Shown here piece after piece: positions 1-59,332 of a stretch of 59,332 nucleotides of DNA. The stretch is from Octopus bimaculoides. Its lineage: Eukaryota. A model generated the notes under the pieces. The model made no database searches, was not told where the DNA came from, and saw only the letters and a program-made list of their open reading frames with translations. The stretch covers positions 92,800,841 through 92,860,172 of the forward strand of contig NC_068983.1 in assembly GCF_001194135.2 (NCBI RefSeq), in the 5' to 3' direction. Each line of letters begins with the position of its first letter. Position 1 is the first letter of the stretch. Both the position numbers and the translations under genes were made by a program.

Positions 1-213
1 AAAAATATTCAGACAAATACATAACAAAAACACCAGGACTTACAAATATATATAACATACAGAAAATTGCACTACTGGGTACTGCACACATTCTACGCAA
101 AACACTTTCAATACAGTAAACATAAGAGCACCACAGCAAACCACAGCACATACCCAAGGCGCACAGAGCTGCGCTCGGTAGTGAAGTGAAAGCACGTTAT
201 AAAAATAAAACTA

Positions 214-247
<34 letters not shown>

Positions 248-250
248 TCA
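1..250 (+). mobile_element. 3' end of an R4/Dong-like (restriction-like endonuclease) non-LTR retrotransposon with (AAT)n tail
   Basis: Frame 3-119 reads KYSDKYITKTPGLTNIYNIQKIALLGTAHILRKTLSIQ*, resembling the recalled C-terminus of REL-endonuclease LINEs. It is followed by a short 3' UTR and an (AAT)n tract at ~219-246. Confidence 0.7.
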
Positions 251-300
251 TCATCAAAAAATACCTTAGGAATGAGAACCCAAGTTCAAAATTTCCCCAA

Positions 301-341
301 GACACCTGATGAAGGCTGGAGGGTATATCAGCTGAAACGTA
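301..341 (+). ncRNA. Minimal hammerhead-ribozyme-like core, probably a degenerate Penelope-like element relic
   Basis: CTGATGA (306-312), stem II GGCTG(314-318)/CAGCT(329-333), GAAA (334-337), then palindromic ACGT and a GTA triplet. The stem I partner for upstream GACAC is missing. Confidence 0.45.
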
Positions 342-390
342 TTAACAACAGATGAGGACAAATATCTGTCAAATGTAAATAATTCTACAA

Positions 391-760
391 CGATGTTTTG
401 AAGCATTTGAGGAAGGTCATTCTGCAAAAGTGACTGGATCTGTGAAGCGCAAAGAATTGTATTCTACATGATAATGCACCATCACCAAGCTCTCCTCACT
501 CATGAGTTTCTTGCCAAAAACTACATGGTATTGCTTCTGCACCTGCTCTATTTTATTGTTGAGATCAAGAGCAAATCACAGAACGTCCTCGATTCACTTA
601 CAGAAAACAACTTCCAGGCCAGATTCCAAAAGTGGCAGGAATACTGGGACCAGTGTATTGCTGCTCAAATGACTATTTCGTAGGAGATGATGTTAAAACT
701 TAGGTAAATAAGTTATTATTTATTAGGCATAACTTGTTCAGGAACTCTTTGATACCACCT

Positions 761-764
<4 letters not shown>
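391..764 (+). mobile_element. Mariner transposon, 3' fragment
   Basis: Degenerate ILHDNAP and FQARFQKWQEYWDQCI segments, colinear with the 25276-26202 copy. Right TIR aacttgttcaggaactctttgataccacct at 731-760. Confidence 0.85.
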
Positions 765-792
<28 letters not shown>

Positions 793-795
<3 letters not shown>

Positions 796-1190
796 AAGTT
801 GTAGACTCAGGAAGACACAGGATGAAGTACTGAAGGACAACCTCAGGATGCTGAACCTTTTGGGCAAGATGACAAACAATCAAGATGCCTGGCGCCTTAC
901 TGAACTCAAGAAGACCTGTGTTTTGCAGCAAAAGTGCTAATGCCAGTCCCCCCCCCCCCNNNNNNNNNNNNNNNNNNNNNNNNNNNNNNNNNNNNNNNNN
1001 NNNNNNTGTTTAAGAGGATTGGACTGCAAGAGTCCTGTGTTGGTGTCACATAAAAAGCACTCGTGCTGGTGCCACATCAAAGTGCTTGTGCAGTGTCACA
1101 TAAAAACACTCAGCATGCTCTGTAAAGTGGTTTGCTTTAAGGGCTTCCAGCCATAGAAACCATGCCAAATCAGACTAGAGCCTGGTGCTT
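793..1190 (+). mobile_element. RTE-clade LINE 3' end (ORF C-terminus plus 3' UTR), interrupted by a gap
   Basis: GSCRLRKTQDEVLKDNLRMLNLLGKMTNNQDAWR resembles the GRGRPRKTWDEV...DRDLWR terminus seen at 15095-15367. The 3' UTR motif ccagccatagaaaccatgcc follows. Confidence 0.65.
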
Positions 1191-1644
1191 GAAATTATAA
1201 TACTTAACACCTGTTTATTCCATTCTAACATCTGAGATTGATATGAAATAATCATCATCATCATCATCATCATCATTTAACATTTGTTTTCCATGCTGGC
1301 ATCGATTGAATGGTTTGACAGGAGCTTGTGTACCAAAAGACTGTGCCAAGCTCTACTGTCCACTTTGTACTGGGTGCTTTTTATAATGGTAATAAAAATG
1401 ATCTTTTCTCTTGTCTTCTTGATGAGAATAAATCAATCTGAGACTCTAGATTTGATAAATGAAATACCAGAAATGTAACGAATTTGACTTCTATTGTACC
1501 TTCCTCTAGAAATGTTATGACTATATAAGGAAATACAGTCTGTATTATAGTAGAAGAGTGTTTGACTTCACAAACTTAAAAAGAAAAAACATGTAAGTTT
1601 TCAAAATTTTCTATAATTTTCTACTTGGCATTTTTTTTTAACAG

Positions 1645-2891
1645 TATACTGTGATCTTCGAATGAAAGAAAATGTCTTAAGATGGAAGGATTTCAGTCTT
1701 GTGGTTATTGATGAAGTCCACCATTCAGACAAAGAACATCCATTCAGAAAACTTTTGAAGGAAGAGCACCATACTTTAGAAGAGACAGATTGTCCCCAAT
1801 TACTAGGACTAACTGCCTCACCTGCTGGGAAGGAAACTATTCCAAAAACTATTACGATGCTTCAAACGTTGGTAACTAATTTAAACAATTCGAAAATTAA
1901 CATTGTGAAAGAGGAAGTAAAAGAGCTAATGAAGTATAAATCTTCTGCTCAGTTAAAAATCTGCACTGTTCCTTTCCAAGATGCTGAGTTACCATATATA
2001 GCTGAGTTTAAAAAATATCTTTTAGAATGTTTGAAAGTTCTTGTGGACTATTTTGATCTTTCACAATACATAATACCATCATCTGAGGATTTAATTGACA
2101 AAAGCTTTCTGAATGAAATTGAGGAAAGATTAAGGTCTGTAACCATCATTGGAGAAATGGAAAAAGGGACAATCTTAATTAATCACACTAAAGAAATTGT
2201 TTCCCTTATTATAGATGCTCTCGATGGAGGAATTTCTTGTATAGTTGAAGAACTAAAATTTCTTTCTGATCCTTCAAATATGAAATATTCATTTACACTT
2301 GCTTCTGGAACTGGTCTTTGTTGTGATAACATCAGATCAGTAGTTAACACAATTGTAGTGAGCTATAATATCCCTATTTCAGCACAGTTTAACTATCTTG
2401 TAAAAACTATTGGTGAATACATAACTGATGATCGTGATATTCTATCTGGACTCATATTAGTAATGGTGAAGAGAAGGAGAACTGCTGTTGAACTTTGCAA
2501 GATGATGAAGACTTCACCATTGGTTAATGAGAAACTCTCTGTTGTTAGTATCACTGGTCATGGTGGTGGTGGTGGTGATGGAATGAAAGTAAGTTCACAG
2601 AGGAAGGTATTTCAGGAAATAAAAGAAGGTAAACATCAAATTATTATTACGACTTCTGTAGCTGAAGAAGGTGTTGATTTACCAAAGTGCTCTCTAGTGA
2701 TAACACTGAATCCACCAACTTCAGTTATAACTCTGGTGCAAATGCGAGGCCGAGCACGGAAAAACAATAGCATATTTTTGGTTGTCTGTGAAAATACGAA
2801 GAATGAAGAAAACATTAGGAATCTGTTAAGTGCTGAAAGAATAATGGAAGATGCTACAGAGTATATGTGTAATAAGGAAAGGTCACCCTAG
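1645..2891 (+). CDS. RIG-I-like receptor/Hef-type SF2 DExH helicase, large exon (motif II to VI with Hel2i insertion); upstream exons lie outside the window
   Basis: Acceptor tttttttttaacag at 1631-1644 (phase 1). Motif II VVIDEVHH, motif III LLGLTASP, ~215-aa spacer, motif IV LVMVKRRRTA, ITGHG...QRKVF, motif V TTSVAEEGVDLPKC, motif VI QMRGRARK. Uninterrupted 409-aa ORF with stop at 2889-2891. Confidence 0.9.
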
Positions 2892-3171
2892 ATATTCTAA
2901 TGTGATTTAATTGAAAAAAAATGTTCTATTCTTATTAAATCTATTTTCCTTCATTCTTAGTTATTTTATATATTTTTCAAATATTTTCAGCATTTCACAC
3001 ATATACACACACATTCATCAATATTTAAAAGAGGATGGTTTCTGTTTTACATGCTAAATATAACATTTTCAGACAGAGTTTTTAGAAATAAAACATGGGA
3101 TAACTTTGGGGATCAAGTGATCTAATTTTGTGAGAAATGAAGTTGTTCAAGGTATAATGAAAATTGGTCAA

Positions 3172-3403
3172 ACAAAATGTTGGGTCAAGCTCAAAGAGCC
3201 TTAACTATAACTCTGTAAACCTCACTGCGCATTAGAAAAACTGATATTTTACCATTTTTTGATTTCCATTAACTTCCTTAAACTTGGTTAAAATTGCATA
3301 TACTTTTATGTTAAAATATTCATTTATTTTCATGTAAGTTTTATAGCATAATAATTAATTATTATAATGATAATAAAATATTTTTAACCTTATTTACTCA
3401 AGA
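3172..3403 (+). repeat. Local duplicated segment; second copy at 4290-4428 plus 5869-5991, split by a LINE
   Basis: aaaatgttgggtcaagctcaaa...aaattgcatatactttt...gttaaaatattcatt...ttatagcataata...tactcaag is colinear with 4290-4428 joined to 5869-5991. Confidence 0.8.
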
Positions 3404-4428
3404 ACTTCATTATATTCACATTTCACTTGGCTCTATTTTTACTCTTCTTCTTTCTGTTTGTTTACTCTCTCTCCTACTTATTCCTATATATGTCTGTCTC
3501 TCCCTGTCTCTTCTGTTTGATTTTCTCTCTCCCACTCTTCCTCTTTCTATGTTTTACTTTCTTTTCAACTTATTCTCCTTCCCTTTCTTGTCAATTCTGT
3601 ATCAATTCTCCTGTCTATCTGAATCCTCCCCTCTCTCTATATATCTATCTTTCTGTCTGTCTGTCTCTTTTTTTTCATTCGCGTTTCCTTCTAACACTCT
3701 TCCTCCTCCTACTATTGTAACTTCCTCCTCTATCTTCTGAACATGGTTTACTACCCTTTCTTTCCAGTTTGCTCTGCCTATTCCTCTCTATCTCACAACA
3801 CTAGAGAAGTTAAACTGCCCACTGGGTCATGTCTTCTCTCTGGTTGAGTCTTGTCTTTTCTTTCCGGTGACCATTGCCTGGTCAAATTTAATTAACACCA
3901 TGTCCGAATTCTCATTAATTCATCAAATTAATACTTTTCTTCCTTTTCACTGTGCTCATGGGTAACCTGAATAGCATGAACAGAGGGAAGTACAGGTGTT
4001 ATGTGAGACAATGCGGTTGCTTGACCTGTTAGAAATAGCAGCCAAATTGCCCTCAAATCACTTCCTACTGCCTCTTAGAAAAGATGCATTTGATAATGTA
4101 TTTCTAGACATATTGTATCAGAAATACAGAATGGCTGGTCAAGCTGAAACATCCTGCTAGCTCAGGAGTGGTCTGGGGCTAAATAATCAGATATGTTTTA
4201 TGTCCAAAGTAATGTCTATATTTATGCAACACATATATATTAAGCTCAAGTTAAATGATTGTATTGGTCAAGCACATTTAGTGCTTGACCCAACAAAATG
4301 TTGGGTGAAACTCAAATGAATCTTGACTATAATTCTGTAACCTTGTTGCATATTAGAAATATCGATTTCTTTTTTGTTTAATTCTTTAATTTCCATTTGC
4401 TTTCTTCAACTTAGTTGAAATTGCATAT

Positions 4429-5868
4429 CATCATCATCATCATCATCATCGTTTAACGTCCGTTTTCCATGCTAGCATGGGTTGGACGATTTGACTAAGG
4501 ACTGGTGAACCAGATGGCTACACCAGGCTCCACTCTGATTTGTCAGAGTTTCTACAGCTGGATTCCCTTCCTAACGCCAACCACTCCGAGAGTGTAGTGG
4601 GTGCTTTTACGTGCCACCGTCACGAAGGTCAGTCAGGAGGTACTGGCAATGGCCACGCTCAAAATGGTGTATTTTACGTGCCACCTGCACAGGAGCCAGT
4701 CCAGCAGTACTGGTAATGAACTCGGTCGAATGTCTTTTCACGTGCCAGGAGGGTGACGTTGGTAACGATCACGCTCAAATGGTGCTATTTATGTGCCCCT
4801 GGCACGGAAGCCAGACAGCTGGTGCTCAGGCAACGATCACGCTTGGACAGTGCTCTTAGTGATCTACTGGTGCCATCATAATTTTGCTTTCGCTTGCCCC
4901 AACAGGTCTTCGCAAACCGAGTTTAGTGTTGAATGAAGAGACGTTGGTATGGGTGCCAGTCTACAAATTTAGTTCGATTTCGATTTCACTTGCCTCAACA
5001 GGTCTTCGCAAGCGGAGTTTAGTGTCCAAAGAAGGAATATTACGCGTAAGTGGGCTGGCTACATCCCAGGCAGAGGCCTTGGATTTTGATCTCACTTGGC
5101 TTGCTGGGTCTTCTCATGCACAGCATATTTCCAAAGGTCTCGGTCAGAAGTCATTGCCTCAGTGAGGCCTAATGTTCGGAGGTCGTGCNNNNNNNNNNNN
5201 NNNNNNNNNNNNNNNNNNNNNNNNNNNNNNNNNNNNNNNNNNNNNNNNNNNNNNNNNNNNNNNNNNNNNNNNNNNNNNNNNNNNNNNNNNNNNNNNNNNN
5301 NNNNNNNNNNNNNNNNNNNNNNNNNNNNNNNNNNNNNNNNNNNNNNNNNNNNNNNNNNNNNNNNNNNNNNNNNNNNNNNNNNNNNNNNNNNNNNNNNNNN
5401 NNNNNNNNNNNNNNNNNNNNNNNNNNNNNNNNNNNNNNNNNNNNCGGAGCATACTGACTTCATTCCTTGCGAGCTTACGCATGTCCTCAGCAGTCACAGC
5501 CCATGTTTCACTGCCATGTAGCATGGCTGTTTGTACACATGCGTCATACAGTCTGCCTTTTACTCTGAGTGAGAGGCTCTTTGTCGCCAGCAGAGGTAAG
5601 AGCTCTCTGAACTTTGCCCAGGCTATTCTTATTCTAGTAGCTACACTTTCAGCGCACCCACCCCCACTACTAACTTGGTCACCCAGATAGCGGAAGCTAT
5701 CAACTACTTCTAGTTTTTCTCCCTGGAATGAGACAGAAGTTGTTTCCTGTTTGTTTACAGTGTTTATTGCACCTGAACATCTGCCACATACAAAAACTAA
5801 CTTGTTTCCTGCACATTTTCAGTGTTTACCCTGGAATGTGACAGAAGTTGTTTCCTGCACATTTTCAG
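4429..5868 (-). mobile_element. 5'-truncated RTE LINE with (GAT)n tail and 7-bp TSD TGCATAT
   Basis: (CAT)n at 4429-4450 on +. Long 3' UTR with internal repeats. Minus-strand peptides MLHGSETWAVTAEDMRKLARNEVSML and HDLRTLGLTEAMTSDRDLWKYAV. TGCATAT at 4422-4428 and 5869-5875. N gap at 5189-5444. Confidence 0.85.
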
Positions 5869-6539
5869 TGCATATACTTTGTTAAAATATTCATTGTATT
5901 TATAACCTTTATTTTCATATAAGTTCTATAGCATAATATAATGATTAATTATCATAATAATAAATGAAATCTTTTTAACATTATCTACTCAAGCAAGCCA
6001 AGTGAGACCTAAATCTAAGGCCTCAGCCAGTCCACTTATGCGTACCTTCCTTCATTGCACACTAAACTCCACTTGTGAAGACCTGTTCAGGCAAGTGAAA
6101 TCGAAATCGAGTTAAACTCGACGACTGGAATGATCGAATGAAGAGAAAAGGAAGAGGAAGAAGAGTAAAGGAAAAGAAGAGGAGAGAGAAGAAACATGAA
6201 AGAGAGATAGGTCTGGGAAGAAGGATGATGACCCAGATGAAGAGAAAGGATTGAAAATGGAATGGAGGAGAGAAAAGAAAGAGGAAGAGTTTATTATTAA
6301 AACTATTGTTTTTAAAAAGTGCAACAAAATGACCAATTTTTTGTTATTTTCTTGAAAGTTTGACATTTTTCTGTAAAACAGGAAATTTTTTCGATTTAAA
6401 TACTATATATAATTGAAGAAATAATGATGACTGTGTCACATACTTCATTCCCAGTTTTAAGGCTGTCTAATACATCAGGTAGTACAATGGATAGTTCCAA
6501 GTACCTGCAAAAGTAGAAGACCTAGATCTACTTGGCAGA

Positions 6540-6790
6540 GAACAATGCAGAGAAAAGGATATCATGAATGGGTGGTCAAACAAAAAGAAACAATAGACAA
6601 GGCTGGTCAGAATATGTGGAGTTGGGAACATTAGGGTAGTTTCCCTGTGTAGTATTTTATGCAGTTCATTTGTGGCATGTCATAGATATTTCTCCAGTCC
6701 AACATGAAACTTAGTTTAAACAAGTTAGAAAGATATCTAACTATAGAAATCTTTCCAGGAGATCCAAGCATCTTTATTATGAGGAATGGT
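6540..6790 (+). pseudogene. Decayed N-terminal exon (Q-motif, Walker A, motif Ia) of an RLR/Hef-type helicase paralog
   Basis: YHE at 6560 (YQE-like). CGVGNIRVVSL with GNI at 6624-6632, one substitution per codon from GKT. In-frame PT*NLV* at 6699-6719, where both stops revert by T>C to PTRNLVQ. 22 residues lie between GKT and PT. Followed by sequence paralogous to the intron upstream of the intact exon. Confidence 0.6.
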
Positions 6791-6879
6791 AGATTTCCCA
6801 TGTTAATTATTATAAAGCTAAAGCTACTTAAAAAATCCCTCAAAATACAATTTATAGTTTTGAAATTTTTGGTCTTAAG

Positions 6880-6985
6880 ATTATAAGTCTTAAGACCCAT
6901 GCATTTCATTCCAATGTTAGAGATTGGTATGAAAGCAATTATTTGATATTTTATGTTCTTGATGAGAACAAATCAATTTCTTATT
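6880..6985 (+). repeat. Paralog of intron sequence at ~1190-1250 plus ~1410-1440
   Basis: Shared blocks gagattg(a/g)tatgaaa and ttcttgatgagaa(t/c)aaatcaat. In the first copy a (CAT)n-tailed insertion separates them. Confidence 0.65.
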
Positions 6986-7951
6986 ACACTTTCTAACATT
7001 GTCTCTTCCATTACTTCTAGCACTGTCTCTCCACTTCTACCCACCTCTTCTATGCTGTCACTCCAATCATCATGTCTACTATGTCTCCATTTCACTCTAG
7101 TTTTGTAGTTTCTTTTCTTTTACTCACTCTATTTGTCTCATTGCCCCATATGGACTGAGATAGCTTAGAACAATGAGGACTCCTTTCTACCTAGGGTATA
7201 AAGCAACTGCACAAGTGCTGATGCCACAATAAAATGCAGCTAGTACGTCCTGTAGAATGTTTAATGAAGGAGTGGAGACAATGATGGGCTGAAAGTAGAA
7301 ACCATACCAAATCCAATAACATTTGAGATATGATCCCCTGACCTATCTAGGAGGATAATAGTTTTGAATAAGAACTTGGACAATGATTACCCATCCAATC
7401 CATGTCAGCATAGAAAGTGGACTACAGGACCTTTATTTTATTGATTCCAAAAAGACAAAAGGTGAAATCAACCTCAGTGGAATTTGAACTCAGAATATAA
7501 AGTGCAGGAAGAAATGCTGCTAATCATTTTGTCCAGCACATTAACAAATCTTCCAGCTTGCCACCTTAATGTATATATTGGCAAAGAAAATGATAAGTGT
7601 AGGGCAATTATTGATTGAGGAACGCAATGATCCCATAAATTTAAGAGTGTGTTTTATCAATGTTTTAAATTTCTATTTAATATTATTCTGTACTAATAGC
7701 AAATATCTTTTTATTCAATATTATGTTCATTTTGGTCACTCAAACTATCAGCAACAACATTTTTATGACCATTGTCAGTATTTATAATGTTCATAGTTAT
7801 ATTTTTACATTGAATTATAAATTAACTTTGTTGTAAGTTCTTTCTATTAATTTTTATCTCTAACACATCAGTATCTGATCGAGATAGGAACAACTCTTTG
7901 CCTTTAAAGACATTTTATTAATTTTACACATATGACACATTTACACATTTA

Positions 7952-8342
7952 GGCGCAGGAGTGGCTGTGTGGTAAGTAGCTTGCTTACCAACCACATGGT
8001 TCCGGGTTCAGTCCCACTGCGTGGCACCTTGGGCGAGTGTCTTCTACTATAGCCTCGGGCTGACCAAAGCCTTGTGAATGGATTTGGCAGATGGAAACTG
8101 AAAGAAGCCTGTCGTATATATGTATACATATATGTGTGTTTGTGTGTCTGTGTTTGTCCCCCCAACATCGCTTGACAACCGATGGTGGTGTGTTTACGTC
8201 CCCGTAACTTAGCGGTTCGGCAAAAAGAGACCGATAGAATAAGTACTAGGCTTACAAAGAATAAGTCCTGGGGTCGATTTGCTCGACTAAAGGCAGTGCT
8301 CCAGCATGGCTGCAGTCAAATGACTGAAACAAGTAAATGAGT
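7952..8342 (+). mobile_element. Near full-length tRNA-derived SINE (family A); further copies or fragments at ~21990-22200, 35253-35700, 35990-36560, 43000-43190, 44140-44510 (-), 44900-45150, 53770-53930, 57860-58040
   Basis: Pol III A-box-like tggctgtgtgg and B-box-like ggttcagtccc, conserved body, internal (TG/TA)n and 3' end aaatgactgaaacaagtaaa, repeated through the window. Confidence 0.85.
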
Positions 8343-9760
8343 ATATACAAACATCTTAAATTCTATAGTTAGGACTCAGAATAATAAAAACACAAGAACC
8401 TTTTAGCTAATGATGATACCTTTGTGTTGCTAGACCTGTTAGAGATAGCAAACAAATCTCCCTCAAATTATATTCTACCATATTAAAAGTTTGAAATTGT
8501 ATATGGTCTTAAATAAACTGTGAATAAAAGGGAACGCTCATGGCTGGAATGCTTAGCATCATAGGTCTGGATGAATCAAGGCTGACTTGGTGCTAAACAA
8601 ATAATAATAAAGAGCAGGACCCATGAATATTTCACGAAGTTAATGGTAAACCTATTGGGTTTTTTCCTAAAAACTTTATCCAACAAACCTGAAAGTGTAG
8701 CCTGTGTTGTGTCTGTATGGAGAGATAGTTGCTCATCTGCTACTCATTGAAAGTGAAAGAAATTGGAATACGATAATAACTTAATGCACTTTATATATAC
8801 ATTTTATATATTTTATGTACAATTTTATAGACTTAATACACATTACTCATAAAATAAATATTCACTCTTAATTTTTCCATTTTTCCCATAAATAACAACA
8901 AAAAATATATTCCATACATATGATACAACCTTTAGTTAAATTGCATATATCTGCTATGTAAATAAGTGTGAATATTTCATGGAATTGCACTTATGCGTTA
9001 AGTGATAGGTGACATAAAAAACTTAGTTCAATTAAAAAAAATACACTTTTCACTCTCCGATCACCACTGCCACCTCCACTATCACCACCATCATCATCAT
9101 CTCTCTCTGCCTTTCTTTAACCTCCCCATTAGAACATTACCCCTTTGCTAAAATTATATTGTTTTGACTCTCCTCCTCTATATCATCATTACATTCAACA
9201 ATTTTTTTTAACCATGTAATATTATGTTCCCCCTAACTCACATCTTCGTCTTTTTCTGTGTCACTCTTTGCCTTATCTTTTTTCTTTCTCCTCTCCCTTC
9301 AGCTAATCATGTGAAAGCGTTATAATTGCATTCCTTCTACCTCACATCATGGACGCTTTTCTCTAATCATGTGAAAGTGTTACTGACCAGCTAAGTAATG
9401 GAATGACAAGCAGAATTATTATAAAGTAATGAGCTTATTGTATATAATGTTCAAGTACACTACAATTCATCAGAAAAAGTAATCAAAACTTTATGGACAG
9501 TTCACAGAATATGCACAGGAAGTGAATAGTAAATAAGTCTTTAAAAAAAAATTGGGGTGGTGGCCATCACATTCTAAGTGTGAATGTACTATAGTCATGT
9601 CCTATGAAAAAAAAGAAAAAAAAACATCTGGTATATTGGCAAAGATTATCTCACTAACACACTATAACCAATACCTCAAATGTGCTGTTTTTTCTAGCAA
9701 CCTTTGATCTTGTGAATAAACTACAGTTCATCTTCACTTCACTTCCTCTCATCATACCAG

Positions 9761-9929
9761 ATTGGTTGATGATGTCAGTGTAGTCAATGCCCAAATTGAA
9801 TTATTGCAGGTTGTAGAGAAAACATTGGCAGAGAAGAGTGTTTCAGAACAGCAATGTTCCTTGAGTAAAAGTTTAGATAATTTAGGTTTGGGAAGGAGAT
9901 GCTGCAGAGAAGAGAAACAAATATACTGA
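9761..9929 (+). CDS. Candidate exon, possibly encoding a pincer-helix-like continuation of the helicase
   Basis: Pyrimidine-rich acceptor cttcacttcacttcctctcatcataccag ending at 9760 (phase 2). Open frame LVDDVSVVNAQIELLQVVEKTLAEKSVSEQQC...KQIY*. No transcript evidence. Confidence 0.25.
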
Positions 9930-9983
9930 ATGAAACATCAGTATCTAGTTTAGGAACATTTGCAGTTACAATAGAAGAGACAG

Positions 9984-10318
9984 AGGGGTAAAGGCCCCCT
10001 TTGGTCATGAATGACTGAGATTGCACTTGGAAAGTTACTCTCTGAGGCACAAGTCCGGGTTGTTTATAGAAGACAAGCAGTCACCAATGCATACCAGCCT
10101 CCACTCTGCATGCCACTGATGTTATCCAAGGGAAAGACAAAGGCCAATACAGCTTGGCACCAGTGACGTTGCAACTCATTTCTACAGCTGAGTGAACTAG
10201 AGCAACGTGAAATAAAGTGTCTTGCTGAAGGATACAACACAGCCTGGTCCAGGAATCAAACTCACTATTTCATGATTGTGAGTCTGACACTCTAACCACT
10301 GAGCCATGCGGCTTCAAC
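9984..10318 (-). mobile_element. tRNA-derived SINE (family B); related + strand copy at ~26260-26570
   Basis: Minus strand begins tgaagccgcatggctcagtggttagagtgtcagactcacaatc...gagtttgattcctgg (A/B boxes). Shares gcaagacactttatttca(c/t)gttg with the 26260 copy. Confidence 0.65.
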
Positions 10319-11230
10319 AAGAGACAAAGGGAAGGTACATTATATTGGTGTACTTGTGGTGGTTGTAATACGTGTAAATTATAATAGCAAAATATATGTG
10401 ATACAGGGAGGATGTCGTGTATTGGTGGCGTATGAAAGTTGCAGTAGAAGAGGTATAGAGAAAGGGAGGATGCAGTAGTGGTTACAATATGATGATAGTA
10501 ACTGAAGTTTGCCGTATAAGAGACAGAGGAAGTGGTAATATTGTAGTAGCGGTGGAGAAGATAAAGTGGTGATTTAAGAAGGCGTTAGTATAACAGAAAG
10601 AAAGAATGTGATAGTGGAAGCAGATTGTTGATGAGCTGAGGTGGTAGTCTCAGCATAAAGATCTACTGTTTAAAATTAAGAAAATTATAAGCCGACGGTG
10701 CTTAAAAACCATCTACTATTATAAGGGAGCTAACAAGTGTCAACATTAACTTAAAGGGAAGTAATTCTAATAGGGAATAATTTTAGGCTGATTGCTCACC
10801 TCAAGTTATGTTAAACCTTTCCTACAAATTCGCAATTGCCCGGAAATATCGCTTAAATTTACTTCTTCAAGCTTTATCTAAAACCAGTATAAAACATTGG
10901 TTCAAAAATATGGTATACACTATTACTAGTTATCACAAAATCACATACTTTGAAAATATTCTTAACCAAAGAATTATTTTCTAAATCTAAAATATATTTC
11001 TGGTATTTTGTTAGGCAAATGTACATTAATCTGAAATCACATTTAGTTTGGTGAAAAGAGGAGAAGCTGTACAATATAAGTGTTTCACCAGAATTTATAA
11101 CATTCTAAAGATCATCGGCTCTCAGTTTTGATTGTCACACATTCTTAGGAATTCGAAGAATTACAAGTGAAAAGTGTCAATTATCTCAACTAGAAGTTGG
11201 CTTACAATAATTTTTAGTGGTGAACCAAGA

Positions 11231-11298
11231 CCAAAAGAAGTCAAAAGTGGGACCACAGGAGTTTCAACTCCTGTGGTTCCAGTTTAAGCTTCTTTTGG
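11231..11298. other. 68-nt imperfect hairpin
   Basis: ccaaaagaag/cttcttttgg outer arms and gaccacaggagtt/aactcctgtggtt inner arms around a 2-nt loop. Confidence 0.8.
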
Positions 11299-13127
11299 AA
11301 TATTATGCAACATCTGAAGAACTGCAACATGTTGGTTGGGTATTAAAGTAGAGTGAGTTTCCTCTCCCCATCAGTCAGATCATCATCATCATTTAACGTC
11401 CGCTTTCCATGCTGGCATGGGTTAGATGGATATACAATGCAATTAATCTTTACTTGACAGTACATGCAGGTAAAATATTGATTTCAAATTTTGGCACAAG
11501 GCCAGCAAGTTCAGGAGAGGTGTAAGTCATTTTACATTGACCCCAGTGCTCAACTGATACTTATTTTATTGACCCCCAAAAGGATGACAGACAAAGTTGA
11601 CCTTGGTGAACTCAGAATGTAAAAATGGATGAAATACTGCTAGCCATATTACCAGACATGCTATATGTATATAAAATATTATCAAATAGAATAGTATTTA
11701 AAAACAAACATGTTTTATTGTCAAGTAATATGTTATTCAATCATCAGCACTTCGATAATTTTTTAAAATTGAAACTACATTGTCAGTTTTAATTTTCTGA
11801 AAAAATCTTGAGTGGCTTAGTGGGATGTTTATTTTAGTTATCAGAAAGCTCATGACTATAGCTTCTGTCATATTGCCCCACTCATCTGACCACACATTAT
11901 TTGTTACAGAAGATGCTCACTCAACTGTCGCAGAAATACAGGGAAGAATGTATGGCACCAAGAGTTTTTTTTTCACTAATATACAATGGACAAAATATAA
12001 AAATTGCCACTTCTTTTCCACACTTAGAGTTCTGTGTTGTCCAGACTTCTACTTTAGAAGCCCAAAAGCTCTTTGCAATAACATCTTCATTAAATAATTC
12101 ATCAATATTACTTCCTTTCCAATCCTTTGGTTGATCTTAACTATAAGTGTGTGTGTGTGTACTGCACAATAAAAGAGAAAAACAAACAGAATACTCATAG
12201 GAGAGAAGGTGTATGTTTCCATAAATATATGTGTGTGTGTGTGTGAGGGAAAGAAGAATTAAGTATGATTGTCAAAAATCCAGTAGTTCTTGGTAGCTTG
12301 GTTAAGACAGAGAAAAAAAAAGATAAAAGACAAAAACAGTAAGAGAGATAGCTTAGTCAGTGGTCATTTAGGTGAATTGTCTGTGAAATGAACTGAACCA
12401 TCCTCATGTAAAACATGTCTTATATAAGGCCTAATATAATCAGTTATTACTGTGTGAATGGGTCAGTTTTCAGAACCTTGTTGTTTCCCTCAGCATATGA
12501 AAATTGATTGTTATTAACTTACTTTCCTAGCAGACATCTGATTTTTAAATAGCCTTCTCCTTATTTTCAATTAAAAGAACAATTCTGAATGTTATGATTA
12601 TGCATGAGTAAGTTTGAGGGTTTTAATTTCAAATCCCGGTTGAATTATTTCTATAGTTGTTTCATAATGCATCAAGAAGTCTAATTAATACTTAACATTT
12701 CCTGACAAACCAGGATAAAAAGCATAACAAAAAAAAATTTACACATACTTCGAAAAAGCTGGGAAATAACTTCAAACTGGCTTGGGTGCTAAACCAACAT
12801 TATTAATTCAGGAGAGTCCTGATCAAACTAGGACAAATGAAAGTCCTAATCAGAATGAATATTATAAGTAAGCTAAATGACATCACAGTTGTTTAGCAAT
12901 TTGCCAGCAATGTAGAGATCTGGTTATTATTATTTTTTTCACATATGTTAACTGTTGTGTAACTGTAACACTACTCACTGAAGATCATTTTACTAACAGT
13001 ATAACCAGTACATAAGGAGACAATGAGAGAGTAGTCAATAAACATGCTAGGAATAGCTGTAAAATTCCTTCAAATCTTTAGAAAGTGAGGATATATTAAA
13101 CAGCGATATGATATGGATGTTGTAGTG

Positions 13128-13239
13128 TTATATATATATATATCTATATATAGATACACACACACACACACACACACATATATACATATATAGATATATA
13201 TACTTACATTCATATATATATATATATACATATATAGAT

Positions 13240-13288
<49 letters not shown>

Positions 13289-13465
13289 CATACATATATA
13301 TACACATATAGATATATATATACAAACATACATATATATATATATGTATATATATAGATATACATACATATACATGTATAGATATATATACATATATATA
13401 TAGATATATATACATACATATATATATATGTATATATATCTATATATAATGTATGTATGTATATA
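13128..13465. repeat. Compound (TA)n/(CA)n/(TACA)n microsatellite
   Basis: Directly visible; it is the source of several spurious Y/I-rich ORFs. Confidence 0.95.
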
Positions 13466-14156
13466 TGTGGTGGTTGTCTACTCCATTAAACAGAGTTTGA
13501 CCACCTCCTGCACCTACACCTTAGCCCTTTCANNNNNNNNNNNNNNNNNNNNNNNNNNNNNNNNNNNNNNNNNNNNNNNNNNNNNNNNNNNNNNNNNNNN
13601 NNNNNNNNNNNNNNNNNNNNNNNNNNNNNNNNTAGATAGATAGATAGATACATTGATTGATAGATAATTACGCAATGAAGTATAGAATGTGACCCTCTTG
13701 AGTGCGGGGCCTGATTGGGAGCAATCGGTCCAATCGGTTTATGGCCATCCCTGACAGTAGTGAACTGTAATCTACTGAGTAGGCTGACCAGCTAGTGTTT
13801 AGGGTTGCGAAACAACAATGACTGAATGCAAAAACAATAGCAGTGTGGACGGTTGGTGAATATCTTGCAAAACTCTCCCTCTATGACCTATAACTTGATT
13901 ATATTGAAGAAAAAATATGTCAGGGCTCAATGAAACCAATGATTTGATATTTACCAGCTTGATAAAGATCACAAAACTAAACAACTTGACAGCTGATCTT
14001 TTATATAATTTTTTAAGGCTTATTGGGAGTTAAATAGTGAATGAAATTTCAATTGAATATTTAGGAAAGTGCAAAGTCAACATAACAATTAATGAATGGT
14101 GAGGCGACTTACATGTTTGATCCAATTTTTACATTTTGTTGTCCATAACACACAAA

Positions 14157-14279
14157 TTTTGAATAAGCTAAGTGAGCGAGCAAAAGTTGAGGCAAGAATT
14201 GATTTTTATTACACCATTAAGGTATTATAAAAATTAATTCTTGCCTCAGCTTCTGCCCATTCACTTAGCTTATTCAAAA
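14157..14279. repeat. 123-bp palindrome (53-bp arms, 17-nt loop), MITE-like
   Basis: The arms differ from perfect reverse complements at six positions, all transitions. Confidence 0.85.
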
Positions 14280-14771
14280 GAGAATGACACAAGGAGGTGG
14301 CTAAGGGAGATAACTCTTCTTATATCTGTTCTTGGTTCTGCCTAGGTTTTCCTAGGTTATTCTAGTTCAGGCCAGGTGGACGAATGGATAGATACATAAA
14401 TACATATATAATGGTTTAATGAATGGAACAGCTAGGTAGTTAGTGTGCGTGAGTGCACACGCACAGAATAAAAGGATATATAAAGAGATGGATAGATATA
14501 GACATACATAGAGACAGATAAATAGACAAGATAAGCGAGTATATAAATATATAAGGTTCTTTTAATGCTTGCAGAACTTAAACAGAACCATGCTGGAGCA
14601 CTGTCTTCTAGGATCTAATCTGAATAATTTGACTTTGGTACTTATTTTAAAGTCTAATATTTGTTTTATCGATCTCTATTGTAAATTTGTGGGACATAAA
14701 CTATAAACATGGAAGTCGACACACACACACACACATATATACATATGTATGTATATATATATATATATACA

Positions 14772-15285
14772 TATCATCATCATCGTTTAACGTCTATTTT
14801 CCATGCTGGCATGGGTTGGACGGTTTGACTGAGGTCTGGAGAGCCAGTGGCTGCACCAGGCTCCAATCTGATCTGACAATGTTTCTACAGCTGGATGCCC
14901 TTCCTAACACCAACCACTCCGAGAGTGTAGTGGGTGCTTTTTACATGCTACCAGTACAGGAGCCAGTCAGGAAGGCCTGGCATCGATTACGTTCAGATAG
15001 TGCTGTTTACATGCCACAGGTCTTCTCAAGCATATCATATCACCTGATGCATCAGGGGTACTCTTAACTAGGCCAGACATGCCTGGCTGCGATCTCACTT
15101 TAGTTGCCAGATCTTCTCAGTCGCAGCATATCTCCAAAGGTCTCGGTCTCCTGTCATTGCCTCAGTGAGGCCCAATGTTTGAAGGTCATGCTTCATCACC
15201 TCATCCCATGTCTTCCTGGGTCTACCTCTTCCACATGTTCCTTCCACAGTTAAGGAGTGGCACTTCCTCACACAGCTGTCTTCAT
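14772..15285 (-). mobile_element. RTE LINE 3' end with (GAT)n tail
   Basis: DEDSCVRKCHSLTVEGTCGRGRPRKTWDEVMKHDLQTLGLTEAMTGDRDLWRY on the minus strand; same 3' UTR and tail as 4429-5190. Confidence 0.85.
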
Positions 15286-15659
15286 CCATACATAACACAT
15301 GCACATGCACACGCACACACACACACACACACACATATATATAGTCACACAGGCCATCACAGAACATTTACAACTGGATTTCCTTGAGAGCTCCCATATA
15401 CTAATGATCTAGCTGAATCTATAGAAGTGTTACAGTGGAAATTCTGGGCATGGAAGATGATCCTATAATTGAGTGGTCTGAAGGAAAAGTTAGCAAAGAC
15501 AAATGTTCTAGTAGGGAAGAAAGAAGGCAAGACCCTGGTTCCATCAAGGAAATGACCTTGCACAATATGCAGAAAAGGAGTAGGTATAAATTCCATATAC
15601 TGTACATAATATAAACAATGGACACACAAGAGATGTGGAATCAAAGGCAGATAGCAGAG

Positions 15660-16200
15660 AACATAAGCTTTGTATGTGACAAATGTACAAGAGCAGTATG
15701 TACTATGAATACAGCAAAAATAAATGCTCTTGAATGCCAGGATGGTTCACTGTAAGTAGTTGATAGATTTTGTTACCTAGATGATGTAATTAGCAAGGGA
15801 GGTGGCTACTCTGAAAGTATAGCAGTCAGAGTAAGAACAGGGTGCAGAAAGGTTAGGAAGCTATTACCATTGTTGGCAACAAAGGTATTTTTCCATAGAT
15901 TGTATGACACTTGTGTTGGAACTGCAATGCTATATGATGGTGAGACATAGGCCTTGTAAGCAGAGGACTTGAGAAGATTGCAAGATTGAATGAACAACAT
16001 AGTATAAATGTGCTGAGAGAAAAACAGCATAAGGGGAGTCAGTTGCAGTTTGTAAGAAAGAAGATTGCAATGACATGGATATGTAATATATATATGGAAG
16101 ATGAAGACCTAGAAAAACATGGGATAAAATTGTAAGGCTGATCTCAGGACCCTGAACCTCATGGAGAAGATGAGAAAGGACCAGAATGTCTGGCAATATG
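15660..16200 (+). mobile_element. Older RTE reverse-transcriptase C-terminal fragment
   Basis: Degenerate VVDRFCYLDDVISKGGGYSESIAVRVRTG...LLPLLATK...TAMLYDGET; homologous to 5500-5700 and 55600-55800. Confidence 0.7.
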
Positions 16201-16914
16201 AGGATCTCAAGAAAATCTGCCCACCTTTGTGAAACTGACTCCTATATGCACTGTTTGCATGTATAAGTACATATAGACACCTTGTCCAGTNNNNNNNNNN
16301 AAATTGTAAGGCTGATCTCAGGACCCTGAACCTCATGGAGAAGATGAGAAAGGACCAGAATGTCTGGCAATATGAGGATCTCAAGAAAATCTGCCCACCT
16401 TTGTGAAACTGACTCCTATATGCACTGTTTGCATGTATAAGTACATATAGACACCTTGTCCAGTAATTTCTCTCATTGTGACTACCCCCTCTCCACACAC
16501 CAAGATAATTGTACTTTCTTGATACCTTGAACTGTTTTACTTGTTAGTCTTTCGTCATCCATTAAGCATTGTTCTTGCCCACATTAGTGATTCATCTCTC
16601 TCACGAAATTATCTCCTCTCATGCACTATACCTGCCTCTCTCCCCATCTCAACCACATGTCATCACTTTCTTGTTTTCCCTGTTAACTGTATTACTATCC
16701 TGCTGCTCTTCCCCACTCTCTTCTATACTCCTCTACCTTCCCCAACTCATGCATCATTGGTCATCCATTACTCCCAATACTTTTCAATCCCGATCTTTAA
16801 AGTTGTTACCTACCTCCTATTTGCTCACATCTCTTGCTCACCCATAAATTCTTGCAAAATCCTATCCCAACACACTTCTACACATCTCGTACATTGAGAA
16901 AACATCTGGACTGA

Positions 16915-17780
16915 GTCTAGGACATTTACCCCACCCCATAGACAATAACCCCCCTGAAGGACAAGTACCCCTGAGGACAACAACCCCCTAGGACAATTAC
17001 CCCTAAGCAGTGTACTGTATTTTCCGATGTATAAGCCACTCTTTTTACCTGGGAAATTTAGTGTGTGGCTAGAGAAAGGTGCACCTAATGTGTGTATGTT
17101 TCAGAGGAAAATAATTTGTGTATGGAGATCAAATGATTCCACTGATTTTTTCAGAGGAAAAGTCGGTCAGGAAACAATGTGAAAGACTACTGCTACAGTA
17201 CATTGGTGCCTGGAAGAAACAAAGTATATTTCTTTTGTTTGAACTTCATATTTTGATAATGTTATTTTTAATTTAATAAAGACTTTAATACTGATGAAAT
17301 GTGTTTGTTGTTGGCTATAGTAAGATAAAATCATAACAATAACAATATATCTCAGAGTTGTAAAATAAGGCATTTTGAAACTATATACACATCAACAACA
17401 AAAAAGCTAGCTGTGGACCCGTAGCTCTATAGGTTTTTTAAACACTGGTGCACTTTATGTGTGGATAAAACTAAAATTTTCCCCCAATTTGGCCCTGCGG
17501 CTTAAATACCGATGTGTTTTATAGACTTAATCCTTGGCGGGTTTTGCTAAAACAGCTATCTAAAAAAAATATTTAGATGTTTCAGCTCGTATTAATGCCA
17601 TAGTTAGCAATTATGAAAGCATAAATGCGGTACAATATTTGTAAGGAAACATACATAATTTGTACTTTTAGATGATTTAAAACTTCTTAATATATTGGAG
17701 AGGGGCTAATTAACCAAGAGAGGTGATTGTCCAAGGGGGTAGTTGTCATTGGGGGGAATTGTCCTGATATGTCTAGACTT
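16915..17780. mobile_element. Foldback-like non-autonomous DNA element with inverted arrays of GGACAA(T)TACCCC units, containing a pogo/Tc2-like MITE relic (~17013-17530)
   Basis: About 5 units at 16920-17005 and reverse-oriented units at 17700-17770. Internal start tactgtattttccgatgtataagcc resembles recalled Tc2/pogo termini. Confidence 0.5.
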
Positions 17781-20373
17781 GCAACTCCTGATCATTCTCA
17801 CTCTCTCTTTCCTAAAGATGAGTAACCTTGTAGTTTCTCTACAAGAGTCTGCATATCCCTTCTTCCTCCCAATTTTTCATACTTTACTCCATCATCTCCT
17901 CACATAAATGCCTCCTTTGTAGTCTGTGAGCTGTATGGTGACCTCACAAGTGCTCAAGAGATGAAAAAAAGCAACCAGTACACGCTCTAAAGTGGTTGAT
18001 ATTAGGAAGGGCATCCTGCCATAGAAACCATACCAAAGCAGACACTGGAACATGATGCAATCCTTGCCCCCATTAGATCTTGTCATAGTGTCCAAACCTT
18101 GCCAGCAAGACAACACAGCACAGCAGAACACAAAACAACAAAAATTCTTGTTATTGCTTTAATATGGTTGCTTGACATACTAGAGATTACCACCAAATTC
18201 TCTCAAATCACTCCTTATCTCAAAAAGTGAAGATCACATTGGATATAATCACAGAAACACTGTTTCTGCAATAAAAGATGAGACAACTATGGTTGGAGTG
18301 TTTATTGCTCATAGGTCTGCTTGATCAAGATTAAGCTGGGGCTAAAGAGCAACAACAACAATGTTCACCAATAAGCATTAATATTGTTGATGTACAACAT
18401 CAACAAAATGAATAAAAATAACATCAACAACAGCTGTAGCAGCAGCTATATCAACAATATCAATAACAACAGCAGTATCATCAACAACATGACAACACAA
18501 GGCAATATATACAATCCAACTGAATATAACACAATTGAATACAACTAGGGAGTAATTGAGCCAACTTGGGAGCCTCTTATGGGGTTGCTCAACAGGCTAT
18601 CAATACAAACAATGAAGCTAACATTATGGAATAGATAAAGAATAATATTCCCAGGACATCACCCAAATATTTTTGGTAAGTATTTAAAAAACGTTTACAG
18701 AAGACTGTTTTGGAAATCATCATTTTATTTGAGGTGGATACTGTAGAGCAAGGGAACAAATAACAATGCTCCTGGCCAAACAAGAAGATAATACGGTTTC
18801 TATTGCTGGTTGAAGATGTTTCATCTATGCTGATGCCCTTAGGAAAAGGCATGAATGTAGTAATATTCCTTTTCACTTGTTAAATTATAGGTCCTGCCCT
18901 TTGTACCTGCTGGAAAAGAAATCAATATCTCAACACCTGATTAAATGGAATGACAACCATAGTACTGGTGAGGCTTAAACTGCCAAGTTATTGATTTTGC
19001 ACATCAATTAAAATATTGATTTTTAAGGAGAATCAATGAAAATTTGAAGAAAAAAATCCCTGTATATTTCAAGATTTCAAGATTTATCCTGAAGTATTTA
19101 GAAATAATTTTCCACTGTTAAGAATTGGAAGATTAGATATTAGCACTAAAACTGTTGTTGAATAAAAGAACTTCTTAACCTTGACTTCTTTATGACATCA
19201 ATATCTGAGCCACATTAACTTTATTATTATTCAATATCAGACAGGATTTAATTTTGTGAAATTTGAAAATTTCTATATAGCAGGGGTTTCTAGCTTTTAT
19301 CATCTCTTGGATAAGATGGAAAAGTGGCAAGAATGCTAGAGTATCAGATAAATCTAGCATGCCATCTGCTTTCATATTGCCACTTAGGTTGCTTTTTGTG
19401 GAGTCAACTCTACTGTAATCGTTTGGACCAGACATCCTGGTTCTTTGAGCGTATTTTCCCTGCAGAACTTCAGTTTGTGAGATCATGCAAAGGTCACAGG
19501 GATTGTGCCCACTTTACTGATTAACTTACAACCTTTCTCTCTATCTTGGAAACACACATACACACTCATATAATGTATGTGTGTACAGATATATCTACAT
19601 GAACCAGTGCAATCCCAAATATCTGAAAGAGCCTGCAGTGGTCATAAGCACTGCTACCCCACCTGACATTATTTAATTCAAAAACACCTGGTGTATTTCT
19701 AACTACATGTTTTAGTTAAAATTCTGCTGGTATTGATTTGTCTTTTGATATATTTTCATAGTATGTAACTAAATAATGGAGCTTAGATTTGTCACAGGCA
19801 ATGCAGAAGCACTAGTTATCTCTGCATATGTACTACAGCCAAGACTGACACATAAGCAAAAGGGTCATATCTATGAGTTTCTTTGTTAGACCACCTCAAT
19901 TACAGATAACAGTAACATTGTTATCATGACTGTAGATTTGATATGTTGAGCAACACCATATCATCTTTTCTGGTGTACCTGAAAGTTGTGTTTATTGGTA
20001 CTTAGAATGAAGAGAGAGCAAAACTCTTAGAACTCTGTGATGCAAATGACAAACCATTTGCAACATTAACTTTAGAAAACCATTCACTCATCACTAATGA
20101 AGCAAACATGCAAGCCAGATCGCAGTGTCCATGAACACTGCAAGCTCTCTCAGATCCTTGAGATTGAACTGGTTCATGTAGAAGTATCTGTACACACATA
20201 CATTATATGAGTGTGTGTGTGTTTCAAAGATAGCTATAAGTTAATCAATAAAGTGGGCACAATGCCTGCAACATTTACATGATCTCTCAAATTAAAATCT
20301 GCTCAAAGATATAACTGAATACCATGCCCACCCAGAAAAGAAAGGAAATGAAGACAGAACTTTGGTATATACT

Positions 20374-21332
20374 TGTAGCGTACGACTTAGGGAAATTCCT
20401 CTCTCTCTGTTATATATACATAAATATGGACGTAGTAGATAACAGGTAGCTTTCGGCTGCCGATTTGGACCCTGTTGTGTCCACTACTCTGATTGGTTGG
20501 TATTGGCGCAATTTGTCTCTTGCTCTATTGCACGCCAAGATGCAACCCAACCAATTGCAGCCTTCAGATAAGGTCACATGAGACGGTCTCTCCTAAACTT
20601 CCGGTGAACCGACGGCATGCTATAAAACTTCAGTGACATATCGAGTCGATATCTTTCGGTTCCAGACCTTTTGAGGTCTAGCCACTGACCACAGAGCACA
20701 CAGCCAGTTTCAGCAATGACACGACAGCAGCCACATGGAGACTCATCAACACTCGGCAGCAGCATATGGCAATCTCCATCTTCTAAACGACATCAATATC
20801 ATCTCTTTGTGTACACAGCAACCAGCAGCACTCGCACAGGTTCTATCTCCACACTGTTTGTGAACTACTTCACCATGGTTAACAGCAAATAAATCCTGTG
20901 ACAACCTTGTGTAACAAGAGACCGGCTCTGCATAGTAGCCACAACTTCTTATACGACAGTACCTCAACTGGCTCTGCATTGCAGCCACAACTTCTTGATA
21001 CGGCATTTCAACTATCGTGTACCTTGACTATGAACTGGTATTTTTCATCGTGTCTGAACATTCTTCTCACGTCATATTATAGACTCTTTCTATGCTCTGT
21101 ACTTATCGCACACGTCCATGTTTGTACACACACACACTTTGTATACATGACAGCCTGTCTATTATTATGCATATATGTCGCACACACAGACACATATGTT
21201 AACTTATCAATAAAATCTTCTCTTAAACATTCTACCCTGGTTGTGTCTCTCTTTTCCTTTTGGAACTTATACTCATCCTTTTCATACTAAAGGAGCCATT
21301 CTCGTCACCTCTCCTTCGCATGGTCGTTTACA
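20374..21332 (+). mobile_element. Solo LTR (959 bp), probably Ty3/Gypsy type
   Basis: TGTAG...TTACA termini with an imperfect inverted repeat. TACT at 20370-20373 and 21333-21336 (4-bp TSD). TATAAAA at 20621, AATAAA at 21209. CpG-rich relative to the flanks. Confidence 0.85.
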
Positions 21333-24043
21333 TACTTAACTATATACTAAATTCTTCATAGAATTTTCAACAATTCTCATCTTACCTACATAATAGTAGT
21401 GTCTTGCATATGTAATATAGTGAGTTGAAGTACTTTTATGAACTGAGATTATCCATGGAGTTATGATAATAATTAACTTATTGCACAACAACTCACCAGA
21501 AAAGGTAGCCAAAAGTGCATGTACAGTACAAAGAATATTGCACAGAAAGCAAACAGTAAATGAATAATTTAAAATAAAGTTGGGGGTGGATGGCATCAGG
21601 TGTACTATCTGAATTTTGGGAAGCATGGAAGTTTTGAAGGATGTAGTATCCCAAAAGCTAATAACCAATGCAGGTGGTCTATTCCATACTTCAGCAATTC
21701 TGAACATGAAAAATTGTTTTTGCAAGTCATTATCTATAGTTGAAACCTAAAAAATCCATAGAAGAAGAAAAAATCTTGCCTGTTTAAGCTTTGACCAAAA
21801 GGTAGTAATTGAATGAAAGTTTCATACCTGTGCACAAGTATAGCTAAAAGAAAGTAAGGTGTGGTGGGATGTCAGTCCAAGACAGCATTTTTGGTGGGGT
21901 AGAACTATATATATGCAGTCAAATGACAAACATGTAAAAGAATAAAAGAATATCTTTAATTTTACAAACCAATTCATAGGTAGTACAATGTAATAGCAGG
22001 AGGGTTACCAGTGTCTCAACACTGCTTGACAACTGGTGTTGGTTTGTTTATGTCCCTGTAACGTATAAATTTGGCAAAAGAGACTGATAGAGACCAAGCT
22101 AAGAAAAAAAGAAAAGTACTGAGGCTGATCCATTTGATTAAAAATTCTTCAAAGTAGTGCCCCAGCAAGGCCATAGTCTAATGACTGAAACAAGTAAAAG
22201 ATAAAAAAAAAAAGACTACTACCTTAGAACATCAGCTTGTGATCTCTGTAATTACCCCCAAGTAGTGAATCTTCTCTGTTCTTACAACAGTTTACAAGAT
22301 TACAATAACAGTTATTAAAGAGGTAACATTTTCCTAAATTACAGCTTAACTAAATGATTATGAGCCAGCCAACTGGAAAGTTTTTGCACAGTCAATTGAA
22401 TAGATAAAAATAACAGCTAAATTTTCCTGAAGTCATTTCATTAGGATATATTGAATTATATAGACTAAAGTATACTATTTCTGAATAAAAAAACAGTATG
22501 GTCATTACTGTAATGTCCTTGGCCTGCTTGCTCAGAACGAACTTGGTGTTAAAAAATGGCAGCAATAATGAATAAATGACTAATAATTTTAAATGAGTTA
22601 ATATAACATACATTTTTTTTTGTTTTGATCACAACCAACTGAACATGTTCATATCTTGAATTATTGTAGAGCTACCATGTTTGTAAACTGAAACAAAATG
22701 ATCAATAATGAGCAATAACAACAAACAATGAAATTTCTTGTATAAAATATAAAAATTTATTTTCAAAATTCAAACTAATTGAGAAGGTTGCAATACAGCT
22801 CATTTTCTTTGCTGTTGATCAGATTTGCAGGTGAATACATCTACAGTAAAAAATATTTTGGAAGCAGAATTAGAAAACTTCAGTCCATAACATTGTGATA
22901 TGATCTTTCCACTTTGTTCAGTTGAAGTAAGAAAAAAAAATGTGTAGATGGAGAAACCAGCAGAAATGAATATATTTACATTAGGGGATAAATTGTCTTT
23001 TAAAATAAGGAAAATAATACAAAATCAGAAGATAATGTAGAAAAAAAAAAGATTTCATTAAAATAATAAAAAAATATTGACTTTATACACACATACACAC
23101 ACTTGTTTTATAATAAAATAGCTTCAAAAGGTGTGACATTTTAAACACTTCACATATATATANNNNNNNNNNNNNNNNNNNNNNNNNNNNNNNNNNNNNN
23201 NNNNNNNNNNNNNNNNNNNNNNNNNNNNNNNNNNNNNNNNNNNNNNNNNNNNNNNNNNNNNNNNNNNNNNNATATATATATATATATATATATATAAATG
23301 AAAATATGCCTGTAAATATTTATTTATAGAATGCCACTACCTTACATCAACTGTGGTGTTCGTTCATCCTAACTAATTAAACACTAAAATAAAAGGGATA
23401 TCTACAGATATTATGATAGAATCAAAGAATTCCTCATAGATTAACAAAGTAAAAAATTGTGAAAAGAAATTTGTTTATAAGAAAAGAAAACTAAAAATTC
23501 ATGGAATTGGCACGGCAGTGTAAAATAATGTGGGAATTTATTAGATAATCTCAAAGATTAGTTCTTAAACCAATTAAGCATTAACTTTGGAACTAAAAAA
23601 AATATTTTCTTTTTAGCTTTTTTTTCTTTTTTTTCATTTTCTTCTGTTGTTAAAGGAGATATTTTGCAAGTTCCTGATATAAAATAGATCAGCAGAACAT
23701 GAAGAGGGAGGCTTCTTTGTTAGATTTCATTAAGACAATATTTATTATTTCTAGTTCTTATAATTTGTATATTCAAACATACATGTATGCTTCTTTATGC
23801 ATGAGTGCACACATGCATACTTGATAGTATGCAGATGCATACCTATGTAAGTGTGTATGTGAGCAGCTGTGTTTGTATGCGAGTAGTGTATATTCATGAT
23901 GTCTATGAAATGTATAAATGCCTGTTTCATATGATATATCACATCAAAGACATGTGATGAAAGGCGGTGTTAAATCCCATTTCACTGTTATTCCTAAACT
24001 GTTCCGCAACCCAATGCAGATTTGTGTGAAATCTTGTGAAATT

Positions 24044-24231
24044 TTAAACAAACCACTCTTGCCGTTTGGGAATTGGTAAACCTTCTTGATTATACATAAT
24101 GGCCATATCTGGATTATCAGCCAAGTCAGCACCTTTAGCTTCTTTAGTTTCATAGTCTCCTTTCTGTCTTGTATGGTAGCAGATTATGTACAATACAATT
24201 ATCAAGATCAATAGAAACAGAGATAAAACCA
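24044..24231 (-). CDS. Nrx-IV: Neurexin IV / contactin-associated protein-like (CNTNAP), terminal coding exon
   Basis: Acceptor ttttttcag at 24232-24240 (minus). Encodes TM helix VVLSLFLLILIIVLYII, band-4.1-binding RQKGDYETKEAKGA and PDZ-binding tail KRQEWFV*, matching the recalled CASPR2 KGTYHTNEAKGA...KKEWLI architecture. Confidence 0.92.
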
Positions 24232-25275
24232 CTGAAAAAAGAACAAAAACAAAAAAGGTAACAATTATAAACTGAATTCTTAATGTCAAAGGAACAATAA
24301 GATGGTAATTAATAGGAAATCACACAAGAGAATCAAATATTTTTAGGAATATTTTTTATGTATCAGTTTCTCCATCAATTGCAACACATAAAAGCAAGCA
24401 TTATTTTCTAGAAAATCCATAAAGTTTTAAATGAAGAATTAAGCATCAGTTTTCTCTTCTATTCTGATATTATAGACTCAGTTACATTGGCACACAGCAA
24501 TATAGGTCATCACATGGCTTTTAACTAACCATTGACCTACAAATGAATTTATCAATGGAAGTAGCCTGAAGTTCTCCAATAATGTTGAATTCTTAGTAAC
24601 TTGGAAGCAAAATAAGAAGCTGATATTATTTGAAATAAACTGTAAAAACATCTACATTCTACTTGTGACTATACATCATTATGTAGCAGCATCTGATCAG
24701 TGGTCAGGTTTAATGCTTACCAGTCAGAACTGTCTGGGAGTATGCATTTGTTCTGTTAAAGCATTCCCTGCTCATTGGTTTAGTAAACTCTGGTTTGAGC
24801 TTTTACAACAGAAATTATTTGTACTGAAAAGTATCTATTTTAAACCAGGACTTAGTGAGAAAGTATTGACTTACACACATGATGTTCTTATAACTGTATG
24901 GGATATCTTGGAAATCAAGAAGATTTAGAATGCATGGTGGTGGAAAAAGGAGTAAGAACTAAACAGGAAATGTTGGAGGGTTTGCAAAACATCAGCTGCC
25001 AGTCTTTAGACTAAGATTAAACAGGAGGAGTTCTAGTTTTGTTCAGAATGATAGAAACTAAGGTAAAAGACATGTTGGTCATTCTCAGTCAGGAATTGGT
25101 AAAGACGAAGCTATTCTTGGAAAGGTATGGGGAGATAATTGATAGATTTGTAATCAACGCAATAACAACATCACTGTTACCATAACACACTGCTAATGAA
25201 CTCTACCCTATTAAACACTAATAGTGTATCATAATACATTATTATACACCACTAATGAACTACAATAGCCCATTA

Positions 25276-26202
25276 TATGAAGTGGTATCAAAAAATTCCT
25301 GGACTAGTTTTCTAGTGCACCAACAGATGACAGCACATGGTTGCGTGCACAGTGAGAGGCAGCAGTGACCTTCATGAAGCAGTGTGCCTGCCGAGTGACA
25401 TCGCTACGTTTACTTTATAAGTTGCGAAATTTGTGTTTTTGTGATCACATGTATGCTGTAGTTTGTGATTTTTGTCATGGATAAGAAATTGGAACAAAGA
25501 GCCAACATGAAATTTTGAGTTAAACTTGGGAAGTTTGCTACAGAGACATTGAGCATGCTTCGTCAAGCTTATGATGATGAGGCAATAGGGCATACACAAT
25601 GTTTCAAGTGGCATTGGCACTTCAAAAGCAGAAAAAATGTCCCTAGGATATGATGAGTGATCTGAAAGATCTGCCATGAGCATCATCTCTGGAAATGTGA
25701 AGAAAATTCATCATCTTGAACATGAAGATCATTGGAGGACAATCAATGAAGTTTTGAAGCATTTGAGGGAAGATATTTGGCAAAAGAGACTGGATCTGTG
25801 GAGTGTGAAAAATTGGATTCTTCACTACGACGATGTACCCTGTCACCAAGCTCTCCTCACTCATGAGTTTCTTGCCTAAAACAACATGGTATCACTTCCG
25901 CACCCACCCTATTTGCCAGATTTAGCACCTGCAGACTTCTATCTCTTCCCCAAGATGAAAATGCAGCTCAAAGGTCACTGTTTTAACACTGTTGCTGAGA
26001 GCCAGAGCGAATTGCAGAAGGTCCTTGGCTTGCTTATGGAAAACAACTTCCAGGCCAGGTTCCAAAAGTGGCAAGAATGCTGTGACTGGTGTATTGCTGC
26101 ACAAGGTGACTATTTTGAAGGAGATGAAGTTAAAACTTCAGGTAAAAAATTATTGTTTATTAAAAATAACTAGTCTGGGAACTTTTTGATACCACCTCCA
26201 TA
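25276..26202 (+). mobile_element. Internally deleted mariner (D,D34D) element with both TIRs and TA ends
   Basis: TIR tatgaagtggtatcaaaaaattcctggactagtt matches the reverse complement of 26168-26202. Peptides MDKKLEQRANMKF and WILHYDDVPCH...YLPDLAPADF with 34 residues between the Ds. Stops and frameshifts present. Confidence 0.92.
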
Positions 26203-27299
26203 CACCAATAAACTAATATATACTACTTATTACAATATACCATTATATATTAATCTGTGAAGGCACATCACTTAGTGGTTAGGGTATTTGGCATATGACC
26301 TTCATTGTGAGTTCAATACCTGGTGTAACACTGAATTGCTGAGCAAGACACTTTATTTCATGTTGTTCCAGCCCACTCAGCTGGCAAAAGTGAGTTGCAC
26401 CTGTATTTGAAAGGGTCAGCATTGTCACATCCTGTGTCATACTGAAAACTACATGAAGGGTGCACATGTCTCTAGAGTGCTAAGCTACTTGTCTGTTAAT
26501 TTCATGAGTAGGCTGTTCTGTTGATCGGATCAACTGAAACCCTTATCATAGCCGACAGACTGCCATATATTACTAATCCACAACAAGCACCATTATACAC
26601 TCTATTCTACAACTATTAAATGATGCATTCATTACTAAAATGGCTATTTGGCAAAGTCTATGCTTCATTAAAGAGTTTTAAGGAAATTGAAGTATGTAGA
26701 GGGTTGTCTCTCTTGCTTGCAAAAATTACGAAAATAATATTGCCATTGAATTGATGTTACAGTACAAAATTATTTTTAATAGTATTTATGTTCCTCTATA
26801 TTAGATATATTAACAATCTCAAACAATTCTACAGAGGTCAATACATTTTTTGAAGGCACACTAGATTACACAATTTTTTTTTGTCTTATAAACCAAAGTG
26901 AATAAAAAAAAATTGAAATCATGATCATACAAGAATAGAGAAATGATTTGTTGTTTTAAACTTTTAAATATCATTTCTTGTAATGAAGGAATTGCAATAC
27001 ACTAAATAATGTAAAAATCAATATGTGCCATATACAACATGGCATGTGATGAGGAGTTAAAACATTTTAAGTTAGGCTGTGGCTTCGGAACATTTTATAT
27101 TACTGCCTTCTTTCTTTTGTTTTAGAATTCATTATTTGTGTAAATTATATTGTGACAATGTATGAAAGATGGTTACTTTATGTTGTGCCATTCATGTCAA
27201 AACATTTACTGGTTAAAATATTGCACTTGGGGAAGCAGTTATTTTTTTATCAATTGAAGTGATTTCACCTTTTCTTTTTTTTTTTTTGCATTAAAACTA

Positions 27300-28597
27300 A
27301 TTCAACTGAGGCTGCTGTAAAAAATGAAACTTTAGTTTGCAGAAGGATGAAAAGCAAAGACAACTTAAGCAGGATTTGAACTCAGAATGTAAAGTAACAT
27401 AATTGAATAGCACAAGGTATTTTGTGAATCACAGAACTGATTCAACAAAATCACTGCATATTCAATAATAATAATGATGATGATGATTTCTAACTTGGTC
27501 ACTAAACCACATATTTATGGGGATTAAATCAATATTCAATCTAGAACTGAAAATATTTTATCAACTCTAAAAAGATGAAAGGCAAAGCTGACTCCAGCAG
27601 GATATAAGCAAATAAGAACACGATATTTTGTACAGTAATCTACTGATTCTGGAATTTAAAGCCTCTATAATAAGTTACAAATTTTAGGTACAAGGCCAAC
27701 AATTTTGAGGGTGGGGATTAGTTGATGACACTAACCCCAGGACTTAACTGGTACTTTAGTTTATTGACCCTCAAAGGGTAAAAGGCAAAGTTGATGTTTA
27801 TGTGATTTAAACACAGAATATAAAGAGTCAGAAGAAATGCCCAGAGTTTCTCCCAAAACACAGTCGACTCTCCTACACCACAAGTCCTCAACAGAATGCT
27901 AATATGGAAGTTTCACTGACTGCATGACCTGATTAGTAGAAGGCTGTAAGCAGCTGACAACATTTCAACAAGTTTTTGGTTTTTGTTTGAACCAGGGTTG
28001 GAGTTATGTCAAAAGAGATCAGCTGTGAGAAAATTTGCCAACAAAGGTTAACTATACTTGCTTACCATTCAGAAATTTCTGTGGATACTGCAGCCTTAGA
28101 GCAAGCCCACACATCATTAGCATTGGCATACTGAGCTATCTATAGAGAAGGTGAATAATAATTTTAAAAAACAATTTAGGCACAAGGCTAATTTTAAAGG
28201 GAAGGAAGGTTAGTCAATTACATTGATCTCTATACTTGACTGGTACTTTATGGAACCTAAAAGAATAAATCCAAATGCCTGAAATTTTGGAAGAAAGTGT
28301 TAGTCGAGTAAAAAAAAATTCTAGTATCTGGCTAGTATTTTATTGTTATCAATCCTGAAAGAGTTGACTGCAGCAGGATGTATAGACATGCTCCACAGCA
28401 TTTTGTCCATTTTTTGGCAGAATCGTTAGCATGCCAGGCAAAATAGTTAGCAGCATTTTGTCTGTCTTATTCTGAGTTCAAATTCTGCCTTTCATCCTTT
28501 TGGGGTTGATGAAGTACCAGTTGAGCACTGGGGTCGATGTAATCAACTAGCCCCCTCCCTCCAAAACATTTCAGGCCTTGTGCCTATAGTAGAAAGG

Positions 28598-28632
<35 letters not shown>

Positions 28633-28802
28633 GGCAGTGAGCTGGCAAAATGCTTAGTGCCATTTTGTCTATCTTTGTGTCCTGTGTTCAAATTCCACTG
28701 TGGTCGACTTTACCTTTCAGGGTTGATAAAGTAAGCACTGAGGTTGATGCAATTGACTTATCCTCTCCCCTGAAATTGCTGGCTTTGTGCCAAAAATTGA
28801 AA

Positions 28803-28850
<48 letters not shown>

Positions 28851-28920
28851 CTGATTTGGATTAATATTGGGTTCTGCTTAATAATCTTTTCCACTAAAGG
28901 CACAAGTCCTTTAGTTTTGC

Positions 28921-28963
<43 letters not shown>

Positions 28964-29491
28964 TAATAATTTCAAATTTTTAGCCAGTAAATTTTTGAGG
29001 TGAGGATGAAATTGATTGCATCAATCCCAAAGTCTGACCACCTACCACTAAGCATTTTGTCTGCTATGCTAACAATTCTGGCAGTTCACTGCCATAATAA
29101 TAGTAATCCTTTCTACTGTAGGCACAAGACTTAAAATTTTTGGGGCGGGTGTTAGTCGATTACATCAACTCCAGTGCTTAACTGGTACTTATTTTATTGA
29201 CCCCAAAAAGATGAAAGGCAAAGTAAACCTTGGTAGAATTTGAACTCAGAACATAGAGACATGAAATGATGCTGAACATTTTGCCTGGTCACCACCTTGG
29301 TTTCAAAATTTCACTCAAGGCCATAACTTTCAGAAGAGAGGGTATGTTTATTACATTGCATTTTGGCCAACACTTTGACAACTGTAAATAAGGTACGAGG
29401 CCAACCATTTTTAGGGGATTACATCCACCCCAATGTACCAATGATATTTACTTTAGTTACTCTGAAAGATGAAAGGCAAAGTCAATCTCAA

Positions 29492-29534
<43 letters not shown>

Positions 29535-29700
29535 TAGTAATCCTTTTTACTAAAGGCACAAGGCCTGAAATTTTTGGGGAAGGGACTGGTTGATTACATC
29601 GACCCTAGTGTTTCACTGGTACTTAATTTATTGACCCTGAAAGGATGGAAGGCAAAGCAAAGACAGGTGAAATGTTGCTTAGCATTTTGACTTGTGTACT
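27300..29700. mobile_element. Cluster of (ATT)n-associated tRNA-derived SINEs (family C) in both orientations
   Basis: + copies at ~28415-28600 and 28631-28800; - copies at ~27300-27830, 29060-29290, 29340-29500 and 29535-29700; separated by (TTA)n/(TAA)n tracts. Confidence 0.8.
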
Positions 29701-29878
29701 GAAGACAACAAATGTAGAATCTGCAGGAAAGGAAACAAAAGTATCAATCATCTTTGGAGTGAGCACAGTAAGCTAGCTCAAAAAAAAGTATAAGTGCAGG
29801 CATGATTGTGTAGGTATAAGTGTGCTTTGGATGTTAGCAAAGTGTGTAGCTTTGAAATAACAGGAGAAAGAGTGTGAA

Positions 29879-30165
29879 CTTGAACCAGACGTGGTGACAG
29901 AGAATGAGAATTACAGGTTCTTATGGGACTTCCTCATAAAGACCAACCATACTACTATGCAAGAAGACCAGATAAGATTATAGAGTACAAAACATAAACA
30001 GGTAAGATCATAAACTTAGCAGTTCCCTATGATAACAGAGTCGATACTAAAGTAATTGAAAAAATTGAGAAATATCAGGATCTAGCCAGAGAGCTGAAGA
30101 GCCTGTGAAAGACTAAGACAATAATTATTTCTTTGATAAATGGTGCACTTGGCACAATACAGATT
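29879..30165 (+). mobile_element. Degenerate R4/Dong-like LINE endonuclease fragment
   Basis: EPDVVTENENYRFLWDFLIKT...LAVPYDNRVDTKVIEKIEKYQDLARELKSL*...INGALGT, resembling the recalled LWDF/AVP/EKIEKY/GALG signature of REL endonucleases. Confidence 0.75.
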
Positions 30166-30549
30166 CTTGAGATTTGAGGAGACTTGTCACTAAACTTCAA
30201 GATAGCATGCCTGTTAATTAGATGAGCATGTACTAGCTTGATAATTTCTTTATGGTGATAAGAAAATTGAAAAACATTTGAATTAACACAATTATTGAGA
30301 GTATTAATATTGTACCGCCACCCAATGGATGTCAATTTAAGAACAGTTAAAAAATATAATTTTTTTCAACCAGATTGATGAAGAAGAATAAAATCGTATG
30401 GTATTAATATCCAAAATTTCACAAAATGGCCACACAACTACAAGGTATTAAATCTTTAAGTTGAAAGGCTCATTATCACAAATTTCTTTACATTTTATGG
30501 CTATATAATTATAGAAATCACTCAATATCTGATTTGCTTTGTTGACAAC

Positions 30550-30800
30550 TAATATCCAGCTCATATAAGTTTCCCATCAAATTTAAATTTGGGGATTTTG
30601 TAGGACACTGCTGCACTCATGTTTTATTTTTGTAGCATTCCTTGATTATTCCACTTGTATGCTTTAGGTTGTTGTCATGTTGAAAAATCCATGACTAGCT
30701 CAAATGACTCTTGGCATATGATATCTCTAAGAACTCCAGATAGACTGTTCTTGTTCATGATGACAGACTTGATGTATGTGAATGATTCTTTTCAAGACAT
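30550..30800 (-). mobile_element. Tc1 transposase relic
   Basis: IFQHDNNLKHTS...PTKSPNLNLMGNLY, resembling FQQDNDPKHT...SQSPDLNPIENLW; contains an in-frame stop. Confidence 0.75.
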
Positions 30801-33800
30801 AGTTACAATCACTATACTTGAACTGTTAGACTTATGTAGTCTGGCCAAAATTCTCTGCTTCTCACTAAATGGAATGGAAGCATGTTATATATTCAGACAA
30901 ATGTACAAATTGTTTATATGCAATGTCATACAAGCCCAAATTAGTAAATTTTCATGCCAATAACATCAGTCTGCTTGACTAATCTTTTATTATTGAATTC
31001 TGTTAAAATACAACTTCATTCTAATTAACTTTGAGAACAATGAAGAATTTAGTAAAATAACCTTATAGTAATAAAACTGGTGTTTGGAACATAAATTGGC
31101 ATGAAATTTTGAAGGAAGGTTTTAATTTAGACTACTTTAAAACCTGAAGTTTGTATCATAGAACTAGACGTAGTCTTAGGCAGATTGGTATCAAAAGGTT
31201 AAATTCATTCAAAATGTCAATGGCAGTCATTTTCCTCTCCTTCATTGACACATGATGAATGCACTGGTCCATCCTTTTCAGTAGGTTTTCATGGGCTATC
31301 TTAATCAAAGATGATCAGAATAGTCACCAGTTTCAATGAAAGTGTTCAAGGTATGGCAAGAAGCAGTTATTGAGTATTCATCTGTAGTAGCTTTGTGCCC
31401 GAAAGTCCATTTCAGCTTTTGCAGTTTGGACAATTTTCTATCATGTTCCTTTGTTTACCCAACACAACACATACCAAGGTGATATAATTAAATAGCTAAA
31501 AGTTAGTCTTATAAAATTAAACAAATTTTTCAATGTTTTTAAATGGAGTAGCATTAATTTTTGTGACTTTATTAATACTGTCAATAAATAATTGAATTAT
31601 AATTAAAATTTTCAAGTTTAAACTTAGATAATTTAAAAGCTAAAAGGCTTTTTTAAAATTCATCATACATAGTTTGATTCATGACAAAATAAATGGAAAT
31701 CATGTTTAATCATCAATATACACATCTTTAAACTAAATAATGTCATTATACTACCTCTATGTACAGAAAAAATATAACAAACTAATTATAGCTGAAGTAT
31801 CAGAATTAGTCATCATCACTAGACAGAACATAAATACTGTCAGTCTTAACATTAAAAAAGATATAAACAACATCAAGCTGCAATATAAAGTAGTAATTTT
31901 TGTTTTAAACACAATCAGACTGCTTTGAAATTTCTGATGTTCTGTGTAATACTGACAAGTGGAAGCTGGCTTTAAATGTGTGCTATGGCATCTGAGTGTA
32001 TATGACTATGAAAACAATATATGAATGGAAGGGCTGTAAATGATGTGTTGCGCTTTTAACATCTGTTGTGCATCAGATGTGTAATGAGCATGCATTGATG
32101 AGCCATGGATTCATAAAGTGTGTAATGTATACATGACATATGTAATGTGCATGTGTACATTATATGAATACAGTGTACATCAGATATGTCTAATGTGTAT
32201 GTCATGCCTAGACTAGGTGTAGACTGAAAGATATCAAGAAAATTTGAATGGGAAAAAAATGGAGTGGAGGGAAAATGAATGTAGGTAGGTTATAGGATGG
32301 CATTGAGGTACATCATAAGATGAATTGAGGTATGTCATTGTGCAGATACATCATAAGGCAGAGTAAAGCTACATTAGAGGGCAAGGTAAAGCTGTGTCAT
32401 TAGGGCAAAATAGTTTTATATCATAGGGTATGATGAAGGTATGTCATAGGGTGTAACTAAGTCATAGGGCAGAATGAAACTACATCATAGGACATACCAT
32501 TTATATAATGAAGCAAAGTTACTTAAATGAAAGGCTACCTAAACATGTGAAGGACACAATTTATTGCTATGCAAACACCAACCATCACAATCCTTACCAG
32601 CATATACACAATCATCACCAAAACCACAAAGATATCTCTACACTCCAGAATGCTACTACATCACCTTTCTAAAAATACTAAATAAAAGTCAGAAGATATT
32701 AGTAATGGTCTGCATTAGCAAATATCAGCAAATGAAATTCACAATTTGCCGTGGTATATAAAATTCACCCTGCTATGAGATACAAACTTATTTATATTTG
32801 TAAATTTTATTTACATTCTAAAATGTTCTCTCTATCATTAACTCCAGACAATTATAAAAACAAAAATAGCAGTGGCATCAGTAGCTTCTTTAGCTATAAA
32901 CACCATGTTGGAATGCTAATGCATACTACCAATGACAGTATGAAGGAGTTCCTAGAGGCTTTAACCTGCTAGAAACAGCAGCCAAATCTCCTTCAAATGA
33001 TACATTACTGTCTATCTGTCTCTCTCTCTAAAAAAAAAAAAAGGAAGAATACATGGTATAAAGTAGTCTAAAGATATTATATCAGAAAGAAAGATGTTAT
33101 GGAATATCTTCAATCAAGTTTGACACGGGCATAAAAACACAGAAAAGTGGGACAGTGCATAGAAACAAGATGCTTGAACCAAATTTATCTTGTTCACTTC
33201 TTCACTTTCACAGTAGCCATTCAGAGAGGGCACTCTGCACCCTATACAATAAATTACTGTATGTCAAAGAAGGCAGTATAATCCCTAACTAGGTGTGGTA
33301 TATCACGAGCACTCGATCACACCTAAGTGTTTGAATGAAGATCTACTTACCATAGATCTCATCAATCAGAGACACAACAACGAATACCGAAAAAGAGATG
33401 AAGGTATGAATATTTTAATTCAAAATCACTTTGGATAGATTTTTAGTAAAACCATTATTCTACATATCAAGAGTTTTGCAAACTTTATATGTTGGCAACT
33501 ATTTGTAACCTACCTAATAATTCATACAAGCTAGCTTCATTTTAATATTTTCTATTCTCTTTGGTATGGAACTGAATGTGCTAGGAATTTTCCTCAATGA
33601 ATAATTTCAAAGCAGAATACCAAAGTCTATGGGTGTCATATTGAAGTAGTAAAATGTATAAAAGCTGACAGTTTAGATTAGTACAGAATGATTAATGGCT
33701 CTAGATTTTATACAAAATAAAAAGGAAAAGAAAAAAAGAAAATTCTTCCTCAAAACTACAGAACATTAAAGCATGTAATGATATTGAGATAAATAAGATA

Positions 33801-33999
33801 GTTTAACAAAAACTTAGAAATGGAGTCAGTGTCTTGAAGAAAAGAGTCAGTTATTGTAACTTATATAGTAATAACTGAAGCAAGTGTGGATCATTTGAGG
33901 AAAGTCATTGCATGAAGGGATTGGCAACAATATGGATCAGCTGAAAGATTCAGGCAAGTCACCAAACTGATTTAAAGATGGCAAATGACTGGCTTAAAT

Positions 34000-34272
34000 T
34001 AGCTGCATAACCTAGTGGGGGTCAGCTGAGTGCCTTAAGGAAATTTGCTGAGTGGCTTAATGATTAACTGAGTGACTTAGAGAGTTCAGCTAATTAGCTG
34101 AGAGAGGTCAGTTGAGTGGTTTAATTAGCTGAGTGGTTTAGAGAGGTCAGCAGAGTGGTTTAGAGAGGTAAGCAGAGTGGTTTAGAGAGGTAAGCAGAGT
34201 GGTTTGGAGAGGTCAGCAGAGTGGTTTGGAGAGGTCAGCAGAGTGGTTTGGAGAGGTCAGCAGAGTGGTTTA
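34000..34272. repeat. 22-bp minisatellite (CAGCAGAGTGGTTT(A/G)GAGAGGT), ~6 clean units plus older degenerate units
   Basis: Units are directly visible at 34140-34272 and decay toward 34000. Confidence 0.9.
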
Positions 34273-34330
34273 AGAAGCCAGCTGGGAAATCGAAATGTTT
34301 TGCAATGGCTATAATCAAAAGTGAACTCAC

Positions 34331-34483
34331 CTCCTATCACAACTCTTTCATATAGTGCCATGCCTTTGTCTAGTGTGTTAGGGTAGGTAATATTGACCAA
34401 ACTTTGGTCAAACGGACGTGATTCAACAGGATCTGGAGCTTGTGTGATTTCTTCAAAACCACACATATCCTCGCGAATTTCGC
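34331..34483 (-). CDS. Nrx-IV: Neurexin IV / CNTNAP penultimate coding exon (juxtamembrane)
   Basis: ttcttttgtag acceptor and GTGAGT donor; 153 nt, phase 1/1. GEIREDMCGFEEITQAPDP...ERVVIG resembles recalled CASPR2 GELVESNCG...AIIGG and splices in frame to the 24231 exon. Confidence 0.88.
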
Positions 34484-35408
34484 CTACAAAAGAAGAACAG
34501 AAATTAATAAAAACTCACTTATTATCTAGTGAAAATCTGTGTTTCTTCCAGAACTATTTACAGCTACGTCAAATTTCTAAAACAAATTGCAAAGTGATCT
34601 AAAGAGAGTGAAAAGAGCAAAAAATGAAAAGAAAACTCAGACAATAGTTAGAGTTAAAAATTTTTCAACCGCCAATATTATTAGTTGTTTTCAAAATAAT
34701 ATTTATTTTTCTTAAGGGTGTAGTAAAATATTTAATACAACACCAATCTTAAGCTCCTTTCTTAAATGTATTCCCCTATTCTTATTTGTAAAATGTAAAA
34801 GAAAAATAATTCTGTTGTAAATAAGACTGCCCAGACCAAATAAGTTATTTTGTTTTCTTTACATTGTTAAGTGCATCATTCTTCAATATGAAAACAGAAT
34901 GATATTAAAATATAATTAAAATAATAACCACAATATCTACTATAAACACTGTCTCACAGAACTAAATATATGAAGACATAGTGAAGTGTGGTGAGTTTAG
35001 AGATTAAGATGACATACCTCATATTTGAGAAAAAATTTTAAGTGAATAAATAAGCTCTACCAGCATGAAAGAACTTGAGTTCAAATGATGATGAATAGTT
35101 TTAGATTCAGGTATAATTAGGTAGCATATATAGAATTGTTTATAGCAACACAAACTACCCAAAATTAAAGCTGATTTTATATATGGTCTTTCAAGAGAGA
35201 TAAAACAATAACCTGCACATTCTTGTATAGACTGTCAATTCAGTATATGCACAGGCATGGCTGTGTAGTAAGAAGTTTGCTGCCCAACCACAGAGTTACA
35301 GGTTCAGTCTCACTGGGTGGCACCTTGGACAAGTGTTTTCTACTATAACCTCAGGCTGGCCAAAGCCTTGTGAGTGGATTTGGTAGACAGGAACTAAAAG
35401 AAGCTCAT

Positions 35409-35481
<73 letters not shown>

Positions 35482-37269
35482 GTATGTATGTATTTATGTG
35501 TGTGTTTGCCACCCAGCCATCACTTGACAACCAATGCTAGCATGTTTATATCCCCATAACTTCAGCAAAAGACCGATAGAATAAATACTAGGCTTACAAA
35601 GAATAAGCCCTGAAGTTGATTTCTGTGACTAAAACCCTTTAAGGCAGTGCTCCAGCATGGCCACAGTCAAATGACTGAAACAAGTAAAAGAATGAAAGAA
35701 TAAAACCCTAACCCTGAAACATTTTCTTTAGTGCTCCATTTCAAGACTAAAAATTAAATTCACTATTAACAACATTAACCTCCAAGACCAAGTTTAGAAG
35801 GCTGGTTGGGGCTACAAGCCAAGGTAACCAGAGAGGTCAACATTAGTGAAACTCAGATAAATAAAGTTCACAAACTGAAATTTGTTTGTATGAAGAACTG
35901 GTTGAGTGGTTTACGCCTGACATTTCAGGCAAGGCCTTTTGTTAGTGAAGGAAAGAAACAACAAGAAAATGTCTAAAATGTTATAGGTGCAAGGTGTGGC
36001 TGTGTGGTGAGAAGTTTGCTTCTCAATCACATGGTTTTGGGTTTAGTCTCACTACATAATACCTACGGCAAATGTCTCCTACTATAACCCTGGGCCAACC
36101 AAAGCCTTGTGAAAGAAGCCTGTTGTGTATGTGTATCAATGTGTGTGTTACTGTCTTCTTTCCTTAACATTATATGATGGTTGTAAATGAGTGTCACTGT
36201 CATGCAAGCAGTGTCCCACATTACCGGTCTTGCTGGGGTATTATCTTGAAGGATTTTAGTCAAATTGACCCCAGTACTTACTTGTAAAGTTTGCTACTTA
36301 TTCTATTGGTCTTTTTTTTTTGCCAAACTGCTAAGTTATGGAGGTGTAAACAAACCAACATGGGTTGTCAAAAAGCAGAGATGTTACACACACACATATA
36401 TACAGGATAGACTTCCACAGTTTCCATCTATCAAATTCACCCACAAGGCATTGGTCAGCTTGGGGCTATAGTAGAAAATACTTTCCCAAGATACTGTGCA
36501 GTAGGACTAAACTTAAAATCACATGGTTGCAAAGTGAGTTTCTTAACCACATAACAATGACTGCGCTTACACAAAGTATTTACAGTAAAATTTTAAACTG
36601 CTGTCTTCATAAATAGGGAGGAAAATACAATTAAAACAAAAATAGTAAATCAAAGAATGGAGTGAGTTGTAGGGTTACTGGGTAGAAGCGAAAAATCGGT
36701 AAAATATTTGAAATTTAAATTCTGAAAACATCATTTATTGGAAATCAAGGAATTTATTGAATTATTTCAAATCAGATAATACTGAGAAAATAATTTCAAA
36801 AAATTTGAAGAAAGGAAGAAAAATGCATCTAATTTTTTAAAGGTATTTTCTTTTCTTTCAGTGAGAAAAAAAAAATGGTTAAATTTCTAAAGAAATATTC
36901 CAGAACTTATCAAAGTAAGCAGTAACAGGAAGAAGGATAAAGACTATCAATCTCCATAAATTCTTTGAAAACAGAATTGATTTTACATTCGATGCACCCC
37001 ATTCTCCTCTCTCCATTTGGTTATCTATCTTCTATTCCCATCTTTCCTACCTTCTCTTCCCACTTGTATCTTCCACATAACCATTTCCTCCTCCACATCA
37101 TCATCTCTGTTTCACATACATTTTCTTGCTGTCCTTATCAGTCATCCCACCCTGTATCTCTCTCCCTCTCTCTCACATCCTCTATCCCACTTTATATATA
37201 AAGAATATCAGTAACAATACCAACACCATTAAATATCATCAAATTAAGCAGCAATCATCATTATCACAA

Positions 37270-37761
37270 TAATAATAATAATCCTTTCTACTATAGGCAC
37301 AAGACCTGAAATTTTGGGAGAGAGGTCTAGTTAATTAAACTGACCCTAGTCTTACTCATTTCATCAACCTCAAAAGGATGAAAAACAAAGTTAACCATGG
37401 CAGAATTTGAACTCGGAACATAAAACCAGAAGAAATGGCATTGAGCATTTTGTTCCATAAGGTAAAAATACTGTCAGTTTGTCACCTTAATAATGATAAT
37501 CCTTTCTACTAGAAGCACAAGGCCTCAAATTTGGGGGAAGGGATTAAGTTGATTACATCAACCCTAGTACATAACTGAAACTTATTTAATCAACCCCGAG
37601 AGGATGAAAAGCAAAGTCGACAACAGCGGAATTTGAACTCAGAATGTAGTGGCAGACGAAATACTGCTAAGCATTTCGTCCAGCATGCTAACAATTCTGC
37701 CAGCTCACTGCTTTAATAATAATAATAATAATAATAATCCTTTCTACTATAGGCACAAGAC

Positions 37762-37813
<52 letters not shown>

Positions 37814-39430
37814 GTGGGCCTGATGCAATACCAGACACTGGCTCTCATGGGTTCTGATCTTAACTGATTGGAAGTGTTATCATGTACATTGTTTTGTCTT
37901 GGTATAAAAGATGAGCTACAGCAAATATTCTGCTCAATACCAGATTTGCTTGTCAGTTGCTTCATCTTAACCAGTTGAGCATATCCCTTAGTAGCTGCTG
38001 ATATGTGCATCTCTGATCATGAGCAGAAGTAGTGGGGGAGGATCATAACCATGTGCTGAGAGGAATTTTTTGGGGTTTCAATAATTCATCTCTGGAAACA
38101 TTGGTACTTTGTTCAACACCCTTAAACAACCCTTATTCAGGGACCTTTTTAACTGGGCCCCACCTGCAAGGTCATGTGCTGTTTATCTTGATATGAGATC
38201 ACCACGTTATGCACATATGGTTGTGATGCATGTGCCGGTGTACCCTTATCAGATGGGTGGTCATGATGGGTATACTCGGCTTCATATATTTTTATCCCAG
38301 TGTCACTTTGATGGAATGCACTGCTCTCTCAATAATAGTAACAACAGTCCTTTCTACTAAAGGCACAAGGCCTGAAATTTGGGGGTAGAGGACTGGTCAA
38401 TTACATCGACCCCATTACTCAAGTGGTACTCATTTTATTGACCCCAAAATGATGAAAGACAAAGTTGTCTTCAGTGGAGTTTAAACTCAGAATGTAAAGA
38501 TGAACAAAATGCTTCTAAGCATTTTGCCTGGCACAGTAATGATTCTGCTAGCATGGTTTCAGATTTTGGCACAAAACCAGCAAGTTCAGGGCAGGAGGAA
38601 AGTCAGTTACATCAGCCTCAGTGCTCAACTGGTACTCATTTTATCGACCCTGAAAAAATGAAAGGCAAAGTCAACTTTATCAGAATTTGAACTCAAAATG
38701 TAAAGCTGGATGAAATGCTGTTGAGCATTTTCTCCCATAAGGTAACAATACTGCCAGCTTGTCATGTTCTTTATAATAATAATGATTTCAAATTTTGCCA
38801 CAAGGTCAGCAGTTTTGGGGGAGGGTGTAAGTTGATTACATCAAGCCCAGTACTCAACTGGTACTTATTTTATCGACCCCAAAAGGATGAAAAGTAAAGT
38901 TGACCTTGATGGAATTTGAACTCATAATGTGAAGATGGAAGAAGCATTTTGCCTGGCATACTAACAATTCTGCCAACTCAAATAATGATAATAATGATGA
39001 TAGTGGTTTCAAACTTTGGCACAGAACCAACAATTTTGAGGAAGGGGTTAAGACAATTATATCAAGTGTTCAACTGATACTTATTTTATTGAAAGGTAAA
39101 GTCAAACTTGGTGGAATTTGAACTCAGGATGTAGCGATGGATGAAATGCCACTAAATATTTTGTCCAGTATGCTAATGATTCTGCCAGCTTGCTGCCTTA
39201 CATAATAATAATAATCCTTACTATTATAGGTACAAGGCCTGAAATTTTGGGGGAGGGAACTAGTCGATTATATTGACCCCAGAATTTCACTGGTACTCAA
39301 TTTACCGACCCTGAAAAGATGAAAGGCAAAGCCGACCTCAGCAGAATATGAACTCAGAACATAGCAACAGGCAAAATACTGGTAAGCATTTCATCCAGTG
39401 TGCTAACAATTCTGCCAACTTGCTGCCTTG

Positions 39431-39450
<20 letters not shown>
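37270..39450 (-). mobile_element. Head-to-tail array of about seven family-C SINE copies with (AAT)n spacers, plus an unrelated ~500-bp interspersed repeat at ~37815-38330
   Basis: Recurrent block cctttctacta(t/a)aggcacaaggcctgaaatttt...gattacatcgacccc...ggaatttgaactcag...ttctgccagct every ~220 bp. Confidence 0.85.
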
Positions 39451-39464
<14 letters not shown>

Positions 39465-40465
39465 TGTCCACTTTCCCATGCATGCATGGGTTAGATGAAA
39501 TTTGTTGAGGCAGATTCTTCTACAGCTGGAAGCCCATCCCTTTGCCAAATTTCAGCTGTTGTTTTCAAGTTAGTTAATGATTACAGTAAAAATTTTTCCC
39601 CTCAACAATGGGCAGCTCAATAACAAAACACACTTTTATGGAAGACTGCAAAGAAATGACACTGTTTGTATGATGATGACTATCATTTACAATTAGTCTA
39701 TACACGTCAAGACAACAGGGAAGTCATGAACAAACACATGCTCACTCACACACATATAACAGGCTTCTTACAGTTTCCATTTACCAAATTTCACCTGTAT
39801 GGTATTGGTTAATACACAGATATTGTTGAAGACACCAAATAGTGCCCACATAGTGGAAGTAAACTCCTAAACTATTTGGTTCCAAAACAAGATTTTTAAC
39901 TACATGATCTAAAAAAAAAAAAAAAAGAAAGGAGAAAAGAAAGTCTTAGGCAAAAACAGGAAAAAATAGACATATTCTTTCCATGTTAATTTCATGGCTG
40001 AGAACATAGGAACAAACTAAAGGCAACAAGGAGACAAGATACCATAAAGCATTTAAGAAGACATTGGAATTATCAAGATATTGCACTCAACCACCAGCAC
40101 CTTAATTTCAATATCTCCACTACACTATCACCACCACAACCAATACCACCAACACCAACAGCTACATCATCAGGAACACTATGAGTTTTGCAGCCACAAC
40201 TCTCTATGTGGTCAGTCGACCAGTCAGAAACAACAGTAAAATCTTTCTAAAATTAAACACTACAATCTTAAGAAGGAACATTCCGGATAATATGGTCTTA
40301 GATTTCTCACACATAGGAGAAAGATGAGATGGTTAGAGCTGGAATGCGTTTGATCATAGGTTTGCTTAATCAATGTTCACCAAGGGCTAAACATTAATAA
40401 CTTGAATGTCACTTTGTAACTGAGATAATGAGGGAGTAATGTTGTATGCTATGTGTATGTACTGA

Positions 40466-40506
<41 letters not shown>

Positions 40507-42601
40507 TGCATGTGTCATTGTAATCACCATCATTTAACATCCATTTTGCATATTGGCATGTGTGTGTGTGTGTATATATTGAATTGTATATGTGTATGCT
40601 GAATGAGGATGTGTGTGTGTGTGGGTGCTAAATGTGTTTGCTGTATGCGTGTGCATTGTGAAGGGGTGTGTATGCACATGTGTGTTTGTGTCAACAGGCA
40701 GTAATTGTGTTTATGTGTACACACACGCATTATAAAATGATCAAATAGAGGTAGGATGATTGAAGTGAGTTCAAATCTGTTATATTCCTGTGAAGAACAT
40801 TGTACAACATCCATAACCTCAGTTCAATTAAGTATCATGAATAAGTAACAAATCAACTTAAATTCAGTTTAAGATTACAAATCAGATCACCTAGACATCA
40901 GTAATTGTACTGAACTAATCTGGTTTAGTCTCAAACAACAGATTACCAATTAGTCTATATGTCAGTTAAAAACAAAGTACCAGATGACTGGTTTAGACTC
41001 AGATTCAAGACCACCAACTGTCTTGCTCTGCAATCTTGACAATGGATCTAGACAGTGGAATATTCAGCCACTTCTTCATATACTTTGCCTACAGGCAGTG
41101 ATCATGGAACTTGACTGTCACCTGTTCTTAGCATGTTATTGGGTTGGTATTTCTATAAGTTGGTTAGGCTTATTGAGTCCTGTATGCTTAAGCCATGCCC
41201 TAATGGTCATATTGTGAGAATCTTCTATGCATGGCCAAGCACACAATGGATTATTTAATGCCATTGAAACAGGAATTAGTGGCAACCCGGTACACATTTC
41301 AAGCAGAATATCTTACAAGTTAAGAGGAGGGTAATATGGTGCTATATATGTCATCTTTAAGACTAAGTATGACGTGAAAATGCAAGGCAAAATAATGTGC
41401 AATACACTTACTCATATCTGTTGGTCCCACAGCATTTGGCAAAATAATGTGCAATACACTTACTCATTTCTACTGGTTCCACAGCATTTGGAAAGTTGGA
41501 GCACAAGGGACAGTGTCAGGAACAGCAATAATGACCACCTTGGCTAACAGTCATCTTTGTAGCAGAATAAAGGTAGGTGGTCAGTGCTGATATATCATTT
41601 GATGATATTGGTTGGGTGGGATCACCATGGATATACATGACCTCATGACCCTGCAAATTCACAAAACAATACCAGAACTGCATCCTGTAGAGGGTGCTGA
41701 TTAGAGGACCTTAAAGTTCAGCATCCAAAGTATACAGCCTGGCTGTTAGTTGGTTACACATCTGGTACCAAAGTTCAATTAAAAGCTTTCTGCAGAGAAA
41801 ATCTCAAAGAACAAACACAACCAACAAATCATGGAAGTTGTCATTCCTGGAGTGACACCAGGCACAACTTGCAAGTTGATATTACCAGGAGTGAGCCATG
41901 AGACCTCAGCCACAAACAACAAAGAAAAGGAGAGTGAACCACTGTAAGAACAAACCTGAAGCTATCAGGAAGTACCACTTCATTGCAGCACCAGCCATTC
42001 ATTTATGAAGATGAGAACCAAACAGAGGCTGATGGGGTGAGGGGAAACAAACATTAAAAATAAAACAAAGCAAAACAAACAAGAATTGAAAAAGAGCCAA
42101 TGAATGTCCTCACCCAAGCTAAAAACAATGTGAAGTGGAGAACAACCCCATGGAAAAGAAACTCTTTGCTGAGGAAGAACAAACTCTCATGAAGGAGAAC
42201 CAAAGACCTCTGAGCAGGATGGAACTAGTTTATTTTACCTGAATGAAATGAATTCACAATCATTTGCACAAATAACAAAGTTCTAATAAAACATTTATAC
42301 CATCTATAGAAGGATATTGAGAAAGAAATGACATCATATTTAAAGCAGCAGGAAAATGCTGTTTTAAAAAAAATAGTTCAAATTTGACAGACATCATGAA
42401 GTATTTTATTTCAATGATCCAGAAGACATGTCCTCTCATTTGCCTATAACACAAAAACTCATCACAGAAGATTTTGGAATCACCAGTCTCCAATAATATG
42501 ATGAAGCAGGTATTGTTAGGGAAGTGGGGTACCCTAGTTAATGTAGGTGGAGGTTTAAATTTTATATAAAGATCTTGTTTTAATTATTGTTTTATCATGC
42601 T

Positions 42602-42632
<31 letters not shown>

Positions 42633-45600
42633 TGTCAATTTTTGTGTTTTATAAATTTTTGATTCATCCAATAATATATAACATCTTTCAGTTGCCCCTT
42701 TGTCTTTATATAACTTCTCCATCTCACCTTAGGTGTCTTTGTGAGCCTTTAATATTACTTCATATTTTTCTCTAGCTCTCCGAGCATTTGTGGCTAATAA
42801 AGAAAATATTACTATCATTATTACTACATACATGTGTGTGTGTGTGTGTGTGTGTGTATTAAGATCACAAGAATTTTATAAGGTTATGAGAGAACATGAA
42901 CTAATTCTCTTTTGGAACATTGACTTTTGAGCTACATCACATAAAATTTTAAATAATAACATAAATATTAGGCTGACCCTTTGAGATAGTAAAAGCTGAA
43001 GGCTGCAAAGTTAACTTTGCAACTATGTGGATTCCATCTGAATATGTGGCACCCTGGGCAAGTGTTTGCAACTAGATTACTGAAATGACTAACGTCTTGT
43101 GGGTGAAACTTGGTAGAGGGAAACTGTATGGAGGTGTGTGTGTGTGTGTATGTAAATATGTGATTGTTTCTGAGTCTTCATACTGGTACCATGTGAGTAA
43201 CAGTGGTATTATTAACATCACTTGTGAAAAAATATGTCCTGTAGCTCAAAAGTTTCATGAGGTACAATGTGTAAATACCAGGGAAATAAAAAAAAATACC
43301 TTACAAGATAAATGAAGTTTTGCAACAGGAAAGGTATCTGACTGTCTCAATAAAATTTGTCAAGCTGATACCAGTATAGTAAAAGCTAATGTAAAAATGA
43401 AATGATGACACACCCCCACACACACAAACAATTACTTTTTATTCTCTGCTAACAAACCTTTCATCCAACATGTAGACAACTCTATTATTGCAGTCCTTTA
43501 AATTTGCAGACTAGCACTTTTGCAGCATACTTATACTTTTTTACTCCTGCCTCCTTATCGTCAACTATACAAAGAGAAAATAAATTCAAATACAATCAAG
43601 ACATTTTCTGAAACTGTGCTCTGGAAACAACTTCGTTGTGTAAAATAAACGTATTTCATTCAAATTTGCTATTCGTTCTCAGAAGGAATGATATGATAAA
43701 TCAGTGAATGTCAGAGTGTACAGTACAGTCCTCAATTAAGTGGAAGCATGATATATTTGGAGTAAGGGACCCCTGGATCATATCTAGTTGCTTGATGAAC
43801 TACCTCTAGCCTAGTCTAAATTAAAACAGTTCCACACAAAATCAACTATTTCTCAATCATACAATTAAGATTAAAATACTGTAAACCAATGATGTACATC
43901 ATACAGCACACAAATGATATAACAACCAGCGCAACTTAGAAAAATTCAGCTGTACCAATGTCTCAAGTCCAACATCTGCTGCACCTGTCTTATTTAATTT
44001 CCAAACATCTTGTTCACAAAACAAACACAAAAAAAGTCTTCAAAGAAATATAAATCTTTTCTAGTTCATGATATACTGTACGTACTCTCTGCTCATATAC
44101 AGAGTGAAACTGAAACCACTTAGAAATATCTTTTATCTTTTACTTGTTTCAGCCATTAGACTGCAGCCATGCAGAGGTACCGTCCTAAAGAATCTTTTTA
44201 GTTGAATGAATCGACCTCAGGACTTTTTTTTTAAAAGCCTGGTTCTTATTCTGTTGTTCTCTTTTGCTGGACTGCTAAGTTATGGGGGATGTAGACACAC
44301 CAGTACTGGTTGTCAAGTGGTGGTGAGGGACAAACACAAACACACACATATATATATATATGACAAGTTTCTATTAGTTTCTATCTACCAAATCCACTCA
44401 CAAAGCCTTGGTTGGCCGAAGGCTATAAGTAGAAAACACTTGCCCAAGGTGCTATCCAGTGGGACTGAACCTGAAACCATGTGGTTTGGAAGCAATTTTA
44501 CCACAAAGCCATACCTAACTAATGACCTGCCTTTTTTAAGTGCATAGTGTTTGCTTACTCAAGAATATTTGTTATTACACGTGGACACTATTCTAAAATC
44601 ACTGTCTCTTCAACTAATAATGCTTTCAAAATTTGACACAAGGGCAGTAATCTTAAGGGAAGGGGGCAAGTTGATTACACTGACCTCAGTACTTCACTGG
44701 TACTTTATTTTATTGACTCCAAAAAGATGAAAAGCAAAGTTGATCCTGGTGTGAATTGAGCTCAGCATGTAAGGACTTGGAAGAAATGCCACAAAGCATT
44801 TTGTCCAAGGTGCTAATGATTCTGTCACCTTGTCACTTGTCTTACTAATAATACATTGATATGCACTATATAGTTACAAATATGACTGTGATTAAAGGTT
44901 CACTTTGTGACTCTGTAGCTTCAGGTTCAATCCAACTGCATGGCACTTTGGACAAGCATCTTCAGCTGTAACCTTGAGTTGCTTAACATTTTATGAGTAA
45001 GATTTGGCAAATAGAAATTAGAAAATAGAAGCCTAGTGTGTGTGGTGCATGTGGGTGTGCTTGTGTGTATATTTTGTGCTTGTATGTGTGTTTATCAGAA
45101 CCTGGGCAACAATGATGTGTTTATGTTCCCCTAAAACAAAAAGTGCAGCAGTTTGACAGTTTGATGTTGTGAAGACATGTGACCTTACTTGGAAATAGGT
45201 AAGGTTTGGCATCAGAAGTTTTGTTCAACCAATGCTAGATTGGGAAAAGTTAATGTAAAAATGATGATGATGATGCACCAGCAAATATCTGTAGCAACAA
45301 TTACATTCCAGCTTAATAAATGATGACAATTGAAGCAGTTCCTCAATAATAAATTCTTCTAATCTGTTTTGCTGTTATTAACAGCTCCCTGGATATGTAC
45401 AGACTAGACAATGAATTGAATGCAACAAGTTCTAAAAATGCTTACTGAACTATAAACTTCCATGCTAATTTGAAATTTTGGTAGTATTTAAAAATATTCA
45501 GGGAAAGGTCAACCTTTTAGCATTTAAACCAACCATAACTGGTGCATATAGTCTACCAGTTTTATGTTCAAACTGACCAGATCCAGCCTCTCACACCACC

Positions 45601-46659
45601 CAACAAAGTCATTCTAAAAATAAACAATCACATCATCAAAATCTCAAGGCATTGAGATGATGCATGATTAATTCAGAACATGACTAAGCATTACACATGA
45701 CTGAATAATCTGAATGCTAAAGGGTTAAATATTAATTATTTGTAGAAATAGGTTAACATTCTCACTTTCTCTCAATAGTCATCAAGTCATTAAGCATAGG
45801 AGCACTGTTAGTCAATGGTTTTTGAAGATGACTAGCAGTTGCCCATGCTTGTAAGTATCATCTCTCTACACCAGTGGTGTTTATCTGAGGAAAAGGCTAC
45901 TGACTTGGACTGGTACAGTTGCTATCTGTGTCATTGCAGATGTTGCTGTCACAATGCAAAGAGCTAGAACAGATACTGCAAAACATCACTCCAATGGCCA
46001 GATATGTCTTAGAAATTTTTATTTACAACTCCTACTACATGCACTCACCACCATTAGCTCAAACTACTTTTTTTAAAAATCCAAAACACATTCTTTTTTA
46101 CATCTCGTCTAAAGGTTGTTGAGTATTTCTAAGTAATTAAAGTAGAATCAAAATATCAAGTTGAAGAGAGAATCTCTGCTTCACAGAGCAGAAGCCTTGA
46201 AACTAGATAACATTTAAAACAAGAGATTATGATCAGAAAATGTTTTAATGTTTTATTTAATATGTAGGTTTACAAAAAAATAATTTTGTGCATGATTTCT
46301 ATCAGTAAGTTGGGAAGAATACACAGATATTTCCATTGATATTCCTAAAATGGTTAAGAAAATTACATTCTCAACAAATTACAATCTAATTTCGTTTTGG
46401 CAATTTTAAACGTTTCACCAATTAAACCACAATGACACCTTCCATCTATCATTTATCCAGACAAAAGTTTATCATCATAACATTCTATACTAAATCAATT
46501 TTGAAAGCTATTTTCTTATTTCTGACAGATTATAAATGTTTTGAAAATTGACAGACTATAAATGCTTCAAAAACAAAACAGAAACTAATAATGAAATAGT
46601 AATAATAATAATTAATTCTTGTTTTAATAATAATAATTGGAAGTAAGGTGTCAGGTACT

Positions 46660-47040
46660 CTCCACTAAGATATGGATTGTCTGACAGAAAGGAGAGTACT
46701 GATGTAAAGACAAAGAACTAGGCAAAGGAAAGCCAAGCGAAGAAAGCCTGAAGACAAGTGATTGATATACATATTAAAAGGAAGGGGTGAGAGAAGGATA
46801 GTTGAAGAAGTAAAATTGAGGGAGTTAATTATCAACAGCTTAAGGAACATAAAGACATGTGGTCAAACAGACTCATCTGATTTATACAAGCATGGAAAGT
46901 GGAAAGTGAAATGTTGCTTGCAGTAGTTATATTAAAATGATGATGATTTAAGATAAAAGCTCTATGTATAGCATTAATCTTAACAGAGAGGTAAGCTACT
47001 CTTAGTGTAATGAAAGACTGAAGGAGAATCACCAAGGCTG
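46660..47040 (-). mobile_element. Highly decayed LINE reverse-transcriptase relic
   Basis: TILLSPLPFNMYINHL resembles the QGSxLSPLLFNxYINDL RT motif. Confidence 0.45.
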
Positions 47041-47637
47041 TTGTCTGCAGCTGTGTAACATGATGAATGAATCAATATAGAATGAATAGCAACCACATTT
47101 ACTAATAAGCAAACTGGAAAATTAATAAAACCGATATAAAAGACATTAGAGAATGAAAGAGTCCTTGGAAAATTAGCTTTTGTGAAAATTCAGTGATTAT
47201 GAAGCACGTAAGATTTAGGAACCATTCTTCATGATCGATGAGAAAATTCTGAGAGAGAAACAAATGTGAAAAGCTGTAATAACTTCAGGCTTAGACATGA
47301 GATTCTGACGCTTTATAGTTACTATCTACATAAACATTAAATTATGACAAGCTAATGAGAGAGTCTCTACATGCTTGACATACTAGAAATATCAGTCAAA
47401 TCTCGCTCAAATCACATCTTACTACCTTAGAAAAGAAGGACACATTTGGTAATATAGTCCCAGATATACTACATCTGAAAAGGCAACTTGATCATAGATG
47501 GCAAGTAGATGAAGTTAAAAAAAACAAAAATCAAAAGTATACTGTATCTTTCAGATAAGAATTGCATGTTCAAGTCCTGTAGTTCAGGGAAGTATACAGT
47601 AAGATAAAGACTGAATGATCACAGAAGATAGAAAACT

Positions 47638-47677
<40 letters not shown>

Positions 47678-49391
47678 NNNNNNNNNNNNNNNNNNNNNNN
47701 NNNNNNNNNNNNNNNNNNNNNNNNNNNNNNNNNNNNNNNNNNNNNNNNNNNNNNNNNNNNNNNNNNNNNNNNNNNNNNNNNNNNNNNNNNNNNNNNNNNN
47801 NNNNNNNNNNNNNNNNNNNNNNNNNNNNNNNNNNNNNNNNNNNNNNNNNNNNNNNNNNNNNNNNNNNNNNNNNNNNNNNNNNNNNNNNNNNNNNNNNNNN
47901 NNNNNNNNNNNNNNNNNNNNNNNNNNNNNNNNNNNNNNNNNNNNNNNNNNNNNNNNNNNNNNNNNNNNNNNNNNNNNNNNNNNNNNNNNNNNNNNNNNNN
48001 NNNNNNNNNNNNNNNNNNNNNNNNNNNNNNNNNNNNNNNNNNNNNNNNNNNNNNNNNNNNNNNNNNNNNNNNNNNNNNNNNNNNNNNNNNNNNNNNNNNN
48101 NNNNNNNNNNNNNNNNNNNNNNNNNNNNNNNNNNNNNNNNNNNNNNNNNNNNNNNNNNNNNNNNNNNNNNNNNNNNNNNNNNNNNNNNNNNNNNNNNNNN
48201 NNNNNNNNNNNNNNNNNNNNATATATATATATATATATATATACAGTGAGTGACGACCCTGCCTGACACGAGTCCCAGGCTCAGCTGGCTCTGGCTGACA
48301 GTACTCAGTATGGGCCCCTGTCCAGGGTTGCAGAAAGGAGACAACCTTCAAAGAAATCCAGAGTGGAGCCCCATAGGCAGCTTAGTGTTCGACTCAACAC
48401 TCTTCCAGCAGCGCCTGCAACCAAGCTGGCGCCAAACGTAATGCTCTGCACTCCTTTGGACTACGTCACCAAAATTGAGACAGGAATCCTGACGATTGGG
48501 CTACCCAGGATTTTCTTACATCTAGCCCAGGCCTGTGCAAAACTGGAGAGGACATGAAATGTAAAAACCAGACTGGATTAGTTTATGTGCAACTCCATTG
48601 TCTCCCAAGACAAAAGGATGCCAACAACAATATATATACATACACACACACATGGCATGGTTTCTATGGCTGGATGTCCTTCCTAGATCAACCATTTTAC
48701 AGTATGTAATAGGTACTGCACATACACACACACTGTAAATAGTTCCTTTGTTGGCTTTGATCAGCAAAGCTTAGGTTATAATTCTACTACAATAGAATTA
48801 ATCATCACTATCAAAAAAAACAAAAAAACATCAAGACCCCTAAGATGATGAACACTACCTAGTGGTAGATTAGAAATTATAACTCATTAGCACTTGGCTT
48901 TCCTTCTCTATGTTACTTCTATCAGTCATGAAAATAATCTGATAAAAGCTATCACCTTCCTAAATAAGACAAAGAAGTGGTGAGGTTAATCAGGAAAACT
49001 CACTTCATTCAACACCTTTTCTTTCTTACATTAACAAACCTGGAAACTCCCTTCCTGCAACCCAATTTTTTTTCACAATAACAACAGTTCTTTATAACTC
49101 AATTTCATTTGCAAAATAGTCTACACAGTTATTCCATATGTCACATTCAAAATATGTGATATTCTCCCCTATTTCTTTAGTGTATATATTTCATATACTA
49201 AGACATTTTAGAGTGCTTTACACTGAGTATACACATCTTTCACAGATAATTATGATTTTAGCAAACAAATGGGAAAACAACAAAACCAAAAATTTTGACA
49301 AGCTCTCTAACAATTTTTTTTTGTTTTAAAACATTATTGTGTAAAGGTAATAATACCTGGTTGTTGTTGCAGAGTTAGTGATATTTCAATC

Positions 49392-49422
<31 letters not shown>

Positions 49423-49423
<1 letters not shown>

Positions 49424-50234
49424 CTAGCTGACGTAACCGGTAATTCTTGGGAAAGCGGGGCCTATCCCTTGGTTCCATTCTCATAATTGTTTTGCTAATC
49501 CAATAACAACAATACAAAGTAAGTAGCCCTTAAAATGGTTTTTGTACATTTACAGAGAATACCAAACTGTTTTACACAGGATTTTGTTTTTAGGAATTCC
49601 GAAGTTGTGAAGTCAGTTATGTTATAACATGAAATTAGTTACCCGATAGTAAGAATTCAAATAAAGTAACTCTGAAAAGGCTTTAATGCATTCACAGAGT
49701 ATATAGAACTTAGGAGGAAATACTAATAAGGTATGTATACTAAAATTGTGAAGCATGTTATGTAATAATAGGCTACTCAGATATGAGATAATAACAATTC
49801 AAAGGGCTTTTGTGCGTTCCCAGAGAATATTACCATCAGTGGTGCTAGTGTTGGTATATTCGTGAATACGTCACTAACCAAAATAAGGTGATCTATTGTT
49901 TAGGAAAATACTATTTACTTGCTTAAGGGTAGTACTGGATAAATTGCGAAAATAACTCCAACAGTTCAAATACTAAGAAATAAGCTTAAGTTGATTTATA
50001 CCAAATGATTTAGGAAAATGAATGGGTTATTTCCCTAGGCTGTGAAAATGAAATATATTAGATAATATAAGGATCCCTTTCTGGGGCCCTACTATTGATT
50101 TTTTTCAACAGTCTGAGTATGCCATGAGGTTTCTACTGATGTGTCAAGTTTCATCAAAATTGATAAGACGATGTAGGAGGAGTTAGCTAACAACTCCACG
50201 AACACCCCCACAGACAGAATTTCCCACATATGTA

Positions 50235-50236
<2 letters not shown>
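49423..50236 (+). mobile_element. Non-autonomous Helitron/Helentron-like element within (TA)n
   Basis: Starts actagctgacgtaaccgg and ends gtcaagtttcatcaaaattg...acagacagaatttcccacatatgtagt. Flanked by (TA)n on both sides, with an internal ~140-bp imperfect duplication. Confidence 0.55.
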
Positions 50237-50289
<53 letters not shown>

Positions 50290-51241
50290 TACTCAGGCAT
50301 AGTGAAACTAATAACCTGGTATTAGAACTCAATATACATATGATTCAGAATAAAGCATTAGTTGTGTACAGTGCACAGTATGAAATTTGATGAAATGACA
50401 AGGAATAATGTAGCAAGCTTCATAAGTTTACAACTGTTTTTGCTATAAGATGTAGTGCACTCAGAGCTGAGTGCTTGTGCATTGCCTTATAAACTACCTC
50501 AGAGTTTCTAGTGTGTGGATGTGTGTGTGTTTCAGTTGTCAGGTAATGATCTGGAGAAGAAATACTCAAGACAACCGTAGAGTGCAGTAGTTTTTTGGTG
50601 GGTTGGTCTAGTGACTTGTTACTCTGAAGTCTATTCAACTCCATGCAATTGCTTTCTCAAGCAAGTCAGACTGGTCCCCAGATGACTTGACTAAAGAAGT
50701 TGCTACGTACAGTGAAAACAGTAAACTTAACAGGCCACTGGACTAGCCCACACAAACTATTTATACATAGACATAAACACACACACACACAGTCATACAT
50801 ACATACATACAAAATACATATACATGTCCCATTAAATATACAGCTATGCCCAACTTATATCATTTTTATTTTAGATTTTTCACATATATATAATTAATAT
50901 AAACAGCTAAGCTCAATGTGATACAATATAGAAAAAAATTAATGGTTACTAAATGTGATTGAGTATGCCAAGATACCTACATTACTAGAAATAAGAGTTA
51001 AAATACTCTAAATGCTGTAGGAAGCACGCAAATGTATACACACATACTGACAGGGATTGTAATTGCCCCATCACCAACTTAAAAATCACTCAGACTAAAT
51101 GTTTAATTTCACCTATTTCTGTAGACTTCATCAGTGAGGACTACTCACTGGCAGATGTTGGGCAATTCTGTGTCAGCATATTACATGTATTTACCATAGA
51201 AATCTGTGGATGATTTAATGGAGTGCTAATGCATATACAAA

Positions 51242-51280
<39 letters not shown>

Positions 51281-51849
51281 CAGTTGGTTTGGAACAAAAA
51301 GAGTTCATAAATTCATATTTGCCATTTTGCAACCTTCAGTTTCATTTTTAAGAATTGACTATATTTTGTGTCTGTTGTTTCTTATAAACTGGTAGAATTT
51401 GTGTACACTTCCTTTCCAAAGAATTTTTTTAACTGTTAGCTTCATGCATCAACAGTCATGTTTTCATTAGTCATGGTGAAATTCTAACTGCATGTAAATT
51501 TTTTGATGTGCATTTCAATGTTAGTTTTGGGATTGTATAGTGATATGAATAGGATTTCCATGATAAATTGAATTTTGTATATAATTTTATAAAGTATGTA
51601 AGTATTTTTCTGTAGTATTTTCCTATCTGATTTTGTTTGGTAATATTGTGCAGTAGAACACACACATATGACATGGTTTCTATGGCTGGATGCCTTCCTA
51701 AGGCTAACTATCTTACAGCATGTAATAGGTGTTACTTTCATGCCACTGGTACACACACACTGTAAATGGTTCCTTTGTTGGTCTTGATGAATATTGTAGT
51801 TGGCTAAGTATTCTGAATATGCTTGTATACTTAACATAATAATCCTCTG

Positions 51850-52380
51850 TCACAATGGGCAAAGCACAGTATCATAATGTGCAGCAGTTCAAATAGCTGG
51901 AAGATCAGGTGGAAGAGAAATCTGTGCAAGAATTACACAGACAATAACAACACAAACCAAACTGAAGTCAAAATAGAAAGATAGAACCAGTACCATAAAA
52001 AGCAAGATCAGGCTTCTGCATACACTATCACTGCAGGAGACAGGAAAAGATATAGGTACTAGAAATGAGTTGCTACTGCATCATCTTCAAGATTTCCTAC
52101 TTTGACTATATCACAAATAACAAGGGCCACAAAACCTTCTAGCATTACAATGATCTGCATGAAGACCATCTAACTGGGAAAAAAGCATAAGCTGAGATGG
52201 AATGGAAAAATTCAGTGGCCTTGCAAAGACTTTTCTTTAAGGAAATGTAGAGATGGAAAGAAAAAGAAGTCAACAGAGGGAAAAATTGATGGATAATGTT
52301 GAAGAGTAGACAGGGAAGTCATTAGCAGAGGCCTAAGCTTTGGCAAGCAGCTGCAATAGAAGGCAAAGACTGGTTTATAA
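51850..52380 (+). mobile_element. Second RTE-family (BovB-like) LINE 3' relic
   Basis: KLRW...AKTFL*GNVE...LMDNVEE*TGKSLAEA*ALA resembles the RTE C-terminus. Confidence 0.55.
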
Positions 52381-55108
52381 CTCCTACTTCATCAGGAGTT
52401 GAGGGCTGAAGCTAGAATGTGACAAAGCTGGTCCTTTGAATGACAAAAACAGTCTTACCGTTTCTGACAACCCAATATCACTGAAATGGCTTGGGTGGAT
52501 CCTAGAGTATAGCAAAAGAGATCTGTCCAAGATGTCACAAAACTGGATCAAACCCAAGACTTCATCATTGTGAAGCAAACTTCTTAACTAGTCAACAATG
52601 TTTGGGCAATCTTCCAGTTAGATCAATATACACATACATATATGTACTAAGATACATATATGATATTTATTTATATATGAATATGTAGCGCATATAAGTG
52701 TGTGGGCAAGATTTAAAAAAAATTGATCAGCTGATTCACATTAGAGAAGAATAAAGCAGAAAATAAGAAAATATGACGAAGACTGGTTTGTGGATGGAAA
52801 CCTATAACAAGTAGCAGCTGATTATAGAAGAAGGCTTCAAAGAACACCAAACATTTCTTAAGTAATCTAATTTAGAACTGCTGAACCACATTGAAAATAT
52901 CAATATTTCTTTAACAATGTTGAAGGTCAGAGTTGAACATTTTTCATTATGTGTGTGTGTGTTTATTGCTAATAATGATATCAGTATATAATATTTATAT
53001 TGTTCAGTTTGAAATATATAGAAGATATAAAATCCTATTTATTACAGAAATTATTGGGTATCTAATGGAAGTAGCCATTAAAATGTACCACATACATTGC
53101 AAACTATTCAACATATCTTAGTACATTGCAGGTATATATTTCATGTCTCCTGAAGAAATGAGAATCTGAGAGTTAATATCAGATTTCATCTGCAACATGT
53201 GGAATACACAGGTATTGAATAGTTTACAGATTTACATTTAGATCTAGGGAACAGCATTTGGGTAATCTTCCAGTCATGACCAAACTGTGTTGAACAGGGA
53301 ACTGACTCTTAGGTGAAAGTACTTAAAAGTTTTATACTTTGAGAAATAACTGCAACAAGTCTATTATGATTTGAAGTTTAATAATAATCTTTTTGATTCA
53401 TTTTAGCATTTTAGTTCACATTGACACTATGCTTTAGCAAATATTAATGGCATGATAATAATAAACATATTCGCATTATGGTAGATTCATTTAAAACATG
53501 TGATGTTTTATTATTATTTTTCATGTCTTTTTTAAATGTATCTATTATTACTTAATAGACTCTTAATAATGAATGCATGTATGAATATTGTAAATTAAAG
53601 AGAAGTGAATATGACAGTACATGTGTTTTAAAAGGATAATAAGATTCTACTATGATGCAATTGTTTTAGTTTCAACATATACTAAACAAGCACAACTTTG
53701 GAATAAACACAAATTTAAAGATTTTGGTAGTTTATAGATAGTAAGGGCTCATGCTTAACTGTATGCTATAGATATGGCTGTATGGGAAGAGGTTTGCTTC
53801 CAAATCATATGGTTCTGGGTTCAGTCCCACTTTATGGCACCTTGGGCAAGTGTTTTCTATAATTTGGGCCAACAAAAACCTTGTGAGTGAATGTGATAGA
53901 TGGAAACCGAAAGAAGCCTGTCATAATATATTTGTATTTACCACCACTTAAAAGTGGATGTTGTGAACCTCTCATATTGGCTTTTGGTGCATATGAGTAC
54001 TCTTGATTTCAGCCTTCCCTGGCCTTGTCAATGGTAGCACAAATCATATGATCAGGTAGTCTTGGCAGTGGCAATGGTGGGTGATTTATCTCCCACTAGC
54101 AATGTAAACAAGAACTCCTCGCAATCCTTGACTGAGAAGAACGCTCAAGAAATGACAGCCAGAGGGAGAAAAGGCTGCACTAACACTGGGGTGGTATTCA
54201 TTTATGACTTAGTAGACAAGAGCAACATGAAATAAACTGCTTTTCTCAAGAAGACAATACACTGCTCAGTCTAAGAATTGAGCTTACTACTATATGACTG
54301 TGAGCTCAATACCTTAATCATAAAGTACTTTTACATACACATTCATGCACACAAATATTTATTCGTAAGTCACAGCAAATATTTTGCATAAAAAATATTT
54401 GAAACAATTTATAATCCAAATCTATATGGAAGATGAGACAAGAACTATAGCTTTTCAAATTATGTTGCATGTCTAATGATATTAGTAGAGTTTGATTAAT
54501 TCTCTTTATACCAGTATGACAATCTTTCATACAGGGTAAGATTTTCTCCTTTTATAAAAACCTATTTCTTTCAAACATTTATCATCCAACAGACAAGCTC
54601 ACAAAAAAAAAACCCTTTTCCTTTCTTTCTATTCTCCCTTGACCTTTACCCTTTCAGTGTTTACTTATTTCTCCAAAAATGTTTCTTTCAATTTTTGCTG
54701 TCATCTCTCCCATCAACATTTCTGAGATTATTTTAACTCATCATCATCCAATCTCCACCCAGACATTTCACTGTATCACCAGAGCCACTGATTTCTTCGC
54801 TAATATGCTTAAGGCTATTCAATAAGCTCAAAAGACAAGATTTATATAAAAAAAATTCTCTGGTTTCCTTGCATATAGTGATAACTACAGGTATTTATTC
54901 AGAATCACTGTATCCAACTGTAATGTGCAACTGAGTGGTTCAGCATTTATTATAGTGGCTGGTTGTGACAATGATAAAATTCCCTAAACAAGTTTTCTGA
55001 GGTACCTATATAAGTCACCCCTCTGAATTCATTTTTTTAAAAAAGGAAAAGAAAGACTTTACACATGAGTAAATATTGTGTATGCATAGGTGTGTATGTA
55101 TACATACA

Positions 55109-56215
55109 CATCATCATCATCATTTAACATCCACTTTCCATGCCTCACCAGGTTTTCGCAAGCACTTACCATGCCTCAACAGGTCTTCGCGAGCACAGTT
55201 TATTACCCAATGATTCAAGGGTACTCTTAAATGGACTGGTTATGCTGCACTGACATAGGCCACAGTTATGGTCTCACTAGGCTTACTGGGAATTCTCAAG
55301 CACAACATAGCTCCAAAGGCCTCAGTCACTTGTCATTGCCTTGGTGAGGCCCAGCGTTCGAAGGTCGTGCCTCACCACCTCATCCCAGGTATTCCTAGGT
55401 CTACCTCTTCCACAGGTTCCCTCTACTGCTAGGGTGTGACACTTTTTCACACAGCTGTTCTCATCCATATGCAACACATGACCATACCAAGGCAGTCATC
55501 TCTCTAGCACACCACATCTGATGCTTCTTAAGTCCAACTTTTCTCTCAGGGCGCTTACACTCTGTCATGTATGCACATAGACATTACACATCCAGTGGAA
55601 CATACTAACTTCATTCCTTGCAAGCTCACGCATGTCCTCAGCAGTCATGGCCCATGTTTCACTGCCATGTAGTGTGGCTGTTTGCACACATGCATCATAC
55701 AGTCTACCTTTTACTCTGAGCGAGAGACCCTTTGTCACCAGCTTGAGTAGGAGCTCTCTGAACTTTGCTTAGGCTACTTTGGTTTTTGCTAGATTGACTC
55801 TAAGGCCCTTCGATTCTAGACCTTGCTTCCACATCTGAAACTTCTACTCTAGTTCTGATAGTGACTCACCTATTAGAGCAAAGTCATCAGCATAGAGAAG
55901 CTCCCAGGAGTATCCTATCATGAATTCCGCTGTTATTGCCTGGAGGACTATGATGAATAAGAGGGGGTTGAGGATTGATCCTTGGTGGACTCCTACCCGG
56001 AATTCTTCACTGTACTTATTGCCAACCCTCACCTTGCTGACAGCATCCCTGTACATGGCAAGCACAGCTCTAACTAACCCTTCATCTATCCCTAGTTTTC
56101 ACATTGACCACCAGATAAGGGATCGGGGAGTTTGTCGAAGGCTTTCTCCATGTCAACGAAAGCCAGGTACAGAGGTTTATCTTTGGCTAGGTATTTCTCC
56201 TACAGCTGTCTTACC
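55109..56215 (-). mobile_element. 5'-truncated, internally deleted RTE LINE retaining the RT core
   Basis: LAFVDMEKAFD, VGVHQGSILNPLLF and LLYADD motifs, the RTE C-terminus and 3' UTR, and a (CAT)n tail at ~55109-55122. Confidence 0.9.
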
Positions 56216-56477
56216 AGAAATATGGTACAAACCTAAACTGCATCTTGTCTGCTTATCAAGTTGGAATGGGCTGGACAGTTTGGAAGTATACAATAGGTCA
56301 CACATATACACACATATAAGTATATTTAACCATTTTATGTCCACTTATCATACTGGAAAGTGGTTGGACAGTTTGGTAGCATACAACTGGTCAAGAGACC
56401 ATACTTTGCTCCAATGTTGATATATAGACATTACACCCCCTATCTCTCTCTCTCTATATATATACATACATACACAC

Positions 56478-56527
<50 letters not shown>

Positions 56528-56607
56528 AGTGACTCTAGGTTATCAGCATCACTTGGGCTTATAGTAGATTTCACATAAGACACATGCCTGCTCGAAGNNN
56601 NNNNNNN

Positions 56608-56666
<59 letters not shown>

Positions 56667-58619
56667 AGTGACTCTAGGTTATCAGCATCACTTGGGCTTA
56701 TAGTAGATTTCACATAAGACACATGCCTGCTCGAAGAATTTCAAGTTTTTCAGCTTTATTTCTAGCTCCAAATGGCATATTTTCTGTATCTAGCACTACG
56801 ACTTTCTCCATTTCTAAGTTAAGGATAAAAATAAAGCAACCCTGCAAAACACGACTGATCTTTGCACACAGATGCACAGAATAACAGCAATCAAATAAAG
56901 ACAGCAGAGTGCACAACAAACATCAGTGATCTGACTGTTGCTTGCACTCTTGACAAGAGACGCAAGTTAGTCTTTTACACCTACCAGGCTCATTCGTATT
57001 AACCAGAGTTGCTGAATAATTTTTCGTTCCTTTAAGAATATTTAAAACGAAAGCTTTTCATAGATTGGAATTTAAATCCTAATATCTAGAGAAATTTATT
57101 GTTTCAAGAAAACACTGAATTTGAATCACTTTTAATCGTTACAATTATAGATAACAACTAGGGCTGTAACTTCTAAGCCCGAGTAAGGCACATATGAATG
57201 ATATCGAGAGAAAATCTGCTATGAATGATATTTTTTGACACAGAGCACTTGTAAGATGACTGCCAGATGCTGAATGAAAAAAAAAAAATGAACTGTGACC
57301 AGGCTCAATAAAAGGAGCCCGAGCTATTGGCTGTAATTGCATACTTGAAGTCAGTGTAGGCAGAGCTTAACTCATTACCTCCCATAATTCTATTAACTGG
57401 AATTTTTTTATGAAACTTTGATTTCTAGCATAAAACAGCCTTAGAAACATGCTGGAATGATCAAAATAACATTTCAAAATAACATTTTAAATAGAAATAA
57501 GCAAGATATTGGGTGAAAAATTAGCAAACCTCATTTGAATATCAGAGAAATATACCTAGTAGATATAGCAAAAAGGTTAGATATGTGTAAATATTGACAG
57601 ATAATTACGAAATTTGTAATTTTTAAGTGATCTCATATGAGATCACTGGTAGGTAATGGGTTAAATCACCTTGCAAATACATGTTCACTTTACTAAATTT
57701 ATACTTGGGCTAAGCCCAAAAAGCCTGAGTGCTGGAGTCACCATTGATATATATGTATATATGTAGGTAAGCATATACAAAATTTAGAGGATATGTGTGT
57801 GTGTGCACGTGTGTGTGTGTGTGTGTGTGAGTGTATGTGTGTCCATTCTTGTACATATTTTGTCCTATTACATCCAGTGTTGATTTGTTTCTGTCCTCAT
57901 AACTTAGCAGTTCAGCAAGAACTGATAGACTAGGTACCAGACTCAGAAAAATATGTACTGGGGTTGGTTTGCTTGCATGGACCATTCAAAGTAGTGCTCC
58001 AGTATGGCCACAGACCAAAGACTGAAATCAGCAAAAGATAAAAGATATATTTACAGCTTCCAAGAACTGAAGACTGCAGACATGAAGGAGTGAATATATC
58101 ACAATGTAAATATTATACTTTAGAGCAAAATACCTTTCTAAAAAATAATGGTTTATTTAGACAGGGACTGACCAAAGTATTATTTGTTTTGTTTTTTTTT
58201 AGAGTGAGGGTGGAGTGGATCAGATTACTATTATTTAGAACAAACTAACAAAATAATTTATACCATTGCTTGAGCTGAAGGATACAGTAGTCAAATCTCC
58301 TTTAAAATCTGAAGGGATGGAAACACTAAATCAAGTATTTCAAACTACATTACATCCAAATAAAAGACAGTTTAGCTATGACTGGAATGTATTTGATCGT
58401 AGGTTTGTTTTGTCATGACTGACTTTCAGCTGAAAAAACAACAAATTTAGTTTATAAACCCTGGGCAGGATTAAAAGTGAAACTGACAATTGAATTGGAA
58501 CTTGGAATGTTCAAAAGCAGTATTAAAAATCTCTGTAGGTCATTTAGTCCTTCTACCCTATCGTTTTTTATTAATTCATCAGTCTCAAATCATAGATAAA
58601 AGTTAGTTGGTTAGTTATT

Positions 58620-58810
58620 TCTTTCCATGCCATGAGGCACATGAAATTGCAACACAATCTCTCCAACAAGCTCTGATTTCTGCCACTGTTCTGGTTTCAT
58701 TCCAGCTTCTCCACCTTTCTCGTCTCCTTTCCTTGTCAATAGTCCATTGCTATGTGGTTTTAGGGTGCCCTATTGCTCTTTTCTCCCTAAGGCTGTCACT
58801 TCAGTGCCAC
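58620..58810 (-). mobile_element. Short RTE-like LINE 3' remnant
   Basis: ccatgccatgaggcacatgaaattgcaac...tgtggttttagggtgccctattgctctt resembles a reverse-oriented RTE 3' terminus. Confidence 0.4.
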
Positions 58811-59332
58811 CATACAATTGTTTTTTCAATCTTATCTGCTAACAGACAAAAAGAGGAGGCAGGTGGTGGCCGTCAAAGACAAGAATAGTGACATAATCAA
58901 AATTAGATAATAAGAGAGACACTAAATAAGCATATCTGAGATATCATCATTGTTTTAATGCTTACTTGTCCATGCTTGCATGATGGTGATGTTAAGACAA
59001 AGAGGTACAAACACATACACACACACACTATATACACACTCTGTTGTAATTTGACCTAAAGATTAGCTATATTTTTGAATAGAATTGATTTTCAATAGTT
59101 TTAATCGATTTAAATATTTTTTCTATTTGAAAATTTGGTTATGAAACACGTGTGGTCGTTTTATTATCATTATCTTATGATATTTACTTTGTATTATATT
59201 ATACTTATTTATTGTGTTTTTACTTATTAATTTTCTATATGTGACTGGATTTTCATCGATGAGTTCATGAACCTTGGTTCTTTTCTCTAAAACTATATAT
59301 CATCATCATCATCATCATCATCGTCATCATCG

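What the first reader, a model, noticed from the sequence alone, without database searches (positions are those of the whole stretch)
1645..2891. RIG-I-like helicase whose reading frame stops before the C-terminal RNA-sensing domain
Seen: an intact 1.25-kb exon with motifs II-VI and a Hel2i-sized insertion, with a stop only ~45 aa after QMRGRAR. Established: RIG-I/MDA5/LGP2 continue through a two-helix pincer into a Zn-binding CTD, Dicer continues into DUF283/PAZ, and Hef/FANCM have long C-termini. Inference: this may be a CTD-less invertebrate RLR-like sensor with a different ligand-recognition mode, identity set by unseen N-terminal exons. The loop before motif IVa carries a (GGT)5-encoded poly-Gly.
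Basis: partly seen in the sequence, partly recalled or inferred. Interest (0 to 1): 0.75.

Follow-up and report, generated by a model that had tools for sequence, protein, structure and literature searches.

The report
Zinc-finger Dicer-type helicase, naturally tail-less
This is the last exon of an expressed octopus gene for a Dicer/RIG-I-type RNA helicase that really does end without a C-terminal RNA-sensing domain; it carries zinc fingers of a double-stranded-RNA-binding type at its front end instead, and it belongs to an old animal protein family that I could not find described in the papers searched.

Summary
Window 1645-2891 is one intact coding exon with helicase motifs II to VI, a Hel2i-type helical insert and a (GGT)5 poly-Gly loop. 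The stop lies 43 aa after QMRGRAR.

RNA-seq shows the stop is real. Coverage starts at 1645 and runs through the stop with no splice joints. Transcript contigs carry poly(A) after 2953 and 3390.

The window is Octopus bimaculoides. RefSeq (LOC128246994) splits the gene at a 10-N assembly gap. Upstream exons outside the window encode two zf-met (U1/JAZ-type) zinc fingers fused in one ORF to the Q motif and Walker A. There is no CARD or death domain. The reconstructed protein is about 720 aa.

The same layout holds across molluscs, crinoids, a flatworm and corals: 1-13 zinc fingers, a helicase, then an end 39-56 aa after motif VI. All are annotated as uncharacterised or misnamed. A coral member also has a Z-alpha domain.

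In neighbour-joining trees the family is a clade (89%). It groups with amoebozoan HelF-type dsRBD-helicases (86%) on the Dicer side (70%), outside the RLR clade (82%).

Best reading: a dsRNA-dependent ATPase that uses N-terminal zinc fingers instead of a CTD. It is not an RLR-type signalling receptor. The function is inferred, not tested.

The parts
1631..1644 (+). 3' end of the last intron: polypyrimidine tract (T9) and AG acceptor
   Evidence: Sequence. RNA-seq depth is 0 at 1492-1635 and rises at about 1645. The X10 transcript contig joins '...LSMHDVIISTA' of the previous exon to this point.
1645..2888 (+). Coding part of the terminal exon (coding exon 4 of 4): second half of Hel1, Hel2i-type insert, Hel2 and the C-terminal helix; 414 aa plus a split codon
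   Evidence: Translation. 100% identical to P0001/LOC128246994 residues 84-499. Pfam Helicase_C 3.6e-16. AF2 pLDDT 85.3.
1710..1721 (+). Motif II, DEVH (DEAH in most relatives, DECH in RLRs and Dicers)
   Evidence: D, E and H invariant in the family alignment.
1812..1823 (+). Motif III, TASP, within the invariant LGLTASPAG
1989..2429 (+). All-helical insertion domain (Hel2i-type), aa 115-261 of the exon product
   Evidence: AF2 secondary structure. The same domain is seen in the Pinctada ortholog model. Foldseek top hits are RLR and Dicer helicases. Three non-synonymous polymorphisms lie here.
2451..2789 (+). Hel2 RecA-like domain (motifs IV to VI), aa 269-381
   Evidence: Pfam Helicase_C covers aa 268-370. 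AF2.
2562..2576 (+). (GGT)5 encoding G306-G310 in the conserved 'GHG...GM' loop before motif IVa
   Evidence: Relatives have Gly/Ser-rich loops of similar length here, for example GHGGGSGEGGGM. This block has lower pLDDT (69) in the model.
2739..2759 (+). Motif VI, QMRGRAR
   Evidence: invariant.
2796..2882 (+). Single long C-terminal helix (aa 384-412), in the position of the first pincer helix of RLRs and Dicers; nothing follows it
   Evidence: AF2. The Pinctada model has the same helix at 580-610. The motif 'RE.NM..A' is conserved in the family.
2889..2891 (+). Stop codon TAG
   Evidence: RNA-seq runs through it without any joint. Relatives stop at the same alignment position.
2892..2953 (+). 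Short 3' UTR up to the proximal poly(A) site (ATTAAA at 2934)
   Evidence: The X10 contig ends in an A18 run after 2953. Signal position.
2892..3390 (+). Long 3' UTR up to the distal poly(A) site (AATAAA at 3372)
   Evidence: The X10 contig covering 2924-3390 is followed by poly(A). Raw-read depth fades between 3220 and 3360. Signal position.

Best explanation
**What it is.** Window 1645-2891 is the last coding exon of a single-copy, expressed Octopus bimaculoides gene. Its true product is about 720 aa, laid out as follows:
- two N-terminal C-x2-C-x12-H-x5-H zinc fingers of the zf-met/U1/JAZ class, a finger type that binds double-stranded RNA in JAZ/ZNF346;
- a 35-aa linker;
- a complete Dicer/RLR-type helicase core (Q motif, Walker A, DEVH, TASP, QMRGRAR) with a Hel2i-type helical insert;
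- one terminal helix, then the stop.

It has no RIG-I CTD, CARD, PAZ, DUF283 or RNase III, and this is the native state. RefSeq splits the gene in two because a 10-N assembly gap sits inside coding exon 2.

**Family.** The gene belongs to an old animal family (molluscs, crinoids, a flatworm, corals) that always couples 1-13 such zinc fingers to this helicase and always ends about 40-55 aa after motif VI.

**Proposed mechanism (inferred, not shown).**
- The zinc fingers dock the protein on the stem of long dsRNA.
- The helicase core then acts as a duplex-RNA-stimulated ATPase/translocase.
- With no end-capping CTD, it should read duplex stems rather than 5'-triphosphate or blunt ends.
- With no CARD, it should not signal through MAVS. 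It more likely works inside RNA-silencing or dsRNA-processing machinery, as a helper or regulator. Dictyostelium HelF (dsRBD plus helicase, modulates RNAi) and C. elegans DRH-1 (assists Dicer) are precedents.
For: **Shown**
- Exon anatomy and motifs.
- Transcript evidence: sharp start at 1645, no joints, poly(A) after 2953 and 3390.
- Upstream exons found by tblastn in the 10-kb-flank locus L001. Exon 1 is one ORF holding both fingers plus 'PRGYQVEL...FLPTG'. Exon 2 holds 'TGTGKT', the N gap, then 'RRPVLFIVDKV'.
- Pfam zf-met scores 28.7 bits, above its cutoff of 21.2.
- The Argonauta hians 787-aa protein is collinear over both fingers, the gap and the end, at 61% identity.
- Haliotis and Pinctada have a full finger in frame just before the annotated start.
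- Long relatives carry 4-11 zf-met hits, and four of the seven scanned also exceed the cutoff for zf-C2H2_jaz, with the helicase at the extreme C-terminus.
- The last finger lies 29-42 aa before the Q motif in 15 of 16 members.
- Taxon spread.
- Z-alpha is above the Pfam cutoff in the coral member and in P0221.
- AF2 and Foldseek give the RLR/Dicer helicase fold with a single terminal helix.
- NJ tree: family 89%, with HelF-like 86%, Dicer side 70%, RLR clade 82%.

**From the literature**
- HelF is Q86L44, with a dsRBD plus helicase. Its knockout makes cells hypersensitive to RNAi (PMC4894637, PMC2175303).
- DRH-1 assists Dicer (PMC11095941).
- Molluscs lack Dicer-2 (PMC11114477).
Against: - No biochemical or genetic datum exists for any member. 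ATPase activity, RNA binding and pathway are all inferred from homology and domain association.
- The octopus fingers reach only the general zf-met threshold. The dsRNA-specific jaz model scores 16.4 bits, below its cutoff of 22.6.
They rest on orthology, on the ORF content of exon 1 and on the 2231-nt transcript contig length.
- The trees are neighbour-joining only, and deep nodes are moderate (70-86%).
- The coral member has a degenerate motif VI, so not all members need be active ATPases.
Confidence: 0.7

Rival explanations
1. A CTD-less RIG-I-like receptor: an innate immune sensor of the RLR lineage that lost its CTD and signals to an interferon-like pathway through N-terminal adaptor domains.
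For: Sequence and fold matches to MDA5, RIG-I and LGP2 are as strong as those to Dicers among solved structures. Molluscs have RLR/MAVS pathways (PMC5557890).
Against: - The N-terminus has zinc fingers, not CARD or death domains.
- The family never groups with RLRs in 200 bootstraps, and the RLR clade excludes it at 82%.
- Family-profile scores are higher for HelF-like proteins (260-290 bits), helicase-RdRP fusions and Dicer-like proteins than for RLRs (123-196 bits).
- No relative has a CTD.
Confidence: 0.08
2. A HelF-like nuclear brake on RNA interference: the same protein as in the best explanation, but its role is to sequester or unwind dsRNA and so dampen silencing, not to promote defence.
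For: The family groups with amoebozoan HelF-type dsRBD-helicases (86%). helF deletion makes Dictyostelium hypersensitive to RNAi (PMC2175303). JAZ-type finger proteins are largely nuclear (my own knowledge, not tested here).
Against: The shared ancestry is old and the RNA-binding modules differ (dsRBD against zinc fingers). The Z-alpha domain in the coral member and in P0221 is typical of immune and editing proteins (my own knowledge). There are no localisation data.
Confidence: 0.15
3. A broken or truncated gene, or an annotation or assembly artefact: a helicase fragment whose C-terminal domain was lost by decay or lies in an unassembled region.
For: The assembly has N gaps nearby (960-1006, 5189-5444). 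The RefSeq model is indeed wrong at its 5' end.
Against: - The transcript is polyadenylated just after the stop.
- The stop is at the same alignment position in cephalopods, gastropods, bivalves, crinoids, a flatworm and corals.
- All helicase motifs are intact.
- It is expressed in more than 20 runs.
Confidence: 0.02
4. A detached Dicer helicase: the helicase domain of a Dicer gene split off from its PAZ/RNase III part, which is encoded elsewhere and works with it as a two-piece Dicer.
For: The family lies on the Dicer side of the tree (70%). In Dictyostelium, Dicers lack the helicase and separate proteins carry it (PMC4894637). RefSeq names such as 'dicer-like protein 1' appear.
Against: - The family is not inside the RNase III-bearing Dicer clade.
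- Metazoan Dicers score only 123-189 bits against the family profile.
- Lophotrochozoan DICER1 proteins mostly keep all their domains, helicase included (PMC11114477).
- The family also occurs in cnidarians (corals), and cnidarian Dicers in the tree retain a helicase core.
Confidence: 0.04
5. A FANCM/Hef-type DNA translocase acting in replication-fork repair.
For: FANCM and Hef appear among distant hits.
Against: They give the lowest scores (FANCM 94 bits, Hef 137 bits, against 147-213 for Dicers and RLRs). Hef is the outgroup, and the ingroup is separated from it at 100%. There is no ERCC4 or HhH domain.
Confidence: 0.01

Closest known systems
Dictyostelium discoideum HelF (Q86L44, DDB_G0294407) and HelF-like amoebozoan dsRBD-helicases
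   Same: Nearest helicase cores outside the family (family-profile scores 200-292 bits; grouped at 86% NJ bootstrap). Same logic of architecture: dsRNA-binding module(s) plus a Dicer-type helicase, with no RNase III, PAZ or RIG-I CTD.
   Different: HelF uses a classical dsRBD (PF00035), not zinc fingers, and has about 90-115 aa after the helicase core. It comes from a different eukaryotic supergroup. Only about 27-28% identity over trimmed columns. Its role as an RNAi suppressor (PMC2175303) is untested for the animal family.
RIG-I-like receptors (RIG-I, MDA5, LGP2; C. elegans DRH-1/DRH-3)
   Same: Hel1-Hel2i-Hel2 fold, with a helix leaving Hel2. Foldseek E-values 1e-26 to 1e-23, TM 0.55-0.62. 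Profile scores 137-177 bits.
   Different: No Zn-binding CTD, no second pincer helix, no CARDs. Outside the RLR clade. Motif II is DE[AV]H rather than DECH.
Dicer helicase domain (animal Dicer-1/Dicer-2, plant DCLs, reconstructed AncD1D2)
   Same: The best single PDB sequence match is the ancestral animal Dicer helicase AncD1D2 (213 bits). The family lies on the Dicer side of the RLR/Dicer split (70%).
   Different: No DUF283, PAZ, RNase III or dsRBD. Not nested in the RNase III-bearing clade. Has N-terminal zinc fingers.
JAZ/ZNF346-type and zf-met zinc-finger proteins
   Same: C-x2-C-x12-H-x5-H fingers. Pfam zf-met is above its cutoff in Octopus. zf-C2H2_jaz is far above its cutoff in long relatives (116-130 bits).
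   Different: Those proteins are finger arrays without an enzyme. Here the array is fused at a fixed 29-42 aa distance to a helicase Q motif.

Membership tests
Duplex-RNA-activated ATPases (Dicer/RLR-type SF2 helicases) | Two RecA-like domains with motifs Q, I, II, III and VI | tested here: met
   PRGYQVEL, GTGKT, DEVH, TASP and QMRGRAR are present in the reconstructed protein. Pfam DEAD/ResIII/Helicase_C hit in full-length relatives.
Duplex-RNA-activated ATPases (Dicer/RLR-type SF2 helicases) | All-helical Hel2i insertion between Hel1 and Hel2 | tested here: met
   AF2 models with pLDDT 84-85 show helical inserts at aa 276-448 (Pinctada) and 115-261 (octopus exon). Foldseek top 50 hits are RLR, DRH and Dicer helicases.
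Duplex-RNA-activated ATPases (Dicer/RLR-type SF2 helicases) | ATPase stimulated by double-stranded RNA | not testable with these tools
   Needs purified protein.
RIG-I-like receptors | C-terminal Zn-binding RNA-recognition domain (Pfam RIG-I_C-RD, PF11648) | tested here: not met
   - No Pfam hit.
- The ORF ends 43 aa after motif VI.
- Poly(A) follows right after the stop.
- tblastn with an RLR that has a CTD finds nothing downstream in the window.
- A home-made CTD HMM hits only true RLRs.
RIG-I-like receptors | V-shaped two-helix pincer linking Hel2 back to Hel1 | tested here: not met
   Only one helix (29-31 aa) follows Hel2 in both models.
RIG-I-like receptors | N-terminal tandem CARDs (RIG-I and MDA5 only) | tested here: not met
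   Exon 1 product: zf-met only, no CARD or Death hit at E<=1.
RIG-I-like receptors | Helicase core nested in the RLR clade | tested here: not met
   The RLR clade (bird and shrew RIG-I, oyster MDA5-like, hemichordate DHX58-like and others) has 82% support and excludes the family. Family plus RLR: 0 of 200 bootstraps. NJ only.
Dicer | DUF283/Dicer_dimer, PAZ and two RNase III domains after the helicase | tested here: not met
   None in the protein. The transcript ends after the helicase.
Dicer | Helicase core nested among RNase III-bearing Dicers | tested here: not met
   The family plus HelF-like plus helicase-RdRP group (84%) is sister to the Dicer group. Together they have 70% support.
HelF-like helicases (Amoebozoa) | Helicase core closest to HelF | tested here: met
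   86% NJ support for family plus HelF-like. Highest non-family profile scores.
HelF-like helicases (Amoebozoa) | Classical dsRBD (PF00035) as the RNA-binding module | tested here: not met
   No dsrm hit in any scanned family member, only zf-met/jaz. HelF-likes have dsrm.
FANCM/Hef | ERCC4-type nuclease or HhH domains; closest helicase similarity | tested here: not met
   No such domains. Lowest scores. Outgroup in the trees.
zf-met / JAZ-type zinc fingers | C-x2-C-x12-H-x5-H finger matching Pfam PF12874 above its cutoff | tested here: met
   28.7 bits against a cutoff of 21.2, two stretches (aa 10-33 and about 128-150).
zf-met / JAZ-type zinc fingers | Binding of A-form double-stranded RNA | not testable with these tools
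   The octopus fingers score 16.4 bits on the jaz model, below its cutoff of 22.6. Relatives score 116-130 bits.

The most novel reading that the evidence does not exclude
Animals have a third, ancient lineage of Dicer/RLR-type dsRNA helicases beside Dicer and the RLRs. It recognises RNA through N-terminal arrays of dsRNA-binding zinc fingers (plus a Z-alpha domain in a coral member) instead of a C-terminal domain. It is kept in cnidarians, flatworms, molluscs and crinoids, and it did not turn up in vertebrates, arthropods or nematodes in these searches. It may act as a so-far unrecognised dsRNA/Z-RNA surveillance or silencing factor. For example, in lineages without Dicer-2 it could supply in trans the ATP-driven helicase activity that their Dicer-1 no longer provides.
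Probability: 0.35. Interest if true: 0.8.

Novelty: new variant of a known kind. Interest (0 to 1): 0.6.

Why it matters
Work on how animals sense double-stranded RNA has focused on two helicase lineages, Dicer and the RIG-I-like receptors. Both pair the helicase with C-terminal RNA-handling domains.

This gene shows a third, conserved solution. The same kind of motor is fused to N-terminal zinc fingers of a dsRNA-binding type and ends right after the motor. It is present from corals to cephalopods.

These are lineages where antiviral RNA sensing is poorly understood: molluscs lack Dicer-2, and heterobranchs and abalone lack MAVS (PMC11114477, PMC9334734, PMC11103948). The family therefore gives a concrete, testable candidate for dsRNA handling in them.

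It also links animal helicases to amoebozoan HelF, which bears on how the Dicer/RLR helicase family arose.

On the practical side, it corrects a split RefSeq gene model. It also flags names such as 'dicer-like protein 1' and 'DHX58-like' as misleading.

Tried and rejected
1. **Downstream CTD or Dicer exons in the window.** tblastn with an RLR that carries a CTD, and with orthologs, found nothing beyond 2888. RNA-seq then made the question moot.
2. **Laying reads on the upstream locus L001** to see the exon 1-2-3 joints and fill the N gap. I relied on orthologs, exon 1 ORF content and the length of the transcript contig instead.
3. **First RNA-seq pass over 1-6000** was swamped by repeats and microsatellites. 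Narrowing to 1420-3560 at 97% likeness gave a clean picture.
4. **Discriminating RLR from Dicer by PDB sequence scores or Foldseek** failed. Both are about equally close. Only trees with many sequences separated them. The first 128-sequence tree had an unresolved backbone, so I rebuilt it with named RLRs and Dicers.
5. **The original HelF paper (PMC1360742)** is not held. HelF facts come from PMC2175303 and PMC4894637.
6. **Literature searches** for the family, its domain pair and its accessions found nothing. One search was badly phrased and useless.
No coding DNA of a close relative could be fetched under the tool rules.
8. **The second profile search** did not widen the taxon list beyond crinoids and molluscs, because of the word-candidate cap.
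9. **Pseudogene, Dicer fragment and FANCM readings** were considered and rejected. See the rival explanations.
Full report
**1. The observation**

The window is AT-rich eukaryotic DNA with N gaps. At 1631-1644 there is a T-rich tract ending in AG. From 1645 an open frame runs to TAG at 2889-2891.
- The 414-aa product carries DEVH (motif II), TASP (III), a Gly-rich loop 'GHGGGGGDGM' whose five glycines are encoded by (GGT)5 at 2562-2576, and QMRGRAR (VI). It ends 43 aa after motif VI.
- The longest stop-free run in the window is 424 codons. In 100 shuffles the mean was 132 and the maximum 174.
- Pfam finds Helicase_C (3.6e-16) and the tail of DEAD/ResIII.
- The closest solved structures by sequence are Dicer, LGP2, RIG-I and MDA5 helicases, then DRH, Hef and FANCM.

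**2. Is the stop the true end?**

Three raw-read RNA-seq runs and one set of transcript contigs from the same species were laid on 1420-3560.
- Depth is 0 at 1492-1635, rises at about 1645, stays at 5-35 per orientation through the stop, and fades between 3220 and 3360.
- No splice joint was found anywhere in the stretch.
- One 2231-nt contig covers 1642-2953 and continues upstream with '...TATCAATGCATGATGTTATTATCAGTACAG', which encodes ...LSMHDVIIST. This is the previous exon.
- Contigs carry poly(A) after 2953 (ATTAAA at 2934) and after 3390 (AATAAA at 3372).

The mRNA therefore ends 62 nt or about 500 nt after the stop. No CTD, PAZ or RNase III exon is spliced on. tblastn with a CTD-bearing RLR also finds nothing downstream in the window.

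**3. Whose gene is it, and what are the unseen exons?**

The exon is 100% identical to residues 84-499 of 'uncharacterized protein LOC128246994 [Octopus bimaculoides]'. The locus with 10-kb flanks (L001; window 1645 = L001 38338) was fetched. tblastn with mollusc relatives shows that the real gene starts further upstream than the RefSeq model.
- **Exon 1 (L001 4650-5280)** is a single ORF encoding two C-x2-C-x12-H-x5-H fingers (CDLC...H...H and CTLC...H...H). A 35-aa linker follows, then the helicase Q motif 'PRGYQVEL' and 'FLPTG'.
- **Exon 2 (16193-16313)** encodes 'TGTGKT', then a 10-N assembly gap, then 'RRPVLFIVDKV...'.
- **Exon 3 (21846-21970)** ends '...VIISTA'.
- **Exon 4** is the window exon.

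The annotation pipeline broke the gene at the gap. It called a 239-aa upstream 'gene' and gave the helicase model a spurious first exon (MVVYDHSEIDFR).

The reconstruction gives 707 aa with four X residues. The independent 787-aa protein of another octopod, Argonauta hians, is collinear with it over both fingers, across the gap (about 15 residues are missing in Octopus) and to the same end. It is 61% identical over the helicase. Pfam scores exon 1 as zf-met at 28.7 bits (cutoff 21.2, two stretches). No CARD or death domain appears.

**4. A family, not a one-off**

Mollusc relatives found first (Haliotis, Pinctada, Mya, Mytilus and unnamed contigs) all stop 37-45 aa after QMRGRARK. Their annotated starts lie inside a zinc finger. 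In Haliotis rubra and Pinctada the in-frame upstream DNA completes it ('YYCDTCNRPMNTEKDYQAHLESRAH'). Pinctada also has a 700-aa ORF with several zf-met-type fingers just upstream.

A profile search of 1.84 billion representatives gave 1102 hits below 1e-30.
- The top hits are long proteins with the helicase at the extreme C-terminus.
- They carry 1-13 fingers by pattern and a 39-56 aa tail after motif VI.
- Examples are Haliotis asinina (1841 aa, 11 zf-met stretches, zf-C2H2_jaz 128.9 bits), Mercenaria, Potamilus, Argopecten, Mactra, Lottia (V4BFR5), Bulinus, Babylonia, Nucella and Dreissena.
- Outside molluscs, the same layout occurs in the crinoids Anneissia and Antedon (named 'Dicer homolog 3a-like' and 'DHX58-like'), the flatworm Macrostomum and the corals Montipora.
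- The last finger sits 29-42 aa before the Q motif in 15 of 16 members checked.
- The coral protein and one unnamed member also have a Z-alpha domain above the Pfam cutoff (38.6 and 41.5 bits, cutoff 21).

None of these proteins has a functional name. Eight literature searches found no paper on the family or its accessions.

**5. Where it sits among helicases**

After the family itself, the best profile scores go in this order:
- amoebozoan dsRBD-helicases, including Dictyostelium HelF (Q86L44), at 200-292 bits;
- helicase-RdRP fusions, at 190-270 bits;
- Dicer-like proteins, at 123-224 bits;
- RLRs, at 123-196 bits;
- Hef, at 104-134 bits.

Among solved structures, the reconstructed ancestral animal Dicer helicase scores 213 bits. 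MDA5, RIG-I and LGP2 score 160-177, plant DCL1 156, human Dicer 147, DRH and Hef about 137, fly Dicer-2 112 and FANCM 94.

A first NJ tree of 128 cores gave the family 84% and an unresolved backbone. A curated tree was then built from 76 cores and 491 columns with 200 bootstraps, rooted on archaeal Hef. It included named RIG-I, oyster MDA5-like, hemichordate DHX58-like, and cnidarian, vertebrate, arthropod, plant and fungal Dicers. It gave:
- family 89%, and molluscs within it 100%;
- family plus HelF-like 86%;
- plus helicase-RdRP 84%;
- plus Dicers 70%, excluding RLRs;
- RLR clade 82%;
- family plus RLR 0%.

These are distance trees, so the deep nodes should be rechecked with likelihood methods.

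**6. Structure**

AlphaFold2 of the Pinctada ortholog (pLDDT 84.2, pTM 0.78) and of the octopus exon product (85.3, 0.82) give the same picture: Hel1, an all-helical insert, Hel2, then one long terminal helix (aa 580-610 and 384-412). Nothing follows that helix. Foldseek against the PDB returns MDA5, LGP2, RIG-I, DRH-1, the ancestral Dicer helicase and DCL4 at E 1e-26 to 1e-22 and TM 0.55-0.62. The fold is that of the duplex-RNA-activated ATPases. The terminal helix corresponds to only the first arm of the RLR pincer.

**7. How it most likely works**

Shown:
- a complete set of ATPase motifs;
- the Hel2i-type insert;
- a fixed fusion to zf-met/JAZ-type fingers;
- the absence of CTD, CARD, PAZ and RNase III;
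- expression and polyadenylation.

Inferred from established knowledge of JAZ/ZNF346 fingers and of RLR and Dicer helicases:
- The fingers bind the stem of dsRNA.
- The core is a dsRNA-stimulated ATPase/translocase.
- Lacking a CTD, it should not read 5'-triphosphate or blunt ends.
- Lacking CARDs, it should not signal through MAVS.
- The number of fingers (2 in octopods, 8-13 in many bivalves and gastropods) could tune avidity for long duplexes.

There are two precedents for a stand-alone helicase of this kind:
- Dictyostelium HelF, whose loss makes cells hypersensitive to RNAi (PMC2175303, PMC4894637);
- C. elegans DRH-1, which supplies helicase activity to Dicer (PMC11095941).

Molluscs lack Dicer-2 (PMC11114477), and some mollusc Dicers have degenerate ATPase motifs (PMC10159624). 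A trans-acting helper is therefore plausible, but a brake is equally possible. Z-alpha in the coral member points to dsRNA/Z-RNA biology.

I put 0.9 on the anatomy and family assignment and about 0.5 on the mechanism, 0.7 overall.

**8. Verdict**

- Right: the protein is CTD-less, and the N-terminal exons do set a different recognition mode.
- Wrong: it is not an RLR. It is a member of a separate, old and apparently undescribed branch nearest to HelF-type and Dicer-type helicases.
- Novelty: a new variant of a known kind.
- Interest: 0.6.

Noticed in passing
L001 16208-16217 (outside the window, about 22 kb upstream of window position 1): A 10-N assembly gap lies inside coding exon 2, right after the Walker A motif. 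As a result RefSeq splits one gene into a 239-aa 'zf-met' gene and LOC128246994, which has a spurious first exon (MVVYDHSEIDFR). About 15 codons are missing compared with Argonauta.
   Followed up: yes
window 2053, 2176, 2193: Three variants (T>C, T>C, G>A) are seen in about 20-50% of reads in runs X21 and X22 but not in X23. All three are non-synonymous (F136S, L177S, E183K) and all lie in the Hel2i-type insert. No synonymous variant passed the filter. They look like a haplotype, not A-to-I editing.
   Followed up: partly
window 4400-4800 and 5445-5800: Stretches with RNA-seq depth of 300-1600 per orientation, against 5-35 for the gene, and many fixed differences. These are probably members of an abundant, transcribed repeat family (SINE-like). 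A>G and T>C are the commonest kinds of difference across 1-6000.
   Followed up: no
window 218-246, 765-795, 1250-1276: Microsatellites (TAA)n, (TG)n and (TCA)n attract very many partly matching reads and false 'joints'. The (GGT)5 in the exon likewise draws opposite-strand chimeric matches at 2560.
   Followed up: partly
window 960-1006, 5189-5444, 13533-13632, 16291-16300, 23163-23271, 47678-48220, 56598-56607: Seven runs of N (assembly gaps). Apart from the helicase exon, no ORF of 130 aa or more in the window looks like a gene.
   Followed up: partly
proteins P0097 and P0118 (not in the window): Among distant relatives are proteins with an N-terminal RIG-I C-RD-like domain (weak: 23-25 bits, cutoff 25.6), then a Dicer-type helicase, then RdRP-related domains: an RNA-dependent RNA polymerase domain in P0097 and a fungal-RdRP-associated PH-like domain in P0118. 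P0118 is from the green alga Ostreobium; P0097 is from an unknown ENA contig. This is an odd order of domains.
   Followed up: no
protein P0063 (Montipora corals; not in the window): The coral member has a degenerate motif VI ('QMRARGQ') and a Z-alpha domain at 304-362. It may be an ATPase-dead, Z-nucleic-acid-binding variant of the family.
   Followed up: partly
L003 5193-7295 (Pinctada): A 700-aa single ORF with several zf-met-type fingers lies 0.7 kb upstream of the Pinctada helicase model, whose own start sits inside a finger. This is probably another gene model split from one long zinc-finger-helicase gene.
   Followed up: partly
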